A stretch of DNA of 64,000 bases, from contig CBDFKU010000016.1 in NCBI GenBank assembly GCA_965248975.1, forward strand, positions 64,764 to 128,763. Direction: 5' to 3'. Under the pieces are notes generated by a model. It did no database searches. It saw nothing but the letters and a program-made list of their open reading frames with translations, and had not been told where the DNA came from. Below, one piece after another: positions 1 to 64,000 of this stretch. Position numbers and translations under genes: made by a program. Each line of letters starts with the position of its first letter. Within the stretch, counting starts at the first letter, position 1. Source of the stretch: Dehalococcoidia bacterium. GTDB lineage: Bacteria; Chloroflexota; Dehalococcoidia; Lucifugimonadales; JAGWBF01.

Positions 1-180
1 CTTCATGCCGGTGCTCTTTCTAGCATCGTACTCCTGGTCGGGGACAGAGGCAAGCTCCGATGGTCTCCACGACAAGTCCACTCCGGGAGAGCCGTGGACT
101 TTCCCGGGGAGCGGTGATATTCTATTCTGAAACAGAGGAACGTGTGCGGTTTCAAAGTAAAAAGAGCGCAAGGAGGAGTC

Positions 181-1617
181 ATGGCTGACAAAGACATCGC
201 TCTAATGGCCCATCTGATGCGTAGAGCCGGTTTCGGGGCAACTCGTGACGAGTTGGAACGCCGTGTGGCCAAGGGATACGAGGCAACCGTCGAGGAGTTG
301 CTCCGCCCCGAAGAAGGTCCGCCCCCAATGGACCATGAAGACATAATCCGGCGCTATCACGTTGACAATAACAGTACCTTCCTCCGATGGAACGCCCAGT
401 CCGGTTGGGTCTATCGCATGATCAACACCACCCGGCCCCTGGAAGAGAAGATCGCCCTGTTTTGGCATGGGATTTTTGCAACTAGCGAGTCGAAGCTGAT
501 GCAGCCCAACGCCATGGCAATCCAGGTCGACATGTTCCGCCGCCACGGGTTGGGCAGCTTCCGTAACCTGCTGGTGGAGCTTTCCAAAGATCCGGCGATG
601 ATCTTCTGGCTGGACAATAAGGACAACCACAAGGACGCCGTCAACGAAAACTTCGGGCGTGAGCTGCTGGAGCTGTTCTCCATGGGGGTGGGGAACTACA
701 CCGAAGATGACGTGAGGCAGGCCTCTCGCGCCTTCACCGGCTGGACGATGAAGGACTCCACCTACCACACGATGCGCGTCGAGCGGGACTCGGTTTGGCC
801 CTACGGGCAGATAGTGTGGCAGTTCCAGTTCAAGGACGAAGACCACGACTATGACGAAAAGACCTTCCTGGGCAACTCGGGAGCCTTCAACGGCGAAGAT
901 ATCGTGGACATCGTCGTGAATCATTCGGCCACGGCCCGGTTCATCGCCCGGCACATGTACAGCTTCTTCGTGGCGGACGAGGCGCAGGTGCCAGCCTGGA
1001 ACAAGGTGCCTCCACGGGACCCCCAGGCGATCCAGACGCTGGCCGACGCCTTCGTCGAGCATGGATACGATATCCGGTCGGTCCTGCGGGTGCTGTTCAA
1101 CTCTGACTTTTTCAAAGAGGCCGCCTTCGCCAAGGTCAAGAGTCCCGCCGAGTTGGTGATAGGGACCGTTCGCCTGGCGGGGAGCCACACCTTCCCAGAC
1201 TTCGACGACTACCTCTTGGCCGGCAAGATCGGCATCATGGGACAGGTACTGATGGACCCGCCCAGTGTCGAAGGATGGCACACCGGCTCAGAGTGGATCA
1301 CCACAGGAAGCCTGGTAGACCGGGTTAACTTCGCCTCCCAGCAGTTTGCAGACGCCGACAGCCGGGGAGTCCAGTCGTTGGTGGACAAGATCAAGTCTCG
1401 CGGCAATGAGATCTCTCCCGAGGGGCTAGTGGATGCCTGCCTGGACTGGATCGGACCCATGTCGGTTTCCGACGCCACGAAGAAAGAGATGGTCGAGCGC
1501 GCCGCGGAGGGCGGACCGATTCGATTCGCGACCGAGGACGAGACCCGCAGCTCTTCGCAAAAGGTAGTGGAGGTACTGCAGCTCATCGCCGGCACTCGCG
1601 AGTACCAGCTGGCCTGA
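181..1617 (+). CDS. DUF1800 domain-containing protein
   Basis: ORF track 142..1617. ATG 181 lies 4 nt after AAGGAGG (170-176). The N-terminal 'IALMAHLMRRAGFGATRDELERRV...VEELL' is the typical opening of the DUF1800 family (recalled signature, no search run). Confidence 0.75.
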   Translation: MADKDIALMAHLMRRAGFGATRDELERRVAKGYEATVEELLRPEEGPPPMDHEDIIRRYHVDNNSTFLRWNAQSGWVYRMINTTRPLEEKIALFWHGIFATSESKLMQPNAMAIQVDMFRRHGLGSFRNLLVELSKDPAMIFWLDNKDNHKDAVNENFGRELLELFSMGVGNYTEDDVRQASRAFTGWTMKDSTYHTMRVERDSVWPYGQIVWQFQFKDEDHDYDEKTFLGNSGAFNGEDIVDIVVNHSATARFIARHMYSFFVADEAQVPAWNKVPPRDPQAIQTLADAFVEHGYDIRSVLRVLFNSDFFKEAAFAKVKSPAELVIGTVRLAGSHTFPDFDDYLLAGKIGIMGQVLMDPPSVEGWHTGSEWITTGSLVDRVNFASQQFADADSRGVQSLVDKIKSRGNEISPEGLVDACLDWIGPMSVSDATKKEMVERAAEGGPIRFATEDETRSSSQKVVEVLQLIAGTREYQLA

Positions 1618-1675
1618 GCCCGCAAAACGGAAATGGATAACCAACCTCACCCCATGTTGGGGAAGGAGAGTGGAC

Positions 1676-2713
1676 ATGGCATCCAGGATCGATCTCCAGT
1701 ATAGCCACACGGTAGGAGTGCTGTCGGCCCAGGGCGGTAGAGGCTTCCTCAACCCCGTGGACATGATATTCGGCCAGGACGATACCATATACGTGCTGAG
1801 CCGTGGGTCCGACCTGGACATCCTGTTCTTCCCCCTGTCTCGTCGGATTACTATGTGCACCGCAGACGGCGAGTTCCGAGGACAGTTCAGCAGCGGAGGC
1901 AAGGGCGACGGCCAGATGAGGTGGCCCACCTCCATAGCCGCCGATTCGGACGGAAACATATACGTGTCCGACGAAGCGCTGCACCGCATATCCATATTCG
2001 ACAGCAAGGGAAACTTCCTGGACAAGTGGGGAGTCCACGGGCACGGAGACGGCCAGTTCGATCGGCCCGCCGGCATAGCCTTTGACCCGGAGGCTAATCT
2101 TCTGGTTGCGGATGGCCTCAACCACAGGGTCCAGAGGTACACTCGGGATGGGAAGTACCTCGGCGGCTGGGGTCGTCCCGGAACCGGCCCGGGCGAGTTC
2201 GACATGCCCTGGGGTGTCACGATAGACAGTGCCGGACAAGTGTATGTGGCCGATTGGCGCAATGACCGCATCCAGAAGTTCGATGCTGGCGGCGTTCATC
2301 TGACAACCCTGGGGAGACCGGGCCAGGGTGACGGGCAGATCAGCCGTCCGGCGGGCATGGCAGTGGACGATGCCGGCAACATCTACGTCGCCGACTGGGG
2401 AAACGAGCGAGTCCAGGTGTTCGACGCCGACGGCGGATTCCTGGCCAAGCTCCGGGGGGAGGCAGACCTGTCCAACTGGGCAGAGCAGTATTTCGTCTCC
2501 AACGAGGACGAGCTGGAGGAGCGACGCAAGGCCGACCTGGAACCGAAGCTGCCCGCCAATATCAGCTCCAGGGAGCAGTCTGCCCTTACGGAAAAGCTGT
2601 TCTGGGCCCCCAGCGCCGTGGCCCTGGACGAACAGGGACGCCTATTCGTGGTGGACACCTGCCGCCATCGCCTACAGATATACAACGGAGCTGCAGTCGG
2701 AGCGCCTGCCTAG
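1676..2713 (+). CDS. NHL repeat beta-propeller protein
   Basis: ORF 1670..2713. ATG 1676 follows GGAAGGAG (1661-1668). Internal NHL-type repeats are visible: 'GDGQMRWPTSIAADSDGNIYVSD', 'GDGQFDRPAGIAFDPEANLLVAD', 'GPGEFDMPWGVTIDSAGQVYVAD', 'GDGQISRPAGMAVDDAGNIYVAD'. Confidence 0.85.
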   Translation: MASRIDLQYSHTVGVLSAQGGRGFLNPVDMIFGQDDTIYVLSRGSDLDILFFPLSRRITMCTADGEFRGQFSSGGKGDGQMRWPTSIAADSDGNIYVSDEALHRISIFDSKGNFLDKWGVHGHGDGQFDRPAGIAFDPEANLLVADGLNHRVQRYTRDGKYLGGWGRPGTGPGEFDMPWGVTIDSAGQVYVADWRNDRIQKFDAGGVHLTTLGRPGQGDGQISRPAGMAVDDAGNIYVADWGNERVQVFDADGGFLAKLRGEADLSNWAEQYFVSNEDELEERRKADLEPKLPANISSREQSALTEKLFWAPSAVALDEQGRLFVVDTCRHRLQIYNGAAVGAPA

Positions 2714-2785
2714 ATACCGGCTTACAGAAGGGGCGACGTAAGCCTCGCAGGCACGAGGTTCAGCCGCGGCCCGCTAGTGCGTACC

Positions 2786-4258
2786 TTATCTGTGGCTGAG
2801 CCCACCGTCGACCCACGCTCGCCCGTCCTGGGCCAGCAGGTTGTCGGCGGCACCTACATTCCTCGAGCCAGGCTCATAGACGTGCAGGGGAGCCGAGTCC
2901 ACTTCCTCCCAAGCTCGCAGCAACGGGTCCACGATGTTCCAGGACTCCTCGATCTGGTCGCTGCGAATGAACAGCCTGGCGTCTCCCTCCAACGCGTCCT
3001 GGAGCAGCCGCTCATAGGCCTCTGGGATGGCCCGGTCACCGAAGGCAGAGCGATAGTGGAACTCCATGTCCACCGACTGGAACTTCATCCCCTGGTCGGG
3101 TACCTTGGACTCTACGGTGAGATGCACTCCCTCGTCGGGCTGGAGGCGTAGCGCCAGGACGTTGGCGTTCAGGTTCTCCGAGGGTCCCATGTCGAACATC
3201 AGGTGCGGCGGCTGTTGAAACTGGATGACGATCTCCGACACCTTCTCCGCCAGGGCCTTGCCAGTACGCAGATAGAAGGGGACTCCCCGCCAGCGCCAGT
3301 TGTCTACATACAGCCGGAGGGCGGCGTACGTCGGGGTGAGGGAGTCGGCGGGCACCCCGTTCTCGTCCCGGTAGCCGCTGTATTGGGCCCGCACGGCGTG
3401 ACCGATCTCTTCCCCGGGCTCCCATCTGCGGATAGCCTTGAGCACCTCCACCTTCTTGTCCCGAAGGGCCTCAGAGTCCATGGAGCTGGGAGGTTCCATG
3501 GCCACCATCGTGAGTAGCTGGAACAGGTGGTTCTGCACCATGTCCCGCACCACCCCCGACTGGTCGTAGTAGCCGGCCCGGCTGCCCACCGGCACCTCTT
3601 CCGCCACGGTGATCTGCACGTTGTCCACGTAGTTGCGGTTCCAGAGGGGCTCGAAGATCGTGTTGGAGAATCGGAAGACCAGGAGGTTCTGAACCGTCTC
3701 CTTGCCCAGGTAGTGGTCGATCCGGAAGACCTGATTCTCGCCGAATACCCCGTGTATCGCCTTGTTCAGCTCCTGTGCCGACGACAGGTCCCTTCCGAAG
3801 GGCTTCTCTATGACCACCCTGGACCAGCCGCTGTCTTCCCTCGCCAGCCCCGAGGCGCCCAGGTTCTCGACGGCCCGCTCGTAAAGGTTGGGGGCGATGG
3901 AAAGGTAGAAGAGCCTGTTGGCCGGTCTCTCGTATCCATCCATCTCCTGGAGTCTGTGCGCCAGTGATACCAACTGGTCGACCGACCCCACGTCTCCTCG
4001 CACATAGAACATGCACCTGGCGAAGGCGTCCCACTCATCTCGCCGGGCGGCCAGCTCGCCGAACTCCTGTGCTCCCTGCCACATCAGCTCCCGGAAGCTG
4101 TCGTCGGAGTGATCGGAGCGCGAGAAACCGACGATCTTCAGCCTTGACGGAAGTCGGCCCTTGCAGCCAAGGTTGAACAGCGCCGGTACAAGCTTCCTCC
4201 GAGTGAGGTCCCCCGTGGCGCCGGCGATTACGATGGTCGTCGATCCTTCCGCCATCAT
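2786..4258 (-). CDS. zwf: glucose-6-phosphate dehydrogenase
   Basis: 490-aa ORF with the dinucleotide-binding motif 'IAGATGDLTRRKL' and the Zwf active-site motifs 'EKPFG' and 'RIDHYLGKE'. AGGAG lies upstream of the ATG. Confidence 0.93.
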   Translation of the reverse strand: MMAEGSTTIVIAGATGDLTRRKLVPALFNLGCKGRLPSRLKIVGFSRSDHSDDSFRELMWQGAQEFGELAARRDEWDAFARCMFYVRGDVGSVDQLVSLAHRLQEMDGYERPANRLFYLSIAPNLYERAVENLGASGLAREDSGWSRVVIEKPFGRDLSSAQELNKAIHGVFGENQVFRIDHYLGKETVQNLLVFRFSNTIFEPLWNRNYVDNVQITVAEEVPVGSRAGYYDQSGVVRDMVQNHLFQLLTMVAMEPPSSMDSEALRDKKVEVLKAIRRWEPGEEIGHAVRAQYSGYRDENGVPADSLTPTYAALRLYVDNWRWRGVPFYLRTGKALAEKVSEIVIQFQQPPHLMFDMGPSENLNANVLALRLQPDEGVHLTVESKVPDQGMKFQSVDMEFHYRSAFGDRAIPEAYERLLQDALEGDARLFIRSDQIEESWNIVDPLLRAWEEVDSAPLHVYEPGSRNVGAADNLLAQDGRAWVDGGLSHR

Positions 4259-4439
4259 CCGATCTCCTACGACGTCCGTATTCTATATACTCTATTTATG
4301 ATACATCACAATGGGAGAAAATGGGTCTCCTGGCAAGGGGCACCAAAGCATGAACCTCTTCCGACCGTCTGGACATCCAAGACGGCATGCCTCGACCGCG
4401 CGGATGGAAGCGGTCTGGTAAGATTGCCGAGAAAAGCCA

Positions 4440-5786
4440 ATGGCAAAGAGCAGAGTCCTCCTCATATCCGTTATCGCCATCGCTCTGGCCGTGGCCGGGA
4501 TCGTCGTAGGCCTGGGCTTGGCCGGGGCCATCGGCTCCGGAGACTCACCTTCGGAGGCCCGGACACCTCAGACAGCGACGCCCACCATAGCTGAGGTGGC
4601 GGTCCAGCCCGACCCTAACTATAGGGAAGAGCTGGCGAAAGGTATTTTCTCCCCCTCGGGATGGAAGACCGACTTCAGCCTTCACACCGTGCCTTACGAG
4701 AACATCGTACAGGCCGCCGCCGCTCGGGACGGAGGTATCCCGGCCATCGACAATCCGGTATTCATCAGCCGCCAAGAGGCCGACGGATGGCTCTTCGCCC
4801 TTGAGCCGGTGATCGCCTTCGAGAGCAACGGCGAGGCCAGGGCCTACCCGATCGAGATCCTGATATTCCACGAGATCGTCAACGACGTGGTGGGTGGCAC
4901 GCCCGTTGCGGTAACCTATTGCCCCCTCTGCAACTCCGCAATCACCTTCGACAGGCGAGTGGATGGTGCCACCTTCGACTTCGGCGTATCGGGCAACCTG
5001 CTGAACAGCGACCTGATAATGTACGACCGCCAGACCCACTCGTGGTGGCAACAGCTCACCGGCGAAGGCATCGTGGGAGAAAACGCCGGCAAGAGGTTGA
5101 CGATCCTGCCGTCGTTTGTAGTGTCCTGGAGGGATTTCAAGGCGGTGTTTCCCGATGGGGAGGTTCTTTCCCAGGATACCGGATTCGCCCGCGCCTACGG
5201 ATTCACTCCCTACGAAGGTTACGATGACTCTACCTACGACCCGTTCCTGTTCTACGGGGAGCTCGACCCGAGGCTCCCTTCCAAGGAGCGGGTGGCGGCG
5301 GTGAGCGTAGGCGACGTCGACATAGCCTTTCCCTTTTCGAAGCTGCGGAATCAGAAAGTCGTAAACCACTCCGTCAACGGACAGGACATTGTGGTTTTCT
5401 TCAAGCCGCAGACGGTCTCGCCGTTGAACAGGACCTCCATAATCGACTCCCTTCCCAGGGGCGCCGCCGCGGTCTTCGATCCCAACCTGGACGGCGAGCG
5501 GCTGACCTTCAGCGCCGACGGCGAGGACCTCGTCGACGATCAGACGGGTAGCGTGTGGAACATCTTGGGACGGGCTATCGAAGGTCCGCTGGAGGGTAGC
5601 CGGCTGCCGCCGGCTACCACATCACCGACCCCGATCTCAGGAGCTTCGTGTACCAGACTTATAACACGTGGGCGGCAGACTTCTCCAAGGCGAGCCCCGG
5701 CCGACTTGCTGCTCTGGCTTGTATCCCCAATACGGACCCACAGCTGGCCGCCTCGGAACTGCGGCGGACCGCCAAGCTGGGCCTGA
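4440..5786 (+). CDS. DUF3179 domain protein with aberrant (read-through) C-terminus
   Basis: N-terminal TM anchor 'VLLISVIAIALAVAGIVVGLGLAG'. The core 'GIPAIDNPVFIS...ARAYPIEILIFHEIVNDVVGGTPVAVTYCPLCNSAITFDR...MYDRQTHSWWQQ' is the DUF3179 signature. After 'LEGSRLPP' (~5610) the expected aromatic C-terminal segment is absent. The frame then continues as a Pro/Arg/Ser/Trp-rich tail across the next gene fragment to the stop at 5786. Confidence 0.6.
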   Translation: MAKSRVLLISVIAIALAVAGIVVGLGLAGAIGSGDSPSEARTPQTATPTIAEVAVQPDPNYREELAKGIFSPSGWKTDFSLHTVPYENIVQAAAARDGGIPAIDNPVFISRQEADGWLFALEPVIAFESNGEARAYPIEILIFHEIVNDVVGGTPVAVTYCPLCNSAITFDRRVDGATFDFGVSGNLLNSDLIMYDRQTHSWWQQLTGEGIVGENAGKRLTILPSFVVSWRDFKAVFPDGEVLSQDTGFARAYGFTPYEGYDDSTYDPFLFYGELDPRLPSKERVAAVSVGDVDIAFPFSKLRNQKVVNHSVNGQDIVVFFKPQTVSPLNRTSIIDSLPRGAAAVFDPNLDGERLTFSADGEDLVDDQTGSVWNILGRAIEGPLEGSRLPPATTSPTPISGASCTRLITRGRQTSPRRAPADLLLWLVSPIRTHSWPPRNCGGPPSWA

Positions 5787-6403
5787 GAGGTGGCGAGTTG
5801 GCCGTGTCCACTGCGGCCGTACCGCTCTGGGACAGGGCCTGGGACGACTTGTGGGCCGCCTCCGACGAGTGCGGAATGTCCATCGCTTTCCACACCACCG
5901 GGCTCCAGGTGAAGCAGCACTCCGATCCGGAGCTCAACAAGGAGTATGAGTCGCCACGCATCGGCACCTTCGTCTGCACCTTCCAGATCGCCGGGTCCGA
6001 GTACCTGGCAGCCATCATCTTCTCGGGCGCCCCAGAGCGCTACCCTGGCATGAAGTTCGTTCTCGGAGAGTGCGGCGTCAGCTGGATCCCATACATGCTG
6101 GCGCGGATGGACGAAGAGTACGACGACCTGACACGGCTGCACATGCTAGTCCCCTCGAAACCCAGCGACTACTGGTACCGCCAGGGGTATACCACCTTCC
6201 AGCACGAGGCTACCCTCACCCCCGATATCGTCCGGCTGGTGGGAGAGGACAACATCATGTGGGGCTCGGACTATCCCCATCCCGACGGCATCTGGCCCGA
6301 CTCCCACGAGTTCATACAAAAGGACCTGGCGCTCCTCGATGCGCGGGCGGTGCGGAAGATCACCTGCGAGAACGCCGGGAAGTTATACGGGTTTATTAGC
6401 TAG
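5600..6403 (+). pseudogene. amidohydrolase-2 (ACMSD-like) family, N-terminally truncated fragment
   Basis: The frame opens only at 5600 (in-frame TAG 5597-5599). 'GYHITDPDLRSFVYQTYNTWAADF', 'CGMSIAFHTTG', 'VLGECGVSWIPYMLARMDEEY' and 'IMWGSDYPHPDG' match the middle and C-terminal parts of amidohydrolase-2 enzymes. The N-terminal segment that normally carries the H-x-H metal ligands is missing. The first possible start is GTG 5648. Confidence 0.55.
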
Positions 6404-6432
6404 GGACTGTCTTGTATATAGCTTTACATCGG

Positions 6433-6523
6433 CGAGGGTGTGGGGCATCCTTCTCCACCCTCGTCTGTCCGGCGCAAGCCGGAATCCAGAGAAGCGTTAG
6501 CTGGATCCCGGCTTGTGCCGGAT
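6433..6523. repeat. cluster of nested GC-rich hairpins (REP-like intergenic element)
   Basis: Three inverted repeats. CGAGGGTG (6433-6440) pairs with CACCCTCG (6456-6463). TCCGGC-GCAA-GCCGGA spans 6468-6483. ATCC(C)GGC-TTGT-GCCGGAT spans 6505-6523. An imperfect AATCCAG/CTGGATC pair bridges the last two. The cluster lies in the 176-bp gap between two + strand genes. Confidence 0.6.
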
Positions 6524-6579
6524 GACCGATTGAGTATCAAGCCATTTGCGAGACAGTAGACTAGCAGGTAGGCGATGAC

Positions 6580-7618
6580 ATGATTCACCAGGCATGGGCC
6601 TGGCGTGGCGGATCTGACTGGACGCTGGAGGAGGTCACCACCCCCGAGCCCGATCACGGCGAGGTGCTGATACGGGTCGGTGGCGTTGGGTTCTGCGGAT
6701 CGGAGAAGCCGCACGAGAAGGGGTCTGTGGAGAGCCTACCCCCGAGGAACTCCAGAGCCTCCCCTGGATCGGAGGCCACGGTCACGAGGTGGCCGGAGTG
6801 GTCGAGGAGGTGGGCGCCGGCGTCTCCACCAGTAAGTCCGGGGACCGGGTCGCCCTGCTCCACCTGAGGGGGTGCAGGGAGTGCCGGTTCTGTACATCCG
6901 GCTTCGAGAACAACTGCCCCAACGTGTCGTCCCGCCTTCATGGCTACGCCGACTACATCGTGGTGCCCGCGGACCTTGCCTACGAGGTTCCCGACGGGAT
7001 GCCCATGGAAGAAGCGACCATGGTGGAGCCGGCGGCCATCGGAGTGCACGTGATGGAGAGGATAGCCCGGGTGCGGCCGGGCGAGACCGTCATGGTCCAT
7101 GGAGTGGGCCAGATCGGCAGCTTCTGCGCCCAGGCGGCCAAGGCCTGCGGGGCGTCATCGCCGTGGACGACCGACAACTGGCCCAGCGGTCGGCGCGGGA
7201 CCTCGGGTTCGACGTGGTCATCGACCCCTCACGAGAGAATCTGGCCGACGCCGTCAAGAAAGCCACCGGTGGCAGAGGGCCCGAGGTCATCGCCGAGTGT
7301 TCCGGGCACTCCGATCGCTATCCCCAGTTCGTGGACATGCTGGCCAGCTGCGGACGAATCGTGATGGTGGGGAACCCCTTTACCGGTCAGGTCACGTTGG
7401 ACCTGCTGACGCTGCAGCGTAAGGAGGCCTCCCTGATTACCTCCAAGGCCTGCATAGGCGCGGACTACGACAGGGTCCTGGATATGGTGCGATGGGGCAA
7501 GGTCAAGCTGAACTGGATGGACGGCACCGCCATTACGACCTACTCCATGGACGAGTTCCCGAAAGCGCGCCAAGAGTGGATGGACCTGGAACGCGCCTTA
7601 TACGTAGTCAAGCCATAG
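6580..7618 (+). pseudogene. zinc-dependent alcohol dehydrogenase (MDR family), frameshifted
   Basis: One MDR protein is spread over three frames. 6580.. reads 'EVLIRVGGVGFCGSE'. 6780.. reads 'GHEVAGVVEEVGAGV...GCRECRFCTSGFENNC...VHGVGQIGSFCAQAAKACGA'. ~7153.. reads 'GVIAVDDRQLAQRSARDLGFDVVIDP...GRIVMVGNP...' to the stop at 7618. The shifts lie in ~6700-6780 and in the G-run at 7149-7152. Confidence 0.65.
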
Positions 7619-7640
7619 CCCCGAACGGGTCAGAGGCCGC

Positions 7641-9395
7641 CTAATAGCCCACGGCGTAAGCCTCGCCGCGGGGGTCCGCGCCTCCCTCCATCGCCCCGGT
7701 CGCTGGGTCCCTGATGATCATCCCGTACAACCCGGACCCTTCCCAGAAGTCGGGATACATCTCCGCCACGTGACCCCTTCGGCGCAGCTCACCGACCACG
7801 TCCGCGGCAATCCGTCCTTCGAGACGTACCGTTCCGGGATCGTAGAAGACGGGCAACCCTGAAGATGGAAAGCTGTAGCTGTAGAAACGCGCCGCCTCCA
7901 CCGCCTGCTGGGAGTCCATCCCGAACTCCACCACGTTGAGGAGCAGCTGCAGCATTCCCTGAGGGATGTGGTCGCCGCCGTGGCCACCGAAGGCCATCAC
8001 CGGCTGGCCGTTTCGGAGAACCAGGCCTGGCATCGGTGTGAGCCGGGGCCGCTTGCCTGGTGCGACAGAGGCAGGGTGCCCCTCCTCGACCTTGGACTGA
8101 TACCCCCGCATAGACATTATTAGGCCGGTACCGGGAATAACCGCGCCACCGTTGTTGTTCCCTTCGCTGGGGGTAGAAGAGAAGATGTTGCCCTTCCCGT
8201 CGATGACAGCGAAGTAGGAGGTGCCGCCGCTCTCGGCGTCGACGGGTCGGGCCAGGGCCTCGGCGGGGGAACGGACCGCTCCCTCCAGGGTCGCCATGCC
8301 GCCGCGGGGATCTCCCGGCGGAGGCATCGCCGGCCATGCGCGATCCGGGTCGATCAAAGACCGACGTTGGCCAAGGTAGGCTTCGGAGAGCATCTCCTCG
8401 ATGGGCACGTCGATGAAGGCGGGGTCCCCGACGTATTGCTCCCGGTCGGCGAAGGCCAGGTTCAGGGCCTGGGTGATGGTGTGGACGTAAGAGGACGAGT
8501 TGTGGCCCATCGCGCGCAGATCGTATCCTTCGAGCATCTTCAGAGCCTGAGGGAGAACGGGGCCCTGGCTCCACGGCCCGCACGTATACACCTGGTAGCC
8601 ACGGTAGTCGACGCTGATGGGAGGCTCCACCCGCACTCGATACTCGGCCAGGTCCTCGATGGCAAGGAATCCACCCTGGGATTGACATAACGATACAATG
8701 GCCTGGGCCATCTCTCCCTTGTACACGAAATCTCGGGCAACCTCCAGTGCAGCCTCCCGGCCCCTGCCCCGGTGAGCCTCCTCAATGGAGGCCAGATGTC
8801 GCAGGGTGATGGCCATATCTCGCAGGTAGAGCATCTCTCCGACCCGGGGTACGCGGCCCTGACGCAGATAGATCTCCGCAGTCGTAGGCCAGCGGCGATA
8901 GCCCTGGTGTTGGGTCTGCATCTTGTCCACCAGGTAGCGGTATGCCGGGAAGCCGCCCTCCGCCAGCTTGATGGCCGGGCCGACGACCTGGGAGAAGGTC
9001 ATGGTGCCGAACCGGGACAGCGCAGTGAACCATACATCTGCCGCGGCCGGCGTAAGCGCCGCCACCGCTTCCCACGGCACTCCTCCAGGATGATGCTCCA
9101 GGAAATACTCCAAGGAGGCCGCCTTGGGCCACACCCCCAGGCCGTCGATGGTGGTGACCTCCCCGCGGTCGGCCAGGTATATGATCGTCGGGGCCACTCC
9201 CAGGAATCCGCATTCGATGAAGTGGACCACGTTCAGGGCCAGCCCCACGGCCACGCCAGCGTCGATGGCGTTGCCTCCCTGGCGCAGGATTTCGAGGCCG
9301 GCCAGAGCGGCGGCCGGGTGGCTGGCCATCGCCACGCCGTTGTCTCCGCGGATCACCGGTCGATAGCTGGTCATGGTCGGGGGTGGTACCGCCAT
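7641..9395 (-). CDS. ggt: gamma-glutamyltransferase family protein
   Basis: 584-aa ORF with the autoprocessing nucleophile context 'ESGGTSYFAVIDGKGN' and GGT-like large/small subunit layout. GAGGAGGAAGCT lies directly upstream of the ATG. Confidence 0.85.
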   Translation of the reverse strand: MAVPPPTMTSYRPVIRGDNGVAMASHPAAALAGLEILRQGGNAIDAGVAVGLALNVVHFIECGFLGVAPTIIYLADRGEVTTIDGLGVWPKAASLEYFLEHHPGGVPWEAVAALTPAAADVWFTALSRFGTMTFSQVVGPAIKLAEGGFPAYRYLVDKMQTQHQGYRRWPTTAEIYLRQGRVPRVGEMLYLRDMAITLRHLASIEEAHRGRGREAALEVARDFVYKGEMAQAIVSLCQSQGGFLAIEDLAEYRVRVEPPISVDYRGYQVYTCGPWSQGPVLPQALKMLEGYDLRAMGHNSSSYVHTITQALNLAFADREQYVGDPAFIDVPIEEMLSEAYLGQRRSLIDPDRAWPAMPPPGDPRGGMATLEGAVRSPAEALARPVDAESGGTSYFAVIDGKGNIFSSTPSEGNNNGGAVIPGTGLIMSMRGYQSKVEEGHPASVAPGKRPRLTPMPGLVLRNGQPVMAFGGHGGDHIPQGMLQLLLNVVEFGMDSQQAVEAARFYSYSFPSSGLPVFYDPGTVRLEGRIAADVVGELRRRGHVAEMYPDFWEGSGLYGMIIRDPATGAMEGGADPRGEAYAVGY

Positions 9396-9576
9396 AGCTT
9401 CCTCCTCATGTGGCTCCAGGCTCTATCTCGGGCCGAGCACATTGCATTGTAGTGGTGGTCTGAGGGTCCGTCAATCAGCCGTCTCGGATATGACATGGCT
9501 CTTCCGATGTGCTAACATCGTCGGTGCGCAAAGACAGGTTATTTATGCTGAGGTGCCCTGGAGGACAGTGACAAAC

Positions 9577-10920
9577 GTGCCCGACGATGGACATACCGAC
9601 GTTATCGTGGTAGGCGCAGGAGGATGCGGCCTGGTTGCAGCGCTGGCCGCCGCTCGTCAAGGCCTCCGGGTGCTGGTGCTGGAAAAGGCCGAGGAACCCG
9701 GAGGCACCACAGCGCTTTCGGGAGGGAGTATCGTCGCCGCCGGATCACGGTTCCAGCGGGCCGCCGGTGTCGAGGACGTCCCCTCAGCCCTACTGGAGGA
9801 GGTGCTCCAACGGAGCGACTACCTGCAACCCAGGACACCTGCCGAAGAGATCTCCAACGGTTCGGCGGAGGTCGTGGAATGGCTGGCAGACATCACCGGC
9901 CTCGAATTCGATGTGCCCGTTCCCCTCACAACCCACAGCGTACGGCGTCTCCATACGTGGGGAACCGGCCGGGAGCTGGTGGACCACCTGATGGCGGCTG
10001 CCGAGGTTCAGGAGAACATACGGATATTATGCTCGACGCCGGTCAGGTCGCTGACGCTGGATGCCAGCGGAGCCGTCACCGGGGTCGAGACCGATGCCGG
10101 CAGGATCGCCGGGAGAAAAGTGATCCTGGCCACGGGAGGGTTTGCCGCCAGCCGGGATCTGTTGTCCAGGTACATACCCAAGGCCGTTGGACTGGCCTAC
10201 ACCGGCCATCACGGAAGCACAGGCGACGGCCTGGCGATGGGGCTCGACGCGGGGGCGGCCCAGGACAACATCGGTGCATTTCAGCCCTACCCCTGCTATT
10301 ACGCGGCGCTGCGACACCCGCTGCCGGGAAACATGGTGTTCCTCGGGGCTATCCACGTGGACCGAAAGGGCAGGCGTTTGGCTGACGAGACTCTGTTTCC
10401 CGGGGTCCTGGGGGCCAGGATGCTGGACCTGCCATCCAAGCAGGCCTACCAAATCTTCGACCAGCGCATATACGACGGAGGCGGCGACCGCCTCCAGGTC
10501 GCCGTCGACGCAGGGGTCGTGGAACGAAGGGAGACCGCTGCGGAGCTGGCCTCCCGCCTAGACATCGATTCACAGGGCTTGGAGAAGACGATTGAGGAGT
10601 ACAACGCCACTGCTGCGTCCGGCGGAGTGGACCGGTTCAGGCGTACCTTGTCCGAGCCCTTGAGGAGCCCGCTGTACGGCGTCAGGGTGGACGTGGCGAT
10701 ATATCACACCCAGGGCGGGCTCAAGGTGGACGGCAACGCCCATGTGCTCCGGCCCGACGGGTCGCCCTTAGCGAACCTGTACGCCGGGGGAGGCGCCGCC
10801 GCCGGAATCTCCGGCCCCAAAACCGAAGGCTATCTTCCCGGCAACGGCCTCCTCCAGTCCCTGGGCCTGGGGAAGATCGCAGGCGATCACGCGGCAGCTT
10901 CGCTTCGGGGTAGTAAGTAA
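9577..10920 (+). CDS. FAD-dependent oxidoreductase (FAD_binding_2; fumarate reductase/KstD-like flavoprotein), paralogue 1
   Basis: Rossmann motif 'DVIVVGAGGCGLVAALAAARQGLRVLVLEKAEEPGGTTALSGGSI' and C-terminal 'YHTQGGLKVD...LYAGGGAAAG'. The ORF opens at 9373, but comparison with the paralogue's N-terminus favours GTG 9577. GTG 9568 or ATG 9490 are also possible. Confidence 0.8.
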   Translation: MPDDGHTDVIVVGAGGCGLVAALAAARQGLRVLVLEKAEEPGGTTALSGGSIVAAGSRFQRAAGVEDVPSALLEEVLQRSDYLQPRTPAEEISNGSAEVVEWLADITGLEFDVPVPLTTHSVRRLHTWGTGRELVDHLMAAAEVQENIRILCSTPVRSLTLDASGAVTGVETDAGRIAGRKVILATGGFAASRDLLSRYIPKAVGLAYTGHHGSTGDGLAMGLDAGAAQDNIGAFQPYPCYYAALRHPLPGNMVFLGAIHVDRKGRRLADETLFPGVLGARMLDLPSKQAYQIFDQRIYDGGGDRLQVAVDAGVVERRETAAELASRLDIDSQGLEKTIEEYNATAASGGVDRFRRTLSEPLRSPLYGVRVDVAIYHTQGGLKVDGNAHVLRPDGSPLANLYAGGGAAAGISGPKTEGYLPGNGLLQSLGLGKIAGDHAAASLRGSK

Positions 10921-10961
10921 CCGGCCGTCGACCTAGTACACATCGAGGAGTTGAAAAGACT

Positions 10962-12308
10962 ATGGATACAGCCGGGGGGCCAGTCGATGTTCTGATAGTT
11001 GGTGCGGGAGGGTGCGGCCTCGCGGCGGCGCTGGCGGCGGCTCAGAACGGCGCCAGTGTCCTGGTGCTGGAAAAGACCGAGGAGCCGGGAGGCACCACCG
11101 CCCTGTCAGCGGGCAGCGTCGTGGGAGCGGGGTCCCGCTATCAACGGGCGGAGGGCATCGAGGACGACCCTGAACTTCTGATCGAGGACATCCTGGGCAG
11201 GAACGGATACCAGGGCGACAGAGAGCTTACCGAGGCCCTGGCCCGGAACTCGGCTGCGACCGTCGAATGGCTGGCCGACAGCATAGGACCTCCGGTGGAG
11301 ATACGTGCCCGGACCAGCGGCCACCGTACCCGGCGCTTCCACACCTGGGGAACCGGGAAGGGTCTGGTGGACCACCTGATGGCCGCCGTGCTCAAGCAAG
11401 CCAACATCGAGCTGAAGTACTCGTCTTCGGTGGTTTCGATCCCGGTGGACGCCGATGGAGGGATCAACGGTGTGGTGACACCTTCGGGACCGGTCTTGGC
11501 CCGTAAGGTAATCCTGGCCACCGGCGGATTCGGCGCCAGCCGTGAGCTGCTGCAACGGTACATCCCCAAGGCCGTTGAAATGCCCTACGGAGGCCACCGG
11601 GGCAGCACCGGGGACGGCCTGCGCCTGGGCGAGGAAGCGGGGGCCGCCACGGCCTACCTGGACTCATTCCAGCCCTACCCCTCTTACATAATGCCCCAGC
11701 ACCTGGAGGTGCCCGGGGTGGCGATATTCTACGGTTGTATCCATGTAGACTACCGGGGAATGAGGTTCGGAAACGAGACGCTGTTCCCCGGCGGTATCGG
11801 CGCCCGGATGATGGACCTTCCCGGCTTCCAGGCGTACCAGATCTTCGACCAGCAAATCCACCAACTGCTGGGAAACAGCCTCGCTCCATTGGAAGAGGCC
11901 GGCCTGCTGTTCGTGGCAGATACCCCGGAGGACCTTGCTAATCTCCTGGGGATCGATCCCAACAGCCTGCGAGATACGGTCGAGGAGTACAACAGGACCG
12001 CTGAGCAGGGAACGGACGCCTTCGGGCGCTCGGTGTCGGCACCCCTGGGCACACCCCTCTACGGCGTAAAGGTGTGGGTCGCCATGCACCACACCCAGGG
12101 CGGTCTCGTGGTAAACATCGATGCCCAGGTGCTCCGGCCGGACGGCTCGATCATATCCAACCTCTACGCCGGCGGAGGGGCGGCCGCCGGCGTCTCCGGG
12201 CACGGCCCGGAAGGGTACCTGCCGGGGAACGGCCTGATGCAGGCTCTGGGCCTCGGGAAAAGGGCGGGAGACCACGCGGCAGCTTCCCTCGGAAGTGTGC
12301 CTAGCTAG
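10962..12308 (+). CDS. FAD-dependent oxidoreductase (FAD_binding_2), paralogue 2
   Basis: 448-aa ORF with 'DVLIVGAGGCGLAAALAAAQNGASVLVLEKTEEPGGTTALSAGSV' and 'HHTQGGLVVN'. It is colinear with the upstream paralogue along its whole length. Confidence 0.82.
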   Translation: MDTAGGPVDVLIVGAGGCGLAAALAAAQNGASVLVLEKTEEPGGTTALSAGSVVGAGSRYQRAEGIEDDPELLIEDILGRNGYQGDRELTEALARNSAATVEWLADSIGPPVEIRARTSGHRTRRFHTWGTGKGLVDHLMAAVLKQANIELKYSSSVVSIPVDADGGINGVVTPSGPVLARKVILATGGFGASRELLQRYIPKAVEMPYGGHRGSTGDGLRLGEEAGAATAYLDSFQPYPSYIMPQHLEVPGVAIFYGCIHVDYRGMRFGNETLFPGGIGARMMDLPGFQAYQIFDQQIHQLLGNSLAPLEEAGLLFVADTPEDLANLLGIDPNSLRDTVEEYNRTAEQGTDAFGRSVSAPLGTPLYGVKVWVAMHHTQGGLVVNIDAQVLRPDGSIISNLYAGGGAAAGVSGHGPEGYLPGNGLMQALGLGKRAGDHAAASLGSVPS

Positions 12309-12955
12309 CCAGGAGCCCCGGCAACCGTGGGGTCGGCCAGGTACTCCAGCACCTCCGCCTTGGATACCACGTCCCCGTACTTGCTGTTGATGTCGAACAG
12401 GTTCGCTTCGTGGGGACCGGAGTGGCGATCGCCGACGCACTCCTCTGGAACGATGACCCTGAAGCCGTACTGCATGCCGTCCACAGCCGATGCACGGACG
12501 CACCCGCTGGTAGAGCAGCCAGTCAGGATAACGGTGTCCACCCCCAGGCTGGTGAGCATCGCCGCCAATGGGGTGCCGAAAAAGGCGCTGGCGTACTGCT
12601 TGTTGATGATCACGTCGTCGGGACCCGGCGGCAGCTCGGGCACTATCTCCGCCAGGGGCTCACCCTCGACCATCTTGCGCAGCACAGGGACTTTCTTCAC
12701 GAAGACCCCCCCGTCGAGCCCGTTGGGGGAGTAGATGACCCTGGTGTAGGCGATGGGCACGCCCCTGCTGCGGGCCATGTCCAGCAGGTCCACGGTCTCC
12801 CGGACGGCGTCCACCACGCCCTCGGCGAAAAGCGGGGAGCCCGGGGTGGTGTAGGCGTTGAGGAAATCGATCACCACCACCGCGGGCCTCCGCCCATAGC
12901 CTACCCGGCCGTCGAAGACTCCTTTGTAGTTCTCCTGTAGGCCCTGCTCGGTCAT
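12305..12955 (-). CDS. isochorismatase-family cysteine hydrolase, N-carbamoylsarcosine amidase-like
   Basis: 'RVGYGRRPAVVVIDFLNAYTTPGSPLF', 'ILTGCSTSGCVRASAVDG' (nucleophile Cys) and 'PEECVGDRHSGPHEANLFDINSKYGDV' closely parallel the Arthrobacter N-carbamoylsarcosine amidase sequence as I recall it. Confidence 0.7.
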   Translation of the reverse strand: MTEQGLQENYKGVFDGRVGYGRRPAVVVIDFLNAYTTPGSPLFAEGVVDAVRETVDLLDMARSRGVPIAYTRVIYSPNGLDGGVFVKKVPVLRKMVEGEPLAEIVPELPPGPDDVIINKQYASAFFGTPLAAMLTSLGVDTVILTGCSTSGCVRASAVDGMQYGFRVIVPEECVGDRHSGPHEANLFDINSKYGDVVSKAEVLEYLADPTVAGAPG

Positions 12956-13019
12956 GGGTCACCTCCCTTCGCACTGGGATGCCGTCGAAACGCCTTTCGG
13001 TCTCACCCCATTATGACAC

Positions 13020-13049
13020 GAGGCCGAGGGGATTCTCCACCTCGGCCTC
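13020..13049 (-). terminator. stem-loop downstream of hyuB (possible terminator or mRNA stabiliser)
   Basis: Perfect 10-bp inverted repeat GAGGCCGAGG (13020-13029) / CCTCGGCCTC (13040-13049) with a 10-nt loop, 29 nt past the hyuB stop. No U-tract follows, so it is not a classical intrinsic terminator. Confidence 0.3.
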
Positions 13050-13077
13050 GTATATTAGACACCAACCGGTTCGAGAG

Positions 13078-15000
13078 TTAGTCGGCCGCCACCGCGTCCT
13101 TCTTGGCCTCCTCCCTCTTCAGGAACTCGATAATGTGCGCCGGGAAGACTGGGTCCTTGGGCGCTGGTAGACCGGTCTCCGCCAGGCAGCGGGCCTTCAA
13201 CTCTTCGATGCTGTCGAATCCACGGTCGAAGAGCTTGATCTCCTTCCGTTCGGAGACGAGCTTGGCCCGGAGCTGCTCGGTGGCTTTCTCGTCGACGGTG
13301 AAATCATCGTTAACGATCACGCCGTACAGTTTCGCGCCATTCTTGGTGACAAGGCCGCGCTCTACGTCGAGGGCGACCTTCTCGGCGGGCCGCTTGTAAG
13401 GGTCGCCCCATCCGCCGCCACCCCAGGTGTAGCACATGAACAGATCGCCCTTTTTGACCTTGATATGGTCGCACTTGGACTGAAGGATCTCGACCGAGCC
13501 GTCGGCCCGGATGAGCTCCTTCTTGCTCCTTCCGGCGGGCAGGCCACCGTTCACGCCCCAGGCGTATGTGAGCCACCGGTCGTCATGGATCGACAGCTCG
13601 CCATCGTTTAGGAAACGGTAGCCAGCCCTGATGCCGTTGCCGCCGCGGTGCAGGCCGGGCCCGCCGGAATCGACGAAGGTCTCGTAGATTTCCATCCGAA
13701 GCGGGAAGTAGGACTCCAGGAACTCGTTGGGTACGTTGGTAAATGAGGGCCATAATGAGTGTGCATCGGGGCCGTCTCCCACGGGTCTTCCTGGGATCCC
13801 ACCGAACCCGATCTGATATAGCTGGAACCACTCGCCGTCGTCGTTGTAGCCGGAGTAAAAGTAGTGAGGGCTATCGGAGAAGCCTGCTGCCGTTAGGAAA
13901 TCTGGGGCCTTCTGGCCCAGGAGGCCGCCCAGCACGTCGAAGATACGGCCCAGGGCATGGGTCCTGGAAGAAAGCGCCGCCGGTTTTATCGGGTTGAGGA
14001 GACATCCCTTGGGGATGCGTACGTCGACATGATCGTAAAAGCCGTCGTTGAAAAGGATCTGGGGGTCGAACACGTTGATCATGTATACCCCAACGAACAT
14101 CTTGAACATCTCGGTGTTGAGGTAGAAGTTGATGGAGCTCTCCGACTGGGGGTCGGTGCCGTCGAAGTCGAAGATCAGCGTGTCCCCTTCGCGCCACATG
14201 GTGCAGCACATCTTGTAGGGACCCATACCGATACCGTCGTCGCAGACGTAGTCCTCGAAGTACTGCTTCTCGTTCTCGGGAACCGTCGTCCGTATGAGCT
14301 GCAACATGGCCCGCCGGTTGCGCTCCAGCAGCTCGTTCACGGCCGAGACGTAGGTATCCATACCGAAGCGGTTGCATAGCTCCAGCACCCGGCTCTCGGC
14401 GACGCGCACGGCAGCGATCAGGGCGGTTAAGTCGGCGCGGTTCCAGTGGGGCAACCGACCCTGAGCCAGGATGAGGTTGAGCATATCTTCCTGGAGCACG
14501 TCGTTCTTGTAGATCTTTACCGGCGGGATAATGACGCCTTCCTCGTAGATCTGGTTGGCGTCGGTGGGGAGGCTGCCGGGGGTCTTGCCACCCAGGTCGG
14601 TCATATGGCCGAACATGGAGATGTAAGCCACCAGCCGGCCATCCAGGTAGACGGGCTTGAGCACCAGCCAGTCGTTAAGGTGGCTGATGGCGCCGTCGAC
14701 GCTGTAGGGGTCGTTGGTGAGGAAGATTGTGCCTTCCTCGATGGTCCCCTCATAAGACCTCTTGAAACCGTGGATGAAGGAGCCGAACTGCCCCACTACC
14801 ATTTTCCCCTCTGGGCTGGCGATCATGGGGAACTCGTCGTGCTGCTCCCGGATGCCCGGGGACATGGCTGTGCGGAAGAGGACCGCATCCATCTCAAAGC
14901 GGGCGTTCCTGAGGCCGCTTTCGATGACCTCCAGTGTAATGGGGTCTACCTCTACATCCTTGAAAGGTTTCTGGCTCGTCTCTACAATAGTTGCTGGCAT
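13078..15000 (-). CDS. hyuB: hydantoinase B/oxoprolinase family protein (N-methylhydantoinase B-like)
   Basis: 640-aa ORF with 'NDPYSVDGAISHLNDW', 'GGPGLHRGGNG' and 'WGGGGWGDPYKRP', characteristic of the HyuB/oxoprolinase B family. It sits 23 nt downstream of hyuA. Confidence 0.88.
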   Translation of the reverse strand: MPATIVETSQKPFKDVEVDPITLEVIESGLRNARFEMDAVLFRTAMSPGIREQHDEFPMIASPEGKMVVGQFGSFIHGFKRSYEGTIEEGTIFLTNDPYSVDGAISHLNDWLVLKPVYLDGRLVAYISMFGHMTDLGGKTPGSLPTDANQIYEEGVIIPPVKIYKNDVLQEDMLNLILAQGRLPHWNRADLTALIAAVRVAESRVLELCNRFGMDTYVSAVNELLERNRRAMLQLIRTTVPENEKQYFEDYVCDDGIGMGPYKMCCTMWREGDTLIFDFDGTDPQSESSINFYLNTEMFKMFVGVYMINVFDPQILFNDGFYDHVDVRIPKGCLLNPIKPAALSSRTHALGRIFDVLGGLLGQKAPDFLTAAGFSDSPHYFYSGYNDDGEWFQLYQIGFGGIPGRPVGDGPDAHSLWPSFTNVPNEFLESYFPLRMEIYETFVDSGGPGLHRGGNGIRAGYRFLNDGELSIHDDRWLTYAWGVNGGLPAGRSKKELIRADGSVEILQSKCDHIKVKKGDLFMCYTWGGGGWGDPYKRPAEKVALDVERGLVTKNGAKLYGVIVNDDFTVDEKATEQLRAKLVSERKEIKLFDRGFDSIEELKARCLAETGLPAPKDPVFPAHIIEFLKREEAKKDAVAAD

Positions 15001-15023
15001 CTTTCCCCTCCTTAGTTTGCGGC

Positions 15024-17072
15024 CTAGGATGCCGGGTTAATAATGATGTTTCCGAAGGTGTCGACTTCCCCGACGTGACCCGGCAGGATCAACGTGGTGG
15101 AGTCCAGCTCCGTGATTATGGCCGGGCCCTGAATACGGTTGCCAGCCTTTAGCTTGACTCGATCATAGATCGTAGCCTCATGGTCAGCATTGTCCACAAA
15201 GACCGAAGTCGTGTCAAGCTTGGCCGCCGCGGGGTTGGCATCGCCCTGCGGTACCCTGCCTGCCTGAACCGTGCTGGATGGCCCCAGGGCGACGGCTCGT
15301 AGGTTCACTACTTCCTGCTCAGCGGGCAGGGCAAAGGTGAACATCTGGGTGTGCAGCTGGTCGAACTCCTTGCGTACGATGTCCAGCCCACCGTTCTTGA
15401 AGGCGTCCATGTCGACGCCAATGGTAAGGATCAGGCCTTGCCCGGAATATCTGACGTCGATCTCGTACTGAGCCGTCTGGTCGGACCGGGACACGTGCTC
15501 TTGGTCTAGAGTGGACTGAGCCCGCTCCGCCAGATCCCGGAAGATGCCTTCGATCTCCTGATTGGAGGTCTCTGAGAAACGGCGGATGAAGGTGAGGGTG
15601 GCTTCGTTGCGCAGCTGGGTCGTGGCGTCGCCATAGGCGCACAGCACGCCGGGGGAGGGAGGAATGATAACCGGCCACGAGCCGGTTAGCTTGGCGAGAG
15701 CGTTGGCGTGGAGTGGGCCGGCTCCCCCGAAGGCTACGAGGGCAAAGTCGCGGGGATCATAGCCCTGCTGCACCGAGACCAACCGCAGCGCGCCGAACAT
15801 GTTCTCGTTGACGATGTCTATGACACCCGCGGCAGCCCGCTTGACATCGAGACCGAGGGGGTCGCCGATAGTCTTCACGGCCTTCTCCGCAGCGGCTTTG
15901 TCCAGGTTCACATTGTCGGCCAGGCTCGTGGGCAACCGGCCCAGCACCAGGTTGGCGTCGGTCACTGTCGGCCGGTCGCCGCCTCGGCCGTAGGCCGCCG
16001 GTCCCGGGTCGGCGCCGGCGCTCTCCGGCCCTACGCGGAGGGCCTTCGTCAGCTCGGGGACGTGGGCGATGGAGCCGCCGCCGGCCCCGACGCTACGCAC
16101 GTCAACGGAGGACGCCCGCACGACCACGTCGCCCACCATGGTCTCCCGACGCACCTTGGGGACGCCGTTCTCGACCAGGGCGACGTCGGTTGAGGTCCCG
16201 CCCATGTCAAAGGTCAGCAGGTTCTTGTATCCTGCCTGTTGGGCGATCCAAAGGGCTCCGGCAACACCGCCTGCGGGGCCACTCATCAGGATGTTGACGG
16301 GGGCGACTTGGGCTATCTCAGATGATACGAGCCCACCGTCGGAGCGGAGAATGTGCAGGCTGCCGGTGATGCCCCGGTTGTTCAGCTCGCGTTCCAAGTT
16401 GTTCAGGTATGTGGAGACCACGGGTGCTACGTAGGAATTGGCCACGGTAGTGAGTGCTCGCTCGTACTCCTGCATCTCAGGCAGGATCTCCGAAGAGATA
16501 GAGACGGGAACGTTGGGCATGATCTCATGGGCGACCTCTCGGATGCGTCGCTCGTGGGCTCCGTTGGCGAAGGAGTTGAACAGGCAGATGGTGAGCGCCT
16601 CGATGCCCCGGTTCTTCAGATAGGTGAGCCTCTCACGGAGCGATGTCTCTTCGAGGGGGTCCACCACATCTCCCCGGGCGCTCATGCGCTCGTCGGCCTC
16701 CACCGTAAGCTCCAGGGGAGCCAGAGGGTCGGGCATGTTCCAGATGATCCAGCCTGCCAGGATGCCGGGGACGAACGAGCGGCCCACTTGCAGCATCTGT
16801 CCGTAGCCTTTGGTGGTGACCAACCCGATCTTGGCGCCCCTACCCTGAAGAATGGCGTTGGTGGCCACCGTCGTCCCGTGCATGATCTGTGAAATCTCGC
16901 TAGTGTTGATACCGGCGGTAGCGCAAACCCGGTCGATACCGGCCAGCACCCCGATGGACGAGTCCGCCGGAGTCGATTGCACTTTGTCGCGCCAGGTGTT
17001 GCCCGATCCCTCGTCGATCAACAGCAGGTCGGTAAAAGTGCCCCCTACATCTACTCCTAATCGATACGCCAT
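15024..17072 (-). CDS. hyuA: hydantoinase A/oxoprolinase family protein (N-methylhydantoinase A-like)
   Basis: The ORF opens at 17198, but the family N-terminus 'MAYRLGVDVGGTFTDLL' starts at ATG 17072, preceded by GAGGTG. The ASKHA-type motifs 'DMGGTSTDV' and 'AFGGAGPLHA' are present. Confidence 0.88.
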   Translation of the reverse strand: MAYRLGVDVGGTFTDLLLIDEGSGNTWRDKVQSTPADSSIGVLAGIDRVCATAGINTSEISQIMHGTTVATNAILQGRGAKIGLVTTKGYGQMLQVGRSFVPGILAGWIIWNMPDPLAPLELTVEADERMSARGDVVDPLEETSLRERLTYLKNRGIEALTICLFNSFANGAHERRIREVAHEIMPNVPVSISSEILPEMQEYERALTTVANSYVAPVVSTYLNNLERELNNRGITGSLHILRSDGGLVSSEIAQVAPVNILMSGPAGGVAGALWIAQQAGYKNLLTFDMGGTSTDVALVENGVPKVRRETMVGDVVVRASSVDVRSVGAGGGSIAHVPELTKALRVGPESAGADPGPAAYGRGGDRPTVTDANLVLGRLPTSLADNVNLDKAAAEKAVKTIGDPLGLDVKRAAAGVIDIVNENMFGALRLVSVQQGYDPRDFALVAFGGAGPLHANALAKLTGSWPVIIPPSPGVLCAYGDATTQLRNEATLTFIRRFSETSNQEIEGIFRDLAERAQSTLDQEHVSRSDQTAQYEIDVRYSGQGLILTIGVDMDAFKNGGLDIVRKEFDQLHTQMFTFALPAEQEVVNLRAVALGPSSTVQAGRVPQGDANPAAAKLDTTSVFVDNADHEATIYDRVKLKAGNRIQGPAIITELDSTTLILPGHVGEVDTFGNIIINPAS

Positions 17073-17225
17073 GTCCACCTCTTCCGATAGTCGAAGTTTC
17101 CTGGCACCAAGTGGCCAGGTGTGTGAAAACGACACATTATTGAACATCCACCCAGCGGTGTCAAGGGTATGGGCTCGTACCTGGATTTCATAAGACATCC
17201 GCGACTTCGGCCACCGGGGCGGTCA

Positions 17226-17234
17226 TGTTATAAT
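17226..17234 (+). promoter_or_regulatory. putative extended -10 element (TGtTATAAT)
   Basis: TGTTATAAT at 17226-17234 in the divergent hyuA/PTE spacer, about 40 nt upstream of ATG 17276. No convincing -35 element. Confidence 0.3.
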
Positions 17235-17275
17235 GTGGCGCGGTCGGAACTCGGGGCTCAGCATCGGAGGTGGGC

Positions 17276-18343
17276 ATGGCAAGAGAGAAGCTTGCCGGCA
17301 AAGTACAGACCGTACTGGGCCCCATCGATCCGGAGCGACTGGGGGTCACCCTGACCCACGAGCACCTGCTAGTGGACCTCTCGGTCCTGTTCAAGCCCCT
17401 TGACTGGGCCAGCGAGGTGGACTTCTTCCATAAACCCGTGTCTATGGAGACCCTCGGACGCATCCGACACTACGGCGCACGAAACAAGGACGACAGCCAG
17501 CTCTTCGATGTTCCCACCGCCATCAACGAGACCGACCTGTATAAGCAATACGGTGGGGATTCCCTGGTGGACGCCACCAGCATAGGCATAGCCAGGGACC
17601 CTGTCGGCCTGGCCCGGATCTCCCGGACCACCGGAGTAAACGTCATAATGGGGGCCTCTTACTACGTGGCCCCGGCCCACCCCGGCACCATGAGCGATAT
17701 CGGCGAGGACGAAATCGTGGAGCGTATTGTAGCCGACGTCACCGATGGCGTGGACGGTACCGGCATCAGGTCCGGCGTCATCGGCGAGGTTGGCTGCTCC
17801 TGGCCCCTGGAGAAAAACGAGCGGAAGGTGCTTCGGGCGTCGGCGCGGGCCCAGCGCATGACCGGTGCCACCCTGTCGATCCATCCGGGCAGGGACGAGA
17901 CCGCACCCCTGGAGATCATCGAGGTCCTGTCCGAGGCCGGGGCCGATCTGAGCCGCACCATCATGGGGCACTTGGATCGGACGGTGTTCCTTCGGGACAC
18001 CATCGGCAACATCGCAAGCTCCGGATGCTACATGGAGTGGGATCTGTTCGGCAAGGAGCAGTCCCATTACCCCCTGAACACCAGGATAGACATGCCCAGC
18101 GACGCCAAGCGTATGGACGACATCGCCTGGATAGCGTCCCAGGGATACGGGCGAAAGGTCCTCATAGCCCACGACATCTGCGCCAAGCACCGTCTTGAAA
18201 AATACGGCGGCCACGGCTACTCCTACATCCTGGGGCACATCGTGCCCCGCATGCGGGTCCGTGGCTACGATCAGGCGGCGATAGACGACATACTTGTGAA
18301 CAACCCCAGAGACGCCCTGACCTTTGCCGAGACGATTTTATGA
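17276..18343 (+). CDS. phosphotriesterase-related (PTER/PLL lactonase-like) metal hydrolase
   Basis: ORF 17270..18343. ATG 17276 lies 5 nt after GGAGG (17266-17270). It has 'GPIDPERLGVTLTHEHLLVDL' (H-x-H), 'GVIGEVG' and 'LIAHDI', typical of the PTE family TIM barrel. Confidence 0.8.
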   Translation: MAREKLAGKVQTVLGPIDPERLGVTLTHEHLLVDLSVLFKPLDWASEVDFFHKPVSMETLGRIRHYGARNKDDSQLFDVPTAINETDLYKQYGGDSLVDATSIGIARDPVGLARISRTTGVNVIMGASYYVAPAHPGTMSDIGEDEIVERIVADVTDGVDGTGIRSGVIGEVGCSWPLEKNERKVLRASARAQRMTGATLSIHPGRDETAPLEIIEVLSEAGADLSRTIMGHLDRTVFLRDTIGNIASSGCYMEWDLFGKEQSHYPLNTRIDMPSDAKRMDDIAWIASQGYGRKVLIAHDICAKHRLEKYGGHGYSYILGHIVPRMRVRGYDQAAIDDILVNNPRDALTFAETIL

Positions 18344-18464
18344 GGCACGGGTCGGTTTGTCTTTCCCCATTTGTGGGGTTGATTAATGTGGGGCGACGTA
18401 CCCACGTCCTGACCTTCCTCCTTAAGGGAGACGGGGTGGATCTGACAAACGAAGGAGGTTTCCA

Positions 18465-19589
18465 GTGCTTGAAGATCTGGGGCTCCTGAACCTGGCCGAC
18501 TTCGAGGCCCGGGCCAAGATAGTGATGCCCAACGCCCTTCTGGAGATGGTGGCCGGCGGGTTCAACGACGAGATCACCTTCAAGAGGACCCAGCGGGCCT
18601 TCGACTCCATCGCCCTCCGTCCTCGCTACTTGGTGGACGTGAGCCATGTCGATTCTTCCACCACCGTCCTGGGGCGGAAGATCGACTTCCCGGTCCTCGC
18701 GGGACCTCTGGGCGGTCTGGAGCTGGTTAACCCGGAAGGGTCTTCGGCCGCCTGCCGGGCCGCTGGGGCCGCCGGCACCGCCATGGTGGTCAGCCACGCC
18801 GCAGTCTCCTCCTCAATCGAAGAGGTGGCCGGCGTCGGCTCCGGCCCGGTGTGGTGCCAGGTTTTCCCTCTCAAGGATAGGGAGCTCCTTCGTGAACATG
18901 TGCGGCGGGCGGAAGACGCCAACTGCGCCGCCCTCTGTGTAACCGTTGACGCTCCCACCCTGGAGGTAGTCAAAGAACAAAGCATCAAGAACCCGGACCC
19001 CCTTCATCCGGGCCACTCGTCCTGGGCAACGATAACGCGAAGAGCGGGTGGGGGAAGCAGGACCATCGTGGACTTGGCCGAGGCCATAGACCCCGATGCC
19101 TCCTGGGATTACGTGGACTGGCTACGCTCGATAACCTCCATGCCAGTGGTGGTCAAAGGGATCCTTACAGCGGAGGACGCCCGCCTTTGTGCGGAGCATG
19201 GAGCGCGGGGGATCATCGTCTCCAACCACGGTGGCAGGCTCTTCGACGGCGCCATCACCGCCATAGAGGCCCTTCCCGGCGTGGCCGACGCTGTGGGAGG
19301 GCGCTGCGAGGTGCTGATGGACGGGGGCATCCGGCGGGGCATCGACGTGGTCAAGGCCCTGGCCCTCGGGGCTCGAGCCGTGCTCCTGGGCCGGCCGGTC
19401 TACTATGGACTTGCGGCCGGCGGCGAATCGGGAGTCAAGACGGTCTTCGACCTGCTGCGCCGGGAGATGGAGTTCTCGATAGCCATGTGCGGGAAGACCA
19501 GGCTGGAGCAACTGGACCGGAGCATGGTGGTAAAGGTCTCCACCCTGTACGAGCCGGGAGGGTTCGCCTCTCGTTGGAACACCGGGTGA
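18465..19589 (+). CDS. FMN-dependent alpha-hydroxy acid oxidase/dehydrogenase
   Basis: GTG start 6 nt after AAGGAGG. 'IIVSNHGGRLFDG', 'VLMDGGIRRGIDVVKALALGA' and 'GRPVYYGLA' match the glycolate oxidase/L-lactate dehydrogenase (LldD) family. Confidence 0.85.
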   Translation: MLEDLGLLNLADFEARAKIVMPNALLEMVAGGFNDEITFKRTQRAFDSIALRPRYLVDVSHVDSSTTVLGRKIDFPVLAGPLGGLELVNPEGSSAACRAAGAAGTAMVVSHAAVSSSIEEVAGVGSGPVWCQVFPLKDRELLREHVRRAEDANCAALCVTVDAPTLEVVKEQSIKNPDPLHPGHSSWATITRRAGGGSRTIVDLAEAIDPDASWDYVDWLRSITSMPVVVKGILTAEDARLCAEHGARGIIVSNHGGRLFDGAITAIEALPGVADAVGGRCEVLMDGGIRRGIDVVKALALGARAVLLGRPVYYGLAAGGESGVKTVFDLLRREMEFSIAMCGKTRLEQLDRSMVVKVSTLYEPGGFASRWNTG

Positions 19590-19660
19590 CCGGGAATACG
19601 GGGTGACCGTTCTCTAGTCCCCATGCTATACTGCCCTAAACTTCGTCGGAGGTAGGCGCG

Positions 19661-20881
19661 ATGTATGACCTGGTGTTAAAGGGAGGCACAGTCCTCGATC
19701 CCGCCCAGGGAATTAACAAGCCTCTCGACGTAGCCGTAAGCGGAGGCAAGATCACCGCGCTGTCGGCTTCGATCCCGGAAGAAGACGCGGCTCAGGTCGT
19801 GAAGGTAGATCGGTACCTGGTCACGCCCGGCTTGGTGGACATCCACACCCACGTATACAGCCCTACCGGCAACCAGAACCACCCAGACATGGCCGGAGTC
19901 CTCAGCGGGGTAACAACGGTGGCCGACGCGGGGAGCCTGGGTCCCGCCAACTTCCAGGGGTTCAGCGACTATGTGCTGTCCCAGTCTCAGACAAAGGTCT
20001 ACTCCTTCCTCAGCATCTTCAGGGACAAGACCGTCGCCCTGAGCACGGACCCGTCTGAGATAGACGTGGCCGGCGTGGTCAAGACGGCCCGTGAGCACCC
20101 CGATGTGGTGGTAGGAGTCAAGGCATTGGTCGCACCCAGGCTGGTTCAGGCCATGGGCTTGGAGCACGTTGAGGCGACCTTCCGGGCGGCCCGCGAGGCG
20201 GGCATCCGGGTCATGCTTCACATAGGCGACATCGGGCCCAAGGGGCAGACTCCCACCCCCCGGGATCTGACAGTGCAGGCCCTTTCCATGCTGGAAGCGG
20301 GGGACGTCGTCACCCACGTGTTCAGTCCGCTGACCGGCGCTGCCCTGGACACCGATGGCAGGGTGCTGCCCGAGCTACGGGAGGCCCAGGGGCGTGGCGT
20401 GACATTGGACACCTCCTACGGCGACTTCAACTTCGGATGGGACTGCGCCCGGTCGGTGGTAGACCAGGGCCTGATACCCGACACCATCGGCACCGACATC
20501 GAGCTTCAGGCCGGAGTCGGCATGCGGCAGGTCTCCACCAGGGGACTGCTGGAATACAGCGCCTACTTCCTCCAGTTGGGATTCTCGCTGGAAGAGGTGG
20601 TCCGTATGATGACCGTCAACCCGGCGAAGGGCTTGGGTATCGACGACCGGGCCGGGAGCCTGGCGGTGGGACGGGAGGCCGACATCTCGGTGTTGGAGCT
20701 AAGGAAAGGCCGGTGGCTCCTGGAAGATGCAGCCGGCGCCAGTCAGGTCGGCTCTCAGGCCCTGGCCCCCGTGATAACCGTAAAAGGCGGCAAGGTCATC
20801 GAGCCCGGCGAGGCGCCCCACCCCTGGGGATGGACTCCCCAGGCGGCAGAAGCCGGGGCCGAAGTGGCCAGCTTCGACTAA
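19661..20881 (+). CDS. amidohydrolase-superfamily metallohydrolase (deacetylase/dihydroorotase-like)
   Basis: 406-aa ORF with GGAGG upstream. 'VLKGGTVLDP...LVTPGLVDIHTHVY' is the classic amidohydrolase beta-sandwich followed by the H-x-H motif. The substrate cannot be assigned. Confidence 0.7.
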   Translation: MYDLVLKGGTVLDPAQGINKPLDVAVSGGKITALSASIPEEDAAQVVKVDRYLVTPGLVDIHTHVYSPTGNQNHPDMAGVLSGVTTVADAGSLGPANFQGFSDYVLSQSQTKVYSFLSIFRDKTVALSTDPSEIDVAGVVKTAREHPDVVVGVKALVAPRLVQAMGLEHVEATFRAAREAGIRVMLHIGDIGPKGQTPTPRDLTVQALSMLEAGDVVTHVFSPLTGAALDTDGRVLPELREAQGRGVTLDTSYGDFNFGWDCARSVVDQGLIPDTIGTDIELQAGVGMRQVSTRGLLEYSAYFLQLGFSLEEVVRMMTVNPAKGLGIDDRAGSLAVGREADISVLELRKGRWLLEDAAGASQVGSQALAPVITVKGGKVIEPGEAPHPWGWTPQAAEAGAEVASFD

Positions 20882-20904
20882 TTAAACGGGACGGCTTTCG
20901 AGGA

Positions 20905-22476
20905 TCATCGGAGGGCCCGGGAAAAGTCCGGGCCCTCCATTTTTTCGATGCAGTTAGCATCTACGCCGGTCCCCGGATTGGCTAGAAAGTCTCTTGCGAT
21001 GTCCAGCGGGCAGTGGCCGCCGCTGAAGGCCACGCCATGGCCGACTCCGGGAAACTCGAAGAACACGCCGTTGGCCAGGCTCCCCACGGCCAGTCTTCCC
21101 CACGACGGCGGCGTAATCGGGTCGTATTCCCCCGCCAGCACCAGGGTCGGGATATCGCTCTTCACGGCCTGGTTCTCACTGGAGTTTGCCTGCCTTGCTC
21201 CCCACGCTCGGCATAGCTGAAGGATCGGATTCCTGTCGGCGAGCCCCCTCAACCTGGGGTGGGTCTCGGCCACCAGGTCCAGGTCTTCCTGAGAAGTGAA
21301 GGGGGCCTCTTCGCCGCACTGCACCGAGTAGTGCATTCCGACACTGATATCGTCCAACTGTGTCAGAAAAGCGCCCTCCAGGGCAGCTACCGCGGCAAAG
21401 TCGCCCAGCCCTGCCCGGAAGATGATGTCCGGGAGCAGCGGGATTATGTCGGTGATGTACAGGGACTGGAACAGGAAACCTGTGAGCTCATCCACGCTAA
21501 ACAGGAGATCAAAGGTCTCCCCCGTGAGAGGATGGGTTATCGGGAAGATGACCGGACTCTCGGCCAGGACACCCGCCAGGCGGAAGAACACGGTCTCCAG
21601 CTGGGGATGGGTGGCGTTACAGACCGGGTGGGCCGCGCAGCCGTCGAACAGGGTGGTGAAGGCACGGTCCGCGTTGGGGAGGAAATTGGTATACGCATCG
21701 ACCTCCAGTGGAACCGTGGAGTCGAGGATGACGCTGCGGATGCCCTCCGGGAAGTCGCGCATTGCCGTCAGGGCGAGGCGGGTCCCATACGAGACGCCCA
21801 GCAGGTTCCAGCTCTCGTATCCCAGGGCCAGCCTCAAGTCCTCCAGGTCGGCGGCGTTCTCGGCGCTGGTGTAGCCCTCCAGGTTCACCCCCTCCCCTTC
21901 AAGGCGGTCCCGGCAGGCGACCAGGCTCCCGATTGTGAGAGAGGACTCCAGCTCGATAGTCAGGTCCCGGTCAAGGGTGTCGTGGACCGCCTCCACGAAT
22001 TCGGGGCAGTCCACGGCCGGCTTGGAGAAGCCCGTCCCCCTCTGGTCGAGGACGATCACATCCCGTTGGGAAAGGAAGGGCTCGACCAGGTCGTCGAAGA
22101 CGAACTCTAGCTCCTTGAGGGCGCTGCTGCCCGGGCCGCCCGAGAGATAGACCAGCGGATCGTCGGCCGAGTCGTCGTTGGGACTTTCGAACACCGCTAC
22201 GTGCAGGTGGATCGAGGCACCGTCGGGGTCGCGGCGGTCTTCTGGGACTGTGAGGTAGCCGCATTCCACGACCTGGCCGGCGGCGACCTGGAAGAGGCAT
22301 TCCGCCGATCGATATCTGGAACGCGCAGCATCCGTGGGACGTGGAGTGGAGGTGGCCGACGGGGTGGAAGTAAGCCCGACGGTGGCCGAGGGCTCCGAAG
22401 TAGGCGTGCCTTGGGAACACGCCACCAGGACGACGACAAGGGCAAGCAGACCGGGCCAACGGATATGGTGCCACAT
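20905..22476 (-). CDS. secreted alpha/beta hydrolase lipoprotein (tripeptidyl-aminopeptidase-like)
   Basis: The ORF opens at 22518. ATG 22476 gives 'MWHHIRWPGLLALVVVLVACSQG' (signal peptide plus lipobox L-V-A-C). Nucleophile elbow 'LLGVSYGTRL' (G-x-S-x-G) is present. A Thr/Ser/Pro linker follows the lipobox. Confidence 0.7.
   Translation of the reverse strand: MWHHIRWPGLLALVVVLVACSQGTPTSEPSATVGLTSTPSATSTPRPTDAARSRYRSAECLFQVAAGQVVECGYLTVPEDRRDPDGASIHLHVAVFESPNDDSADDPLVYLSGGPGSSALKELEFVFDDLVEPFLSQRDVIVLDQRGTGFSKPAVDCPEFVEAVHDTLDRDLTIELESSLTIGSLVACRDRLEGEGVNLEGYTSAENAADLEDLRLALGYESWNLLGVSYGTRLALTAMRDFPEGIRSVILDSTVPLEVDAYTNFLPNADRAFTTLFDGCAAHPVCNATHPQLETVFFRLAGVLAESPVIFPITHPLTGETFDLLFSVDELTGFLFQSLYITDIIPLLPDIIFRAGLGDFAAVAALEGAFLTQLDDISVGMHYSVQCGEEAPFTSQEDLDLVAETHPRLRGLADRNPILQLCRAWGARQANSSENQAVKSDIPTLVLAGEYDPITPPSWGRLAVGSLANGVFFEFPGVGHGVAFSGGHCPLDIARDFLANPGTGVDANCIEKMEGPDFSRALR
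20910..20946 (+). terminator. rho-independent terminator
   Basis: GGAGGGCCCGG (20910-20920), loop GAAAAGT, CCGGGCCCTCC (20928-20938), followed by ATTTTTTC. It lies 29 nt after the stop of the 19661..20881 gene and inside the last codons of the convergent minus-strand gene. Confidence 0.65.
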
Positions 22477-22606
22477 TTGAGAGATTATAGCAGAATGCGC
22501 AAACGACAAACCTTCCAAGCATGTCCTCTCCCGGCCTTGTCACCACAATGGCCAACCAAGTATGATGGGTTCGCCAAAGGCACGTTCCGAGGGAGGCGAA
22601 GGTTCT

Positions 22607-24250
22607 ATGGGGCGCTATTGTGCTCTAGGCATAATCATCTTGGCAGCGGTCGTCCTTTCCGCATGCGGTGGCGGTGGCGGAACTTCGCCCACGTCTACCC
22701 CCACGTTCACTCCGGAGCCGACCCCTGAACCCACATCTACTACAACCCTGGAGCCCACCATCACCCCCGGTCCCACCTCCACTTCGGCACCCACTTCCAC
22801 GCCTCCTCCAGCTCCGACTTCGACACCTACGGCCACTTCTACTCCGGCACCCCAGGCCACCGCCACTCCGGAGCCGGTCGAGCCGACCCCCACCTCGGCA
22901 CCGACAGCTATAGCGACGCCGACCCCTCTGCCAACTCCGACTCTCACTCCGGCCCCAACACCGACCCCATCGCCTACGCAGGTACCTACGCCCATGCCCA
23001 CATCTATACCCACCCCGACGCCGGTGCCTCCCCGCGTCATTGTCCGCGAAGACCTGCCGGGGATGGTCCTGGCACAGGCAGACGTCGACGCCGAGATACA
23101 GGGCCTTCCCCTGGATGTCGCGGAAAGCGGCTACCAGGATAACGACGGCGCAGCAAGTGGGACCGTCGACCCCAGTGACACCGCCTCGGACCTGACGGCC
23201 CTGGGGCGTCTGGACGGCTACGGCCACCAGTTCCTGGACTTGTTGGTGCTGTTGCAGGGCGACCCCGCTGCGGGCGGCATCTTCAACGTATCGGCCTCCG
23301 TGGACACTTTCGACAGCCCCGAGGGTGCGGCGGCCTTCATCCAAGACCAGATCGAGGATTTTCGCCGTTTACAGAGTAGCGAAATATCCGAAGGATTCAC
23401 CTTGACCAGACTTCAGGAGTCGACGCCACCGAATGTCGGAGAAGATGCCATTGCTGGCGTCCTCCTCATATCCGTGGACGTGCCCGGCCTGAAGGCAGAC
23501 ACGTCCAACACCTTCGTCTCCTGGCGCAGGGACAACGTCGTGGCGACCCTCACGGTAGCTGCGGTGGGCGATGGAGGGAAAGGCGCCGTAGCGTCGCGCC
23601 TGGCCCTTCGCATGGACCAGAGGATAGACGGCGTGCTTGCCGGGGATATCGTGGCGACTCCCGTTCCATCTGGACCGGGCCCCTCAGGCACCGCCGAGGA
23701 ACGGGCCCGTGGCCAGGGTTACGACCTTCCCGCTATGCTCCACACCATTGCCGACCTGCCTGAAGGGGTGGCTCTGGGGGCTGAAGGTTTCATCGAGAAC
23801 TCGGACGGGATAAGCGCCTACCAGCGCTCCTTCGAGCCGGCCGAGGGACAGTTCATGGAGCTGGCATCCTCCAGGGCCATCGGAATAGGGGAGACGGTCA
23901 CCCTCCACATCAGCCCACTGGATGCACAGGCTCCCCTGCTGCTGATGAGGAACGCCGATCCAGAGGACATACGGAACCTGGCCGTGCAAGCACTGGCAGG
24001 TTCCGAGTTTTCGGTGACGAACCTGACGGTAGCCCCGCTGCCAGTCTTCCAGGTTGGGGACGTCACCGTGGCCTTCCTGATGAAGTTCGACACGGAGTTC
24101 GGCCCCTTCGAGGGACACCTGTTCTTCTTCGCTCAGGGCCGTCTCGCCGTGGACGTGGTTATCACGGGTGTGGCCGACAGGATTGCCCTCTTCGATACCT
24201 TGAACCTGGCCCAGTTCATCAGCGGCAAGATCCCCGGAAACTCGCCCTGA
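22607..24250 (+). CDS. lipoprotein with long Pro/Thr-rich linker, C-terminal domain of unknown function
   Basis: The ORF opens at 22562. ATG 22607 follows GGGAGG and gives 'MGRYCALGIIILAAVVLSACGGGGG' (lipobox L-S-A-C). A P/T/S/A low-complexity stretch of ~130 aa follows (~22680-23030), then a ~400-aa domain I cannot assign. Confidence 0.6.
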   Translation: MGRYCALGIIILAAVVLSACGGGGGTSPTSTPTFTPEPTPEPTSTTTLEPTITPGPTSTSAPTSTPPPAPTSTPTATSTPAPQATATPEPVEPTPTSAPTAIATPTPLPTPTLTPAPTPTPSPTQVPTPMPTSIPTPTPVPPRVIVREDLPGMVLAQADVDAEIQGLPLDVAESGYQDNDGAASGTVDPSDTASDLTALGRLDGYGHQFLDLLVLLQGDPAAGGIFNVSASVDTFDSPEGAAAFIQDQIEDFRRLQSSEISEGFTLTRLQESTPPNVGEDAIAGVLLISVDVPGLKADTSNTFVSWRRDNVVATLTVAAVGDGGKGAVASRLALRMDQRIDGVLAGDIVATPVPSGPGPSGTAEERARGQGYDLPAMLHTIADLPEGVALGAEGFIENSDGISAYQRSFEPAEGQFMELASSRAIGIGETVTLHISPLDAQAPLLLMRNADPEDIRNLAVQALAGSEFSVTNLTVAPLPVFQVGDVTVAFLMKFDTEFGPFEGHLFFFAQGRLAVDVVITGVADRIALFDTLNLAQFISGKIPGNSP

Positions 24251-24347
24251 CGGACTGGCAGAACGCTGAAGCAGTCGTGCCGGGCTTCCCGGCCGGCGGG
24301 GGCTAATGCTGGTGGCTTTCCCCTGACCCAGGGGGATGGGCAGCCTG

Positions 24348-24491
24348 TCAGCAGCCTGGTTCGCCCAGGTGGCCGCAGCAGTTCCGCCTGCGGTACAGCT
24401 TCAACCAGTTGTTCCGGAATACCAGAAGGACCTTCCTGCCGAAGGGCATGGGGGTCGTCATGTTGGTCCAAATGATGCTTTTCCCGGCCAT
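24348..24491 (-). CDS. small Cys-rich hypothetical protein (47 aa), below the ORF-track size threshold
   Basis: My own translation reads MAGKSIIWTNMTTPMPFGRKVLLVFRNNWLKLYRRRNCCGHLGEPGC*. The ATG (24491) is preceded by AGGGGGA plus a 5-nt spacer. An in-frame TGA lies 20 codons upstream with no alternative start between. Third codon positions are strongly G/C, like the real genes here. Confidence 0.45.
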   Translation of the reverse strand: MAGKSIIWTNMTTPMPFGRKVLLVFRNNWLKLYRRRNCCGHLGEPGC

Positions 24492-24658
24492 ATGTGTCCC
24501 CCTGCACCGGACTTGTTCCGCATAACATACCTTCGGGTCACCACCCTGTCAACCGCCGCCCGGGAACGCTCCTTGACGCTGCTTTCCACGAAGAATATAG
24601 TGTCTCCCAGGCCAGTACCCGACCCTCGGCTACCTTTACCGTAAGGGGGTAACCCGAT

Positions 24659-25609
24659 ATGGCGACGACATTGGGCAGCGGGAACCTGCTGTTCGAGCCC
24701 ATGGACGGATGGGAGAAGCTACCCGATGGCTGGTCCTTCGTCGACGTGGCCGGGATCGCGGTGGATTCCAAAGACAATGTCTACATATTCAACCGTGGTG
24801 GTCATCCAGTGATCGTCCTCGATCAGCAGGGTAACTTCCTGAGGTCGTGGGGCGAGGGGTTCTTCAGCACCAGGGCCCACGGGATCCACGTCGGCCCCGA
24901 CGACGAGGTCTACTGTGTAGACGACTCCCAGCATGCGGTGCACAAGTTCGACTCCGAGGGTAAGCTGCTGATGACCCTGGGCGCCATGGGCAAGCCGGCC
25001 CCGAGGTACGGTGGAGAGCCCTTCAACCGTCCCACCCACATGGCGGTGTCCCGCAAGACCGGATATATCTTCGTTTCCGACGGCTACGGCAACTGCCGCA
25101 TCCACAAATACTCCCCCGACGGCAGACACCTCCTGTCATGGGGTGAGCCAGGGATCGATGCGGGCCAGTTCGTTCGGCCCCATAACGTGGTCATAGATAA
25201 CGAGGACTATATCTACATCGCCGACCGGGAGAATCACAGGATCCAAGTGTTCGACAGCAACGGCAAGTTCCAGACCATGTGGAACAACGTCTACAGGCCC
25301 GACGGCATCTGCCTGGACTCCGAAGGAAACTTCTACGTCGCCGAGCTGAACGCCTTCACGGGCATCGAGCCCGAATGCCCTGGCCTGGGGCATCGGGTCA
25401 GCATATACAACCTGCAGGGCCAGCTACAGACCCGCATAGGCGCTCCCGACGAAGGTGAACGCGCCGATCAGTTCATCGCCCCCCACGCGGCGGCGGTGGA
25501 CTCCCGGGGCGATCTCTACGTCGGCGACGTGGCCTACACAATCAGGGGCCAGCACATGGACCCGCCCAAGCATCTCCGGAGCTTCCGCAAGTTCGCCCGG
25601 AAGCGGTAG
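24659..25609 (+). CDS. NHL-repeat protein, peptidyl-alpha-hydroxyglycine alpha-amidating lyase (PAL)-like
   Basis: 316-aa ORF with 'VAGIAVDSKDNVYIFNRGGHPVIVLD', 'HGIHVGPDDEVYCVDD', 'PTHMAVSRKTGYIFVSDGYGNCRIHKY', 'PHNVVIDNEDYIYIADRENHRIQVF'. The propeller resembles the PAL-like subgroup (recalled). Confidence 0.65.
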   Translation: MATTLGSGNLLFEPMDGWEKLPDGWSFVDVAGIAVDSKDNVYIFNRGGHPVIVLDQQGNFLRSWGEGFFSTRAHGIHVGPDDEVYCVDDSQHAVHKFDSEGKLLMTLGAMGKPAPRYGGEPFNRPTHMAVSRKTGYIFVSDGYGNCRIHKYSPDGRHLLSWGEPGIDAGQFVRPHNVVIDNEDYIYIADRENHRIQVFDSNGKFQTMWNNVYRPDGICLDSEGNFYVAELNAFTGIEPECPGLGHRVSIYNLQGQLQTRIGAPDEGERADQFIAPHAAAVDSRGDLYVGDVAYTIRGQHMDPPKHLRSFRKFARKR

Positions 25610-25761
25610 GCTACGGGTTTTCCCTAGTCTAAGAGGACCGGCCTTGCGTTTCCTTTTGCTGAATTCGAACTGATTACCGTCACCTCGATCCATTCCGCAC
25701 TGGGAAAACCTCTTTGTTAACATGTGCTAACGGGTTTTGCTGGGCCGCTCACTGAAAGGAG

Positions 25762-26391
25762 ATGAGACTATGCTGGTTACTAAGTTCACAAAAGTTTGGT
25801 TTAGTGGTGATAGTGCTGGCCCTCCTGACCGCCGGAGCGTTTATCATCCGGGATACCTTGGTGTCTGGCTCCGGTAGTCTTGATTCAGAACAAAGTCAAC
25901 TTAACAACAAGTGCACAGATAGCAGCGATTACGACGCCGATTGCGACGTAGATCGAGATGGGAGAATAAATGTCGTAGATCTTTCTTTGATTGCTAGGCA
26001 TCTCGGTCAGACCGGCGATCCCACACGGTTTCCGGGCATACCTGTTGGCTCCGTTGTTGCTTGGTTAAGTGCCCTCCCGAATGTTCCTTCACTTCCAGAA
26101 GGATGGGTAGAATGCAATGGTCAGGTTCTGGATGACCCCGAGAGCCCCTTCGATGGGCAACTAATCCCTAACCTGAACGGGGCCGACGGCGAAGCCCAAA
26201 GATTCTTAAGAGGATCAACATCGTCCGGTAATGACGGGGGAGTGGAAACCCATCGTCATGGGATTCCCAGAGGAGATCACGACTCCAACGGCACAGGTGG
26301 GTCAGGCGACGATTTATCTGGATGTTGTACTGATCATGCCGAAAATCTTCCCCCTTTTTACGAGGTAACCTGGATTATGCGCGTAAAATAA
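25762..26391 (+). CDS. membrane-anchored protein with dockerin-like Ca-binding repeat and phage tail-collar-like domain (low-GC gene)
   Basis: N-terminal TM 'FGLVVIVLALLTAGAFII'. 'DCDVDRDGRINVVDLSLIARHLG' looks like a dockerin/EF-hand repeat. 'PVGSVVAWLS..P.LPEGWVECNGQVL...LIPNLNG....RFLRG' and the terminal 'ENLPPFYEVTWIMRV' resemble the tail-collar (Collar/MdpB-like) pattern. The start is uncertain because AAGGAG abuts ATG 25762 with no spacer. Confidence 0.5.
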   Translation: MRLCWLLSSQKFGLVVIVLALLTAGAFIIRDTLVSGSGSLDSEQSQLNNKCTDSSDYDADCDVDRDGRINVVDLSLIARHLGQTGDPTRFPGIPVGSVVAWLSALPNVPSLPEGWVECNGQVLDDPESPFDGQLIPNLNGADGEAQRFLRGSTSSGNDGGVETHRHGIPRGDHDSNGTGGSGDDLSGCCTDHAENLPPFYEVTWIMRVK

Positions 26392-26493
26392 GTTGGTAAG
26401 ATTTGCCCTATCAGCTTCTTCGTTGCCGAACGGAGTTACCATCCAGTTCCAAACTCTACTGGATCCGAAAAAATCGATGGCGTGCACGGGTGG

Positions 26494-27426
26494 CTAGAAC
26501 ACCGCCAGGGGGTTCACCGGCGAGCCTGTGGCTCCGGGGAACCTCAGGGGCGCCATCACGAACATGAAGTCCCAGCGGTTGAGCCGGCGGCACGTTGCGG
26601 CCAGCTCCTCGCAGTTGGCTGCATCGATCAGCCACAGTCCCATGGCCACGATTCCTACCCGATGTATGGGCAACCCCAGCTTGGGGTATCCGCTGGGGTC
26701 CACGTCGTAGGAAGCGTCGGCGCCGGTTATGGAGACACCCCGCTCGTGGAGCCAGGGTAGAGTAGAGGCATGCAGGCCGGGGCGGTCCGGTACGGCTGGG
26801 GCGCCGACTTGTTGCCGCTTCTTGAACCACCCCAGGCGGACCATCAGCGCGTCCCCCTCCTCCACCCGCACACCCTGGGCCCTCTCGGCCGCCTCCAGGT
26901 CCTCGGGGAAAACCGGCTCGCCGGCCTCCAACCAGTCCTTTCCCTTGAGCTGGGCGATGTCCAGCAGCACCCCTCTGGTAACGACACCGTCGCGCACGTT
27001 GTCGATATCGCAAACCGTGGCGAAATTCTGCGCGTTCACGGCGGAGGCGGGCTTTCCGTTGTACATCTTCCCGTTCCAGAAGACGTGGCAGAGGCTATCT
27101 ACGTGGGTGACGGTGTAGCCATGGAAGGAGACCCCGATGAAGTCCGAGGAGCCGCCACTGCCCTCGCTGGGGGCCGACTCGCCGGTGTTGACCATGTAGT
27201 GCAACGGCGGAATTGGGATCACATCCGACGCGATTTCGGTCAGTATGGGCCTTGAGCAGGTGACGGTGACCCCCTCCTTTACAAGTTGGGTGGCCTGGGC
27301 CCGCTTCTGTGGGGTTATGAGGTTGAGGGTCCCGAGTTGGTCGTCGGGGCCCCAGCGTCCCCAGTTGCTGAGGGAGGTCATGTAGCCTATTACTTCCTCC
27401 TCCGTGGGTACCTGTCGCGTCGCCAT
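26494..27426 (-). CDS. cyclase family protein (kynurenine formamidase-like fold)
   Basis: 310-aa ORF with 'NWGRWGPDDQLGTLNLITP' and 'HGYTVTHVDSLCHVFW', typical of putative cyclase (PF04199-type) proteins. Confidence 0.75.
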   Translation of the reverse strand: MATRQVPTEEEVIGYMTSLSNWGRWGPDDQLGTLNLITPQKRAQATQLVKEGVTVTCSRPILTEIASDVIPIPPLHYMVNTGESAPSEGSGGSSDFIGVSFHGYTVTHVDSLCHVFWNGKMYNGKPASAVNAQNFATVCDIDNVRDGVVTRGVLLDIAQLKGKDWLEAGEPVFPEDLEAAERAQGVRVEEGDALMVRLGWFKKRQQVGAPAVPDRPGLHASTLPWLHERGVSITGADASYDVDPSGYPKLGLPIHRVGIVAMGLWLIDAANCEELAATCRRLNRWDFMFVMAPLRFPGATGSPVNPLAVF

Positions 27427-27444
27427 GGTCGCCTCCTGTTTAGA

Positions 27445-27525
27445 GTTTCCTTCCCCCTCGATGGGGGAAGGCCAGGATGGGGGTGCCCCCCACCTTAATC
27501 CTCCCCCGCAAAGGGGGAGGAGACT
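27445..27525. repeat. double-hairpin intergenic repeat, copy 1
   Basis: CCTTCCCCC-TCGAT-GGGGGAAGG (27449-27471), spacer CCAGGATGGGGGTGCCCCCCACCTTAA, then TCCTCCCCC-GCAAA-GGGGGAGGA (27499-27521). It fills the 113-bp gap between the cyclase start and the epoxide hydrolase stop. By eye ~80% identical to 58755-58838. Confidence 0.8.
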
Positions 27526-27539
27526 TGAGACGGAGTCCC

Positions 27540-28691
27540 TTACCGCAGGTTCCGAAAAAAGCGGCGTATCTCCCCCGCCAACAGCTCCGGCTCCTCCAGG
27601 GAGTTGAAGTGGCCGCCCCGGGGCATCTCCGCGAACTGCTGCAGGTTCTGGGTACGCGCGGCGAACTCCTCGGGTGGGTGGAACAGCTCCCTCGGGAAAA
27701 TAGCCACTGCACAGGGCACTTGGATCTTATCTCCCTCCTCGAGGTACCAGGGAGCCTTGCGGGACTCGTAGTATAGCCGGCAGGAGGAGCCGATGGACTG
27801 GGTCACCCAGTAAACCATCACGTTGGTCAGCAGCTCGTCCTTGGTGAAGCGCTTCTCCACGTCGCCGTCACAGTCGCTCCAGGATCGCCACTTCTCCACG
27901 ATCCAGGCGCACAGGCCAGCGGGGGAGTCGTTGAGGCCGTAGGAGAGGGTCTGGGGCTTGGTCCCCTGGATGTGGTTGTAGCCGCCCTCGGCATCCTGCC
28001 AGGCGTCCCTCTCCTCGTTGTAGGCCACCTCCCTTTCGGACAGCTCCTTTGAACCCGGCCCCACGTAGGGGCGGCCGCCACCCACCAGCGTGGTGTGGAT
28101 GCCCACCACGTGATCCGGATGGTCGAATCCCAGCCGTGCCGTCACGCTGGCGCCCCAGTCTCCGCCCTGGGCAGCGTAGCGCTGATAGCCCAGACCCTCG
28201 GTCATCAGCACGTGCCACAGGTCGGCTATGCGCCAGTACTGCATGCCCGGCTCGTGGGCCGCGTCGGAGAAGCCGAAGCCCGGGCCTGCGGGAGCCACCA
28301 CGTCGAAGGAGTCCGCGGGGTCGCCTCCGTGGCCGGCCGGATCGGTTAGGAGGGGAATTATCTTGGACATCTCCCAGACCGACTTGGGCCAACCGTGGGT
28401 GATGACGATGGGCATCGGATTGGGTCCCTTTCCCCGCTCGTGGATGAAGTGGACACCGAGGCCGTCTACGTTGGCCTTGAACTGGCTGAAGGAGTTCAGG
28501 AACCGCTCCTGGGCCCGCCAATCGTAGCCGGTGCGCCAGTACTCCACCAGCTCCTTGATGTAAGACAGGTTGGAACCGTAGTCCCAGCCGGAGTCGGTGA
28601 TCTCGTCGGGCCAGCGGGTGCGGGCCAGGCGTTCCTGCAGGTCCGCCAGGACCTCGTCGGGGACGTTTACCTTGAAGGGCTGTATATCCAT
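27540..28691 (-). CDS. epoxide hydrolase (microsomal EH-like, N-terminal EHN domain), paralogue 1
   Basis: 'MDIQPFKVNVPDEVLADLQERLARTRWPDE' (EHN domain), oxyanion 'THGWPKS' (H-G-x-P), nucleophile 'AQGGDWGA'. Confidence 0.87.
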   Translation of the reverse strand: MDIQPFKVNVPDEVLADLQERLARTRWPDEITDSGWDYGSNLSYIKELVEYWRTGYDWRAQERFLNSFSQFKANVDGLGVHFIHERGKGPNPMPIVITHGWPKSVWEMSKIIPLLTDPAGHGGDPADSFDVVAPAGPGFGFSDAAHEPGMQYWRIADLWHVLMTEGLGYQRYAAQGGDWGASVTARLGFDHPDHVVGIHTTLVGGGRPYVGPGSKELSEREVAYNEERDAWQDAEGGYNHIQGTKPQTLSYGLNDSPAGLCAWIVEKWRSWSDCDGDVEKRFTKDELLTNVMVYWVTQSIGSSCRLYYESRKAPWYLEEGDKIQVPCAVAIFPRELFHPPEEFAARTQNLQQFAEMPRGGHFNSLEEPELLAGEIRRFFRNLR

Positions 28692-28720
28692 GCTCGTAAC
28701 TTCCTTTCACCTGTGGCTAC

Positions 28721-28765
28721 CCTTCTCCCATCGGGAGAGGAGCCAGGGGTGAGGGCTACCCCCTC
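28721..28765. repeat. related shorter hairpin repeat
   Basis: CC(T)TCTCCC-ATC-GGGAGAGG (28721-28740), then AGCCAGGGGT, then GAGGG-CTACC-CCCTC (28751-28765). The architecture and CCAGG(G/A) spacer match the larger repeat. Its 3' part overlaps the last codons of the next gene. Confidence 0.5.
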
Positions 28766-29898
28766 AAGGGCCGAAAGGCGGCCCGGATGTCCTCGGCCAG
28801 TAGCGCCGGCTCCTCCATTGCGGCAAAGTGGCCTCCCCGGGGCATCTCTGTCCAGCGCTGGATGTTGTGAGCTCTCTCGGCCCACTCCTTGGGCGGCCTG
28901 CTGGTCTCGTTGGGGAAGATGGCCACCGAAGTGGGCACGGTAATCCTCTCGCCCTCCTCCATCACCTTCCGGTTCTCATAGTAGAACCGGACCGATGAGC
29001 CGATGGTCTGGGTCACCCAGTAGATGGTGATGTTGGTAAGCATCTCGTCCTTGGAGAAATGGTCTTCCAGGTTGCCGTTGGGTATGGTCCAGGCCTTGAA
29101 CTTCTCCACGATCCAGGCACATAGGCCGGCGGGAGAGTCGTTGAGGCCGTAGGAGAGAGTCTGAGGTTTAGTCCCCTGGATGTGGCCGTAGCCTCCCTCG
29201 GCGTCCCGCCACCAATCCCGCCACTCCCAGTACTTCTCCTCGGCGTCGGTTATCGGACGCTCCCCCGGCCCGGGACGGGCGGGAGGCCCGCCAGCCATGT
29301 TGAGGTGGACGGCCATCACCTGCTCCGGGTAGGCCGCGCCCAGGCGGGAGGTCACCAACGCGCCCCAGTCTCCGCCCTGAGCCAGGAAGCGGGGATATCC
29401 CAGCCCATCCATCAGCTTCACCCACAGGTCCGCAACGGTCCGGAAGCTCATGCCTGGCTGCGAAGCCCGGTCGGAGAAGCCGTAGCCAGGCAGCGAGGGA
29501 ACCACCACGTCGAAAGAGTCGGCGGGGTCCGCGCCATGGGCCGCGGGATCGGTCAGCATGGGGATGATCTCCAGCATCTCGGAGAAGGAGCCGGGCCAGC
29601 CGTGGGTGACGATCAGCGGGAGCGGATCCGGCCCATGCCCGCGCTCGTGGATGAAGTGGATGCCCAGCCCGTCCACGCTGGCTCGGAAGTGGTGGAAGGC
29701 GTTGATGGCCCGCTCACGGGCCTGCCAGTCGAAAGTGGTGCGCCAGTACTCCGTCAGCTCTTTTACATAACTCATGTTGGCGCCATAATCCCAGCCCGAG
29801 TCGGTGATCTCGTCGGGCCAACGGGTGCGAACCAGGCGCTCCCGCAAGTCGTTGAGGACGTCTTCCGATACCTCTATTTTGAAGGGCTGTACATCCAT
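28756..29898 (-). CDS. epoxide hydrolase (microsomal EH-like), paralogue 2
   Basis: The ORF opens at 29997, but the family N-terminus 'MDVQPFKIEVSEDVLNDLRERLVRTRWPDE' starts at ATG 29898. 'THGWPGS' and 'AQGGDWGA' are present. Confidence 0.87.
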   Translation of the reverse strand: MDVQPFKIEVSEDVLNDLRERLVRTRWPDEITDSGWDYGANMSYVKELTEYWRTTFDWQARERAINAFHHFRASVDGLGIHFIHERGHGPDPLPLIVTHGWPGSFSEMLEIIPMLTDPAAHGADPADSFDVVVPSLPGYGFSDRASQPGMSFRTVADLWVKLMDGLGYPRFLAQGGDWGALVTSRLGAAYPEQVMAVHLNMAGGPPARPGPGERPITDAEEKYWEWRDWWRDAEGGYGHIQGTKPQTLSYGLNDSPAGLCAWIVEKFKAWTIPNGNLEDHFSKDEMLTNITIYWVTQTIGSSVRFYYENRKVMEEGERITVPTSVAIFPNETSRPPKEWAERAHNIQRWTEMPRGGHFAAMEEPALLAEDIRAAFRPLRG

Positions 29899-30010
29899 GC
29901 CGGGCCTCCTGGTGGAGCGTTCCTTCGGCGACGGCAATAGTTTAGCACAGCGAAAACCCGACGGATACCTGCCCCGGAGGCACAGCCAGCTCCCCACGAG
30001 TCCAGGTTCG

Positions 30011-30039
30011 TTGACACCCCTTGGGGTAGCTGATACGAT
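30011..30039 (+). promoter_or_regulatory. putative sigma70-type promoter
   Basis: TTGACA (30011-30016), 17-nt spacer, TACGAT (30034-30039), 27 nt upstream of ATG 30067. AGGAGG at 30055-30060. Confidence 0.4.
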
Positions 30040-30066
30040 TTAGGCAGAAGCCACAGGAGGTAAGGA

Positions 30067-31473
30067 ATGGTCGGCGTCAAGGCCTTCGGAGCTCATATCC
30101 CTCTCTACCGGCTGGGGAAGGAAACGTTGGGATGGGGGTCGTCGGGGGAGAAGGCCGTGGCCAACTTCGACGAGGACAGCGTCACCATGGCGGTGGCCGC
30201 TGGGACGGAATGCCTCAAAGGCCTCGACAGGCAGCAGGTGGACGGGCTCCTGTTCGCCACAACCACGCCTCCCTACGCCGAGAAACAGTGCGCCTCCATA
30301 ATAGCCACGGCCCTGGACCTGCGCCGGGACATCTTCACTGCAGACGTCACGGGAGTGCTGCGGGCCGGCACCACCGCCCTCAAGATGGCCATGGACTCCG
30401 TAAACGCCGGATCGGCGGGCCAGGTCCTCGTCATTGCCTCCGACGCCCGCCTGGCTACGCCGCGAGGCGACATGGAGCGCAACCTGGGGGACGGCGCGGC
30501 CGCGTTGCTGCTGGCCAAAGACGGTGTGGCCGCGGCCATAGAGGGGACCCATTTCATCAGCGAGAACATGCTGGATATGTGGCGCTCCCAGGGCGATCCC
30601 TTCATACGCTCCTGGGAGGACCGCTTCACTACAGAGGAGGGCCTGGAGCGCATCCTCCCCGACGCCGTGGGGGGCTTCATGGAAAAGCATAGCCTGACCC
30701 CCAGCGACGTTACCAAGGTAGCCCTCTACGCTCCCGACGCCCGGCGCCACTCTCAGTTAGGCCGCCGCATGGGGTTCTCCCCCGAACAGATCCAGGACCC
30801 CCTGTTCGGGACGGTAGGCAACACCGGGGCCGCCTACCCTCTGACCCTGCTCATTGGCGCATTGGAAGAGGCCAAGGACGGCGATCTGCTGCTCACCGTA
30901 AGCTATGGCGACGGCAGCGACATCCTGTCCTTCCGGGTAAACTCCGGCATCGAAGCTCTCAAGAACGGGCACGGCATCAAGGAGCAGGTCGAGGCCAAAA
31001 GAGTGCTGCCCAGCTACGAGACTTATGCCCGCTGGCGGGATGTGTGGACCTCGGACGCGGCGGCGAGGCGGCCCGCCCCCGCCGTGCCATCAGTTACCGC
31101 TCTATGGCGGGAGTCGGACCAGATCATTCGCCTGTACGGCGCGAAGTGCGACCAGTGCGGCTACGTCCAGTATCCACCCCAGAGAGTCTGCACCGAGTGC
31201 CAGTCCAAGGACACATCCCAGCCAGTGCGCCTGTCAGACAAGAAGGGAACGGTATTCACCTACTCGATGGACTATCTGGCCGGCACCACGGACAGCCCGC
31301 TGGTGGTCACAGTGGTGAACTTCGACGAGGGCGGCCGAATGCTGTGTATGATGACCGATCGGGAGCTGGACGAGGTACACGTGGGGATGCCGGTGGAGAT
31401 GAGCTTCCGGAAGCTGCGGGTGGTCAACGGGATCCACAACTACTTCTGGAAGTCGGTGCCAGCGCGGGGCTGA
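30067..31473 (+). CDS. HMG-CoA synthase-like (thiolase fold) domain fused to DUF35 Zn-ribbon/OB-fold domain
   Basis: The N-terminus 'MVGVKAFGAHIPLYRL...NFDEDSVTMAVAAG' and 'VSYGDGSD' follow the archaeal-type HMGCS layout. The C-terminus has the Zn-ribbon 'CDQCGYVQYPPQRVCTECQS' and an OB segment typical of DUF35. Expected catalytic positions look substituted (see findings). Confidence 0.75.
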   Translation: MVGVKAFGAHIPLYRLGKETLGWGSSGEKAVANFDEDSVTMAVAAGTECLKGLDRQQVDGLLFATTTPPYAEKQCASIIATALDLRRDIFTADVTGVLRAGTTALKMAMDSVNAGSAGQVLVIASDARLATPRGDMERNLGDGAAALLLAKDGVAAAIEGTHFISENMLDMWRSQGDPFIRSWEDRFTTEEGLERILPDAVGGFMEKHSLTPSDVTKVALYAPDARRHSQLGRRMGFSPEQIQDPLFGTVGNTGAAYPLTLLIGALEEAKDGDLLLTVSYGDGSDILSFRVNSGIEALKNGHGIKEQVEAKRVLPSYETYARWRDVWTSDAAARRPAPAVPSVTALWRESDQIIRLYGAKCDQCGYVQYPPQRVCTECQSKDTSQPVRLSDKKGTVFTYSMDYLAGTTDSPLVVTVVNFDEGGRMLCMMTDRELDEVHVGMPVEMSFRKLRVVNGIHNYFWKSVPARG

Positions 31474-31518
31474 AGGACCCATGCTACACGACGTGCTTGA
31501 CATAACGAGGAGGGTACA

Positions 31519-32691
31519 ATGCAGGGAATAAAGGACCGGGTGGCGATCATCGGGATGGGCTGCACCAAGTTCGGGGAGCGATGGGACGCTGGCGCCGCCG
31601 ACCTCATGGTAGAGGCGGCCTACGAGGCCTACGAGGACGCTGGGGTGGACTCCAAGGACATCCAGGCGGCCTGGCTGGGCACGGTGCAGACCTTCAGGAC
31701 CGGACAGCCCCTGGCCCAAGCCCTCAAGCTGGACTACGTGCCCATCACCCGCGTGGAGAACGCCTGCGCCACCGCCACAGACGCCTTCCGCAACGCCAGC
31801 TACGCGGTAGCGGCGGGCATCTACGACATCGTGCTGGCAGTGGGAGTGGAGAAGCTGAAAGACTCGGGCTTCTCCGGGCTGGCCCTATCCGAAGGCGTGG
31901 GCAGCGAGGTGACCCCTCCTTCTCCCCCACCCTCCCAGTTCGCCATGGCTGCGACCCGCTACTTCCATCACCATGGGATACCCTATGAGGAAGGCAAACG
32001 CGTCCTGGCCCAGATAGCCTCCAAGAACCACCACAACGGCACGCTGAACCCCAAGGCCCACTTCCAGCGGGAAGTCAGCGTGGACCAGATCATGAACGCT
32101 CCGATGATCGCCTGGCCCCTGGGCCTGTACGACTGCTGCGGCGTCAGTGATGGCGCGGCGGCGGCGATCATCACCACGCCGGAGATCGCCAAGAGCTTCC
32201 GGCGGGACTACGTGCTGGTCAAGGGCCTGGGGTTGGCTGTCGGATCCTTCGGCCTGCTCAGGGACGACTGGGACTTCGTCCACTTCCCCGAGAACGTGCG
32301 GGCGGGACAGGCGGCCTACCAGGAGGCTGGAATCGAAAACCCCCGTGAAGAGATCGACATGGCCATCGTCCACGACTGCTTCACCATCACCGAGCTGATC
32401 ATCGCAGAGGACCTGGGCTTCAGCCCCAGGGGCAGGGCTCGGGAGGACGTCGAGAACGGCAGCTTCACCCTGGAGGGAGACCTTCCCATCAACACCGATG
32501 GCGGGCTGAAGTGCTTCGGCCACCCCATCGGGGCCAGCGGCATCCGCATGATCTACGAGGTATACAAGCAGCTCCAGGGGAAGGCAGGTCCCCGCCAACT
32601 CCAGAAGGCCGACCTGGGGCTGACCCACAACCTGGGAGGCCGCCCCGGCTCCTTCACCGCTTCGGTAGCGGTCTTCGGCGCCGCCGAGTAG
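31519..32691 (+). CDS. thiolase (SCP-x/archaeal-type acetyl-CoA acetyltransferase-like)
   Basis: 390-aa ORF with 'RVAIIGMGCTKFGE', nucleophile context 'VENACATATDAF', 'VHDCFT' and 'FGHPIGASGIRM'. Confidence 0.85.
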   Translation: MQGIKDRVAIIGMGCTKFGERWDAGAADLMVEAAYEAYEDAGVDSKDIQAAWLGTVQTFRTGQPLAQALKLDYVPITRVENACATATDAFRNASYAVAAGIYDIVLAVGVEKLKDSGFSGLALSEGVGSEVTPPSPPPSQFAMAATRYFHHHGIPYEEGKRVLAQIASKNHHNGTLNPKAHFQREVSVDQIMNAPMIAWPLGLYDCCGVSDGAAAAIITTPEIAKSFRRDYVLVKGLGLAVGSFGLLRDDWDFVHFPENVRAGQAAYQEAGIENPREEIDMAIVHDCFTITELIIAEDLGFSPRGRAREDVENGSFTLEGDLPINTDGGLKCFGHPIGASGIRMIYEVYKQLQGKAGPRQLQKADLGLTHNLGGRPGSFTASVAVFGAAE

Positions 32692-32709
32692 TGAGGGAGG
32701 ACTACTACC

Positions 32710-32946
32710 GTGGGTGCGCGGTGCTTTCAAGTGTCGCTGGAGTGGGACGCCGAAGATTGTGTTTGGGTTACTTACGTGCCAGTGCTCAACTACCTCTCTA
32801 CCTTCGGAGAGACCCGAGAAGAGGCACTTTCCAATACAGAGGAGGCTGTCATCGGCTACCTGGAGGCTGCAGCTCGGGAGAGGCTGCCCGTTCCCGCCGG
32901 AAACACCGCAGCCGAACTGGTCTCGATTGAGATTATGGTCCCGTGA
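32710..32946 (+). CDS. hicB: type II antitoxin, HicB family
   Basis: 78-aa ORF reading 'FQVSLEWDAEDCVWVTYVPVLNYLSTFGETREEALSNTEEAVIGYLEAA', the HicB/UPF0150 RNase-H-like fold pattern. Its stop overlaps the hicA GTG (GTGA at 32943-32946). Confidence 0.7.
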   Translation: MGARCFQVSLEWDAEDCVWVTYVPVLNYLSTFGETREEALSNTEEAVIGYLEAAARERLPVPAGNTAAELVSIEIMVP

Positions 32947-33177
32947 CACGATTGCCGCGGGTGAGCGGCAGGGACATGCCGCGAGCCTCGCGGCAAGGCG
33001 GGTTTCGCCTATCCCACGTTCGTGGCAGTCATCATTATCTGCGGAAGCCCTGAGCCCCCGGCTTGGTTGTGGGTACCGGTCCACGGCAATCGAAGTCTAC
33101 CGGTCGGTACCATTCGCTCCATTCTGCGGCAGGCTGAGCTGACTCCCGAGGGACTCGTTAGCTTGCCAAGGGTTTGA
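32943..33177 (+). pseudogene. hicA: type II toxin HicA, disrupted by a frameshift
   Basis: From GTG 32943, frame 0 reads 'VTRLPRVSGRDMPRASRQGGFRLSHVRGSHHYLRKP*'. The rest of a HicA, 'VPVHGNRSLPVGTIRSILRQAELTPEGLVSLPRV*', continues in the +1 frame to TGA 33175-33177. The shift lies between ~33036 and 33075, near a C5 run. Confidence 0.65.
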
Positions 33178-33365
33178 GAAGTTCCCTTCAAGGCGTTCAT
33201 GCCGTGTGGTCCGGACAGCGCAGGGTTCGGGGCCATGCAACCGGATCCCTTGAACTAACGTTTCTCCGGTCAACAATGTTATGTCAACGCCCTGGTATGA
33301 TTTCTTTAACATAACATATATTGTGCGAACCAATGGGTCGGGGAGAACCCGGGGACTGACTCACC

Positions 33366-34640
33366 CTATCTTCGGGCCGCGATCGACGGACTCACCACTC
33401 CGAGCTTCTCCAGTAGCTGTCCCGTCTCCTCCAGCAGGTCTTTCAGGTTCCAGCCCAGAGCCGCGGAGACCAGAACGCCAGGATGCTGGGAGAGTATGGG
33501 CAACTCGTCCACGTGTTCCCCATTGTCACGAGGTACCACCAGGTCCATCTTGTTCACCACCATGAGCTTCGGTTTGTCTCCCAGCCCCAGCTCGTCCAGG
33601 GTTTTACCCACCACCTCCGTCTGCTCCGGCGCCTTGGGATGAGTGATGTCGATGACATGGAGGAGAAGGTCGGTTTGCTGAAGCTCTTCCAGGGTCGCCC
33701 TGAAAGCGTCGACCACGGTGGGAGGCAGCTTGTGAATGAACCCCACGGTGTCCGTGAGGAGCACCTGGCCCCCGGCCGGCAGCCAGATGCGCCGGGTCAC
33801 CGGGTCGAGAGTGGAGAAGGGCTGATTCTGGACGGCGACTCCGGCTTCGCTCAGGGCGTTGAACAAGGTGCTTTTGCCAGCGTTGGTGTAGCCGACCAAG
33901 GATACCACCGGGAGCCGGGCCTGCTTGCGCCGGCTCATATAGGACACCCTTCGCTGACTGACCTGCTTGAGCTCGGCCTCCAGCCTCTGGATTCTTTTGC
34001 GGATGAGACGCCGGTCCGTTTCCAGCTGGGTCTCGCCGGGACCCCTGGTGCCTATCCCTCCGCCAAGACGCTCCAGATGGGACCACTGGCCTACCAGCCG
34101 TGGCAGCAGGTACTGATGCTGGGCCAGCTCCACCTGCAACTGGCCCTCGCGGGTCCGGGCATTGCGGGAGAAGATGTCCAGGATCAGGGCCGTCCTGTCG
34201 ATGATTTTAACTTCCAGAACGTTTTCCAGGTTCTTTTGCTGGGTGGGCGTTAGCTCGTCGTCGAAGATGATCAGGCTGCACTGGGTCTCGGCCTGGAGGC
34301 GCTTGAGCTCGTCCAGCTTTCCGGTTCCCAGATAGTGGTTGCTGTACTTCTCCAGACGTTGCCCGACGGTGGAGACCACCTCGGCTCCGGCGGCGCCTGC
34401 CAGGAGCGCCAACTCTTCCAGGGACTCCTCCAGGCTCCACAGAGGGTCCTTGTCTTTGAGGGCAACCCCAACCAGAAGGGCCCTTTCGGCGGATGGACCG
34501 GTCCTTATCTGTGCTTTGGGTATGGGCGGCCTCCTAGCTTCCCTGGGGAGCGGGGATGGTCCAGGACGCCAGCCTCTCGACGCCCGTGTCCACCCGCTCG
34601 TCAGGGGTCGTGAGGGAGAAGCGTATGTATCCCTCGCCAT
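33366..34640 (-). CDS. hflX: GTPase HflX
   Basis: 'ALLVGV...', '[18 protein letters not shown]', '[16 protein letters not shown]', G1 '[16 protein letters not shown]', 'LTDTVGF', 'NKMD'. The only ATG (34640) overlaps dapL by 107 nt, so the true start is probably downstream and non-canonical. Confidence 0.85.
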
Positions 34641-35712
34641 ACTTACCGTAGCTTGATCCGGGGGTCACCACGATGTTTCGGTCGTCCAGGAGCCGGGCAG
34701 CGAACTCAGCGGAAGTAAACCCCTCGGGGACCCTGGCCCAGACGTACAGGCAGGCCTTGGGCGGAGTGACCCTCAGACCGATCCGGGTCAGCACGTCCAC
34801 CAGCTTGTCCCTGCGGCGCTGGTATATGGCGTTGTTCTGCTGGATAGGCTCCTGGGAGCCGGACAACGCCTCCATGGCCATCTCCTGGATAGCCTGGGGT
34901 ATGCCAGAGTCTAGGTTCGACTTGATCCTGAACAGGGCCCTTATCATTTCAGTGTTCCCCACCACCATGCCGATGCGCCAGCCGGTCATATTGAAGCACT
35001 TGGAGAGGGAGTGGAACTCGATGCCCACCTCTGCGGCGCCTTCGACTTCCATGAAGCTGGGCGCCCTGTAGCCGTCAAATACTACCTCGCTGTAGGCAGC
35101 GTCGTGGAGCACGGCGACGTCGTAGCGGTGGGCGAAGTCCACCGCCTGCCGGTAGTACTCCAAAGTAGCCGTTCCCGCCGTCGGGTTGTTGGGGTAGTTA
35201 AGCCACATCACTTTGGCGTCCCGGGCGACGTCAGCGGGTATGGCTTCCAGGTCGGGCAGCCAGCCGTTCTCTTCCAGCAGGGGCATGGGGTAGCTCTCTG
35301 CCCCGGCGAACATAGTGCCCACTCCGTACACCGGGTAGGCAGGGTCCGGAACCAGAGCCACGTCTCCCGGGTCCAGGAAACAGAAAGCGGCGTGGCCGAT
35401 CCCTTCTTTGGCGCCGATGAGGGGCAGGACCTCCTTGTCCGGGTCCAGCTTCACGTCAAACCGGCTCTTGTACCAGTCGGCGATGGCGCGGCGCAGCTCG
35501 GGAAGGCCGTCGGTCTCCGGGTAGCGGTGATTGGGAGGGCTGTGGGAGGCCTGCACCAGGCGGTCCACTATGTGGGAGGGTGTAGGGATGTCAGGGTCGC
35601 CGATGCCGAAGGTGACCACGTCCTCTCCGGCGGCCCGCTTCTCGGCCAGAATGCGGGATATCTCCACGAAGGGATAGGGCGCCAGCTGGTCAAGGCGCTT
35701 GGAGAATTTCAT
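34534..35712 (-). CDS. dapL: LL-diaminopimelate aminotransferase-like class I aminotransferase
   Basis: 392-aa ORF with '[11 protein letters not shown]', '[14 protein letters not shown]' and PLP-lysine context '[15 protein letters not shown]'. The DapL assignment rests on these motifs plus the nearby dapF, so it is moderately confident. Confidence 0.65.
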
Positions 35713-35746
35713 TCAGTCCTGCCTTCAATTCTGGTTGTTTCATAGG

Positions 35747-36445
35747 TTATAGATAACCTTCAGGGGTCAGCAGTTCAAGAGTTGGATCGAGTTCTTTGTA
35801 GGGCAACGTATCAAGACGATTCCAGTTTTCGTCTCCTTTTTCCAACCGTCTGCTTACTTCTTCTAGTGGTACAATCCAGACGCTATCCAAATTTTCGAAA
35901 TATTGCTGAAGAAATTTGTTGGAACCACTGTATTCAGGTAGATCCGCGATCCATTCTTTTAGTTCTTCAGCTTCATCCACCGTGTTAACAAGGACACGTG
36001 GCAATGAGAGAACTGGCTTGTCAGAGTTTGGGTAGGTGGCGGACGGCAATAAAAGAGGAACTCCCTCCGCTGGGGGGATCCCGAGAACAAGACATTGGTT
36101 AGACTCAGGCTTGGCACGCCATTCCCGTTCATGGGTCCAGTCAACCGGGTAGCGGAAAGTCTCGTGTGGTATGGGCGCGTAGCGCACCCATAGATATTTA
36201 CGTTCATCAGGAAGGCTATTCAGCAGACTTTCGTCTCCATAAATGACCGGCCTGCCTCCATATTCATAAAGGTGCCATTTGTGCATCACTACGCCGTACG
36301 GGTGGTAACGACCAGACAATACTGCACAAGACTTGATGAACGCATCTAGCGGCTGTTCTGTAAAACAAACAGCTGGGCGCGGACCCTTTATCGTATCTTC
36401 TTGTCCACCGACGGTAAACCGGGCCTTCGGTGCAAAGGTAGGCAT
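35747..36445 (-). CDS. AbiGi-like (abortive-infection-type) protein, low-GC insert
   Basis: 232 aa from ATG 36445. 'PAVCFTEQPL', 'YGVVMHKWHLYEYGGRPVIY' and 'DWTHEREWR' match my recollection of AbiGi-family motifs. The frame stays open a further 51 codons upstream (to 36598), encoding 'DYVIHWTRGKVIDKKYVKPFDILKSILSSGYL', with no ATG/GTG/TTG. The gene is markedly AT-richer than its flanks. Confidence 0.5.
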   Translation of the reverse strand: MPTFAPKARFTVGGQEDTIKGPRPAVCFTEQPLDAFIKSCAVLSGRYHPYGVVMHKWHLYEYGGRPVIYGDESLLNSLPDERKYLWVRYAPIPHETFRYPVDWTHEREWRAKPESNQCLVLGIPPAEGVPLLLPSATYPNSDKPVLSLPRVLVNTVDEAEELKEWIADLPEYSGSNKFLQQYFENLDSVWIVPLEEVSRRLEKGDENWNRLDTLPYKELDPTLELLTPEGYL

Positions 36446-36624
36446 CAGATAACCGGAACTCAGTATTGACTTTAAAATATCAAACGGTTTTACATATTTT
36501 TTGTCGATAACTTTGCCCCGCGTCCAATGGATAACGTAATCCGTAAGGTCAGCTCTAGCCGTCCTTATCTTTCGCCAGTCTGGTAGAATAAGCGTTTTTT
36601 ACGATCCCCGATCCGTCACAAGTG

Positions 36625-37482
36625 TTATTCTCTCCACTCGCCCTCGAACACCTCAACCGCATCGCCCTCCAGGTATACCTGGCCCCGGCCATCCCAGTCG
36701 ACTTTGAGGGTGCCTCCCGGAAGTGTTATGTCAACCGACTCTCCGGTGAAGCCCAGTAGCCGGGAGGCCACGGCGATCGCGGATGCGCCGCTGCCGCAGG
36801 CCATGGTCTCTCCCGAGCCGCGCTCCCACACCCGGGAAGTGAGCTTCCCATCTCCTTCGACGTTCACGATCTCGAAGTTGACCCGGCGGGGGAACATGGG
36901 GTGGTGCTCCACCTTCGGCCCGATCGTGTGCAGAGGAAACCTCTCCACCGGCTCCGGGATGAAGGCGATGGCGTGGGGATTCCCCATCGACACGAAGCTA
37001 AGCTTGAGGGAGGTCCCGTCGACCTGCACCGGATAGTTCACCACGGCCCCGCCCGCCTTCTCCTGAGGAGCGGAGTCCAGCACCACCGGCACCTTGTCTG
37101 GCTCGAGGCGGGGTGCGCCCATGGCAACCCTGGCCCGGACCACCTTTTTGCCCTCCATGAGGGGCTCCACCGTCCTGATGCCTGCCAGGGTCTCCACCCG
37201 CAGTCCCGTTCCGTCGGGGCGGGCGATGGCTCGCTCGATGGCGTACTTGGCGAAGCACCGGATGCCGTTTCCACACATCTCCCCCTCAGAGCCGTCGGCA
37301 TTGAACATGCGCATCTTCAAATGGGCAACATGGGACGGCAGGATGAGTATAATGCCGTCGCCGCCCACGCCGAAGTGGCGGTCGCTCATTGCTTGTGACA
37401 GAGTCGGCCAGTCGGCCTGCAGCGACCGGGCGTCGATGAAGATGTAGTCGTTGCCCGCTCCGTGCATCTTGGTGAACTTCAT
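36625..37482 (-). CDS. dapF: diaminopimelate epimerase
   Basis: 'MKFTKMHGAGNDYIFID' and the two catalytic Cys contexts 'EMCGNGIRC' and 'ETMACGSGASA'. Confidence 0.92.
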   Translation of the reverse strand: MKFTKMHGAGNDYIFIDARSLQADWPTLSQAMSDRHFGVGGDGIILILPSHVAHLKMRMFNADGSEGEMCGNGIRCFAKYAIERAIARPDGTGLRVETLAGIRTVEPLMEGKKVVRARVAMGAPRLEPDKVPVVLDSAPQEKAGGAVVNYPVQVDGTSLKLSFVSMGNPHAIAFIPEPVERFPLHTIGPKVEHHPMFPRRVNFEIVNVEGDGKLTSRVWERGSGETMACGSGASAIAVASRLLGFTGESVDITLPGGTLKVDWDGRGQVYLEGDAVEVFEGEWRE

Positions 37483-38456
37483 GGAGGCGTCTCCTCGGTA
37501 GCTGAGGCTATTTTACCACACCCATCAGTCTCCTTTAGGAAACTCTCTACCAACGTCGCTGCCTTCTGGTTCACGCCGGCCGACGCCTCCAGCCAGTGGA
37601 TGCGAGGGTCGTCCGACCGAAACCAGGCGTGCTGCCGGCGGGCGAAGCGGTGGGTCTCGTATTTGGCTCGCTGGGTCGCCTCTTCCAGGTTTAGCTCGCC
37701 CTGTAGATACAGGATTACTTCCCTGTAGCCGATGCTGGACATGCAGGGCACGTTCGGGTCGCATCCCCTGCTGAGAAGCCCTTTGACCTCCGAGACCAGT
37801 CCCCTCTCCAACATTTCGTCGAGGCGACGGTCTGTTCTCTGGTAGAGGGCGGCTCTCTCCATCGTCAGTCCGATGACGAGGGGGCGATAGGGCGGTGGCC
37901 GTTTCCGGCGGGAGGATGGTCCAGCCGGGCCGGCGGCGTTGTGTATCTCCAGGGCCCGTATAACACGTCGTTGATTGCGCGGGTCGATCCTTGAGGCAGC
38001 CTCCGGGTCCGCGTCCAGGAGCCGGTTATACAGCGCCTCGGCCCCTTCCCGGCGGCCTATGTCCTCCAGGTCCCGTCGGAGCTGCGGGTCTGGGGCGACT
38101 TCGGGCACCTGCCAGCCCTCCAGCAGCGCCCAGACGTACTGCCCCGTTCCGCCGGCAACGATGGGCAGTCTGTCCCTGTCATGGATGTCGTGAATCGCGT
38201 TCCGAGCCAGCTCCAGAAAGCGGGCCAGATGGAACTCTTCATCCGGCTCAACGATGTCTATGAGATGGTGAGGGACCTGCGCCTGGTCTTCCGGTGGAAG
38301 CTTGGCGGTACCGATGTCCATTCCCCGGTAGACCTGGCGGCTGTCGGCGTTAATGATCTCGCCGCCGAAGCGCAGGGCGAGGTGGATGGCCAGGGCGCTC
38401 TTGCCCACGGCCGTGGGCCCTACGATAAAGAGGACGGGTCTGGCGTCAGCAACCAC
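37479..38456 (-). CDS. miaA: tRNA dimethylallyltransferase
   Basis: P-loop 'IVGPTAVGKSALA' and 'IINADSRQVYRGMDIGTAK'. Its stop overlaps the dapF start by 4 nt. Confidence 0.92.
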   Translation of the reverse strand: MVADARPVLFIVGPTAVGKSALAIHLALRFGGEIINADSRQVYRGMDIGTAKLPPEDQAQVPHHLIDIVEPDEEFHLARFLELARNAIHDIHDRDRLPIVAGGTGQYVWALLEGWQVPEVAPDPQLRRDLEDIGRREGAEALYNRLLDADPEAASRIDPRNQRRVIRALEIHNAAGPAGPSSRRKRPPPYRPLVIGLTMERAALYQRTDRRLDEMLERGLVSEVKGLLSRGCDPNVPCMSSIGYREVILYLQGELNLEEATQRAKYETHRFARRQHAWFRSDDPRIHWLEASAGVNQKAATLVESFLKETDGCGKIASATEETPP

Positions 38457-38469
38457 CGAGGATCTAGGA

Positions 38470-39231
<762 letters not shown>

Positions 39232-39247
39232 CGCACCTCCCGGACGG

Positions 39248-40453
39248 TCATGGCCCGTACTTGACCAGCTTACCCGAGTGAGCCAGGGCGAGGAGCATGG
39301 CCTGGGTGGCAGGCAGCCTGCCGAGAGAACCGGCGGCGCAACTACGCTCCGAGAAGGAGTCCACGCCCTCCCCCAGGGTCAGTCGTGAATGTAGCAGGAA
39401 AGGCACCGGATGCCAGCTGTGAGCCGCCATGATGGCGGGGGTCGAGTGGTCGCCGGCCACCATCAGCACGTCGGCCCCCAGGTCCCGCAGCCGCGGGATG
39501 TACCGGTCCAGTTCCTCCAGGGCCTTCACCTTGGCTTCGAAGTTGCCGTCCTCGCCCGCGGCGTCGGCGGGTTTGTAGTGGATGTAGAAGAAGTCGTGCT
39601 CTTCGTAGTGCTGGCCCAAAGTGTCGAGCTCATCCGAGAAAGTCCTGCCGGTGGGTATCACCTTCATACCGACTATGGTAGCCAGGCCCCGGTACATAGG
39701 ATATGCGGCGATAGCCGCCGGGTTCAGCCGGTAGGCTTCGGCCATGGACGGAAGGTGGGGAAGGCTGGAGAACCCCCTCAGGAGTACCATGTTGGCCCGC
39801 TCTTCTTCGTGAAGCAGCTGCCTGGCCTGAGCGACGAACTCGTTCACGATCCCTGAGGTCCTCCCGCCCTCTTGAGCGATGGGACTGGCCTCCAGGGCGG
39901 GAACGCCCGTAAGCTGAGGGTCGGTTTCGCCGACCATATCGCTCAGGCCCTCGCCGCGAAGGTGCAGCACGAAGCGGTAGCCCTCCACCGGATACACGCT
40001 CAGCTCCACGCCGTCCAGCTCGATCTGGTCCAGCTCCTTGCACAACGGTATGGAGACCTCCGACGGGATGCGGCCGGCCCGGCGGTCCAACAGGTTTCCG
40101 TCCGGGTCGACGGTGCAGAAGTTGCCCCTGGCAGACACGTCCCCTTCCCTGAGGTCGACCTCTATGCCCAACGCCTCAAGGGCACCCCGGCCGATCATGT
40201 ACTTCAAGGGGTCGTAGCCGAAGAGCGCGAGGTGCCCTGGGCCGCTGCCCGGCGCGACACCCGGAAGTACGGGGACGGTGGTCCCGCAGGCGCTCTCCCG
40301 GGCAAGTCTGTCCAGGTTGGGCGTGTCGGCTGTCTCCAGCTCGGACAGGCGGGACTCGGGACTGGGCAGGCCGCCCAGGCCGTCCACCACAAGCATCACG
40401 ATTTTCGACGTCGTTGAGACGAAGGAATCCCTCAAGACTTCCAGGTCGATCAA
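39248..40453 (-). CDS. apgM: cofactor-independent phosphoglycerate mutase, archaeal-type (ApgM)
   Basis: 'MLVVDGLGGLPSP...TPNLDRLA' and 'AGDHSTP'. The ORF opens at 40567 (overlapping pgk), but TTG 40453 sits 8 nt after GGAGG and gives the expected ~400-aa length. Confidence 0.8.
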   Translation of the reverse strand: MIDLEVLRDSFVSTTSKIVMLVVDGLGGLPSPESRLSELETADTPNLDRLARESACGTTVPVLPGVAPGSGPGHLALFGYDPLKYMIGRGALEALGIEVDLREGDVSARGNFCTVDPDGNLLDRRAGRIPSEVSIPLCKELDQIELDGVELSVYPVEGYRFVLHLRGEGLSDMVGETDPQLTGVPALEASPIAQEGGRTSGIVNEFVAQARQLLHEEERANMVLLRGFSSLPHLPSMAEAYRLNPAAIAAYPMYRGLATIVGMKVIPTGRTFSDELDTLGQHYEEHDFFYIHYKPADAAGEDGNFEAKVKALEELDRYIPRLRDLGADVLMVAGDHSTPAIMAAHSWHPVPFLLHSRLTLGEGVDSFSERSCAAGSLGRLPATQAMLLALAHSGKLVKYGP

Positions 40454-40493
40454 GGTAGTAGCCTCCAGATGGGTTGTTCCGTTATTGTCAGAG

Positions 40494-41699
40494 CTAGTCC
40501 TTGTCAGGGAGGGCGGCGATCCCGGGCAGGTCCTTTCCTTCGAGAAACTCCAGGCAGGCGCCCCCACCGGTGGACACGTGCGTCACCCCGTCCATCAGGC
40601 CCAGCTCCTCGACAACCTCGGCAGTCGAGCCACCCCCCACCACCGTGGTCCCGCCGTTGGCAGCCAGGGCTTCGGCCACACACCGGGTTCCCGAGGCGAA
40701 GGGGGGAAACTCGAACACCCCCATTGGGCCATTCCAGATGACGGTCCGGCACTGCCGAAGGCCATCGACAAAGTCCCTGACGGTCTGCGGCCCGATGTCC
40801 ATGATGAGCCCACCGTCGGGAACGTCGTGCACCGGCACAGTTTCGATGCTCCTAGAATCGGCGCTGAACTCCGGAGAAACCACGACGTCCGTAGGGATAT
40901 GAACAGAGGTCCCCTCTCCTTCGGCTTGCTTTAGCAGCCTGGAAGCTAACCCAATCAGGTCCTCCTCTACTGGGGAAGCGCCGGTGGTGTAGCCCTGGCT
41001 CCTCAGGAAGGTGGCGGCCATCCCTCCACCGATGAACAGGTGGTCGACTCCCACGGCGCCCAGCAGGTTCTCCAGGACCTTGATCTTGTCGCTGACCTTG
41101 GCCCCACCCAGCAGGGCGGCCATGGGCCGTTCCGGGGAATCGAGAGCGGCTCCGATGCGCTCGACTTCCAGTTGCACAAGGTGGCCCATTACGGACGGCA
41201 GGTACCGGGGCACCCCAACGACAGAGGCGTGGGCGCGGTGCGCCACGGCGAAGGCGTCCATCACGAACACCTCGGCCAGACCTGCCAGGGCTCGGCCGAA
41301 GTCGGGGTCGTTCTCTTCCTCATCGGAGTAAAAGCGCAGATTCTCTAAGAGGAGTATGTCGCCATAGTCCATCCCGCCGACCGCCTCTTCTACTTGGGGC
41401 CCGATGCAGTCGTCCAGTGTCTTCACTGGGTGAGAAAGCAGCACCGACAGGCGGTCGCCCACCGGCGCCATCCGCAGCCCATCGATGACCTTGCCTTTGG
41501 GTCGTCCAAGATGGGAGCAGAGGATTATCTTGCTGTCTCGCTCCAGGATGTACTCTATGGTGGGAAGGGTTGCCCTGAGGCGCTGATCGTATGACTCGAT
41601 GCCCTCGAGGCCTTGCTCGATGGGGACGTTGAAGTCCACCCTGACCAGGACGCGTTTTCTTGCGAGGTCGACGTCCGCCAGCGTACGCTTGGCCACCAC
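40494..41699 (-). CDS. pgk: phosphoglycerate kinase
   Basis: 'KRVLVRVDFNVP', 'SHLGRPKG' and 'STGGGA'. The ORF opens at 41732, inside the upstream gene. GTG 41699 (or 41696) directly follows that gene's TAA. Confidence 0.93.
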   Translation of the reverse strand: MVAKRTLADVDLARKRVLVRVDFNVPIEQGLEGIESYDQRLRATLPTIEYILERDSKIILCSHLGRPKGKVIDGLRMAPVGDRLSVLLSHPVKTLDDCIGPQVEEAVGGMDYGDILLLENLRFYSDEEENDPDFGRALAGLAEVFVMDAFAVAHRAHASVVGVPRYLPSVMGHLVQLEVERIGAALDSPERPMAALLGGAKVSDKIKVLENLLGAVGVDHLFIGGGMAATFLRSQGYTTGASPVEEDLIGLASRLLKQAEGEGTSVHIPTDVVVSPEFSADSRSIETVPVHDVPDGGLIMDIGPQTVRDFVDGLRQCRTVIWNGPMGVFEFPPFASGTRCVAEALAANGGTTVVGGGSTAEVVEELGLMDGVTHVSTGGGACLEFLEGKDLPGIAALPDKD

Positions 41700-41701
41700 C
41701 C

Positions 41702-42724
41702 TTACTCTTTGCCCGAGATGATGGTTTGACACAGCCTGTCAAACTCCTCCAACCCGGAGGATGAGACGGCCACGCCCTTAAGGGAATCGATGGCGGCTGC
41801 ACAGTACTCCTCGACCCGCTTCCGGGCGTATTCCATTGCGCCAACTCGGGCCAGGATGTTGGTAACCTGCTCGACATCTGGTGGCTCCAGGACGCGTTTG
41901 AAGTAGATGGTGCCCAGCTCTCGTTTCAGGCTCACCTCGGCGGTAGCCATGGCGTAGACTATCGGCAGGAGCTTTTTCTTATTCAGGACATCTCCCGAGG
42001 GTCCACCCTCTTTGCTGCCCTGCAGGTCGTCGATGTCGTTCCTCATCTGGTATGCCACACCAATGTTCTGGCCGAATCTCTTGAAAGCCTCAACGGTTTC
42101 ACCGTCGTCCGTCGCCGCCAGAGCCCCCAAACCCATGGCGCAGGACATCAGCGCCCCGGTCCTGCCGGCGGCCATCTTGAGGTAGGATTCCACTCCTACG
42201 TCCAGCTTCTCCTGGAAGGACAGGTCCAGGAACTGGCCCTCGCACATGGTGAGGCAGGACCGGTCCAGGAGCCGCATTGCCTCCATGACCCTGGGACCGG
42301 GCATCCCTCGCTCCTGAAGGCGCATCAGAGCCAGCCGCGCCAGAGCATTCATGCCGTCTCCGGCGTTGATGGCCTGTCCCGGTCCCCATACCCACCAGAT
42401 CGTCGGGCGGTCGTCCCGATTCGGGCTTCCCCCCTGGACATCCTCGTGGATCAGGGAGTAGTTGTGGACCAGCTCCACTGCGGCGGCGGCGGGCAGGGCG
42501 GCTTCGTAGTCGCCAGCCAGCGACTCGCAGGACAGGAGGCATAGGAGGGGATGCAGCCGTTCGCCGGTTAAGCCTGATAGAGGGTTGCCCTGCTCATCCA
42601 TCCAGCCCAGCTGGTAGAGGAGCATGTTATTCAGGAGCCCCTCTTGCCCCGAGAGGACGCTTCTCAGCTCCTGCTCCAGTGCATCACGATACCTGATTGG
42701 GAACAGGTCCGAAACCAGCGTCAT
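41702..42724 (-). CDS. polyprenyl synthetase family protein with degenerate first Asp-rich motif
   Basis: The trans-prenyltransferase scaffold is recognisable ('AAAVELVHNYSLIH', 'AINAGD', 'GQFLDL', 'KTGAL'-like 'RTGALM'). However, it reads 'HEDVQGGSPNRDDRPT' where D-D-x-x-D...R-R-G is expected, and 'NDIDD' at the second motif. Confidence 0.6.
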   Translation of the reverse strand: MTLVSDLFPIRYRDALEQELRSVLSGQEGLLNNMLLYQLGWMDEQGNPLSGLTGERLHPLLCLLSCESLAGDYEAALPAAAAVELVHNYSLIHEDVQGGSPNRDDRPTIWWVWGPGQAINAGDGMNALARLALMRLQERGMPGPRVMEAMRLLDRSCLTMCEGQFLDLSFQEKLDVGVESYLKMAAGRTGALMSCAMGLGALAATDDGETVEAFKRFGQNIGVAYQMRNDIDDLQGSKEGGPSGDVLNKKKLLPIVYAMATAEVSLKRELGTIYFKRVLEPPDVEQVTNILARVGAMEYARKRVEEYCAAAIDSLKGVAVSSSGLEEFDRLCQTIISGKE

Positions 42725-42725
42725 T

Positions 42726-43205
42726 CTACTCCCGTGGCACGGTCTCTTGAGGCCTGCGGTCGTTTTCCAGCCGTCTGATCTTCTCCAACCGCCGGATGTG
42801 CCTGCCTCCCTCGAACTCGGTTGATAGATAGGCCCTGACGATCTCCTGGGCCAGCCACTCGCCGATCATGGTGCCGCCCATACACAGGACATTGGAGTCG
42901 TTGTGCTGGCGCGCCATCTCCGCGCTCAGCGGGTCGGGGCACAGGGCCGCCCTCACGCCTGGGACCTTGTTGGCGGCGATGCTCATGCCGATGCCGGTCC
43001 CGCAGACCAGGATCCCGTAGCCCGCTTCCCCATCGGCGACGGCACGGGCTACCTTCTCGGCCACATCTGGATAGTCCACGGAGTCGTTGCTGTGACAGCC
43101 CATGTCCAGGCAACGGTAGCCCAGGCCCTCTATCAGCGGCATGACGGCCTGCTTCAATGGGAAGCCCCGGTGATCGCTGCCAACTGCTATCGTAACGTCG
43201 TCCAC
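42726..43205 (-). CDS. rpiB: ribose-5-phosphate isomerase B
   Basis: 'IAVGSDHRGFPLK' and 'ILVCGTGIGMSIAANK'. Confidence 0.88.
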   Translation of the reverse strand: MDDVTIAVGSDHRGFPLKQAVMPLIEGLGYRCLDMGCHSNDSVDYPDVAEKVARAVADGEAGYGILVCGTGIGMSIAANKVPGVRAALCPDPLSAEMARQHNDSNVLCMGGTMIGEWLAQEIVRAYLSTEFEGGRHIRRLEKIRRLENDRRPQETVPRE

Positions 43206-43208
43206 TCC

Positions 43209-43880
43209 TCACCCCTCCCCTAAGGACGCACCGGCTGGTGTCGAAGGTATGGTCTCGATCATGCTGAATGGTATCGTGCCGGCCCTTATCAGGCGCGGCC
43301 TGTCTTGCGTCAGATCGACGATGGTGGAGGCGCGGCCCAAAGGGGCCGGGCCGCCGTCTAGAATATAGTCTACCCGGTCTCCCAGGAGCGCCTTTACATC
43401 CTGGGCAGTGACGGGATCGGGACCGCCGCTGGGGTTGGCGCTGGTGCCGGTTATAGGCCTGCCCAGCTCGCCCACAATGGCCAGTGGTACGGGATGGTCA
43501 GGCATCCTGACGGCGATGGAGTCCTTGCCCCCGGAGACCTGGGCGGGCACCCAGGCAGACTTCCTGAGGACCAGGGTCAGCGGACCGGGCCAGTATCGCT
43601 CCGCCAGGGTCCACGCCAGGTCGGGCACGTCTTCCGCCACCAGGGTCAGGTCGGCCGCCGACCCCAGCAGCAAGGGCAGGGCCATGTCGGTAGGTCTGCC
43701 CTTAATCTCAAAGACGCGGTCGACGGCGGGGATACAGAGGGGATCGGCTCCTAAGCCGTACAGGGTATCGGTGGGGTATGCCACCACCCCACCTTTCTTG
43801 AGCACCCCGACTGCCTCATTTATCGAGCGGACGGACGGTTCGGGCGTCGGCATGAGGGACTTTCTTGAGGCTTCCCGCAT
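43209..43880 (-). CDS. tsaC: L-threonylcarbamoyladenylate synthase (YrdC/Sua5 family)
   Basis: 'GGVVAYPTDTLYGLGADP', 'KGRPTDMALPLL' and 'TSANPSG'. Confidence 0.85.
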   Translation of the reverse strand: MREASRKSLMPTPEPSVRSINEAVGVLKKGGVVAYPTDTLYGLGADPLCIPAVDRVFEIKGRPTDMALPLLLGSAADLTLVAEDVPDLAWTLAERYWPGPLTLVLRKSAWVPAQVSGGKDSIAVRMPDHPVPLAIVGELGRPITGTSANPSGGPDPVTAQDVKALLGDRVDYILDGGPAPLGRASTIVDLTQDRPRLIRAGTIPFSMIETIPSTPAGASLGEG

Positions 43881-43942
43881 TGCTTGACTGAGTATATCAC
43901 AGGTGCTAAGCTTGGTCGAGGTTGCACACTGGGTAGAGGCGA

Positions 43943-45622
43943 GTGATGGAGGAAGAAGGGCCCTCCCCCAGCCGGAGGGTGGCCACCAGCGACGATCTCG
44001 AGGTGTCCACCTACCTGGAGATAGCGGAGGGGAAGGGGAGCGGAGGCGCCCAGCCCGAAGCCGGCCCCGACGCGGCGCGCGAAGGCGTGGTGGTGGTCGA
44101 CTTCGGTTCCCAGTACAGCAAGCTCATCGCCCGCCGGGTTCGGGAGCTAAAGGTCTACTGCGAGGTGGTCCCTCCCGAAACGAGTTGGGACCAAGTCGCC
44201 GGCATCCACCCCAAGGGCATCATCCTCTCGGGCGGTCCCTCCAGCGTCTACGATCAGGACGCCCTCCTTGTTCCAACCTGGGTCTACGAGCATTCCCTCC
44301 CGGTTCTGGGCATCTGCTATGGCATGCAGGCCCTGGCCCACCAGTTGGGGGGTAAGGTAGCCCCGGGCCTCAAACGAGAGTACGGCCACGCCGTTCTTCA
44401 CCAGAACGTCTCTTCCGAGGCCGGCGTCCACCCGCTGTTCGATAATCTCCCCACTTCCATGCCCGTGTGGATGAGCCACGGGGACCGGATCGAAGAGCTT
44501 CCCCCGGGATTCACCTCCCTCGGATACACCGACAACTCCCCTGTCGCGGTCATGGGCGGCGATGGCGTCATCGGGCTCCAGTTCCACCCCGAGGTGGTCC
44601 ATACCGTCCACGGGAAGACCATCCTGGAAAACTTCTTGTACCGCATTTGCGGATGCAGAGGCACGTGGACCGCGCCCAATTTCGTGAGAGAGTCCATCGA
44701 CTCCATAAAGAGGCAGGTCGGGGGCGGCAAGGTGATCTGCGCCCTGTCCGGAGGGGTCGATTCGGCGGTGACGGCCAGCCTGGTGCACCGGGCCATCGGC
44801 AGCCAGCTAACCTGCATATTCGTCAACAACGGCCTGCTACGCCGGGAGGAGGCGGAGCGGGTGGTCAAGGCCTTCCAGAGGAGTCTCCAACTCAATCTCG
44901 TTTACATCGACGCCTCGGACCGCTTCGTGAATCGCCTTTCGGGTGTGACGGACCCGGAGGAGAAGCGCAAGGTGGTGGGGGAGGAGTTCATCCGGGTCTT
45001 TCAGGAGGCCGCCTCGGATCTGGACGACACCGAGTTCCTCGCCCAGGGCACCCTGTATCCCGATGTCATAGAGAGTCTGACTCCCGAGAACCGGGCGTCG
45101 GCCAAGATCAAGACGCACCACAACGTGGGCGGTCTCCCAAAGGACCTGAAGTTCAAGCTGGTGGAGCCCCTCAGATACCTGTTCAAGGACGAGGTCCGCG
45201 ACGTGGGGCTAGAGCTGGGGCTGCCCTACGAGATCGTCTACCGCCAGCCCTTCCCGGGGCCGGGCTTGGCCATCCGCATCATCGGCGATGTTACCACGGA
45301 GAAGCTGGACATGCTGCGCCAATGCGACTGGATCGTCATCGACGAGATCAAGGCAGCCAATCTGTATCATCAGCTATGGCAGACCTTCGCCGTCCTCACC
45401 GACAGCCGCAGCGTTGGGATAACAGGAGACCATCGCACTTACAGCCACGTTGTCGCCATCCGAGCGGTGAGCAGTGAGGACGCCATGACAGCCGACTGGG
45501 TGCGCCTGCCCTACGATGTCCTGGCCAGCATCTCCAACCGAATCGTCAACGAAGTCGCGGGCGTAAACCGGGTAGTGTACGACATCACCAGCAAGCCCCC
45601 TGGTACCATCGAGTGGGAGTAG
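43943..45622 (+). CDS. guaA: GMP synthase (glutamine-hydrolysing)
   Basis: GATase 'VVVDFGSQYSKLIARRVRE...GICYGMQ', PP-loop 'ALSGGVDSAV', C-terminal 'KPPGTIEWE'. A ~45-aa N-terminal extension leaves the start uncertain. Confidence 0.95.
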   Translation: MMEEEGPSPSRRVATSDDLEVSTYLEIAEGKGSGGAQPEAGPDAAREGVVVVDFGSQYSKLIARRVRELKVYCEVVPPETSWDQVAGIHPKGIILSGGPSSVYDQDALLVPTWVYEHSLPVLGICYGMQALAHQLGGKVAPGLKREYGHAVLHQNVSSEAGVHPLFDNLPTSMPVWMSHGDRIEELPPGFTSLGYTDNSPVAVMGGDGVIGLQFHPEVVHTVHGKTILENFLYRICGCRGTWTAPNFVRESIDSIKRQVGGGKVICALSGGVDSAVTASLVHRAIGSQLTCIFVNNGLLRREEAERVVKAFQRSLQLNLVYIDASDRFVNRLSGVTDPEEKRKVVGEEFIRVFQEAASDLDDTEFLAQGTLYPDVIESLTPENRASAKIKTHHNVGGLPKDLKFKLVEPLRYLFKDEVRDVGLELGLPYEIVYRQPFPGPGLAIRIIGDVTTEKLDMLRQCDWIVIDEIKAANLYHQLWQTFAVLTDSRSVGITGDHRTYSHVVAIRAVSSEDAMTADWVRLPYDVLASISNRIVNEVAGVNRVVYDITSKPPGTIEWE

Positions 45623-45668
45623 GCGTGGACTTGTCCGCCGGCGTCTACAGCGGGCAGGAAGGCCACCC

Positions 45669-46943
45669 GTGAACGTGCTGGTCATCGGATCGGGGGCCAG
45701 GGAGCACGCCATAGCCTGGAAGCTTCAGCAGAGCCCCAGAGTCGACCGCCTTCTGTTAGTACCCGGCAACGCCGGCACCGCGGCGGTAGGCACCAACCTC
45801 AAAGGCTCTCCCGATGACACCGAGGAGATGGTACGGCTGGCCGAAGTCCACGGAGCCGACCTGACCGTGGTGGGCCCAGAGACTCCCCTTGCCGCCGGCA
45901 TCGTGGACAGATTCAACGAGCGGGGTTTGCCCATCTTCGGCCCAACAAAGGATGCGGCTCGCATCGAGTCCAGCAAGGAGTTCGCCAAAGAGCTGATGGA
46001 CCGCCACGGCGTTCCTTGCCCCCAGTTCAAGGTCTTCCGGGACTACCACGCGGCTGAGAGCTTTCTGTCGGACCACGATGGTCCCATCGTGGTCAAGGCC
46101 GACGGCTTGGCGGCTGGGAAGGGTGTATTCGTCTGCCGCGAGAAGCAGGAGGCGTTGGCAGCCCTCCACGCCTGCATGGTGGACGGGGCCTTCGGGCCTT
46201 CGGGCGACACCGTGGTTCTGGAGGAGTACCTGGAGGGCCGGGAGGTCAGCGTTTTCGCGTTTTGCGACGGCGAAGGCATCTCGCCTCTGGTGGCCGCCTG
46301 CGACTACAAGCGCCTCAGTGACGACGACGCCGGCCCCAACACAGGCGGCATGGGTGGCTACACGCCCCCGGAGTTCTGGACGCCTTCCTTGGAACGGACC
46401 GTGCGCGAAGAGATCATGGTCCCGGTGGTCAGGGCGCTGAAGGACGAGGGAGCGCCGTACAGAGGTGTGCTCTATGCCGGGCTGATGGTCACCTCTCAGG
46501 GCCCGAAGGTCATCGAGTTCAACTGCCGTCTGGGAGACCCAGAGGCCCAGGTCATCCTGCCCCTCCTGGACACCGACCTGGTGGAGGTGATCGAGGCGAC
46601 GCTGGACGTCAGGGCCGACACCGCACCGATCCACTGGCGTCGTGAGGCCTGCGTGGGGGTAGTGCTGGCCTCGGGGGGCTATCCCGGGGAATACGCCAGG
46701 GGGCTACCTATCACCGGACTGGACCGGGTGGACTCGGGTGTCGAGGTCTTCCACGCCGGCACCAGGCTCGGCGAGGGCGGCGATGTAGTCACCGATGGAG
46801 GACGCGTCCTCACGGTGACGGCCCGTGGCGAGACCCTATCCCAAGCACGGGAGAGGGCCTATGGCAACGTACGTCGGGTCTCGTTCGAGGGTGCCCACTA
46901 CCGGAGCGACATAGCCCTGATAGCGCAGGCGGCCGCCACTTGA
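45669..46943 (+). CDS. purD: phosphoribosylamine--glycine ligase
   Basis: 'MNVLVIGSGAREHAIAWKL', 'VVKADGLAAGKGV' and 'EFNCRLGDPE'. Confidence 0.93.
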   Translation: MNVLVIGSGAREHAIAWKLQQSPRVDRLLLVPGNAGTAAVGTNLKGSPDDTEEMVRLAEVHGADLTVVGPETPLAAGIVDRFNERGLPIFGPTKDAARIESSKEFAKELMDRHGVPCPQFKVFRDYHAAESFLSDHDGPIVVKADGLAAGKGVFVCREKQEALAALHACMVDGAFGPSGDTVVLEEYLEGREVSVFAFCDGEGISPLVAACDYKRLSDDDAGPNTGGMGGYTPPEFWTPSLERTVREEIMVPVVRALKDEGAPYRGVLYAGLMVTSQGPKVIEFNCRLGDPEAQVILPLLDTDLVEVIEATLDVRADTAPIHWRREACVGVVLASGGYPGEYARGLPITGLDRVDSGVEVFHAGTRLGEGGDVVTDGGRVLTVTARGETLSQARERAYGNVRRVSFEGAHYRSDIALIAQAAAT

Positions 46944-46985
46944 AGCCGCCCCGAAAGTCTATAGCCGCCTCAGGAGGATACGCCA

Positions 46986-47444
46986 GTGCCTAAAGTAAGC
47001 GTGGTCATCGGGAGCACCTCCGACGAGCCCATAATACAGGAGACCGTCAAGGTGCTGGAGGACATGGGGGTGGACTACGAGGTACGGGTAATGTCGGCCC
47101 ACCGCGTCCCGGAGCGGGTGAGGGAGTACGCCCTCGAGGCGCCCGCCCGGGGCGTGGAGGTGTTCATCGCCGCGGCGGGAGGAGCGGCCGCACTTCCCGG
47201 AGTCCTGGCCTCCTGGAGCACCCTGCCCGTGATCGGCGTACCCCTGGCCAGCAGCGAGCTCAAGGGCCTGGACTCCCTGATGGCGGTGGCTCAGATGCCG
47301 CCGGGCATTCCCGTCGCCTGCATGGCAGTCGGCTCCTGGGGCGCTCGCAATGCCGCCTTCCTGGCCGCCGAGATTCTCGGTCTGAAGTATGATAGGATTA
47401 AAGAGGCCTATGAGCAGTACCGACAAAAACTGCGCGAAGGATAG
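46986..47444 (+). CDS. purE: 5-(carboxyamino)imidazole ribonucleotide mutase
   Basis: 'VSVVIGSTSDEP', 'MSAHRVPE' and 'AAGGAAALPGV'. GTG start 8 nt after AGGAGG. Confidence 0.9.
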   Translation: MPKVSVVIGSTSDEPIIQETVKVLEDMGVDYEVRVMSAHRVPERVREYALEAPARGVEVFIAAAGGAAALPGVLASWSTLPVIGVPLASSELKGLDSLMAVAQMPPGIPVACMAVGSWGARNAAFLAAEILGLKYDRIKEAYEQYRQKLREG

Positions 47445-48174
47445 CCTCTTAGAGAACGTGGACTTCGGGATACCACCCGCCGTCCTTTGCGATTTCGACG
47501 ACACGACGGCGGTGGAAAACGTGGCGGAGTTGCTTCTGGCCCGTTTCAGCCAGGACTCGGCCTGGAAAGAGTTGCAGCAACAGTCCCGTGAGAACCGCAT
47601 CGGCCTCAAGGAGTACCAAGAGCGGGCCTTCGGCGGCACCAGGGCCAGCCGCGAGGAGATGCAGGCGCTGGTAAAGGCTCAGGCGACCCTGCGTCCCCAC
47701 TTCAAAGAGCTCTGGAGCTACTGTCGAACTAGGTCCATTCCCTTGGGCATAGTCACCGTAGGACTGGACTTCTACGTGGACGCGTTGCTGGAGAGGGAAG
47801 GGTTGGAGGACGTGCCCCGCTACGCCGTAAAGACAGGGTTCACGCCCCAGGGGATCACCTACGAGTACCTCCACACCTGGGACGGCTCGGGAGGCTCGCC
47901 GCAGGAAGTGTGCAGCCGTTGGGGCAATTGCAAGTGCAGCGTTCTCGGGAAGTACAGGCGGATGGGCCACCCCATCTTCTACGTTGGCGACGGGCGATCG
48001 GACTACTGCCCTGCCTCAGTGGCCGACCGGGTTTTCGCCCGCAGCCATCTGGCGCGACTTTGCGACGAGAAAGGGATGTCCTACACCGAGTTCAGGGACT
48101 TTCGTGACGTGATGCAAGGGCTCGACGACTGGACGGCCCAACGCGGCGGGGCCACGGGCGGAGACAACCCATGA
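47410..48174 (+). CDS. HAD-superfamily phosphatase, MtnX-like
   Basis: HAD motif I 'VLCDFDDTT' and motif IV 'FYVGDGRSDYCPA'. The Cys pair 'CSRWGNCKC' recalls MtnX-type enzymes. The start is uncertain (ORF opens at 47389; ATG 47410). The stop overlaps the purB ATG (ATGA 48171-48174). Confidence 0.6.
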   Translation: MSSTDKNCAKDSLLENVDFGIPPAVLCDFDDTTAVENVAELLLARFSQDSAWKELQQQSRENRIGLKEYQERAFGGTRASREEMQALVKAQATLRPHFKELWSYCRTRSIPLGIVTVGLDFYVDALLEREGLEDVPRYAVKTGFTPQGITYEYLHTWDGSGGSPQEVCSRWGNCKCSVLGKYRRMGHPIFYVGDGRSDYCPASVADRVFARSHLARLCDEKGMSYTEFRDFRDVMQGLDDWTAQRGGATGGDNP

Positions 48175-49511
48175 TCGACCGGTACTCCCGTCCCAGGATG
48201 AAAGAGGTCTGGTCGGACGATAGCAAGTACGGCAAATGGCTCCGAGTCGAGCTCGCCGTCTGCGAGGCCTGGGCCGAAGAGGGCGTCATACCGTGGGATG
48301 ACATGGAGAAGCTCCGCCTTGCCCGGTGGGACCGGCGGATCATGGAAGAGGCCTTCCAGCGCACTAGGCACGACGTGACTGCATTCCTGAGCTCTGTGAC
48401 CGACGGTCTCGGAGAAGAGGGGAGGTGGCTCCACCTGGGGCTGACCTCCAGCGACGTGATCGACACCGCCCTCAGCCTCCAGCTGGTGCAGGCCTGCGAA
48501 CTCATCCTGGAGGACGTAGATGAGCTTAGAGACGCCCTGAGAACGCAGGCCACTAAGTACAAAGACACTGCCATGTCGGGCCGGACCCACGGCGTTCACG
48601 CCGAGCCGATAACCTTCGGACTCAAGATGGCCCTGTGGTGGGACGAGATGGGCAGGCAGCGGGAGAGGCTGCAGCAGGCCCTCCAGAGCGTTCGCGTCGG
48701 CAAGATATCGGGTGCCGTGGGAACCCACGCCACCGTCCCTCCCCGGGTTGAAGACTCAGTGTGCAGGAGGCTGGGGATCGAGGCAGCGCCGGTGTCCAGC
48801 CAGATAGTGCAGCGCGACCGCCACGCCCATTTTGTGACCACCCTCGCCCTGATAGCCGCCTCGCTGGAGAAGTTCGCCACCGAGATCCGTTCCCTGCAGC
48901 GGACCGAAGTACGGGAGGTCGAGGAGCCCTTCGCCGAGGGGCAGACCGGCTCCTCCGCCATGCCCCACAAGCGCAATCCGGAGCTGTCGGAGCGGGTGTG
49001 CGGGCTGGCCAGGCTCATCCGGGGCCACAGTGTCACTGCCCTGGAGAACGTGGCCCTCTGGCACGAGCGGGACATCAGCCACTCCTCGGCGGAGCGCCTG
49101 ATCCTGCCCGATTCCTGCCTGGCACTGGACTACATTCTTGGTCTCTTCACCGGCGTGGTCCGGGGCCTCAGGGTCTATCCCCAGCGGATGTGGGACAACA
49201 TGGAGAGCACTCAAGGGCTGCTGTTCAGCCAGCGAGTGCTACTCGCTCTGGTGGAGAAAGGCATGGCCAGGGACAGGGCCTACGAGTTGGTGCAGCGCGA
49301 CGCCATGCGATGCTGGGATGAGGGCCTGGACTTCCGGGACCTCCTGAAATCCGACGCAGAAGTGACATCATATCTTCCGATTGAGGAGCTGACGAGCCTG
49401 TTCGACTACGGCTACTACTTGAGGTACGTCGAGGACACCTTCCGGCGGATAGGCCTAGTGGAAGAGGGGGTACCGGCAGGCCTTGGGGCCGCCGGTCAGG
49501 GGGGGCAATGA
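48171..49511 (+). CDS. purB: adenylosuccinate lyase
   Basis: 'GLTSSDV', 'GRTHGVHAEP' and signature loop 'GSSAMPHKRNP'. Confidence 0.93.
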   Translation: MIDRYSRPRMKEVWSDDSKYGKWLRVELAVCEAWAEEGVIPWDDMEKLRLARWDRRIMEEAFQRTRHDVTAFLSSVTDGLGEEGRWLHLGLTSSDVIDTALSLQLVQACELILEDVDELRDALRTQATKYKDTAMSGRTHGVHAEPITFGLKMALWWDEMGRQRERLQQALQSVRVGKISGAVGTHATVPPRVEDSVCRRLGIEAAPVSSQIVQRDRHAHFVTTLALIAASLEKFATEIRSLQRTEVREVEEPFAEGQTGSSAMPHKRNPELSERVCGLARLIRGHSVTALENVALWHERDISHSSAERLILPDSCLALDYILGLFTGVVRGLRVYPQRMWDNMESTQGLLFSQRVLLALVEKGMARDRAYELVQRDAMRCWDEGLDFRDLLKSDAEVTSYLPIEELTSLFDYGYYLRYVEDTFRRIGLVEEGVPAGLGAAGQGGQ

Positions 49512-50419
49512 TAGTCGAGACGCGCATCGGCGGCACGGAGCCCTGGCACAGGGGCAAAGTCAGGGATACCTACGAGCTGGGTGACGGGCTGCTCCTGATG
49601 GTTTCCACGGACCGTATCTCGGCCTTCGACCTGGTGCTGCCCAACGGCATACCCCGCAAGGGCCTGGTCCTGGCCCGGATGGCTGCTTTCTGGTTTCGAC
49701 AGACGGCCGACCTAGTGGACAACCACCTTGTCGGCATGGCCGATGACGAGGGGGTCGTGAAGAACCGGGGGGACGCCTCGTTGCTGGACCGGGTGGACCG
49801 GGAAACGGCCCGCCAGGCCATGGTCGTCAGGAAGGCCAAACGGATCGACATCGAGTGCATCGTCCGGGGATACCTGGCAGGCTCGGCGTGGGGTGAATAC
49901 AGACGCAACGGCACCGTCTGGGGCGATACGATGCCGGCAGGCCTCGTCGAGGGGCAGGCGCTGCCACAGCCGATATTCACGCCCACAACCAAGGCCGAAG
50001 AGGGCCACGACGAGAGCATGACCCGGCACCAGGTTGTCGACTTGGTGGGGGAGGACCTAGCCCGCCAATTGGAGGAAACCAGCATAAGGGTCTACAAGTC
50101 GGCCCACGAATACGCCAGCCAGAAGGGCATCATCCTTGCCGATACCAAGATGGAGTTCGGCCTTCTGGACGACAGCCTCATCCTCATAGACGAGCTGCTC
50201 ACCCCCGACTCCAGCCGGTTCTGGGACGCCTCCGGGTACGAACCCGGCCGCTCGTTGCCCAACTTCGACAAACAGTACGTCAGGGACTGGCTGGACTCTC
50301 AGGGCTGGAATCGGGAGCCTCCGGCTCCACCCCTGCCAGAGGATGTCGCCTGGAAGACATCCCAACGCTACGTCGAGGCTTATCGACGCCTGACAGGCGA
50401 GGATCTGCCCATAGAATGA
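49508..50419 (+). CDS. purC: phosphoribosylaminoimidazole-succinocarboxamide synthase
   Basis: 'GKVRDTYE', 'VSTDRISAFD' and 'LADTKMEFG'. Its start overlaps the purB stop by 4 nt. Confidence 0.92.
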   Translation: MIVETRIGGTEPWHRGKVRDTYELGDGLLLMVSTDRISAFDLVLPNGIPRKGLVLARMAAFWFRQTADLVDNHLVGMADDEGVVKNRGDASLLDRVDRETARQAMVVRKAKRIDIECIVRGYLAGSAWGEYRRNGTVWGDTMPAGLVEGQALPQPIFTPTTKAEEGHDESMTRHQVVDLVGEDLARQLEETSIRVYKSAHEYASQKGIILADTKMEFGLLDDSLILIDELLTPDSSRFWDASGYEPGRSLPNFDKQYVRDWLDSQGWNREPPAPPLPEDVAWKTSQRYVEAYRRLTGEDLPIE

Positions 50420-50436
50420 AAGACGAGGGATAAGAA

Positions 50437-51165
50437 TTGCCAGAGTCAAAGGGCCGGAGAAGGGGCACCAAGAGGCCTTCCCGGCCGAGAAGACGGAATA
50501 CTGCGGCCGCCCCGGCTGCCACGGGTAGCAGTGAAGGTACAGCTCGGCGTCGATGGAGACCACGGCTCCGCGCCAGGACGTGGCGGCGAATCCGCCGTTG
50601 GGGATTCGTCAGTGCAGCCGGCCTCGTAGCTGTCCTCGTGATCGCCGCCTTCGCCCTCTCCTCCGTCGGTCCCGGTGTCGGGGGAGGCCAATCCCAGGTG
50701 GTCGAGGGTGTGGGCACTCGGGTATCCATCGAGGGCGAGTCCCATGTTACCGCCGGGACCGCCGTTGCTTACCGGACCAGCCCCCCGACCTCAGGGGACC
50801 ATTGGCCTACGCCGGCCGAGTGTGGAATCCACGACATACCGGTGCCGGATGAGCAGGTGGTCCACAACATGGAGCATGGGCACGTAATCATTAGCTACAA
50901 CCTCCCGGACCCGGAGGACAAAGCACGGTTCCTTGCCATCGCGGGGGACCTCCCCAGCCTCGACCGTTGGGGCATCGTCCGCCCATATGAAGGCATCGAC
51001 CCCGGGACAGTCGGCATGACCGCCTGGGGCGTGTTGGATACGGTCGAAGGCGTGGACGAGGCACGCATAACCAAGTTCTACGAAACATACATGCGCAATC
51101 GTTTCAGCGACGAGACCGCCCTGGCAGGTCCGATAGCTTGCCAAGCCATCAGCCGCGGTGGGTAG
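50437..51165 (+). CDS. DUF3105 domain-containing membrane protein
   Basis: Very Arg-rich N-terminus, TM 'VSAAGLVAVLVIAAFAL', then 'SPPTSGDHWPTPAECGIHD...VVHNMEHGHVIISYN', the DUF3105 signature as I recall it. TTG start is uncertain. Confidence 0.65.
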   Translation: MPESKGRRRGTKRPSRPRRRNTAAAPAATGSSEGTARRRWRPRLRARTWRRIRRWGFVSAAGLVAVLVIAAFALSSVGPGVGGGQSQVVEGVGTRVSIEGESHVTAGTAVAYRTSPPTSGDHWPTPAECGIHDIPVPDEQVVHNMEHGHVIISYNLPDPEDKARFLAIAGDLPSLDRWGIVRPYEGIDPGTVGMTAWGVLDTVEGVDEARITKFYETYMRNRFSDETALAGPIACQAISRGG

Positions 51166-51265
51166 CCTGGCGCACGTGAAATGGACGTGTGCGGGCCGAG
51201 AGGTGTATGCTTCCGCCGGTAACCTGGACCACGAGGTTACTGTCTAAGACCGAGCGAGGACCGAG

Positions 51266-51517
51266 ATGTTTCTGGCCAGAATTTACGTAACCCTCAAGCC
51301 CTCCATCAACGACCCCCAGGGACAGACCGTTCTGGGGGGCCTGAAGACCCTGGGCTTCGACACCGTAGAGTCTGTGCGTATGGGCAAATACATGGAAGTG
51401 CGGGTGTCGGAGGAAGAGCGCGGCCGCGCTGAGGAACAGGTCGGCCAGATGTGCGACAAGCTGCTGGCCAACCCGGTGATGGAGGAAGTTCGCTTCGAGC
51501 TGGAGGAGATACCCTAG
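51266..51517 (+). CDS. purS: phosphoribosylformylglycinamidine synthase subunit PurS
   Basis: 83 aa with 'ARIYVTLKPSINDPQGQTVLGGLKTLGF' and 'GKYMEV'. Confidence 0.87.
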   Translation: MFLARIYVTLKPSINDPQGQTVLGGLKTLGFDTVESVRMGKYMEVRVSEEERGRAEEQVGQMCDKLLANPVMEEVRFELEEIP

Positions 51518-52113
51518 CCCTGGATGGTGCCCTTGGTGCTGGGTATCCGGCCCTGGGACCGCGGGTCCGGCTCCATGGCGTAGCGCAACGCCTTGGCCAG
51601 CGCCTTGAAAAGGGCCTCGGCCTTGTGATGGGAGTTCACCCCGCTCAGTATCTTGGCGTGAAGGGTGATCCTGGCCTCGGTTGCGAAGCTCTCCAGGAAA
51701 TGCCTCACCAGGTCCCCGGGCAGGGTCTCCACCATCTCATCGCCCAGAGAGATGTCCAAGGAAGCGTAGCTCCTGCCGCTCAGGTCCACCGCCACCATCG
51801 CCAGGGTCTCGTCCAGCGGGACGAAGGCGTGTCCCATGCGATGGATTCCGCCGCCGTCGCCCAGTGCCTCGCGGAAGGCCCGGCCCAGGGTTATCCCGGT
51901 GTCTTCCACCAGGTGGTGCCATCCGGTAGCGACGTCCCCCTCAGCCTTCAACGTTATGTCAATGAGGCCGTGGCGGGAAAGCTGGGCCAGGAGGTGGTCG
52001 AGCATTCCGTTGCCCGTTTGGATGTCGTGTTCGCCCTGGCCGTCCAGATCCAGAGACAAGGATATCTGGGTTTCGCCCGTGCGTCTCTCGACTGTGGTCT
52101 GCCGCGATGTCAA
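51514..52113 (-). CDS. hisB: imidazoleglycerol-phosphate dehydratase (monofunctional)
   Basis: 199 aa with 'RRTGETQISLSLDLDG' and 'GWHHLVEDTGI', ending 'PSTKGTI'. No N-terminal HAD phosphatase domain. Confidence 0.92.
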   Translation of the reverse strand: MTSRQTTVERRTGETQISLSLDLDGQGEHDIQTGNGMLDHLLAQLSRHGLIDITLKAEGDVATGWHHLVEDTGITLGRAFREALGDGGGIHRMGHAFVPLDETLAMVAVDLSGRSYASLDISLGDEMVETLPGDLVRHFLESFATEARITLHAKILSGVNSHHKAEALFKALAKALRYAMEPDPRSQGRIPSTKGTIQG

Positions 52114-52144
52114 GTCGTTGCTCCTTCGATTGCTCGGCGAGTGC

Positions 52145-53242
52145 TCAGGCTAGCTCTGCCAGCACGCCGCCCAACGCTTCTATCAGGGCGTCGGTCTCGT
52201 GAGGAAGCCCCACGCTGATCCGGAAGAAATCTCCCAGTCCGGAAAAGTACCTTACGAATATTCCTTCACGGCCCAGGCCTTCATAGACCTCTCTACCCTT
52301 GCCCTCAGGGAGCCCGCAGAAAATGAAGTTCGCCTCCGAGGGCCAGGGATAGATTCCCTCCAGGCTCCGCAGCATCAAGTACATGCGCTCCCGCTCAGAG
52401 ACGATAGCCTGGACCCGGGCGGTCAAGGCCTCCATGTCTGCCAGGGACGCCAGGAGAGCCACCTCTGCCGCCAGGTTCACGTTGTAGGGGGGTTTTACGG
52501 CCATCATCACCCCGGCCACCTCGGGTTGCATCACGCCCAGCCCTATGCGCAGACCCGCCAGGCCCGCCCACTTGCTGAAGGTGCGCAGCACGATGAGGTT
52601 CGGGTACTCCTGCACCAGGGGAAGGACGGTACGGCCGCAGAACTCGTAGTAGGTCTCGTCCACAACCACCAGCCTCCCCGTGTCCAGGAGGCGGCGTACC
52701 TGTCCCTCGGAGGCGATGTTCCCCGTCGGGTTGTTGGGAGAGGCGAAGAGGATAGCCTTGGTCCCGGAGTCCACGGCCCGTATCGTAGCCTCCAGATCGA
52801 TCTCCCAACTCTCGTCCCGCGGGACCGACACGACCTCGCCACCGCAGATGCGGGCGCAGACGGCGTACATGGCGAAGGTGGGCGCCGGGTCGATGATCCT
52901 CTCTCCGGGCGCCAGGAACATCCGCAGGATCAGGTCGATGATCTCGTCGCTGCCGTTGCCGGCGACGATGGATTCGGCCCCCACGCCCAGATACCCGGAC
53001 AGCGCCTCACGCAGCCGCCTCTGCTCGGGGTCGGGGTACAGATTATACTGTTTGTAGCCGCCCAGAGCCTCCGCCACCTTCCGCGACGGGCCGTAGGGAT
53101 TTTCGTTGCCGTTGAGCTTTATTATCCTGTCGGCCGGTATCCCCGCCCGCTGGGCCAGCACCTCGGGCGGGTCCACGCCCTGGTAAGCATCCAGACGGCG
53201 GATGTGGGGCTGCATCAGGTCAGTTGCCGAAACCGCGGTCAC
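52145..53242 (-). CDS. hisC: histidinol-phosphate aminotransferase
   Basis: 'KLNGNENPYGPS' and PLP-lysine context 'RTFSKWAGLAGLRIG'. Confidence 0.9.
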   Translation of the reverse strand: MTAVSATDLMQPHIRRLDAYQGVDPPEVLAQRAGIPADRIIKLNGNENPYGPSRKVAEALGGYKQYNLYPDPEQRRLREALSGYLGVGAESIVAGNGSDEIIDLILRMFLAPGERIIDPAPTFAMYAVCARICGGEVVSVPRDESWEIDLEATIRAVDSGTKAILFASPNNPTGNIASEGQVRRLLDTGRLVVVDETYYEFCGRTVLPLVQEYPNLIVLRTFSKWAGLAGLRIGLGVMQPEVAGVMMAVKPPYNVNLAAEVALLASLADMEALTARVQAIVSERERMYLMLRSLEGIYPWPSEANFIFCGLPEGKGREVYEGLGREGIFVRYFSGLGDFFRISVGLPHETDALIEALGGVLAELA

Positions 53243-54603
53243 GAAGCGCCGCCTTTCGAGACGCCCTCTCTCAGACCGTCAAGGCGGACTTCCACCGCCC
53301 TGGCGTGGCCGGTAAGGCCCTCGGCCCGGGCGATTACCGCCGCCGCTTCGGCCAGTCGTGGATACTCGGCAGGCTTCAGGCCCACCACCGGCATGGTCCT
53401 GAGGAAGTGGTGCACGCTCAGCGCCGAGCTGAAACGAGCCGTGCCCCCGGTGGGCATCACGTGGCTGGGTCCGGCCACGTAGTCCCCCATAACCTCCGGG
53501 GAGAAAGGCCCCAGGAACACTCCTCCGGCGTGCTTCACGCGGCCAGCCCATGCCCACGGGTCCCTGACCATCATGCACAGGTGCTCCGGCGCGATCTCGT
53601 TGGCCAGGTCGATGGCCTCATACAGGCTGTCTACCAGCACTACCTTGCCCCGACCCTCCATAGAGAGTCCGGCCAGCTCCCCCCGGTCCATGGTAGCGAG
53701 CTGACGGTCCAGCTCTCCTTCCAGCTCTCCTATGAGAGCCAGGGAAGTGGTCACAAGGATCGGGGAAGCCAGGGGGTCGTGCTCGGCCTGGGCCAGAAGG
53801 TCCGCCGCGCAGTAAGAGGGGTTAGCGGTCTCGTCAGCCACGACCACGGTCTCGGTGGGGCCATAGAGGCCGTCGATGTCCACCTGTCCATAGACCAGCT
53901 TCTTGGCCAGGGTAACGAAGACGTTGCCCGGCCCGCAGATCTTGTCCACCTTTGGCACCGTGTCTGTCCCATAGGCCAGCGCCCCGATGGCCTGGACACC
54001 GCCGATGCGGAAGACCCGGTCCACTCCCGCCAGCCTGGCTGCGGCGAGGACCGAAGGGGCTGGGAGGCGCTCGTCCGCCGCCGGTGTGGCCAGCAACACT
54101 TCCTTCACGCCGGCTACCCTGGCCGGGATCGCCGTCATGAGCACCGTCGAGGGATATGACGCGGTCCCACCGGGCGCGTAGATGCCCACCCTCTCGATGG
54201 GGGTCACCAGCTCTCCCAGGCCCGACTCCAGGTCGATCCAGCTCTTGCGCATCGTAGCCCGGTGGTACTCTTCCACCCGTTGGGCGGCCGTCTCCAGGGC
54301 CTCGACCAGCTTCGCTGGGACTCCGTCGACGGCCCGGGTCCACTCGGCGTCTCCCACCTCTAGCTCATCCATGTCCGGAGGGAACCCGTCCAGCTTGCGG
54401 GCGTAACGGCGCACGGCGTCGTCACCTTCGGTTCGCACCTCCCGGAGGATGCGCTGCACCGACTCCAGTGGCGTGAGGCGTTCCCCGAAGACCTCCGCGG
54501 ACCTGTCGGCGACCTCGGGAGGCAAGGAGTCGGCCTCCAGGGGGTCCGGCCTGAAGCTTTCCTTCCTGGCCTGCTCCAGACCTTTGATTACTTTAAGGTT
54601 CAC
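53239..54603 (-). CDS. hisD: histidinol dehydrogenase
   Basis: 'VGIYAPGGTASYPSTVLM', 'ICGPGNVFV', 'LAQAEHDP' and 'APEHL'. Its stop overlaps the hisC start by 4 nt. Confidence 0.94.
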   Translation of the reverse strand: MNLKVIKGLEQARKESFRPDPLEADSLPPEVADRSAEVFGERLTPLESVQRILREVRTEGDDAVRRYARKLDGFPPDMDELEVGDAEWTRAVDGVPAKLVEALETAAQRVEEYHRATMRKSWIDLESGLGELVTPIERVGIYAPGGTASYPSTVLMTAIPARVAGVKEVLLATPAADERLPAPSVLAAARLAGVDRVFRIGGVQAIGALAYGTDTVPKVDKICGPGNVFVTLAKKLVYGQVDIDGLYGPTETVVVADETANPSYCAADLLAQAEHDPLASPILVTTSLALIGELEGELDRQLATMDRGELAGLSMEGRGKVVLVDSLYEAIDLANEIAPEHLCMMVRDPWAWAGRVKHAGGVFLGPFSPEVMGDYVAGPSHVMPTGGTARFSSALSVHHFLRTMPVVGLKPAEYPRLAEAAAVIARAEGLTGHARAVEVRLDGLREGVSKGGAS

Positions 54604-55348
54604 CCAGATACTCCTTTACCACTCTGACCGACTCCCGAACGACACTATCCCGGTAGGACGCCAGCGTCTCACCGGGTATCTTACCATACACCTCTTCCAG
54701 GCTGCCCGGCATGCGCTCAAGGAAGTCTTCAGCCATCTCCATAGCATCAGCGTCGTCCCGGTACATCCTGCGGGTGGCGAACCTCAGACGGTCCCAGGTG
54801 AACCCCCAACCGACGAACTCGGTCACCCACTCCCTCCAGCTGGACAACGTCTCCGCGTCGATGAACCTTACGTCGATGCCGGACTCCGAGCCTGCCAGCA
54901 CCTCCCGGACTCGCTCGACGCCCCCGAATCCATCCCAGGCCGTCCTGTCCATGTCTAGCTGAACGGCCCGGTCCCACAGGTTACCTTGAACCTGGCTTGC
55001 CTCGCCGTCCTGGCCGTCGAAGTAGGACCGGTATATGTTCACGATCCAGGTCTCGTCGGACACCAGGTGAGTAAAGTAGCCCGACAGGAAGGCTCTGGTC
55101 TCGTTGCCCAGCCGGGCGGCGTCGGCCAGCTCGGGATGGGCCTCCCACAGGCCCCTGATGCCGGCCCCGACGCTGTCCACGCTCAGAGGAGCGAAATGGG
55201 TCCGGTCTCGCTTCCACTTGGTCATGATGCGGATGTCGGGGCTGGTGGAACCCAGCAGGAAGCCGCCCAGGTGCCTTTCGAGGACGGGGTGGTCGATTCT
55301 GGAGGCTACTTCGTAGGCTAGGCTCAGGTGCGTAGGTAGGTTCGGCAC
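54593..55348 (-). CDS. uncharacterised His/Asp-rich protein, zinc-dependent phospholipase C-like (metallo-phosphoesterase-like), in the his operon
   Basis: 251-aa ORF reading 'MPNLPTHLSLAYEV...LGSTSPDIR...DRTHF...GYFTHLVSDETW'. The N-terminal His and the spaced H/D residues recall the Zn-dependent PLC family (memory only). It overlaps the hisD start by 11 nt and starts 1 nt after the hisG stop. Confidence 0.45.
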   Translation of the reverse strand: MPNLPTHLSLAYEVASRIDHPVLERHLGGFLLGSTSPDIRIMTKWKRDRTHFAPLSVDSVGAGIRGLWEAHPELADAARLGNETRAFLSGYFTHLVSDETWIVNIYRSYFDGQDGEASQVQGNLWDRAVQLDMDRTAWDGFGGVERVREVLAGSESGIDVRFIDAETLSSWREWVTEFVGWGFTWDRLRFATRRMYRDDADAMEMAEDFLERMPGSLEEVYGKIPGETLASYRDSVVRESVRVVKEYLGEP

Positions 55349-55349
55349 G

Positions 55350-56426
55350 TCAGGCCTCTCCCAGCGATTCCAACAGCCCGGCGTAGGCGTGGCACCGGTC
55401 CTTGAACAGGTAGCTGATCTGGGAGGCCGATATGTCCAGCCCTCCCGAGTCGCGAAGGTGGTCCACCGCTTCCAGTAGCTTTTCCCTGGGGACCACCAGG
55501 CTCACGGCGTACCAATCCTCTTCGTCCACGTTGGAGACCCGGGACACCGTAGGCCCCTGTAGTCCGGCCAGGTCCGGCCGGATCAGGATGGTGGCGCCCA
55601 CCGCCTCGGCGGAAGGTCCCCGCACGTTGGCCGTCAGTCGAAAGAAGGAGCCGGCTCTCAGGTGCCCCTCCATTATCTCCAGGATCGAGCGCGCCAACTC
55701 AAGGCTGGTGTGAGCTGCTTTCAGCAGGTCCCGGTTGCCGATCAGACAGGCCTGGGATGCCAGGATGGTGCCGTCGGCGATCGTCTTCAGCCGATTCTCC
55801 CGCAATGTTGTGCCGCTGGCGGTGAGGTCGGCGATCACATCGGCATAGCCGGCCGAGGGCGCCGCCTCGAGGGTGCCGCTAGCCTGCACCATCGAGAAGT
55901 AGTTGATTCCATTGCTATACAGGAACCTCTCCAGCAGTCGTGGGTACTTGGTGGCGACCCGCAGGTCCCGCCCCTTCTGGCGGAACTCCAGGGCCAGGTC
56001 GGCCAGATCGTCCACTGATACCACGTCCAGCCACGAATCCGGCACCGCCATGACCAGGTCGCAGTGGCCGTAGCCCAGATCCTCGATAATGGGGATGACC
56101 GGGCTTCCTTCCCGCCGGAACTCCAGGAAGCGGTCGAGGCCGGTGATTCCCAGCTCCGCGCTGCCCTCCTCCACCTTGTGGGTGATATCCGCCGTGCGCT
56201 GAAACAGCACGGCGGCGCCGGGAAGGGCCGGTATGCGGGCCGTGTAGCGTCGAGCGCTTGGCCGGTCGACGGGGATCCCGCTCCGGCTCAGGAAGGACAG
56301 GGACGGCTCGTACAGGTCTCCGTCGCTCGGAAGTGCCAACCTCAGCCCATCCTGGACGTCCCTGGGAAGGGTTTCGATATCGGCCCCATTTGCCTTGGAA
56401 GAGACGTTGTCCGAGGTACGTTTCAT
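55350..56426 (-). CDS. hisG: ATP phosphoribosyltransferase, long form with C-terminal regulatory domain
   Basis: 'LRLALPSDGDLYEPSLSFL', 'ELGITGLD', 'VATKYPRL' and C-terminal HisG_C-like 'GLQGPTVSRVSNVDEEDWYAVSLVV'. The ORF opens at 56453. ATG 56426 starts 1 nt after the upstream stop. Confidence 0.88.
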   Translation of the reverse strand: MKRTSDNVSSKANGADIETLPRDVQDGLRLALPSDGDLYEPSLSFLSRSGIPVDRPSARRYTARIPALPGAAVLFQRTADITHKVEEGSAELGITGLDRFLEFRREGSPVIPIIEDLGYGHCDLVMAVPDSWLDVVSVDDLADLALEFRQKGRDLRVATKYPRLLERFLYSNGINYFSMVQASGTLEAAPSAGYADVIADLTASGTTLRENRLKTIADGTILASQACLIGNRDLLKAAHTSLELARSILEIMEGHLRAGSFFRLTANVRGPSAEAVGATILIRPDLAGLQGPTVSRVSNVDEEDWYAVSLVVPREKLLEAVDHLRDSGGLDISASQISYLFKDRCHAYAGLLESLGEA

Positions 56427-56427
56427 T

Positions 56428-57870
56428 TTAGCGGAGTTCCTTGGCCGAGGCACGGTGGCTGGTGCGTTTTCCGCCCTTCTCTACAACGACGACCTCGGCG
56501 ATGCCGGCAGCTCTGGCGTATTCCAGGGCTTCTTCCAGGCTCATCGCGCACACGTCGGTCTCCGCGGGGACCCCCTGACAGCGTAGCTCTCCGGCCACGC
56601 GAAGCGCCTCCATGTGCACATCTCTGCCGGCGGCCATCACCAACACCCGCGAGGGCCGTTCTTTCGCGCTGTCGGTTTTGCCGTGTCCTTCCAGGACCTT
56701 CAGCAGGAGCTCCAGGGAGTAGGCGAATCCCAGGGCGGGAACGGCATCGGGGCTCCCCAGGGCCACAGCCAGGCCGTCGTATCTGCCACCCCCACCCAGC
56801 GAGGCGTCGTGGGATGGGTGCACTATCTCGAATACGATGCCGGTATAGTAGGCGAGGCCCCTGGCGAGCCCGAAGTCCAGCACTATCTCAGCACTGTCGA
56901 GGCCCTCTCCATCCAACAGGTCCATTACCCGGCGCAGCCTGTCCAGCACCCTGCGGGCCAGCCTTTCAGACTCGATCAATGCGTCCGCCTCGTTAAGGGA
57001 GGCTCCTGGCTCACCTTTGATCTGCGCGAGGCTCAGGGCCAGGTCCAGCCCCCGTTGCAGCTTCTCCGGATCATCCGTCCCCTTGAACTTGCGCAGCAGC
57101 CTCTCCACCACATCGGAGGGTTGCCGCTGGCCCAGGGACCCTGCTCCGGCCCACTTGAGCAGCCCGTGAAGGAGCTCACGGGCCTCGGCTTCCTCCATGC
57201 CCGCTATGACCGCCGCCAGGTCCGGCTGCCCGGGATCGGAGCCCAGCAGCCGAAGCTGTCTCGCCCTTTCGTGGATCCGGGCCACCCCATCCTCTCCCGA
57301 TTTCAGCTCGGTCAGGCTACCTAGAATGAACACGATGGCCCGCTCGGACAGCCCCAGGGACTCCAGCAGCCCACGTAGCACCCCCAGGTCCCCAATCTCC
57401 AGACGGTATCCGGACAGCCCCAGGTTGGAGAGTGCTGCACAACTCAGGGACAGGATCTCGGCGTCGGCAGTGGCGTCTGAGGACCCCAGCAGCTCCGCGC
57501 CCACCTGTATGAACTGGCGCTGGGTGCTGCCATCCCCCTCGTAGCGAAAGACCGGGCCGGCATACTGAATGCGGGCGGGAAAACGCTGCGCCGCGCCCGC
57601 CTCGATGACGTGCCTTACGATGGAGGACGTGTACTCCGGGCGCAGGCTCACCAGGTTAGCTCCAGGATCGGTGAAGGTGTACATGCGAGCGGCCAACTCC
57701 CCTCCGGACTTCCGCAGGAAGAGCTCGGTGGGCTCGAGGAGGGGAGGTTCGAGGACTCGGTAACCGTACAGGGAGAAGAACTCCCTCAAACGATCCTGGG
57801 CCGCCCTGAGGGGCCTCCAGGAGTCCTGGGGGAGGTCACGCATTCCCTGGAGGTGCTTGAAATTTTCCAT
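56428..57870 (-). CDS. histidyl-tRNA synthetase-like protein (HisS or HisZ-type paralogue)
   Basis: Class II HisRS layout with 'LQGMRDL', 'LRPEYTSSIVR', 'GPVFRYE', 'RGLAYYTGIVFE', 'LGGGGRYDGL' and an anticodon-binding-like C-terminus. The motif 2 loop reads 'YEGDGSTQRQF' rather than the R-P-Q-x-G-R-x-R-Q-F I expect for HisRS. Confidence 0.75.
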   Translation of the reverse strand: MENFKHLQGMRDLPQDSWRPLRAAQDRLREFFSLYGYRVLEPPLLEPTELFLRKSGGELAARMYTFTDPGANLVSLRPEYTSSIVRHVIEAGAAQRFPARIQYAGPVFRYEGDGSTQRQFIQVGAELLGSSDATADAEILSLSCAALSNLGLSGYRLEIGDLGVLRGLLESLGLSERAIVFILGSLTELKSGEDGVARIHERARQLRLLGSDPGQPDLAAVIAGMEEAEARELLHGLLKWAGAGSLGQRQPSDVVERLLRKFKGTDDPEKLQRGLDLALSLAQIKGEPGASLNEADALIESERLARRVLDRLRRVMDLLDGEGLDSAEIVLDFGLARGLAYYTGIVFEIVHPSHDASLGGGGRYDGLAVALGSPDAVPALGFAYSLELLLKVLEGHGKTDSAKERPSRVLVMAAGRDVHMEALRVAGELRCQGVPAETDVCAMSLEEALEYARAAGIAEVVVVEKGGKRTSHRASAKELR

Positions 57871-57969
57871 CGGCTTGAACGTGGGTATTGTACACCAAAA
57901 TCCCGTTCACGGAAAAGGAAATGCAATGCGGCAAACGAGGAGTCTAGCTTCGTAGGCGGGACTGGGCGC

Positions 57970-58731
57970 TCAAGGGTGGGCCATCAGCCCGCCGTCGATG
58001 TAGATGGGTTGGCCGGTGGTGTAGTCGCATGCATCGGAGGCCAGGTACGCCAGCAGCGGCGCGATATCCCTGGGGTGCCCCTTGCGGCGCAGGGGGATGT
58101 AGCGCACCAGCAGCTCCTTCTGCGCCTCCTCTGCGGGCACGTCCTCGGCAGTGAACCAGCCGGTGCCGATGGCGTTGACCCGGACGTTGTGCCTGCCCCA
58201 CTCCAGGGCCAGGGCGCGGGTGAGCTGGAGGACGGCGCCCTGGCTGGCGCAGTAGGCCGCCGAGTTCCACAGGCCCCGCTCGGCCAGCCCGGATATTATG
58301 TTAACGATCCGGCCGCCGCTAGCCTCTACCATCGTCCTGCCGACGGCGCGGCAGGTCAGGAAGACCGGCCTCACGTTCCGGTCCATCACCGTCTGATACT
58401 CGTCGAGGCCCACTTCGACGAAGGGCTTGGCGAACTCGGTGCGAAAGCAGTTTACCAGTATATCCAGACGGCCCATCCTCTCCAAGGCACCATCGACGGC
58501 TTGCTGAACGTCGTCCTCGTTGGTCGCATCGACCGATACCCCCGTTGCCTCGCCCCCCAGCTCTTCAACCATCCGTATCGCGTCCCCCAGCATCCCCAGG
58601 GTCCCGGCCATGAGGAACACTCGCGCACCGGCCTCGGCAAGCACCACGGCCAGCACGGGAGTGAACTCGGGATCGTCGCCAGCTACGATGGCTACTTTGC
58701 CGTTTAGCTTGAACTCGTCGAGTACGGGCAA
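57970..58731 (-). CDS. SDR-fold protein with degenerate cofactor-binding and catalytic motifs
   Basis: The SDR scaffold is clear ('LNGKVAIVAG', 'RLDILVN', 'GGRIVNIIS', 'VRVNAIGTG', 'GQPIYIDGG'). However, T-G-x3-G-x-G reads 'AGDDPEFTP', N-N-A-G reads 'NCFR', and Y-x3-K reads 'YCASQ'. Confidence 0.7.
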   Translation of the reverse strand: MPVLDEFKLNGKVAIVAGDDPEFTPVLAVVLAEAGARVFLMAGTLGMLGDAIRMVEELGGEATGVSVDATNEDDVQQAVDGALERMGRLDILVNCFRTEFAKPFVEVGLDEYQTVMDRNVRPVFLTCRAVGRTMVEASGGRIVNIISGLAERGLWNSAAYCASQGAVLQLTRALALEWGRHNVRVNAIGTGWFTAEDVPAEEAQKELLVRYIPLRRKGHPRDIAPLLAYLASDACDYTTGQPIYIDGGLMAHP

Positions 58732-58754
58732 CTTGCGCCTCCTCCGCCGTCAAG

Positions 58755-58838
58755 CTCCCTTCCCCCTTCGACGGGGGAAGGTTAGGATGGGAGTGGACAG
58801 CCCCCACCTTAATCCTCCCCCGCATCGGTGGAGGAGAC
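58755..58838. repeat. double-hairpin intergenic repeat, copy 2
   Basis: CCTTCCCCC-TTCGAC-GGGGGAAGG (58758-58781), GTTAGGATGGGAGTGGACAGCCCCCACCTTAA, then TCCTCCCCCGCATCGGTGGAGGAG. It is colinear with 27445-27525, in the same orientation, and fills the 118-bp gap between the two SDR genes. Confidence 0.8.
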
Positions 58839-58849
58839 TATGGAACCAC

Positions 58850-59656
58850 TCAGGGCTCCAGCGGTACGACCGGGGCGTGGCCCGTCGGGGCGAATCCGCC
58901 GGCCAGTCCTCCGCCGTCCAGCGTGATCACCTCGCCATTCATGTAGTCGGAAGCCGGCGAAGCCAGGAAGACGGCAATGGGGCCCATGTCCTCGGGCTTC
59001 CCCAGCTTGCCGGTGGGTATCATCGCCCCCGACTCGGGCAGGCTCTCGCGGAAGGAGTCGGTGCCCCTGGTGGGGATGAAACCCGGCGCGATGGTGTTGG
59101 CTGTAACGCCGTACCGGCCCAGGCTCATCGCCAGGGTGCGAGTGAGCTGCACCATTCCCCCCTTGCCACAGCTATAGATGTACAGGTCCCGCGACCCCCG
59201 AAGGCCGAAGCCTGAGGCCACGTTGATGATCTTGCCGCTACCTCGGTCCACCATGTGCTTGGAGACGGCCCGGGCGCAGTAGAAGGCGCCGCTTAGATTG
59301 ACGTCGATCCCGGCCCGCCACTCATGGTCGGTTATCTCCCAGATGGGGGCGCGGACGTTCTCCGCCGTGCTGCCAGCGTTATTGATCAGGACGTCTACTT
59401 TGCCGAAGGTCTCCAGGCTTCGGGCCATCATCGCGTCGACCTGGGTGGAGTCGCTGACATCGGCGGGGACGGCGAGGGCTTGTCTGCCCAAGGCGCGCAC
59501 CTCGTCCGCCGCTTCCTCGATGGGACCCTGCCTCCTGGCCGCGACGACCAGGTCGGCCCCAGCGCGGGCAAGAGCCAGCACCATCGCCCGGCCCAGACCG
59601 GTGCCGCCTCCTGTGACGATGACCACCCGTCCATCCAGGCTAAGGCAGTCCAGCAA
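58850..59656 (-). CDS. SDR family oxidoreductase (canonical motifs)
   Basis: 'VVIVTGGGTGLGRA', 'VLINNAG', 'IINVASG', 'YSCGKGG' (Y-x3-K) and 'PGFIPT'. Confidence 0.85.
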   Translation of the reverse strand: MLDCLSLDGRVVIVTGGGTGLGRAMVLALARAGADLVVAARRQGPIEEAADEVRALGRQALAVPADVSDSTQVDAMMARSLETFGKVDVLINNAGSTAENVRAPIWEITDHEWRAGIDVNLSGAFYCARAVSKHMVDRGSGKIINVASGFGLRGSRDLYIYSCGKGGMVQLTRTLAMSLGRYGVTANTIAPGFIPTRGTDSFRESLPESGAMIPTGKLGKPEDMGPIAVFLASPASDYMNGEVITLDGGGLAGGFAPTGHAPVVPLEP

Positions 59657-59659
59657 TGC

Positions 59660-60478
59660 TCACCTCCCGCCTTCGACGCCCACCTGGGAGGTGACTTCCC
59701 CCGAAGGAAGGTTCACCAGCGAACCGTCTTCCCGGCGCAGGATAAGATTCCCCTCAGCATCCACGTCCTCGGCCAGGCCCCTGAGCACGTCGTCCTGCCA
59801 CCGCACTTCCACTCGGCCGCCCAGGGTATCCAGCAGTCCGCGCCACTCCTGCACGATAGCTTGGACCTCCGGGCCCTTGCCCGGCGAGACCTGCCGCAGG
59901 GGTGCGTAGAGCCTGTCAATCTCATAAAGCACCTGCCCTAACAACGCCTCGCGGTCTATCGCACTACCAGATTCTGCGTTCAATCCGGCGGCTGTGTCTT
60001 TGAGCTCCTCCACCGTGGATGGATCGAAGGCGACGTTGATCCCGATACCCACGATGGCGTGTTGAACGCTGCCGCCCTGGACCGTGTTCTCGACCAGGAT
60101 TCCGCACACCTTTCTGCCCCGTATCCTCACGTCGTTGGGCCACTTGATTGTGGGGTCCAGCTCGGTGCACTTTCTTATGGCCCGCGCCACGGCCAGGCCG
60201 GACACGATGCTGACGTACTGCAGTCCCTCTAGGGATGGCCGGAGCACGATGGAGAAGTAGAGGTTGCCGGCCTGGGTGACCCACTGCCGTTGGAACCTGC
60301 CCCGGGCCGAGGACTGCTCCTCCGCCAGCACCACGGTGCCCTCCTCGGTGCCCCCATTAGCCAGGCGGGCCGCCTCGTCCATGGTGGAGGAGAGGCTCTG
60401 GTAGTAGAGGATCCGCCTCCCCACCACCCGGGTGTGGAGGCCTCCCCGGAGCATTCCGGAAACCGGGTTCTTGGGCAA
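59660..60478 (-). CDS. birA: biotin--[acetyl-CoA-carboxylase] ligase (no N-terminal HTH)
   Basis: 'YYQSLSSTMDEA', 'EEQSSARGRFQRQW' (G-R-G-R-x-x-R-x-W) and 'KWPNDV'. Confidence 0.85.
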   Translation of the reverse strand: MPKNPVSGMLRGGLHTRVVGRRILYYQSLSSTMDEAARLANGGTEEGTVVLAEEQSSARGRFQRQWVTQAGNLYFSIVLRPSLEGLQYVSIVSGLAVARAIRKCTELDPTIKWPNDVRIRGRKVCGILVENTVQGGSVQHAIVGIGINVAFDPSTVEELKDTAAGLNAESGSAIDREALLGQVLYEIDRLYAPLRQVSPGKGPEVQAIVQEWRGLLDTLGGRVEVRWQDDVLRGLAEDVDAEGNLILRREDGSLVNLPSGEVTSQVGVEGGR

Positions 60479-60491
60479 GGCTACCTCCGGC

Positions 60492-61226
60492 TTAGGCCCG
60501 CTGGTAGACGGACACGTGCTTGGTGCTGGAGCCGGTGAAGGGCGTCCGGTCCCAGTCGCTCCACCGGTCGCGGAGGCGCATCCCGGCGAGCCGGGCCATC
60601 AGGTCCAGCTCCGAGGGCCAGGCGTAGCGCAGCTGTATCGGGAAGAGCTGGGTGCCCGACTCAGTGATGTGGACGTGCTGAGAAGCGACCCTCTGGTTCA
60701 CCGCATCGTGGCGCGAAACCTCCAGCAGCACCATGTCGGCCTCAACCCGTTGCGCCTCGACGTTTTGCCCCCGCCCGAAGCGGGTCAGATCCGGCACGAA
60801 GACCTCTAGGGCGAAGATACCATCGCCTGTGAGGTGCGTCGCCACGTTGCGGAAGCAGCGCACTTGGTCTTCCTGGGTTGTCAGGGCGAAGAATGTGTTG
60901 AAGCAGACGAAGACGGCCGAAAAGCTGCCCTCAACGGCCACGTCGGCGAAGTCACCGAAGGTCACCGGGATGGACGCCCCGCCCTCCTTGGCCCGCATCC
61001 GGGCCACCATTGCTTGGGAAGCATCGATGCCGTGGACCTCGATTCCCCTGGCAGCCATCGGCAGCGCCACCCGGCCGGTGCCGATTCCCAGCTCCAGGAC
61101 CCGTCCGACCCGAGACAGCTCAGCCAGTACCGCGACCGCAGGCTCGACATCCCCGATCCAGGTGTGTAGCCCGTCGTAGACGGAGGCGATGCGCTCGCCG
61201 TAGGTGGACGGATCGTAACCTTGCAT
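60492..61226 (-). CDS. class I SAM-dependent methyltransferase
   Basis: Motif I 'RVLELGIGTGRV', acidic loop 'VHGIDAS' and 'AVFVCFNTF'. Confidence 0.75.
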   Translation of the reverse strand: MQGYDPSTYGERIASVYDGLHTWIGDVEPAVAVLAELSRVGRVLELGIGTGRVALPMAARGIEVHGIDASQAMVARMRAKEGGASIPVTFGDFADVAVEGSFSAVFVCFNTFFALTTQEDQVRCFRNVATHLTGDGIFALEVFVPDLTRFGRGQNVEAQRVEADMVLLEVSRHDAVNQRVASQHVHITESGTQLFPIQLRYAWPSELDLMARLAGMRLRDRWSDWDRTPFTGSSTKHVSVYQRA

Positions 61227-61277
61227 ACTCGCTGGGTCTCCGGATTCGATGCGGCCGTAGGGCCGGTGTAGCCGGGT

Positions 61278-61715
61278 CTAGCTTCCCCGGCTGGGCAGGG
61301 AAATGACCGCCTTGCCGCCTATGAGACGTCCCCTCTCCCCGTCGGAGAGCTCGACGTCGCACTCGACGATGTGGTCGCCGCCATCTTCCCGCTTGTCGGT
61401 GACCACGCCGGTAATTGCTACGGATTGGTGCAGCACCGGCTGGCGGAACACCACGTCCAGGTCCTTCACGACACCGCCGGTGGACCAGTCGGTCAGGAGT
61501 TGGGCCATCATCGCCATGCTCATGATGCCCGGCACTATCGGGGCGCTAAGCCCGTCTTTCTTGGCCTGATCCGGGTCGGTGAACCGGTTGGGGGTCGGAG
61601 TCCCCCGGACCCGGCAGAAGGCCTCGACGGCCTCATCGGAGATGTCCTTCTGCAGGGTGCCGAGCTCGTCACCCAGCTCCACGTCTTCGTAGTAACGGAC
61701 CGCCGCCTGTGCCAT
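61278..61715 (-). CDS. MaoC-like hotdog-fold dehydratase subunit
   Basis: 145 aa with 'FCRVRGTPTPNRFTDPDQAKKDGLSAPIVPG' at the position of the hydratase motif. It pairs with the upstream hotdog gene (3-nt gap). Confidence 0.65.
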   Translation of the reverse strand: MAQAAVRYYEDVELGDELGTLQKDISDEAVEAFCRVRGTPTPNRFTDPDQAKKDGLSAPIVPGIMSMAMMAQLLTDWSTGGVVKDLDVVFRQPVLHQSVAITGVVTDKREDGGDHIVECDVELSDGERGRLIGGKAVISLPSRGS

Positions 61716-61718
61716 TCC

Positions 61719-62168
61719 CTACTCCCTGGCGGCGAAGGATTCCTGGACCGCCGCCACGGTTTCTCCTCGCTGATTGGTGAAGGTTGTCTCCCACACGATG
61801 AAGACCATGGTGCCCGACCGCCCCGTCTTGGGGTAGACCTCCTTCAATGCCGAGGACGCCGTTAACGAGTCCCCGGCGACCAGAGGAGACACGGGCTGGA
61901 TGGTCTGCCCGGCGTGGAAGCGCATCCGGCCGAACTTGAGCTTGATGTCCGGGAAGTTTTCGCCTCTGATGAAGATGGTTGTCATCACGGGCGGGGCAAC
62001 GATGTCGGTATAGCCGGCATCCTTGGCCACGGCTTCGTCTAAGTACACGGGATTGCTCTCCCCAATAGAGCTACAGTAGTCCCGGATTAGCTCCGCGGTG
62101 ACCGGAAAGGGTCCGGCCTTGAACTCCTTACCGAGGAGCGATTTGTCGTATTCCAGCTCCATTACCAT
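61719..62168 (-). CDS. MaoC_dehydrat_N-type hotdog-fold subunit
   Basis: 149 aa with 'IRDYCSSIGESNPVYLDEAVAKDAGYTDIVAPP', like N-terminal/HadA-type hotdog partners. Confidence 0.6.
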   Translation of the reverse strand: MVMELEYDKSLLGKEFKAGPFPVTAELIRDYCSSIGESNPVYLDEAVAKDAGYTDIVAPPVMTTIFIRGENFPDIKLKFGRMRFHAGQTIQPVSPLVAGDSLTASSALKEVYPKTGRSGTMVFIVWETTFTNQRGETVAAVQESFAARE

Positions 62169-62237
62169 CGACGCCTCCTGGCCTTTCCGATCATGCTTCG
62201 TCTTATGACCGTCATTTGTAGACGCAACACCTCGTCC

Positions 62238-62888
62238 TCAATGGTCGTTCGTGTCATCCAGGCTGGCCGGCCGGAAGTTTCCCGAGCGCAGGGCCTCCAC
62301 CAGTTCCCTTTCGTCGCGGATGTGGGCGTCGAAGGAGGTGAGACAGGTTGCTATGGAGCTGGCCAGGTGGGCGTCGCTGCCTCCGATACCCCGGTAGCCA
62401 CGTTTTCCCGCCATATCCAGAGCCCTCTCGTTCTCGCCGCTGCGGCTGCCCCCGTTCAGGGTCTCCACGATTCCCAGGCCCGGGAACTCCACGCCGTTAC
62501 CCACGAACTCGCATAGCCCGATGCGTGGCCGCCCCGGGTGAGCCGGTATGGCCAGCGCCCCGTTGGCTTCGGCTTCGGCAATGAGCCGGACGGGGTCCAT
62601 GGTCACATCGGCGAAGTCCACCGCCTCCAGCAACCCGTCGGTCACTCCGTAGACCAGGAAATGGCCGTAGCGAGTATCGAGCTCCGAGCCTTTAAGCACC
62701 AGGACCCCGTACTCCCGGCCAAGGGACGAGTAGTCCGCGTCGCGGTCGAACTTGCGGTGCTCGGTGAGCACGATGCCGTCTATGGTGTAGCCCCGTTTCC
62801 TCAGCACATGGATCCACTTCAGATACTGCTCCACTGTCGCCCGGGAGTCGTCCGAGGAGACGGAGTGACTGTGCATGTCTATGAACAC
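62238..62888 (-). CDS. PHP domain metal-dependent phosphoesterase
   Basis: 'MFIDMHSHSVSSDDS', 'IPAHPGRP' and 'GGSDAH', the PHP-family His/Asp ligand pattern. Confidence 0.72.
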   Translation of the reverse strand: MFIDMHSHSVSSDDSRATVEQYLKWIHVLRKRGYTIDGIVLTEHRKFDRDADYSSLGREYGVLVLKGSELDTRYGHFLVYGVTDGLLEAVDFADVTMDPVRLIAEAEANGALAIPAHPGRPRIGLCEFVGNGVEFPGLGIVETLNGGSRSGENERALDMAGKRGYRGIGGSDAHLASSIATCLTSFDAHIRDERELVEALRSGNFRPASLDDTNDH

Positions 62889-62909
62889 CTTATGCCAGGA
62901 CCTCCGTGT

Positions 62910-63500
62910 CTATATCCGGCCTGCCCGACGTGTATTCAACCACATATCGAAGCCGTGGGCAAGGGTCACCGGGTCATCCAGCAGCAGAGGTACGCTGGCG
63001 TTGGCCTTGTCGATCCTCATGTGGATGAAACCGGGGCCGTCCACCTCCAGCGCGGAGGCCATGGAGGCCGATAGGCTGGCCAGGTCGGCGGCTGCCCAAG
63101 TCTTGAACCCGCAGGAGCCTGCCACCGCCGCCAGGTCGATGCTCTCTGTGAAGGTCGGCTGGCCACCGGTGGAGGCATAGGCCTGATTGTCCAGCACGAT
63201 GAGCAGCAGCTTTCGAGGCTGAAGGTACCCGATGGTGCTCAGGGAGTTGAGGTTCATTAGCATGCCACCGTCGCCCTCGACCCCGACGCACCGCCCGACG
63301 GGCGCACCGTCCAGGGACAGGCTCAGGCCCAGGGTGATGGAGCTGACCAGGCCCATGGAGTCCACGACGTAGAGGTGGTTCCGTCGCCGGTCGATATGGG
63401 CCATCTCACGGGAGGTGGCCCCGCAGGTCAGCACGACGGGATCGTCGGGAAACTCGGCGGATATCCGCTTCAGGGCGTCTACTCTAGAGGTCGGCATCAT
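62910..63500 (-). CDS. comE: sulfopyruvate decarboxylase beta subunit-like (ThDP-binding)
   Basis: The ORF opens at 63581. ATG 63500 overlaps the alpha subunit stop (ATGA). ThDP motif 'GVEGDGGMLMNLNSLSTIG...IVLDNQAYASTGGQ'. Confidence 0.75.
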   Translation of the reverse strand: MMPTSRVDALKRISAEFPDDPVVLTCGATSREMAHIDRRRNHLYVVDSMGLVSSITLGLSLSLDGAPVGRCVGVEGDGGMLMNLNSLSTIGYLQPRKLLLIVLDNQAYASTGGQPTFTESIDLAAVAGSCGFKTWAAADLASLSASMASALEVDGPGFIHMRIDKANASVPLLLDDPVTLAHGFDMWLNTRRAGRI

Positions 63501-64000
63501 TCTTTCAGATTGAGGAACAGGACCACCGGCCGGTGGGTCAGGCGGGTGTACTCGTCGGCCCGAGCTATGGCCTGAGGCCACTCCGTCACCGGGACGCGGT
63601 AGTCCAGCACGAAGGCCTTGATGTTCATGGCCTCCACCATGTCAATGGCGTGCTCGGAAAAGGTGTGCACCGCGGAGTTGAACTCCCCGAACCCTCCACG
63701 GCGTATTGCCAGCACCAGCATCGGCATGTGGTAGGACATGGCGAAGGTAGTGAGGGCGACCATGGAGTTGCCCAGGCCGACGTCCTGGTAGAAGAGGACG
63801 CCCTTCTTGCCGCCCAGGACTAGGCCGGCCGCCACCCCAATGCCCTCTTCCTCGCGAGCCACGGAGAAGCACTCTACGGTGGGATGTTCCTGGAAGTGGG
63901 CAACCACCGGTGCGCCGTAGCTATCGGGGACGTGGATGAAGTACTGCAGGCCCACGGCCTCAAGGCCCTCGATGACGGCCTGACAGCTCCGTTCGTTCAT
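63497..64000 (-). CDS. comD: sulfopyruvate decarboxylase alpha subunit-like
   Basis: 167 aa with the start codon exactly at the window edge (63998-64000). 'VIEGLEAVGLQYFIHVPDS', 'REEEGIGVAAG' and 'FYQDVGLGNS' match ThDP pyrimidine-binding domains of the split ComD type. Confidence 0.75.
   Translation of the reverse strand: MNERSCQAVIEGLEAVGLQYFIHVPDSYGAPVVAHFQEHPTVECFSVAREEEGIGVAAGLVLGGKKGVLFYQDVGLGNSMVALTTFAMSYHMPMLVLAIRRGGFGEFNSAVHTFSEHAIDMVEAMNIKAFVLDYRVPVTEWPQAIARADEYTRLTHRPVVLFLNLKE

Follow-up and report, generated by a model that had tools for sequence, protein, structure and literature searches.

A fused HMGS-like/DUF35 protein lacking catalytic Glu, Cys and His, and its probable partner, an intact thiolase, in a Dehalococcoidia bacterium

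What might a protein with the fold of an HMG-CoA synthase (HMGS) do once the catalytic residues of that enzyme are gone, and what does it have to do with the intact thiolase encoded beside it? The question is raised by two adjacent genes of a Dehalococcoidia bacterium, located within a 64,000-nucleotide stretch of DNA (the window). The initial annotation interpreted the first product, an HMGS-like domain fused to a DUF35 module, as a pseudo-enzyme scaffold that partners the thiolase. Our results favor this view, as the catalytic residues are absent, two of their replacements (Thr66 and Leu98) are fixed, and the thiolase is both intact and syntenic; we infer that the two proteins form a physical complex. 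We estimate a probability of roughly three in four that the gene pair encodes a heteromeric thiolase complex in which the thiolase is the catalyst, the fusion protein is a non-catalytic scaffold, and the reaction is thiolytic.

The predicted two-gene layout was recovered, with both open reading frames on the same strand (Table 1) and a 45-nt gap between the stop codon of the fusion gene and the thiolase gene. AGGAGG occurs approximately 8 nt 5' of the fusion-gene ATG, a start codon that is supported by the alignment of its homologues, and GAGGAGG precedes the start of the thiolase gene. The motifs quoted in the initial annotation are all present, namely TTTPPY at residue 65, GVLRAGT at 96, LYAPDA at 220, CDQCG at 361 and CTEC at 375 of the fusion protein, and ENACATAT at 80 and VHDCFT at 284 of the thiolase. 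The promoter-like site upstream was also found, as a consensus match only (10 of 12 positions), and is the sole match within the 3.6 kb between positions 29800 and 33400 (shuffles, mean 0.6).

Table 1. Positions of the genes, domains and candidate promoter, numbered from the first nucleotide of the window
Feature	Coordinates	Strand	Remarks
Sigma-70-like promoter candidate	30011..30039	+	TTGACA-17-TACGAT, TG extension; consensus match only
HMGS-like/DUF35 fusion gene (P0001, 468 aa)	30067..31473	+	ATG start; alignment with homologues (466-470 aa) begins at residue 1
HMGS-like thiolase-fold domain, ~residues 1-321	30067..31029	+	T66, L98, Y221 substituted; N252 kept
Conserved linker, ~residues 322-355	31030..31131	+	Predicted disordered in isolated chain
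DUF35 module: four-Cys zinc ribbon and OB fold	31132..31470	+	C361, C364, C375, C378
Archaeal/SCP-x-type thiolase gene (P0002, 390 aa)	31519..32691	+	Intact Cys83, H285-D-C-F, G-H335-P

The proposed absence of catalytic Glu, Cys and His was confirmed in alignments that included controls. Residues E82, C114 and H238 of archaeal HMGS correspond to T66, L98 and Y221 of the fusion protein, and the fourth member of the tetrad, N270, is additionally kept as N252. Three alignments concur on the substitutions (phmmer against 6esq_I, MAFFT, and MAFFT L-INS-i with controls), such that the HMGS contexts GSESHPY, FACKAGT and FHQPN read ATTTPPY, GVLRAGT and LYAPDA, respectively. Four unfused HMGSs from other Chloroflexota, each encoded in an HMGS-ACAT(-DUF35) operon, served as positive controls and retain E-C-H-N in the same MAFFT L-INS-i alignment, as does 6esq_I. 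Thr66 and Leu98 are invariant in all 121 close homologues (identity 67% or higher), and neither Glu nor Cys occurs at these positions in any of 150 distant representatives (32-54% identity). His is kept at position 221 in 20 of the 121 close homologues and Asn252 in 119, while both positions vary freely across the distant representatives. The HMGS-like domain is 66% conserved among 58 orthologues and is therefore under selection rather than decaying. A pseudogene or relic domain was rejected on the basis of this conservation, the open frame, the invariant Thr and Leu, and the very large size of the family.

The domain architecture of the fusion protein was evident from both sequence and predicted fold. 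Pfam models placed ACP_syn_III and ACP_syn_III_C at residues 93-285, and zf-ChsH2 (1e-8) and OB_ChsH2_C (7e-12), both above their cut-offs, at residues 354-448. In sequence comparison with the PDB, residues 2-320 matched PhlA/HMGS and residues 344-466 matched DUF35; 6esq_E, the DUF35 subunit of the archaeal complex, matches the latter part at 2e-16. An AlphaFold2 (AF2) model of moderate quality only (pLDDT 71) gave PhlA homologues (E 1e-26), archaeal HMGS 6et9_I (E 3e-24, TM 0.80) and MucA (E 3e-21) as its best Foldseek matches. By sequence and fold, the closest solved structures are thus the HMGS-like and DUF35 subunits of three known tripartite complexes. The C-terminal part has the features of DUF35 (PF12172 and PF01796), a rubredoxin-like zinc ribbon with four Cys and, after it, an OB fold; 137 of the 150 distant representatives have all four Cys, and the model has beta strands across residues 357-465. 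The linker has a pLDDT below 50 at residues 322-354, and its mean identity among the 58 orthologues is 74%, compared to 66% for the HMGS-like domain. Its invariant residues are W323, R324, W327, R334, R335, P336, W347, R348 and E349, and it may correspond to the N-terminal tail of PhlB, which is buried.

The adjacent thiolase proved to be intact, as had been claimed. It scores 579 bits against NCBIfam NF004810 (acetyl-CoA acetyltransferase; cut-off 403), and its Cys, HDxF and GHx motifs are kept in all orthologues that cover them (58 or 59 sequences), with the motif residues aligning with archaeal C85, H284 and H336. It immediately follows the fusion gene, in the same orientation, in 77 of the 77 Dehalococcoidia/SAR202 loci with enough DNA. 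This pairing is constant, whereas the genes that flank it differ between loci. Neighbors of the pair encode epoxide hydrolases, a cyclase, HflX, DapL, DapF, MiaA, TIM and iPGM, and recurrent neighbors in relatives are CtpA, SmpB, MinC and MinD, as well as HflX-DapL-DapF-MiaA. These housekeeping genes, in the window and in related loci, give no clue to substrate or reaction direction. The genome also carries three plain DUF35/SCP-x-type thiolase pairs.

The initial annotation considered the arrangement to be undescribed, which is incorrect. An intact ACAT and a fused HMGS-DUF35 protein without the E-C-H-N tetrad have been purified and assayed from Pseudomonas fluorescens (Liao et al., Nat Commun 2026, PMC12960953). 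The P. fluorescens complex cleaves acetoacetyl-CoA but makes neither HMG-CoA nor, from acetyl-CoA, acetoacetyl-CoA, and an H294Y change in the thiolase HDxF motif almost eliminates cleavage (PMC12960953). Like PfACAT/HMGS-DUF35, the system described here consists of two genes, carries the HMGS-like and DUF35 parts on one chain with the HMGS catalytic residues lost, has a thiolase with Cys, HDxF and GHx, and lacks PKS/NRPS neighbors. It is of the same type as the ~1,000 “minimal” bacterial HMGS-ACAT-DUF35 loci counted in that study (PMC12960953). Unlike the P. fluorescens complex, its host belongs to the Chloroflexota (Dehalococcoidia), and the tetrad Asn is kept, whereas the P. fluorescens protein is reported to be without the whole tetrad. 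The fusion gene precedes the thiolase gene here; the P. fluorescens pair is written ACAT/HMGS-DUF35, which need not be its gene order. Common architecture and motifs, together with the Pseudomonadales and Pseudomaricurvus members of the fusion family, suggest kinship between the two. The characterized P. fluorescens protein was not among the best 120 matches of a Gammaproteobacteria-seeded search. The Dehalococcoidia pair is a well-conserved further case of the design assayed in Pseudomonas in 2026 and no new mechanistic category.

Catalytically dead HMGS-like subunits have also been described in PhlACB (PpATase, 5M3K/5MG5) and MucABC (SmaATase, 9VBO/9VBT), which likewise combine such a subunit with DUF35 and a thiolase-fold catalyst, and which give the HMGS-like domain its best matches in sequence and fold. 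PhlA, described in 2018, has C83 and G115 where HMGS has Glu and Cys, and takes no part in acyl transfer; PhlA and PhlB are required solely for assembly of PhlACB (PMC6392133). MucA (2026) is another dead subunit. Both complexes differ from the fusion system in being built from three separate polypeptides. The archaeal thiolase/HMGS/DUF35 complex has the same three modules, and its subunits are the most similar to the thiolase (6esq_A, the acetoacetyl-CoA thiolase, 5.5e-61) and the DUF35 part. In contrast to the dead, DUF35-fused domain, however, archaeal HMGS is active and feeds acetoacetyl-CoA to the mevalonate pathway. Finally, DUF35 docks an SCP-x-type HDxF thiolase in BbsAB (benzoylsuccinyl-CoA thiolase), ChsH2-DUF35/Ltp2 and Sulfolobus KT/DUF35, as proposed here, but these systems are without an HMGS-like domain. 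BbsB matches the thiolase at 1.4e-47 and BbsA the DUF35 part at 3.7e-7.

By analogy with these systems, the thiolase would be the sole catalyst, in which Cys83 would act as the nucleophile that takes the acyl group and His285 (HDxF) and His335 (GHx) would complete the site. The fusion protein would be its obligatory partner, with the DUF35 module and linker clamping the thiolase dimer onto a dimer of HMGS-like domains, in the manner of the separate DUF35 proteins of the archaeal, PhlACB and MucABC complexes. The archaeal thiolase is insoluble when alone. A probable role of the dead HMGS-like domain is to maintain the solubility and correct shape of the thiolase, and the domain would add one wall of a shared CoA/substrate chamber. 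The most likely reaction is CoA-dependent cleavage (thiolysis) of a 3-ketoacyl-CoA, with no HMG-CoA made, and the minimal substrate may be acetoacetyl-CoA, as for the P. fluorescens counterpart.

A survey of the fused, Cys-less form identified a large multi-phylum family, in which hundreds of deep lineages are spread over Chloroflexota, Proteobacteria, Myxococcota, Binatia and Firmicutes and some genomes encode as many as five copies. In some distant relatives the fusion is extended by an SDR dehydrogenase and by SCP2 domains, which are lipid carriers. SCP2 and MFE-2-type SDR fusions are typical features of beta-oxidation, and the additions are a pointer to chemistry of that type. No triple fusion that includes the thiolase was seen among the long relatives checked, whose extra domains are SDR and SCP2; a 723-aa relative with ATP-grasp and molybdopterin-binding domains (P0188) looks chimeric and was set aside. 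Taken together, the strict pairing, the multiple copies and the SDR/SCP2 fusions suggest that the pair serves acyl-CoA metabolism in a dedicated way in marine and subsurface bacteria that are abundant and uncultured.

The P. fluorescens complex was termed an “evolutionary intermediate” by its authors (PMC12960953), whereas our survey places that single biochemical example within a family that is large, old and subject to purifying selection. We tentatively suggest, as a possibility that we ourselves regard as doubtful, that the fusion represents a pseudo-enzyme class of great age and wide distribution, whose remodelled pocket and linker gate or select the acyl-CoA of the thiolase. It would then act as the specificity subunit in a separate module for beta-oxidation (or its reverse), joined in some lineages by a dehydrogenase and a lipid carrier, and would not be a passing intermediate as the 2026 paper proposed.

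The thiolase could also run in the opposite direction and perform a Claisen condensation, with the dead HMGS-like/DUF35 scaffold recruiting a reductase and a dehydratase to pull this unfavorable reaction forward. There is a precedent in the carrier-protein-free fatty-acid synthase of Sulfolobus acidocaldarius, where DUF35 assembles a thiolase, a ketoacyl-CoA reductase and a MaoC dehydratase (bioRxiv 10.1101/2024.07.05.601840). The SDR domain on the same chain in distant fusion relatives would fit such a role, and the housekeeping neighborhood suits a constitutive anabolic function as well as a catabolic one. We nevertheless consider a biosynthetic complex unlikely. Neither the window nor the 80 related loci have a reductase or dehydratase gene linked to the pair, the P. 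fluorescens complex failed to condense acetyl-CoA, and fusions with SCP2 and MFE-2-type SDR are characteristic of beta-oxidation.

The thiolytic complex with a non-catalytic scaffold presumes that the HMGS-like domain is dead. Its former active-site pocket may retain some role, such as ligand binding, considering that Asn252 is kept and Thr66 and Leu98 are fixed. A new catalytic or ligand-gating activity through Asn252, Tyr221, Thr66 and Leu98 would go further, and would agree with the lack of drift at positions 66 and 98, the near-constant Asn in close homologues, the conservation of the domain as a whole, and the interfacial chamber that survives in PhlACB and MucABC even though the catalytic residues are gone. 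Such an activity is quite improbable, however, as positions 221 and 252 are free to vary at a distance, which is unexpected of catalytic residues, and Thr and Leu supply neither a nucleophile nor a general base. Moreover, in PhlACB only residues of PhlC contact the substrate (PMC6392133).

The similarity to PhlA, whose homologues are the top PDB matches of the HMGS-like domain in both sequence and fold, might instead suggest secondary-metabolite tailoring by a CoA-independent Friedel-Crafts C-acyltransferase like PhlACB or MucABC. This was rejected as highly improbable. The thiolase subunits PhlC and MucB have lost HDxF, have a remodelled acceptor pocket, use non-CoA acceptors and are encoded in PKS/NRPS clusters, whereas HDCF is kept here at residues 285-288 and no PKS/NRPS gene lies near the pair in the window or in related loci. 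The thiolase is also far nearer to archaeal ACAT than to PhlC (1.7e-23), and the fused family is split from PhlA in a phylogenetic tree with 100/100 support.

In this genome (92% complete) the mevalonate pathway is absent; neither a second HMGS-like gene nor HMG-CoA reductase (PF00368) was found, and control genomes gave matches to the latter. That the fusion protein is a genuine HMGS (EC 2.3.3.10) with misaligned catalytic residues is scarcely credible, and we conclude that it cannot be one: NCBIfam HMGS models match it with E-values of 2e-60 and 8e-41, but the scores are below cut-off (NF003274, 204.5 vs 244 bits; TIGR00748, 140 vs 353; TIGR01835, 63 vs 360), three independent alignments and the true-HMGS controls agree on the substitutions, the genome is without HMG-CoA reductase, and an archaeal quadruple tetrad mutant had no activity (PMC12960953). 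The fusion protein and its homologues nonetheless bear the name “3-hydroxy-3-methylglutaryl-CoA synthase” in a number of databases, a label that would wrongly imply a mevalonate pathway in Dehalococcoidia/SAR202.

The fusion protein P0001 (468 aa) and the thiolase P0002 (390 aa) are encoded by co-oriented genes separated by 45 nt. Pfam assigned P0001 residues 93-285 to an FabH/HMGS-type thiolase-fold domain (ACP_syn_III and ACP_syn_III_C), residues 354-382 to a ChsH2-type zinc ribbon and residues 387-448 to an OB fold, the latter two forming a DUF35 module. Every peptide motif quoted in the initial annotation was found in its place in the two proteins. P0002 scored 579 bits against NCBIfam NF004810 "acetyl-CoA acetyltransferase" (curated cut-off 403), and P0001 fell under the cut-off of all three NCBIfam HMG-CoA synthase models (204 vs 244, 140 vs 353 and 63 vs 360).

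Coordinates of the gene pair, its neighbours and comparable loci (unprefixed positions refer to the window; G000 is the source genome)
Feature	Position	Strand	Remarks
562-aa ORF	22562-24250	+	no Pfam match at E <= 0.001
EHN-type epoxide hydrolase paralogue, tandem	27540-28691	-	divergent from P0001 gene
EHN-type epoxide hydrolase paralogue, tandem	28756-29997	-	divergent from P0001 gene
Sigma-70-like site	30011-30039		TTGACA-17-TACGAT; single site; 10/12 matches to consensus
P0001 gene	30067-31473	+	strong Shine-Dalgarno sequence
P0002 gene	31519-32691	+	strong Shine-Dalgarno sequence
142-aa ORF	32714-33142	+	between thiolase gene and hflX; no Pfam match
232-aa ORF	35747-36445	-	no Pfam match at E <= 0.001
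Stand-alone DUF35 + thiolase pair	G000:C14:27855-29396
Stand-alone DUF35 + thiolase pair	G000:C17:163406-164893
Stand-alone DUF35 + thiolase pair	G000:C10:11438-12960
Tandem fusion-thiolase pairs	L091:2001-7363 (G252, contig C20)		tetrads TLYN and TTDN
HMGS-thiolase-DUF35 operon	L087:3980-6593 (G048)		outside Dehalococcoidia
HMGS-thiolase-DUF35 operon	L088:3980-6589 (G215)		outside Dehalococcoidia
HMGS-thiolase-DUF35 operon	L090:3983-6593 (G263)		outside Dehalococcoidia
HMGS-thiolase operon	L089:3926-6209 (G071)		no DUF35 detected after thiolase

Catalytic positions were located by reference to 6ESQ chain I, the HMGS of the archaeal M. thermolithotrophicus complex, with the tetrad E82/C114/H238/N270 (PMC12960953; PMC6392133). 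A phmmer alignment and two MAFFT alignments concordantly placed T66, L98, Y221 and a retained N252 of P0001 at these positions. Across 121 close homologues (>=67% identical), Thr and Leu were invariant (121/121 each), the third position was Tyr in 101 and His in 20, and the fourth was Asn in 119 and Asp in 2. As a positive control, four unfused HMGS genes (~350 aa) from archaeal-style HMGS-thiolase(-DUF35) operons of other Chloroflexota displayed an intact E-C-H-N tetrad in the same alignment as P0001 (GSESHPY, EFACKAGT, VFHQPN and GN[ST]Y); PhlA carries C/G/Q/D. Neither Glu nor Cys occurred at the first two positions in any of 150 cluster representatives with 32-54% identity, where Thr and Leu predominate, positions three and four vary freely and the four zinc-ribbon cysteines are kept in 137. 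As judged from these aligned sequences, the catalytic Glu, Cys and His are truly missing from the HMGS-like domain, as originally claimed, and the Asn is kept.

The P0002 residues C83, H285-D-C-F and G-H335-P correspond in alignment to archaeal C85, H284 (HDxF) and H336 (GHx), and they are conserved in all Dehalococcoidia orthologues covering those positions. The comparison covered 80 related loci of 63-81% identity drawn from genomes of Dehalococcoidia, SAR202 and other Chloroflexota; in each of the 77 with enough downstream DNA, the thiolase gene immediately follows on the same strand, usually after 33-127 nt. Flanking genes differ from locus to locus and are for the most part housekeeping: in the window, two epoxide hydrolases and a cyclase lie upstream and HflX, DapL, DapF, MiaA, TIM and iPGM downstream, and other loci feature CtpA protease, SmpB, MinC and MinD. 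The epoxide hydrolases are probably unrelated to the pair, since they adjoin it in only 4 of the 80 loci.

We consider it about 75% probable that P0002 is the catalytic component and P0001 a non-catalytic scaffold, with thiolysis of a 3-ketoacyl-CoA as the likeliest reaction; any specific substrate is assigned a lower probability. P0002 would be the sole catalyst, forming an acyl-enzyme intermediate at Cys83 with the assistance of His285 and His335. The DUF35 module and linker of P0001 would bridge thiolase dimers to HMGS-like dimers, and the dead HMGS-like domain would stabilise the thiolase and close a shared CoA chamber. The linker (residues 322-355) is predicted to be disordered in the isolated chain and contains many invariant Trp and Arg residues. 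[quoted passage not shown]

There is published precedent for such a division of labour. PhlA lacks the Cys (Gly115) and Glu (Cys83) of HMGS, and PhlACB catalysis employs residues of PhlC only, PhlA and PhlB being needed for assembly (PMC6392133). Liao et al. (Nat Commun 2026; PMC12960953) solved the structure of MucABC, found that tetrad mutation kills the archaeal complex, and mined 1,030 bacterial HMGS-ACAT-DUF35 loci, 1,001 of them without PKS or NRPS neighbours. Their P. fluorescens representative combines a fused HMGS-DUF35 lacking the tetrad with an ACAT bearing Cys, HDxF and GHx; when assayed, it formed no HMG-CoA and no acetoacetyl-CoA but did cleave the latter, an activity almost lost in the HDxF-motif mutant H294Y (PMC12960953). 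By its published description, this complex has the same architecture as P0001/P0002. Because of this match, the initial proposal of a dead scaffold partnering the thiolase is sound in substance, and the arrangement, which had been thought undescribed, is already in the literature (PMC12960953). P0001/P0002 matter mainly in two ways: they allow Dehalococcoidia proteins annotated as "HMG-CoA synthase" to be relabelled, and they frame the question of which substrate this widespread pseudo-enzyme/thiolase module handles.

In the likeliest rival, the complex would work biosynthetically, carrying out condensation together with reductases that it recruits, much like the DUF35-mediated fatty-acid synthase complex of Sulfolobus. 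Next among the rivals is a new function of the remodelled HMGS-like pocket. Averaged over 58 orthologue pairs, identity was 84% in the thiolase, 75% in DUF35 and 74% in the linker; the HMGS-like domain, at 66%, is the fastest-evolving part, yet clearly constrained. Friedel-Crafts acyl transfer ranks third. The AlphaFold2 model of P0001 (pLDDT 71, pTM 0.66) best matched PhlA homologues (9SKH, 5MG5 and 5M3K; E 1e-26 to 4e-24), followed by the archaeal HMGS of 6ET9/6ESQ (E 3e-24, target TM 0.80) and MucA (9VBT/9VBO; E 3e-21), the HMGS-like subunits of all three solved thiolase/HMGS-like/DUF35 complexes; the nearest solved relative of P0002 was the archaeal acetoacetyl-CoA thiolase of 6ESQ (5.5e-61), with BbsB at 1.4e-47 and PhlC at only 1.7e-23. 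Genuine HMGS activity is the least likely, and neither a second HMGS-like gene nor an HMG-CoA reductase was found in the 3.1-Mb source assembly (92% complete), so an HMGS would have no mevalonate pathway to supply.

The fused family is very large: it comprises >5,000 clusters at 90% identity among the matches listed, and 613 representatives with E 1e-30 or better in a 50%-identity library, ranging over Chloroflexota, Deltaproteobacteria, Myxococcota, Binatia, Pseudomonadales and Firmicutes. In an unrooted maximum-likelihood tree with few outgroup sequences, 69 fused proteins, represented by their HMGS-like domains, formed one split (100/100 support) that excludes both PhlA and true HMGS. Certain distant members carry additional domains on the fusion: an SDR dehydrogenase (P0269, 800 aa), two SCP2 domains (P0197, 722 aa) or both types, as HMGS-like-DUF35-SDR-SCP2 (P0208, 911 aa, recorded as deltaproteobacterial); these domains, resembling peroxisomal MFE-2/SCPx, point to beta-oxidation of lipophilic acyl-CoAs. 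In P0188 (723 aa), ATP-grasp and molybdopterin-dinucleotide-binding domains replace DUF35 after the HMGS-like N-terminus, which may reflect a chimeric gene call or misassembly. One genome (G252) encodes five fused copies, including two tandem fusion-thiolase pairs, and this paralogue expansion suggests substrate diversification. Such complexes have been viewed in print as function-less evolutionary intermediates; the invariance of Thr and Leu, the strict synteny, the paralogue expansion and the additional fusions all speak against this.

The source genome has seven thiolase genes, three of which adjoin stand-alone DUF35 genes; together with the fused pair, the partnership is therefore used four times, with an HMGS-like domain only once. 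Among 301 evenly sampled Chloroflexota genomes, the fused form occurred in ~22 and unfused intact HMGS in ~18. The archaeal-style operons of other Chloroflexota outside Dehalococcoidia encode an HMGS of 348-367 aa with intact E-C-H-N and, except in G071, a DUF35 protein of 131-179 aa; these bacterial complexes presumably do serve the mevalonate pathway.

What the first reader, a model, noticed from the sequence alone, without database searches (positions are those of the whole stretch)
35713..36624. Low-GC AbiGi-like gene wedged into the dapF-dapL operon, with a conserved N-terminus that lacks a canonical start codon
Seen: between the dapF stop (36625) and the dapL start (35712) lies ~0.9 kb that is visibly AT-richer than its GC-rich flanks (by eye, not computed). 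Spacers are only ~30 nt on each side, leaving no room for its own promoter or terminator. The ORF carries 'PAVCFTEQPL', 'YGVVMHKWHLYEYGGRPVIY' and 'DWTHEREWR', which I recall as AbiGi (abortive infection) family motifs. The reading frame stays open 51 codons upstream of ATG 36445 (TAA at 36599-36601). That stretch encodes 'DYVIHWTRG...PFDILKSILSSGYL', resembling the family's conserved N-terminal 'hFT...IL..G' opening. It contains only ATT/ATA/CTG as possible starts. No AbiGii-type partner is present, and the C-terminal ~90 aa are unassigned. Inference: a horizontally acquired solo defence-type gene riding on a housekeeping transcript, started non-canonically or 5'-damaged.
Basis: partly seen in the sequence, partly recalled or inferred. 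Interest (0 to 1): 0.7.

Follow-up and report, generated by a model that had tools for sequence, protein, structure and literature searches.

The report
Start-less AbiGi-like gene between dapF and dapL
A foreign-looking gene of an uncharacterised protein family distantly related to the phage-resistance protein AbiGi occupies a swappable slot between two lysine-pathway genes of a Dehalococcoidia-type (Chloroflexota) bacterium, and a single base change (ATG to ATT) has removed its start codon, so it is probably switched off or only weakly made.

Summary
Window 35713-36624 has 47% GC against 62-64% in the flanks. The gene's GC3 is 0.44 against 0.75-0.87 in its neighbours. It lies 35 nt after dapF and 34 nt before dapL. 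Its frame is open for 283 codons, but the first ATG/GTG/TTG is codon 52.

The gene belongs to a family of about 280-aa "hypothetical" proteins (2,190 50%-identity clusters). The window protein fails Pfam AbiGi (11 bits, cut-off 22.4). The family profile, however, matches a set of Pfam-AbiGi-positive proteins at 99.9% probability (E 9e-36). No partner gene is conserved, so it is a solo gene.

The 51 unannotated N-terminal codons are part of the predicted fold (pLDDT 94.6) and keep every conserved residue. The window's ATT (36587-36589) aligns with the start codon of the homologues. All 41 relatives whose 5' end could be read have a canonical start there. The simplest reading is a recent ATG>ATT loss.

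The dapF|dapL junction is variable in relatives: Uma2, a HicB-like gene, empty (twice), or a 62%-identical copy of this gene.

A defence role and ADP-ribosyltransferase chemistry remain inferences; structure searches found nothing. Interest is moderate.

The parts
35747..36589 (-). Inferred full-length CDS of the AbiGi-like gene 'X': 280 codons from ATT 36589, plus the TAA stop at 35747-35749. The frame is open three codons further, up to 36598.
   Evidence: Translation. Homologues of 262-306 aa cover 94-100% of the 283-codon frame. The family HMM scores 417 bits on it.
36587..36589 (-). ATT codon at the position of the family's start codon (M of MPxDW). It is an inferred ATG>ATT change.
   Evidence: Alignments A1 and A3. 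DNA of the syntenic copy in L081 reads ATG CCT CCT GAC TGG; the window reads ATT CTA CCA GAC TGG. 41 of 41 relatives have a canonical start 3-10 codons before the conserved Trp.
36599..36601 (-). In-frame TAA that closes the frame upstream. It coincides with the Met of the longer N-terminal variants (MRTVIFKDW).
36443..36445 (-). First canonical start (ATG, residue 52). It is the start of the 232-aa product on record (P0001). This is not a conserved Met: the family consensus has Lys here.
36446..36598 (-). N-terminal 51 codons outside the 232-aa ORF. They encode helix 7-14, strand 21-25 (YVIHW, with invariant H24) and helix 38-48.
   Evidence: AF2 model, pLDDT 94.6. 11 of 11 columns conserved in the close clade and 7 of 7 in the wider family are retained.
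36104..36598 (-). AbiGi-like core domain (residues 1-165). Candidate catalytic positions: H24 (36527-36529), C78-F-T80 (36359-36367), E157-R-E159 (36122-36130).
   Evidence: hhalign of A2 against A5 covers residues 11-215. Invariant columns. The ART-type motif reading rests on the literature.
35750..36103 (-). C-terminal region (residues 166-283). It matches no Pfam, PHROG or NCBIfam family. It folds confidently as beta-alpha units and ends in the clade-specific tail TPEGYL.
36590..36624 (-). 35-nt spacer between the dapF stop and the ATT. The only GGGGA string lies 16 nt before the ATT, and there is a short in-frame mini-ORF GTG...TAA. No promoter-like site.
35713..35746 (-). 34-nt spacer between the X stop and the dapL ATG. 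It holds dapL's own Shine-Dalgarno region (GGCAGGA), which is shared with relatives that lack X.
36625..37482 (-). dapF (diaminopimelate epimerase), left border of the variable slot.
   Evidence: Pfam DAP_epimerase 1.1e-56.
34534..35712 (-). dapL-type aminotransferase, right border of the variable slot.
   Evidence: Pfam Aminotran_1_2 5.3e-69. Homologues are named LL-diaminopimelate aminotransferase by their sources.

Best explanation
X is a horizontally acquired, single-gene cargo. It belongs to a large, uncharacterised, roughly 280-aa branch of the AbiGi/DUF2971 superfamily. It occupies a variable slot between dapF and dapL, where relatives carry other small toxin-antitoxin or nuclease-type genes, or nothing.

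X has no promoter of its own, so it can only be transcribed with the miaA-dapF-dapL-hflX string (inferred).

In this genome the family's ATG start has become ATT by one G>T change. The full-length protein is therefore probably no longer made, or is made at a very low level. The rest of the gene is still intact, so the change is recent.

The 232-aa product on record starts at an accidental internal Met. It lacks a core strand carrying the invariant His24, so it is unlikely to be functional.

If made in full, the protein is most likely an enzyme built on the AbiGi-type core, with invariant His24, Cys78-x-Thr80 and Glu157-x-Glu159. Published profile analyses class that core with the R-S-E ADP-ribosyltransferases. 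A conflict or defence role is inferred from that kinship and from the gene's mobility. It is not shown.
For: Foreign composition: GC3 0.44 against 0.75-0.87 in the neighbours.

Family: 680 close hits, all unnamed and without Pfam domains. 2,190 clusters at E<=1e-3.

AbiGi kinship:
- 39 of 100 members hit PF10899 weakly.
- hhalign against 22 Pfam-AbiGi-positive proteins gives 99.9% probability, E 9e-36.
- The window protein scores 92 bits on the HMM of those 22 proteins.

Solo status: no conserved neighbour in the 80 genome loci clustered.

Variable slot:
- L172 (dapL 94% identical): Uma2.
- L173 (86%) and L176 (84%): empty.
- L174/L175 (86%): HicB-like gene.
- L081 (85%): X copy, 62% identical.

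Window X is no closer to the L081 copy than to copies in other contexts. The host order is (WIN, L172), L173, L174, with L081 outermost.

Start codon:
- The ATT aligns with the ATG of the homologues.
- 41 of 41 relatives have a canonical start there.
- All conserved N-terminal columns are kept: 11 of 11 and 7 of 7.
- The N-terminal residues are part of the confident fold.

ART classification of AbiGi/DUF2971: bioRxiv 10.1101/2024.07.30.605764.
Against: - Foldseek found no significant match in PDB or BFVD for the full model or the N-domain. ART structures appear only at E 0.95 (1tii) and E 8.5 (Arr-2). The ART fold is therefore not confirmed here.
- PADLOC, NCBIfam and PHROGs gave nothing.
- Family members mostly sit next to housekeeping genes rather than in defence islands.
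- L. lactis AbiGi alone was not toxic in E. coli (PMC3985639).
- The gene shows no decay beyond the start codon, which also fits continued use.
- An X copy in the same slot in the outgroup relative could instead mean old vertical presence with later losses.
Confidence: 0.6

Rival explanations
1. The gene is functional and starts at ATT (AUU). The weak start keeps a potentially harmful enzyme at a very low level while it rides on the dapF-dapL transcript.
For: The 283-codon frame is intact. 61 of 63 clade-conserved columns and 41 of 41 family-conserved columns are retained, including all N-terminal ones. AUU is a documented rare bacterial start, for example E. coli infC (own knowledge). The upstream spacer is A-rich and unstructured.
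Against: None of 41 relatives uses a non-canonical start at this position, so this is not a family trait. The only Shine-Dalgarno-like string (GGGGA) lies 16 nt upstream, outside normal spacing.
Confidence: 0.2
2. The ATT is a consensus or sequencing error in a metagenome-assembled contig. The real organism has ATG and a normal gene.
For: The source is probably a MAG: the exact protein is on record from a single 262-kb contig. Related contigs come from low-coverage long-read assemblies with broken genes. A nearby hicA is split by a 1-nt insertion.
Against: The change is a substitution, not an indel. The flanking dapF, dapL, hflX, miaA and thiolase are all intact and full length. No read data could be checked.
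Confidence: 0.1
3. The 232-aa ORF from ATG 36445 is the real, functional product.
For: It is the only ORF with a canonical start, and it is the product on record (P0001).
Against: Met52 is Lys in the family consensus. This product lacks strand 21-25 with invariant H24, invariant R15 and D17, and helix 38-48, all of which are part of the confident fold. Most near-full-length homologues listed carry this N-terminal segment; a few shorter entries do not. No Shine-Dalgarno sequence precedes ATG 36445.
Confidence: 0.05
4. X is an old, vertically inherited member of the dapF-dapL operon with a role tied to diaminopimelate/lysine metabolism.
For: A copy lies in exactly the same slot in L081, where its stop codon overlaps the dapL start.
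Against: The closest relative has Uma2 there and two others have nothing. Close family members sit between archease and rtcB, before uvrB, after grpE, before der, and after an aminoacyl-tRNA synthetase. GC3 has not drifted toward the host value. The two syntenic copies are only 62% identical while dapL is 85% identical.
Confidence: 0.03

Closest known systems
[quoted passage not shown]
   Same: The core domain is homologous. The shared motifs are a His on strand 1 (xHxTR), AVCF[ST]E.PL, RY..YG, GGRPVIY and D[WF]THEREWR. Profile-profile probability is 99.9% against Pfam-AbiGi-positive proteins. Like AbiGi, it has no detectable structural match in the PDB (PMC13064643).
   Different: The window protein is far below the Pfam cut-off (11 bits against 22.4). 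There is no abiGii partner next to it, and no partner is conserved among the genome loci clustered. It is longer, with an insertion at residues 163-198 and an extension at 216-283. It is chromosomal and lies inside a housekeeping gene string of a Dehalococcoidia-type genome. No phage-resistance data exist for this branch.
DUF2971 / short (~190-210 aa) AbiGi-like proteins of Vibrio, Marinomonas, Falcatimonas and others
   Same: The family HMM hits them at E 1e-20 to 1e-27. Some sources name them 'DUF2971 domain-containing protein'. They are likewise solo genes and occur on some plasmids.
   Different: No member of the window's family hits Pfam DUF2971 at E<0.1. The short forms lack the C-terminal extension.
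R-S-E-clade ADP-ribosyltransferases (cholera toxin / LT-II type) and DarT
   Same: Published profile analyses place AbiGi and DUF2971 among ART-like families near DarT and Tox-ART-HYD1. The window family has an invariant His on strand 1, a C-x-T on strand 76-80 and an invariant E-x-E before strand 160-162. This is the order of ART motifs I-III.
   Different: No significant sequence or structure match to any solved ART. Activity, substrate and NAD+ use are untested.
Variable cargo slots between conserved core genes (defence or toxin-antitoxin hotspots)
   Same: The same junction carries alternative small genes (AbiGi-like, Uma2, HicB-like) or nothing in related genomes. The borders fall at the end of dapF and at the dapL ribosome-binding site.
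   Different: The slot holds a single promoter-less gene inside an operon-like string, not a multi-gene island. No integrase, att-type repeats or inverted repeats were found.

Membership tests
Pfam AbiGi (PF10899) | Score at or above the curated gathering cut-off (22.4 bits) | tested here: not met
   10.7 bits for the long form and 11.5 bits for the short form, E 0.3-0.5. Among 100 family members, 39 hit at E<0.1, best 1.6e-4.
AbiGi superfamily (remote homology) | Significant profile-level similarity to proteins that do pass Pfam AbiGi | tested here: met
   hhalign of A2 against A5 (22 proteins, all matching PF10899, best 1.8e-7, first member 25.0 bits): probability 99.9%, E 9e-36, 162 columns. 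Window X against the A5 HMM: 92 bits, E 1.3e-27.
AbiG abortive-infection system | Bicistronic abiGi-abiGii pair | tested here: not met
   The neighbours are dapF and dapL. No neighbour family is shared by more than 5 of the 80 genome loci clustered. The neighbours checked in further loci are unrelated housekeeping genes.
AbiG abortive-infection system | [quoted passage not shown] | not testable with these tools
   Known only for L. lactis AbiG (PMC13064643).
Known defence systems (PADLOC-DB v2) | Match to any defence-protein HMM | tested here: not met
   0 families at E<=1.
DUF2971 (Pfam) | Pfam match | tested here: not met
   Absent from the hits of 100 members at E<0.1. Only distant relatives carry that name in source annotations.
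ADP-ribosyltransferase fold (R-S-E clade) | Three catalytic motifs in order on strands 1, 2 and 5 | tested here: inconclusive
   H24, C78-x-T80 and E157-x-E159 are invariant or nearly so, and lie on or beside predicted strands in the right order. The assignment of these positions to ART motifs is by analogy with the literature.
ADP-ribosyltransferase fold (R-S-E clade) | Structural similarity to solved ARTs | tested here: not met
   Foldseek against PDB with the full model and the N-domain model found nothing at E<=0.001. 1tii_A scored E 0.95 and Arr-2 (9iba) E 8.5.
Type IV toxin-antitoxin antitoxin (Pfam label for AbiGi) | Adjacent toxin whose toxicity it neutralises | tested here: not met
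   No adjacent toxin gene. Neutralisation itself is not testable here. L. lactis AbiGi and AbiGii were each non-toxic in E. coli (PMC3985639).

The most novel reading that the evidence does not exclude
The ~280-aa AbiGi-like branch could be a class of promoter-less, single-gene cassettes that colonise junctions inside conserved housekeeping gene strings of Chloroflexota and other phyla. Junctions seen here are dapF|dapL (twice), archease|rtcB, GGDEF|uvrB, after grpE, before der, and after an aminoacyl-tRNA synthetase. Such cassettes would live off host transcription and translational coupling. Their conserved C-terminal P-E-[SG]-Y-L codons might double as a ribosome-binding site for the downstream host gene. 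The dapF|dapL junction would be a recombination hotspot that swaps conflict-type cargo (AbiGi-like, Uma2, HicB-like). On this reading the ATT start would be a tolerated attenuation of a harmful ADP-ribosyltransferase rather than gene death.
Probability: 0.15. Interest if true: 0.6.

Novelty: new variant of a known kind. Interest (0 to 1): 0.4.

Why it matters
AbiGi is one of the oldest known abortive-infection genes, and its mechanism is still unknown. This locus belongs to a large sister branch (about 2,200 sequence clusters) that no Pfam, NCBIfam or PADLOC model captures. The branch always occurs without AbiGii, and its predicted structure is very confident (pLDDT 94.6) yet has no solved relative. 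That makes it a convenient single-protein entry point for testing whether the AbiGi core is really an ADP-ribosyltransferase.

The locus also gives a small, clean example of a one-gene cargo slot inside an operon-like string, with four different occupancy states among six related genomes.

For annotation, the 232-aa product on record is almost certainly wrong. The gene should be read as a 280-aa family member with a lost start codon.

Tried and rejected
Searches that found nothing significant:
- PADLOC, NCBIfam and PHROGs scans of the 283-aa form.
- HMM search of PDB sequences with the family profile; only a spurious antibody hit.
- Foldseek of the full model against PDB and BFVD, and of the N-domain model against PDB. 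The ART fold could therefore not be confirmed.
- Rfam scan and RNA folding of the spacer.
- Promoter and terminator scan: not above chance.
- Search for direct or inverted repeats at the insert borders. This gives no sign of a transposon, integron attC or integrase-type site.
- Clustering of neighbours across 80 genome loci for a conserved partner.
- tblastn of dapF, dapL, hflX and miaA against all fetched loci: only L081 shares the context.

Other attempts:
- Exact look-ups of P0001, P0038 and P0126 returned no contig. The window's own record and its reads could therefore not be examined.
- dN/dS between the window and L081 copies was considered and dropped. At 62% protein identity the synonymous sites are saturated.
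- Stop-codon read-through from the upstream GTG mini-ORF, and ATG>TAA at the 'long' start position, were considered and rejected as unparsimonious. The second needs three substitutions.

Full report
**1. What is in the sequence**

All features below are on the minus strand. dapF (36625-37482; Pfam DAP_epimerase 1e-56) ends in TAA. dapL (34534-35712; Aminotran_1_2 5e-69) starts at ATG 35712. The 912 nt between them have 47.4% GC, against 61.7% and 64.0% for the 3 kb on either side. The sliding profile dips to 0.42-0.53.

The reading frame in this stretch has GC3 = 0.44. Its neighbours dapL, dapF, hflX, miaA, tpiA and the thiolase have 0.75-0.87. It is the lowest of 53 ORFs in the window (mean 0.77, sd 0.09).

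The frame is open for 283 codons, from the TAA at 36599-36601 to the stop at 35747-35749. The first ATG/GTG/TTG is ATG 36445, which is codon 52.

The simple scans found no promoter-like or terminator-like site above chance, no repeats at the borders, no Rfam family and no unusual RNA structure in the spacer. One small correction: ATC also occurs among the near-cognate codons.

**2. What family it belongs to**

The 283-aa translation finds 680 proteins at E<=1e-3. Nearly all are 260-300 aa, none has a precomputed Pfam domain, and every name given is "hypothetical". A profile of 100 of them finds 2,190 50%-identity clusters at E<=1e-3, 790 at 1e-10 and 112 at 1e-30 among 1.84 billion representatives.

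Direct scans of the window protein give only a sub-threshold AbiGi hit (10.7-11.5 bits against 22.4) and nothing in PADLOC, NCBIfam or PHROGs. The link to AbiGi is nevertheless real, on four counts:

- 39 of 100 family members hit PF10899 at E<0.1.
- More distant, roughly 190-aa relatives reach the Pfam cut-off.
- A profile-profile comparison with 22 such Pfam-positive proteins gives 99.9% probability, E 9e-36, over 162 columns.
- The window protein scores 92 bits on an HMM of those 22 proteins.

Other distant relatives carry a C-terminal DUF4427 or are named "DUF2971 domain-containing" by their sources. The gene is not a Pfam AbiGi member, and it is not part of an AbiG system: no partner is conserved among the 80 genome loci clustered.

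**3. Structure and likely chemistry**

A survey of ADP-ribosyltransferase (ART) families treats AbiGi as a known ART-like family. It places AbiGi with DUF2971 in or near the R-S-E clade, close to DarT (bioRxiv 10.1101/2024.07.30.605764).

In the window's family the invariant or near-invariant residues are:

- H24 on strand 21-25.
- C78-F-T80 on strand 76-80.
- E157-R-E159 just before strand 160-162.

This is the order of ART motifs I-III, so ART-like catalysis is the best available mechanistic guess. It is inference. The only ART structures in the Foldseek lists scored E 0.95 and E 8.5.

**4. The start-codon problem**

The 51 codons upstream of ATG 36445 are part of the family protein. Homologues cover them. 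They form a helix, a core strand and a second helix in the model. Every column that is at least 95% conserved among the relatives is retained in the window: 11 of 11 in the close clade and 7 of 7 in the wider family. For the rest of the protein the figures are 50 of 52 and 34 of 34.

The Met of most homologues (MPxDW) aligns with the window's ATT at 36587-36589. At DNA level the syntenic copy in L081 reads ATG CCT CCT GAC TGG, against ATT CTA CCA GAC TGG in the window. In all 41 related loci whose 5' end could be aligned, a canonical ATG/GTG/TTG lies 3-10 codons before the conserved Trp. The window is the only exception. Met52 is a Lys in the consensus.

The most economical reading is a single, recent G>T change that removed the start codon. 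ATT-initiated low-level translation remains possible, as does an assembly error. The only GGGGA string is 16 nt upstream, which is poor spacing for a ribosome-binding site. The 232-aa product on record lacks invariant R15, D17 and H24 and a core strand, so it is unlikely to be the functional form.

**5. Where it sits and how it got there**

Homologues of the window's dapL are named as Dehalococcoidia or Chloroflexi by their sources. The gene string miaA-dapF-[slot]-dapL-hflX, with a thiolase gene beyond it on the opposite strand, is conserved in the relatives. The slot itself varies:

| Locus | dapL identity to window | Slot content |
|---|---|---|
| L172 | 94% | 190-aa Uma2 nuclease-like gene |
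| L173 | 86% | empty (86 nt) |
| L174/L175 | 86% | 71-aa HicB-like gene, plus a leftover copy of the dapL ribosome-binding site and first ~9 codons |
| L176 | 84% | empty (35 nt) |
| L081 | 85% | X copy, 62% identical, its stop overlapping the dapL ATG |

Identities of dapL and the thiolase place L081 outside the other genomes. Window X is no closer to the L081 copy (62%) than to copies in unrelated contexts (63%). Together with the unameliorated GC3, this favours repeated gain, or cassette exchange by recombination in the conserved flanks, over simple vertical descent. An old polymorphism cannot be excluded.

Other members of the close clade are wedged in a similar way. They have short spacers, usually a co-directional upstream gene, and lower GC than their flanks. 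The contexts are:

- between archease and rtcB;
- between a GGDEF gene and uvrB;
- 11 nt after grpE;
- 22 nt before der;
- after a class II aminoacyl-tRNA synthetase;
- after a short-chain dehydrogenase.

These are not defence islands, so the context does not support a defence role.

**6. Verdict**

The gene is a foreign, solo, AbiGi-related gene riding inside a housekeeping gene string, with a damaged start.

Three refinements follow from the work here. The AbiGi link is remote but statistically solid. The start defect is a one-base loss specific to this genome, not a family habit. The insertion site is a recurrent cargo slot.

The defence function and the ADP-ribosyltransferase chemistry remain untested. 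I rate it a new variant of a known kind (a solo, extended AbiGi-like protein) and of moderate interest.

Noticed in passing
window 32710-33177 (+): A hicB-like gene lies at 32710-32946 (HicB_lk_antitox, 23.4 bits, below the cut-off). It is followed by a hicA split by a 1-nt insertion. The N-terminal half runs from about 32945 to the TGA at 33051-33053. The C-terminal half is 33022-33177 in the next frame (HicA_toxin 28.4 bits, profile positions 28-58 only). This is a second disrupted toxin-type gene, sitting between the thiolase and hflX.
   Followed up: partly
window 25762-26391 (+): A second compositionally foreign ORF (209 aa, GC 0.505, GC3 0.457). It has only weak Dockerin_1 and phage tail Collar hits, both below the cut-offs.
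   Followed up: partly
L174 and L175, about 4720-4770 (between dapF and the HicB-like gene): A leftover copy of the dapL ribosome-binding site and first ~9 codons (GGCAGGAGTGAGTTAAGTGAAATTCTCTGAGCACCTTGAACAG) lies upstream of the inserted HicB-like gene. This suggests the cassette arrived with its own fresh dapL 5' end.
   Followed up: partly
window 35747-35770; L081 2455-2479; L164 1058-1078; L167 2612-2632: The close clade ends in a conserved P-E-[SG]-Y-[LF] tail. Its codons (GAGGGG, GAGAG, GAAGG) form a Shine-Dalgarno-like string 8-12 nt before the stop. In L081 (ATGA overlap) and L167 (2-nt gap) the downstream host gene starts exactly there.
   Followed up: no
window 35735-35746 (-): Two nucleotides after the X stop lies CTATGAAA. 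This is the same string that forms the overlap of the X stop with the dapL start in L081. It may be a relic of such a junction, or chance.
   Followed up: no
L081 733-1628: dapF of this relative is broken into several pieces on a low-coverage long-read contig (7x). This is probably assembly error, and it is a reminder that single-base features in these metagenome assemblies need read support.
   Followed up: no
L082 and L083 (P0034 loci): The same 278-aa family member lies in two different arrangements of flanking DDE transposase genes on two contigs. In some genomes the gene therefore sits in transposon-rich regions.
   Followed up: no

Follow-up and report, generated by a model that had tools for sequence, protein, structure and literature searches.

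The window (the whole stretch of 64,000 nucleotides that was analysed) carries a histidine operon whose genes are ordered, on the minus strand, as hisZ/hisS-like, hisG, X, hisD, hisC and hisB (Table 1). X encodes an uncharacterised protein of 251 residues and begins with a GTG codon at 55348-55346 of the minus strand. The initial annotation had placed it 1 nt after the hisG stop codon and in an 11-nt overlap with the start of hisD, and the coordinates agree. It had also read the 199-residue hisB product as a dehydratase only; the IGPD domain was indeed its sole match, and the bifunctional model NF003937 was covered by hisB in its C-terminal half and nowhere else. The GC content of X is that of the neighbouring genes and, with the 577 homologues recovered in a homology search and a synteny of 100%, confirms that X is a real gene, far beyond chance. 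A second HisRS-like gene occurs in the genome on contig C12.

Table 1. Features of the histidine operon in the window, with position, strand and evidence.
Feature	Position	Strand	Evidence
X (251 aa, uncharacterised, PLC/P1-nuclease-like putative two-metal hydrolase)	54593-55348	-	ORF; PF00882 29.1 bits; 577 homologues; AF2 pLDDT 92; invariant H7, D38, R47, H51, H94, D98
hisG stop TGA (55352-55350), 1-nt spacer (55349) and GGAGAGG Shine-Dalgarno-like run 6 nt upstream of the X GTG	55349-55362	-	Sequence
3' end of X, 11 nt shared with the GTG start of hisD (translational coupling)	54593-54603	-	Sequence
X N-terminus M-P-N-L-P-T-H, invariant, with fixed distance from start codon to His7	55328-55348	-	M-P-N-L-P-x-H in 80/80 loci
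Codons of X residues 6-98 (N-terminal half matching Zn_dep_PLPC; candidate metal ligands H7, D38, H51, H94, D98)	55055-55333	-	Profile match and conservation
hisZ/hisS-like HisRS paralogue, heading the operon	56428-57870	-	PF13393 194.8 bits; TIGR00442 and TIGR00443 both below cut-off
hisG (ATP phosphoribosyltransferase, long form with HisG_C)	55350-56453	-	PF01634 132 bits; PF08029 43.5 bits; TIGR00070 171.6 bits
hisD (histidinol dehydrogenase)	53239-54603	-	TIGR00069 495.7 bits
hisC (histidinol-phosphate aminotransferase)	52145-53242	-	ORF; PF00155 at the orthologous position in relatives
hisB (199 aa, monofunctional imidazoleglycerol-phosphate dehydratase without HAD phosphatase domain)	51514-52113	-	PF00475 186 bits, residues 33-176

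Pfam searches matched residues 6-98 of X to positions 1-93 of the 167 in the profile PF00882 (Zn_dep_PLPC), with a score of 29.1 bits against a cut-off of 26.8. Nine of nine diverse relatives of X matched the same profile (13.9-38.8 bits, three above the cut-off, E-values down to 1e-9), and in X and all nine relatives the match was confined to the N-terminal half. The likeness to zinc phospholipase C (PLC) and P1-nuclease phosphoesterases, which had been proposed earlier, is borne out for this half of the protein. In an alignment of 17 sequences, down to 20% identity, H7, D38, R47, H51, H94 and D98 were invariant. The His/Asp motifs singled out earlier are real, since the segments MPNLPTH, STSPDIR, DRTHF and FTHLVSDE carry the invariant H7, D38, H51, H94 and D98. 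All 80 orthologous loci have a valid start codon and an N-terminus of the form M-P-N-L-P-x-H, a signal sequence being found in none of the 80, and the His at position 7 is also present in distant paralogues. The motif D126-R127-x2-Q130-x3-D134, including the subfamily-specific D126 and D134, occurs in the his-linked subfamily alone, and the non-his paralogues lack it. In our view, the H..D..H..H-x3-D spacing, together with a first His at constant distance from the N-terminus, mirrors the ligand pattern of PLC and P1 nuclease. The conserved candidate ligands of X are H7, D38, H51, H94 and D98 together with the fixed N-terminus, as against the full nine-ligand, three-zinc set of PLC, which comprises the N-terminal residue, five His and two or three Asp/Glu; no His/His/Glu triad could be aligned in the C-terminal half of X, nor could the third-metal ligands of PLC.

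The AlphaFold (AF2) model of X is all-helical, with a pLDDT of 92 and a pTM of 0.91. A Foldseek search of the model against the PDB returned nothing at E < 0.9 and no PLC or P1 chain among the top 50, all-helical folds being hard for Foldseek, and the phosphoesterase fold anticipated for X received no confirmation from it. Sequence-profile searches of the PDB gave no phosphoesterase relative, a search of NCBIfam at E ≤ 0.1 placed X in no family, hence not in HisN (TIGR02067), HisJ (TIGR01856) or HAD HisB-N (TIGR01656), and the Pfam search gave no match to PF01503 (HisE/PRA-PH). No characterised homologue was found in the homologue, PDB profile and literature searches, and the literature search found no paper linking PF00882-like proteins with histidine synthesis. 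The neighbours of distant non-his paralogues (kinase-like, SLT, esterase, ABC and glyoxalase genes) offered no functional hint. X is judged to be a putative two-metal hydrolase dedicated to histidine synthesis.

X is a single-copy family of uncultured Dehalococcoidia/SAR202, present in 113 of the 201 species sampled and known from more than 400 species-level genomes. It lies directly upstream of hisD in 85 of 85 genomes, which span some 35 families and identities as low as 28%, and the order hisZ-hisG-X-hisD-hisC-hisB is kept in 80 of 80 species genomes. The his linkage first noticed in the window is borne out by these loci, and the opposite case that had been raised, X orthologues occurring independently of his genes, was not encountered: in the 85 and 80 loci X is never away from hisD. 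Of 50 resolvable loci, 48 have hisG and X spaced by -1 to 4 nt, and overlaps of X with hisD of 11, 14 and 20 nt are commonest (50 of the 80 loci). Wherever a Dehalococcoidia genome carries X, the gene stands between hisG and hisD, and X therefore probably serves histidine synthesis. In relatives without X, members of the same order included, hisG abuts hisD with nothing in the place of X, and X was lost repeatedly in small genomes without replacement in the operon.

Searches of this genome gave no match above the cut-off for HisJ (TIGR01856) and no match for HisB-N/HAD-IIIA (TIGR01656), and its two IMPase paralogues both fall well short of the HisN cut-off in score and are both without HisN motif 5 (as defined in PMC5516325), which upholds the earlier view that no canonical histidinol-phosphate phosphatase (HolPase) is present. 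HisIE is intact and bifunctional (PRA-CH 105 bits, PRA-PH 77 bits). With HisIE present and no recognisable HisN, HisJ or HisB-N, the HolPase step is therefore, as judged from sequence searches, the sole step of the pathway without an assigned enzyme in this genome. Further phosphatase candidates in the genome are a HAD hydrolase (HAD238), the two IMPases and five small PHP proteins. The HAD238 gene lies between hisF and hisIE and is kept in members of the order with and without X; motif I of its product reads D-x-F/Y, whereas that of HAD phosphatases is D-x-D. The PHP protein at 62238-62888, which had been named as a possible canonical HolPase, gave no TIGR01856 match, its best match being a CehA/McbA domain below the cut-off. 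The gene of this PHP protein is syntenic, about 4 kb upstream, in close relatives only.

Since hydrolysis of L-histidinol phosphate is the only reaction of the pathway without an assigned enzyme here, it was taken as the most likely activity of X, which may be a cytoplasmic metal-dependent phosphohydrolase acting on this substrate (probability roughly 0.3). This is tentatively the single most likely specific role of X and probably not the whole story; the alternatives are jointly more probable than the HolPase assignment, and none singly surpasses it. The assignment draws on the his clustering of X in a genome without HisJ, HisB-N or a motif-5 HisN, and on the monofunctional hisB. Against it stand a lack of complementarity with HisN, HisJ and HisB-N, a second hydrolase embedded among his genes (HAD238) and the absence of a fold match.

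We infer the metal binding, the phosphoesterase chemistry and the substrate of X alike. As a HolPase, X would have descended from the zinc phospholipase C/P1-nuclease superfamily, keeping only that part of the scaffold in which two of the three metals are bound. Once the initiator Met is removed, the free amine of Pro2, with His7, Asp38, His51, His94 and Asp98, would hold a pair of metal ions, Asp98 acting as the bridge. Metal-bound water could attack the phosphate ester, the phosphate being held by the invariant Arg47 and by Arg127, Arg187 and Arg194 of the his-linked subfamily. Translational coupling may keep X, HisG and HisD in fixed proportion, and the product histidinol would pass to HisD.

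The initial annotation had proposed profiling of X against the known HolPases as a test of this role. Among 190 hisD-bearing genomes (113 with X, 77 without), in counts uncorrected for phylogeny, any canonical-type HolPase candidate was found in 54 of 113 genomes with X and 25 of 77 without, i.e., candidates were commoner alongside X. HisN-type matches of at least 200 bits occurred in 30 of 113 and 7 of 77 genomes, respectively, and HisJ-like proteins in 11 and none, so that among hisD-bearing genomes they were seen only alongside X. HAD-IIIA provided the sole negative association, a weak one (17 of 113 with X vs. 22 of 77 without). In family f100, the hisZ-hisG-X-hisD-hisC-hisB operon continues with an IMPase that carries HisN motif 5 (RGFGDFWQH), and X keeps its invariant residues there despite the HisN in the operon. 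Because relatives have both X and a standard phosphatase, X is not complementary to the known phosphatases and is no simple stand-in for them. Of the original proposal that X is the missing HolPase, the his linkage, the metallo-phosphoesterase-like character and the lack of a canonical HolPase in this genome have stood, whereas the profile comparison and the f100 operon speak against it.

The HisN-like genes of f13, f87 and f11 are not his-linked; one above-cut-off 'HisN' of this set adjoins a myo-inositol-1-phosphate synthase gene, and none adjoins serine genes. Canonical SerB was found in 0 of 201 genomes of the class, and a HisN-like IMPase with another job is on record as the SerB of Rhodanobacter (PMC13759103). 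As a gauge of relaxed selection on X where HisN is present, the X/HisD divergence ratio was compared across families; it ran between 1.0 and 2.2 and did not follow the presence of HisN consistently (f100 1.78, f13 1.56, f87 1.09; HisN-less f5 2.24 and f112 1.84). Counting against the assignment, 52 of the 77 genomes without X show no known HolPase and their hisG abuts hisD; therefore, other unrecognised HolPases must exist in Dehalococcoidia. A wider form of the HolPase assignment, somewhat less probable again, is that X may be a fourth, structurally unrelated HolPase family, in which a PLC/P1 scaffold, pared down to a two-metal site with proline at the N-terminus as a ligand, works in cytosolic amino-acid biosynthesis. 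It could then be the main HolPase of much of Dehalococcoidia, including marine SAR202, with the co-occurring HisN-like IMPases acting on other steps (phosphoserine, inositol phosphate) in a class that lacks SerB.

Each canonical his enzyme coexists with X somewhere, and nine genomes with X have both HisE and a canonical-type HolPase. Together with the repeated losses in small genomes, these observations suit X as a useful but dispensable helper, an accessory phosphohydrolase on a his-linked substrate outside the textbook steps. The substrate might be pyrophosphate, inhibitory nucleotides, PRPP breakdown products (cyclic phosphodiester) or surplus pathway intermediates, the HisG reaction being pulled or cleaned up. 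The start of X 1-4 nt from the hisG stop, the phosphodiesterase activity of its known PF00882 relatives and the D126-D134 motif particular to the his-linked subfamily are in keeping with this. However, no result points to a specific substrate, such needs are usually met by housekeeping pyrophosphatases and nucleotidases, and such a function gives no reason why X should strictly adjoin hisD in addition to hisG; a helper role is doubtful, although it is the strongest of the alternatives. The position directly after hisG would also fit a PR-ATP pyrophosphohydrolase (the HisE step). A strong PRA-PH match was missing from 66 of 113 genomes with X, f100 has HisN for the HolPase step while HisE was not detected, and among gaps in prototrophs HisE ranks second in frequency (PMC13759103). 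However, a strong HisE is missing even more often without X (55 of 77 genomes), it is present in 47 of 113 genomes with X, and f13 has hisE-hisG-X-hisD in one operon. MazG-type substitutes are known besides (PMC5764234), and MazG-like matches are common in genomes of the class. As the missing HisE of this genome X was rejected, HisIE being intact here and hisE adjoining hisG-X in f13, and the HisE step is the least probable of the roles considered.

The unbroken adjacency to hisD and the overlap with it could also reflect a non-catalytic role, in which X binds metal and partners either the zinc enzyme HisD or the HisG/HisZ complex, serving metal delivery, assembly or regulation and made stoichiometric by the coupling. 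The His and Asp residues could merely bind metal, no hydrolase fold was matched, and X is dispensable in many lineages. Yet the conserved residue pattern matches the catalytic site of a known hydrolase superfamily, and the same core recurs in non-his paralogues with unrelated gene neighbourhoods, pointing to a scaffold of general enzymatic use. Furthermore, a fusion of X with HisD or HisG was found in 0 of 518 clusters, and a partner role is regarded as unlikely. Highly unlikely is that X is a passenger unrelated to histidine and held by operon inertia, the HolPase being HAD238, a promiscuous IMPase or one of the five small PHP proteins. Unknown ORFs that are not needed for histidine synthesis are reported from actinobacterial his operons, and those other phosphatase candidates do exist in the genome. 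However, the overlapping-frame synteny persists in all 85 and 80 genomes despite divergence to 28% identity, X never leaves hisD, and motif I of HAD238 is not of the phosphatase type.

Among unexplained gaps in amino-acid biosynthesis HolPase ranks first, with 42 of 208 prototrophs missing it (GapMind 2026; PMC13759103), and gaps of this type lead to false auxotrophy calls for uncultured microbes. X is compact, easily expressed and from an abundant uncultured group (Dehalococcoidia/SAR202), and would represent either a new enzyme family for the HolPase step or an accessory reaction, linked to histidine synthesis, that has so far escaped notice. Both outcomes would provide the first function for a cytoplasmic branch of the phospholipase C/P1-nuclease superfamily. 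An operon gene and a missing step are insufficient for assignment, and the phyletic test fails here for X as the HolPase.

When X is set beside zinc-dependent phospholipase C (PF00882, e.g., the phosphatidylcholine-preferring enzyme of B. cereus) and the S1/P1 nucleases, the likeness resides in its ~95 N-terminal residues, in the order and spacing of His7, Asp38, His51 and His94-x3-Asp98, which correspond to the residues that bind two of the three zinc ions, and in a predicted all-helical structure. In X the first His stands at a constant distance from the free N-terminus, recalling His6 and Trp1 of P1 nuclease, although the N-terminal residue of X is Pro, not Trp. Unlike these enzymes, X is cytoplasmic without signal peptide or propeptide, its C-terminal half has no match to them, and its context is amino-acid biosynthesis rather than secretion and the degradation of nucleic acids and lipids. 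The IMPase-type HisN (TIGR02067; Cg0910 of C. glutamicum) resembles X as a metal-dependent phosphomonoesterase whose gene, in lineages where hisB is monofunctional, is found in the his operon or close to it, but has no sequence or fold relationship to it and coexists with it in 30 of 113 genomes. The PHP-type HisJ/HisK (TIGR01856), a trinuclear-metal phosphoesterase first met as an unknown ORF in his operons, is a precedent for non-orthologous replacement of the HolPase step, but has a TIM-barrel-like PHP fold. HisE/MazG-type PR-ATP pyrophosphohydrolases are all-helical, metal-dependent phosphohydrolases that act directly after HisG and are a frequent gap, yet share no homology with X. The YdjM/DUF457-type putative metal hydrolases (PF04307), although membrane proteins with no his linkage, are uncharacterised bacterial relatives on the PLC scaffold, in a family that we take to belong to the same clan as PF00882, and their profile gave faint scores of 12-13 bits, far below the cut-off, for two X orthologues.

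The uncharacterised 251-residue gene in the his operon, here called X, had been put forward in the initial annotation as a metallo-phosphoesterase-like candidate for the missing histidinol-phosphate phosphatase (HolPase). The account given there of the locus was right in all details checked: the gene order, the dehydratase-only hisB, the 1-nt gap and the 11-nt overlap. By reading of the sequence, X begins with GTG one base past the hisG stop, preceded by a GGAGAGG run, and its final 11 bases overlap the GTG start of hisD. No terminator-like sites were found within the operon on the minus strand; a terminator-like hairpin just upstream of hisZ, between an SDR gene and hisZ, may delimit the his transcription unit on its 5' side. 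At 0.63, the GC content of X is in line with that of the neighbouring genes. The HisRS-like gene retains an anticodon-binding-like end, falls under the cut-off for hisS and hisZ models alike and is partnered by a long-form hisG, a form that normally has no need of HisZ; a further HisRS-like gene lies on contig C12 of the same genome.

Features of the his operon and of other loci discussed (C, other contigs of the same genome; L, loci fetched from relatives)
Feature	Sequence	Positions	Strand
Terminator-like hairpin	window	57901-57914	minus
hisZ/hisS-like (HisRS-like), heads operon	window	56428-57870	minus
hisG with C-terminal regulatory domain	window	55350-56453	minus
X	window	54593-55348	minus
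hisD	window	53239-54603	minus
hisC	window	52145-53242	minus
hisB, 199 aa, dehydratase only	window		minus
IMPase-family gene and small PHP-family phosphoesterase	C15	182463-183299 and 184514-185215	opposite
238-aa HAD-superfamily hydrolase	C18	253515-254231	minus
199-aa class I SAM methyltransferase-like gene	C18	255030-255629	minus
'HisN' with myo-inositol-1-phosphate synthase	L169	2715-3995 and 4040-4840	divergent
HEPN-domain gene and small unknown ORF	L054	6408-7195	
253-aa HAD hydrolase	L055	10377-11138	
Two-stretch hisG	L041	8485-9900	
Two-stretch hisG	L038	6628-8037	
Two-stretch hisG	L054	4218-5849	

The X family is small: 577 proteins in 90% clusters and, from 1.84 billion representatives, 518 clusters at 50% identity. 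Nearly all members are about 250 residues long. The named carriers are all uncultured (Dehalococcoidia, SAR202 or 'Chloroflexota' MAGs). In the GTDB species-genome collection 410 stretches encode a relative, and X was found in 113 of the 201 sampled species of the class, almost always as a single match. In all 85 genomes for which coordinates of both genes were listed it immediately precedes hisD, on the same strand, and the order hisZ-hisG-X-hisD-hisC-hisB was seen in 80/80 fetched loci. Families in which X is down to 28-43% identity keep the arrangement. X is a real, conserved gene whose tie to histidine synthesis is as close as gene order can reveal; that it is a passenger unrelated to histidine is improbable. 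Remoter paralogues in other Chloroflexota classes have no his linkage, and their neighbours give no functional hint.

Residues 6-98 of X matched the first 93 of the 167 positions of Zn_dep_PLPC (Pfam PF00882) with 29.1 bits (cut-off 26.8), upholding for the N-terminal half the likeness to zinc-dependent phospholipase C and P1 nuclease that had been suggested earlier. The NCBIfam search returned no model for X. The homology of that half is credible because nine diverse relatives match over the same part (13.9-38.8 bits). Residues H7, D38, R47, T50, H51, F52, H94 and D98 are invariant both in 28 orthologues and in 17 sequences sampled more widely, with identities down to 20%. In order and spacing, H, D, H and H-x3-D match the residues that bind two of the three zinc ions in phospholipase C and P1 nuclease; ligands of the third ion could not be aligned in X. 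All 80 orthologous loci taken from species genomes encode a protein that opens with M-P-N-L-P-x-H from a valid start codon, and the histidine at position 7 is also present in the non-his paralogues. P1 nuclease uses its terminal amine as a metal ligand (Trp1, His6), and the constant distance from N-terminus to first histidine in X would be expected of such an arrangement. The AlphaFold model is confident and all-helical (14 helices, pLDDT 92.1, pTM 0.91). Foldseek found no match to it in the PDB (best E 0.94), and two sequence profiles found no solved relatives. X is probably a catalytic two-metal hydrolase. X is unlikely to be a metal-binding but non-catalytic partner of HisD or HisG; no fusion of X to either was seen among the 518 clusters.

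The source genome (20 contigs, 92% complete) was searched for the canonical HolPases, HisN (IMPase), HisJ (PHP) and HisB-N (HAD-IIIA). Nothing exceeded the HisJ cut-off, no HisJ match lay at the PHP gene named in the initial annotation, and HisB-N/HAD-IIIA had no match. Two IMPase paralogues scored 156 and 119 bits against the HisN cut-off of 275, and both lack motif 5, which is diagnostic of HisN (PMC5516325). The proposed gap is thus borne out by the usual criteria. A second his cluster on contig C18 comprises hisH, hisA, a methyltransferase-like gene, hisF, a HAD hydrolase and a bifunctional hisIE. Since HisIE is present and canonical HolPases are absent, HolPase is the only step in this genome without an assigned enzyme; it is also regarded as the commonest gap still left, absent in 42 of 208 prototrophs (PMC13759103). 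HolPase is the most likely specific role of X here, with a probability of about 0.3. PR-ATP pyrophosphatase (HisE) does not fit this genome and is very improbable as its role. The genome's PHP set consists of five small proteins and one PolX-type; on C15 a small PHP-family phosphoesterase is at most 1.3 kb from an IMPase-family gene on the other strand.

The possibility was considered that X replaces the known phosphatases across the class, for which a phylogenetic profile had been proposed. Among 190 hisD-bearing genomes, as raw counts ignoring kinship, a canonical-type HolPase was found in 54/113 with X against 25/77 without it, and X is not a simple gap-filler. The respective counts were 30/113 and 7/77 for HisN-type matches of at least 200 bits, 11/113 and 0/77 for HisJ-like proteins, 17/113 and 22/77 for HAD-IIIA, and 47/113 and 22/77 for strong HisE; in nine genomes with X, HisE and a canonical-type HolPase occur together. 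Motif 5 is present in HisN-like proteins of families f87, f13, f11 and f100. Family f100 is the only hard conflict with X as HolPase: there a HisN-like gene stands behind hisB in the operon that also includes X, and X keeps its invariant residues. That X is an accessory phosphohydrolase, working around the HisG reaction or on by-products of the pathway, is possible, if doubtful; the remaining probability belongs to roles not placed here.

This objection to X as HolPase is softened by the other roles open to HisN-like IMPases, some of which were shown to be phosphoserine phosphatases in organisms that already have a HolPase (GapMind 2026, PMC13759103). Canonical SerB (TIGR00338) was found in 0/201 genomes at E <= 1e-15, which makes phosphoserine phosphatase a second gap across the class. 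Furthermore, an f87 'HisN' (genome G385), above the equivalog cut-off and with motif 5, is head-to-head with myo-inositol-1-phosphate synthase, which hints at an inositol role, and the HAD-IIIA proteins of the class may be GmhB-type enzymes. X/HisD divergence ratios, compared between families to test for relaxed selection on X where HisN is present, were 1.0-2.2 and did not follow HisN consistently. On the side of the objection, in X-less relatives, including same-order families and members of otherwise X-bearing families, hisG abuts hisD and the slot is empty; 52 of the 77 genomes without X have no recognisable HolPase either, so unrecognised HolPases must exist in the class, with or without X. 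In one X-less genome (G318, f89) the slot is filled by a HEPN-domain gene together with a small unknown ORF.

The HAD hydrolase between hisF and hisIE on C18 keeps its position in same-order members with and without X and in family f5, not in other families, and is the sole in-operon candidate in several X-less relatives. HAD phosphatases carry D-x-D as motif I. The C18 protein has the dehalogenase-like D-x-F/Y instead, and its best NCBIfam match, haloacid dehalogenase type II, is below cut-off, so that it too is no obvious phosphatase. The 253-aa HAD hydrolase of X-less G333 (f104), which starts 2 nt past the hisB stop, offers a further candidate for the HolPase step, specific to its lineage. 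The methyltransferase-like gene between hisA and hisF has the same place in a relative, G466. In many Dehalococcoidia, whether they carry X or lack it, hisG runs to about 470-540 aa and contains two HisG (PF01634) stretches, an apparent tandem duplication (three cases are tabulated, among others).
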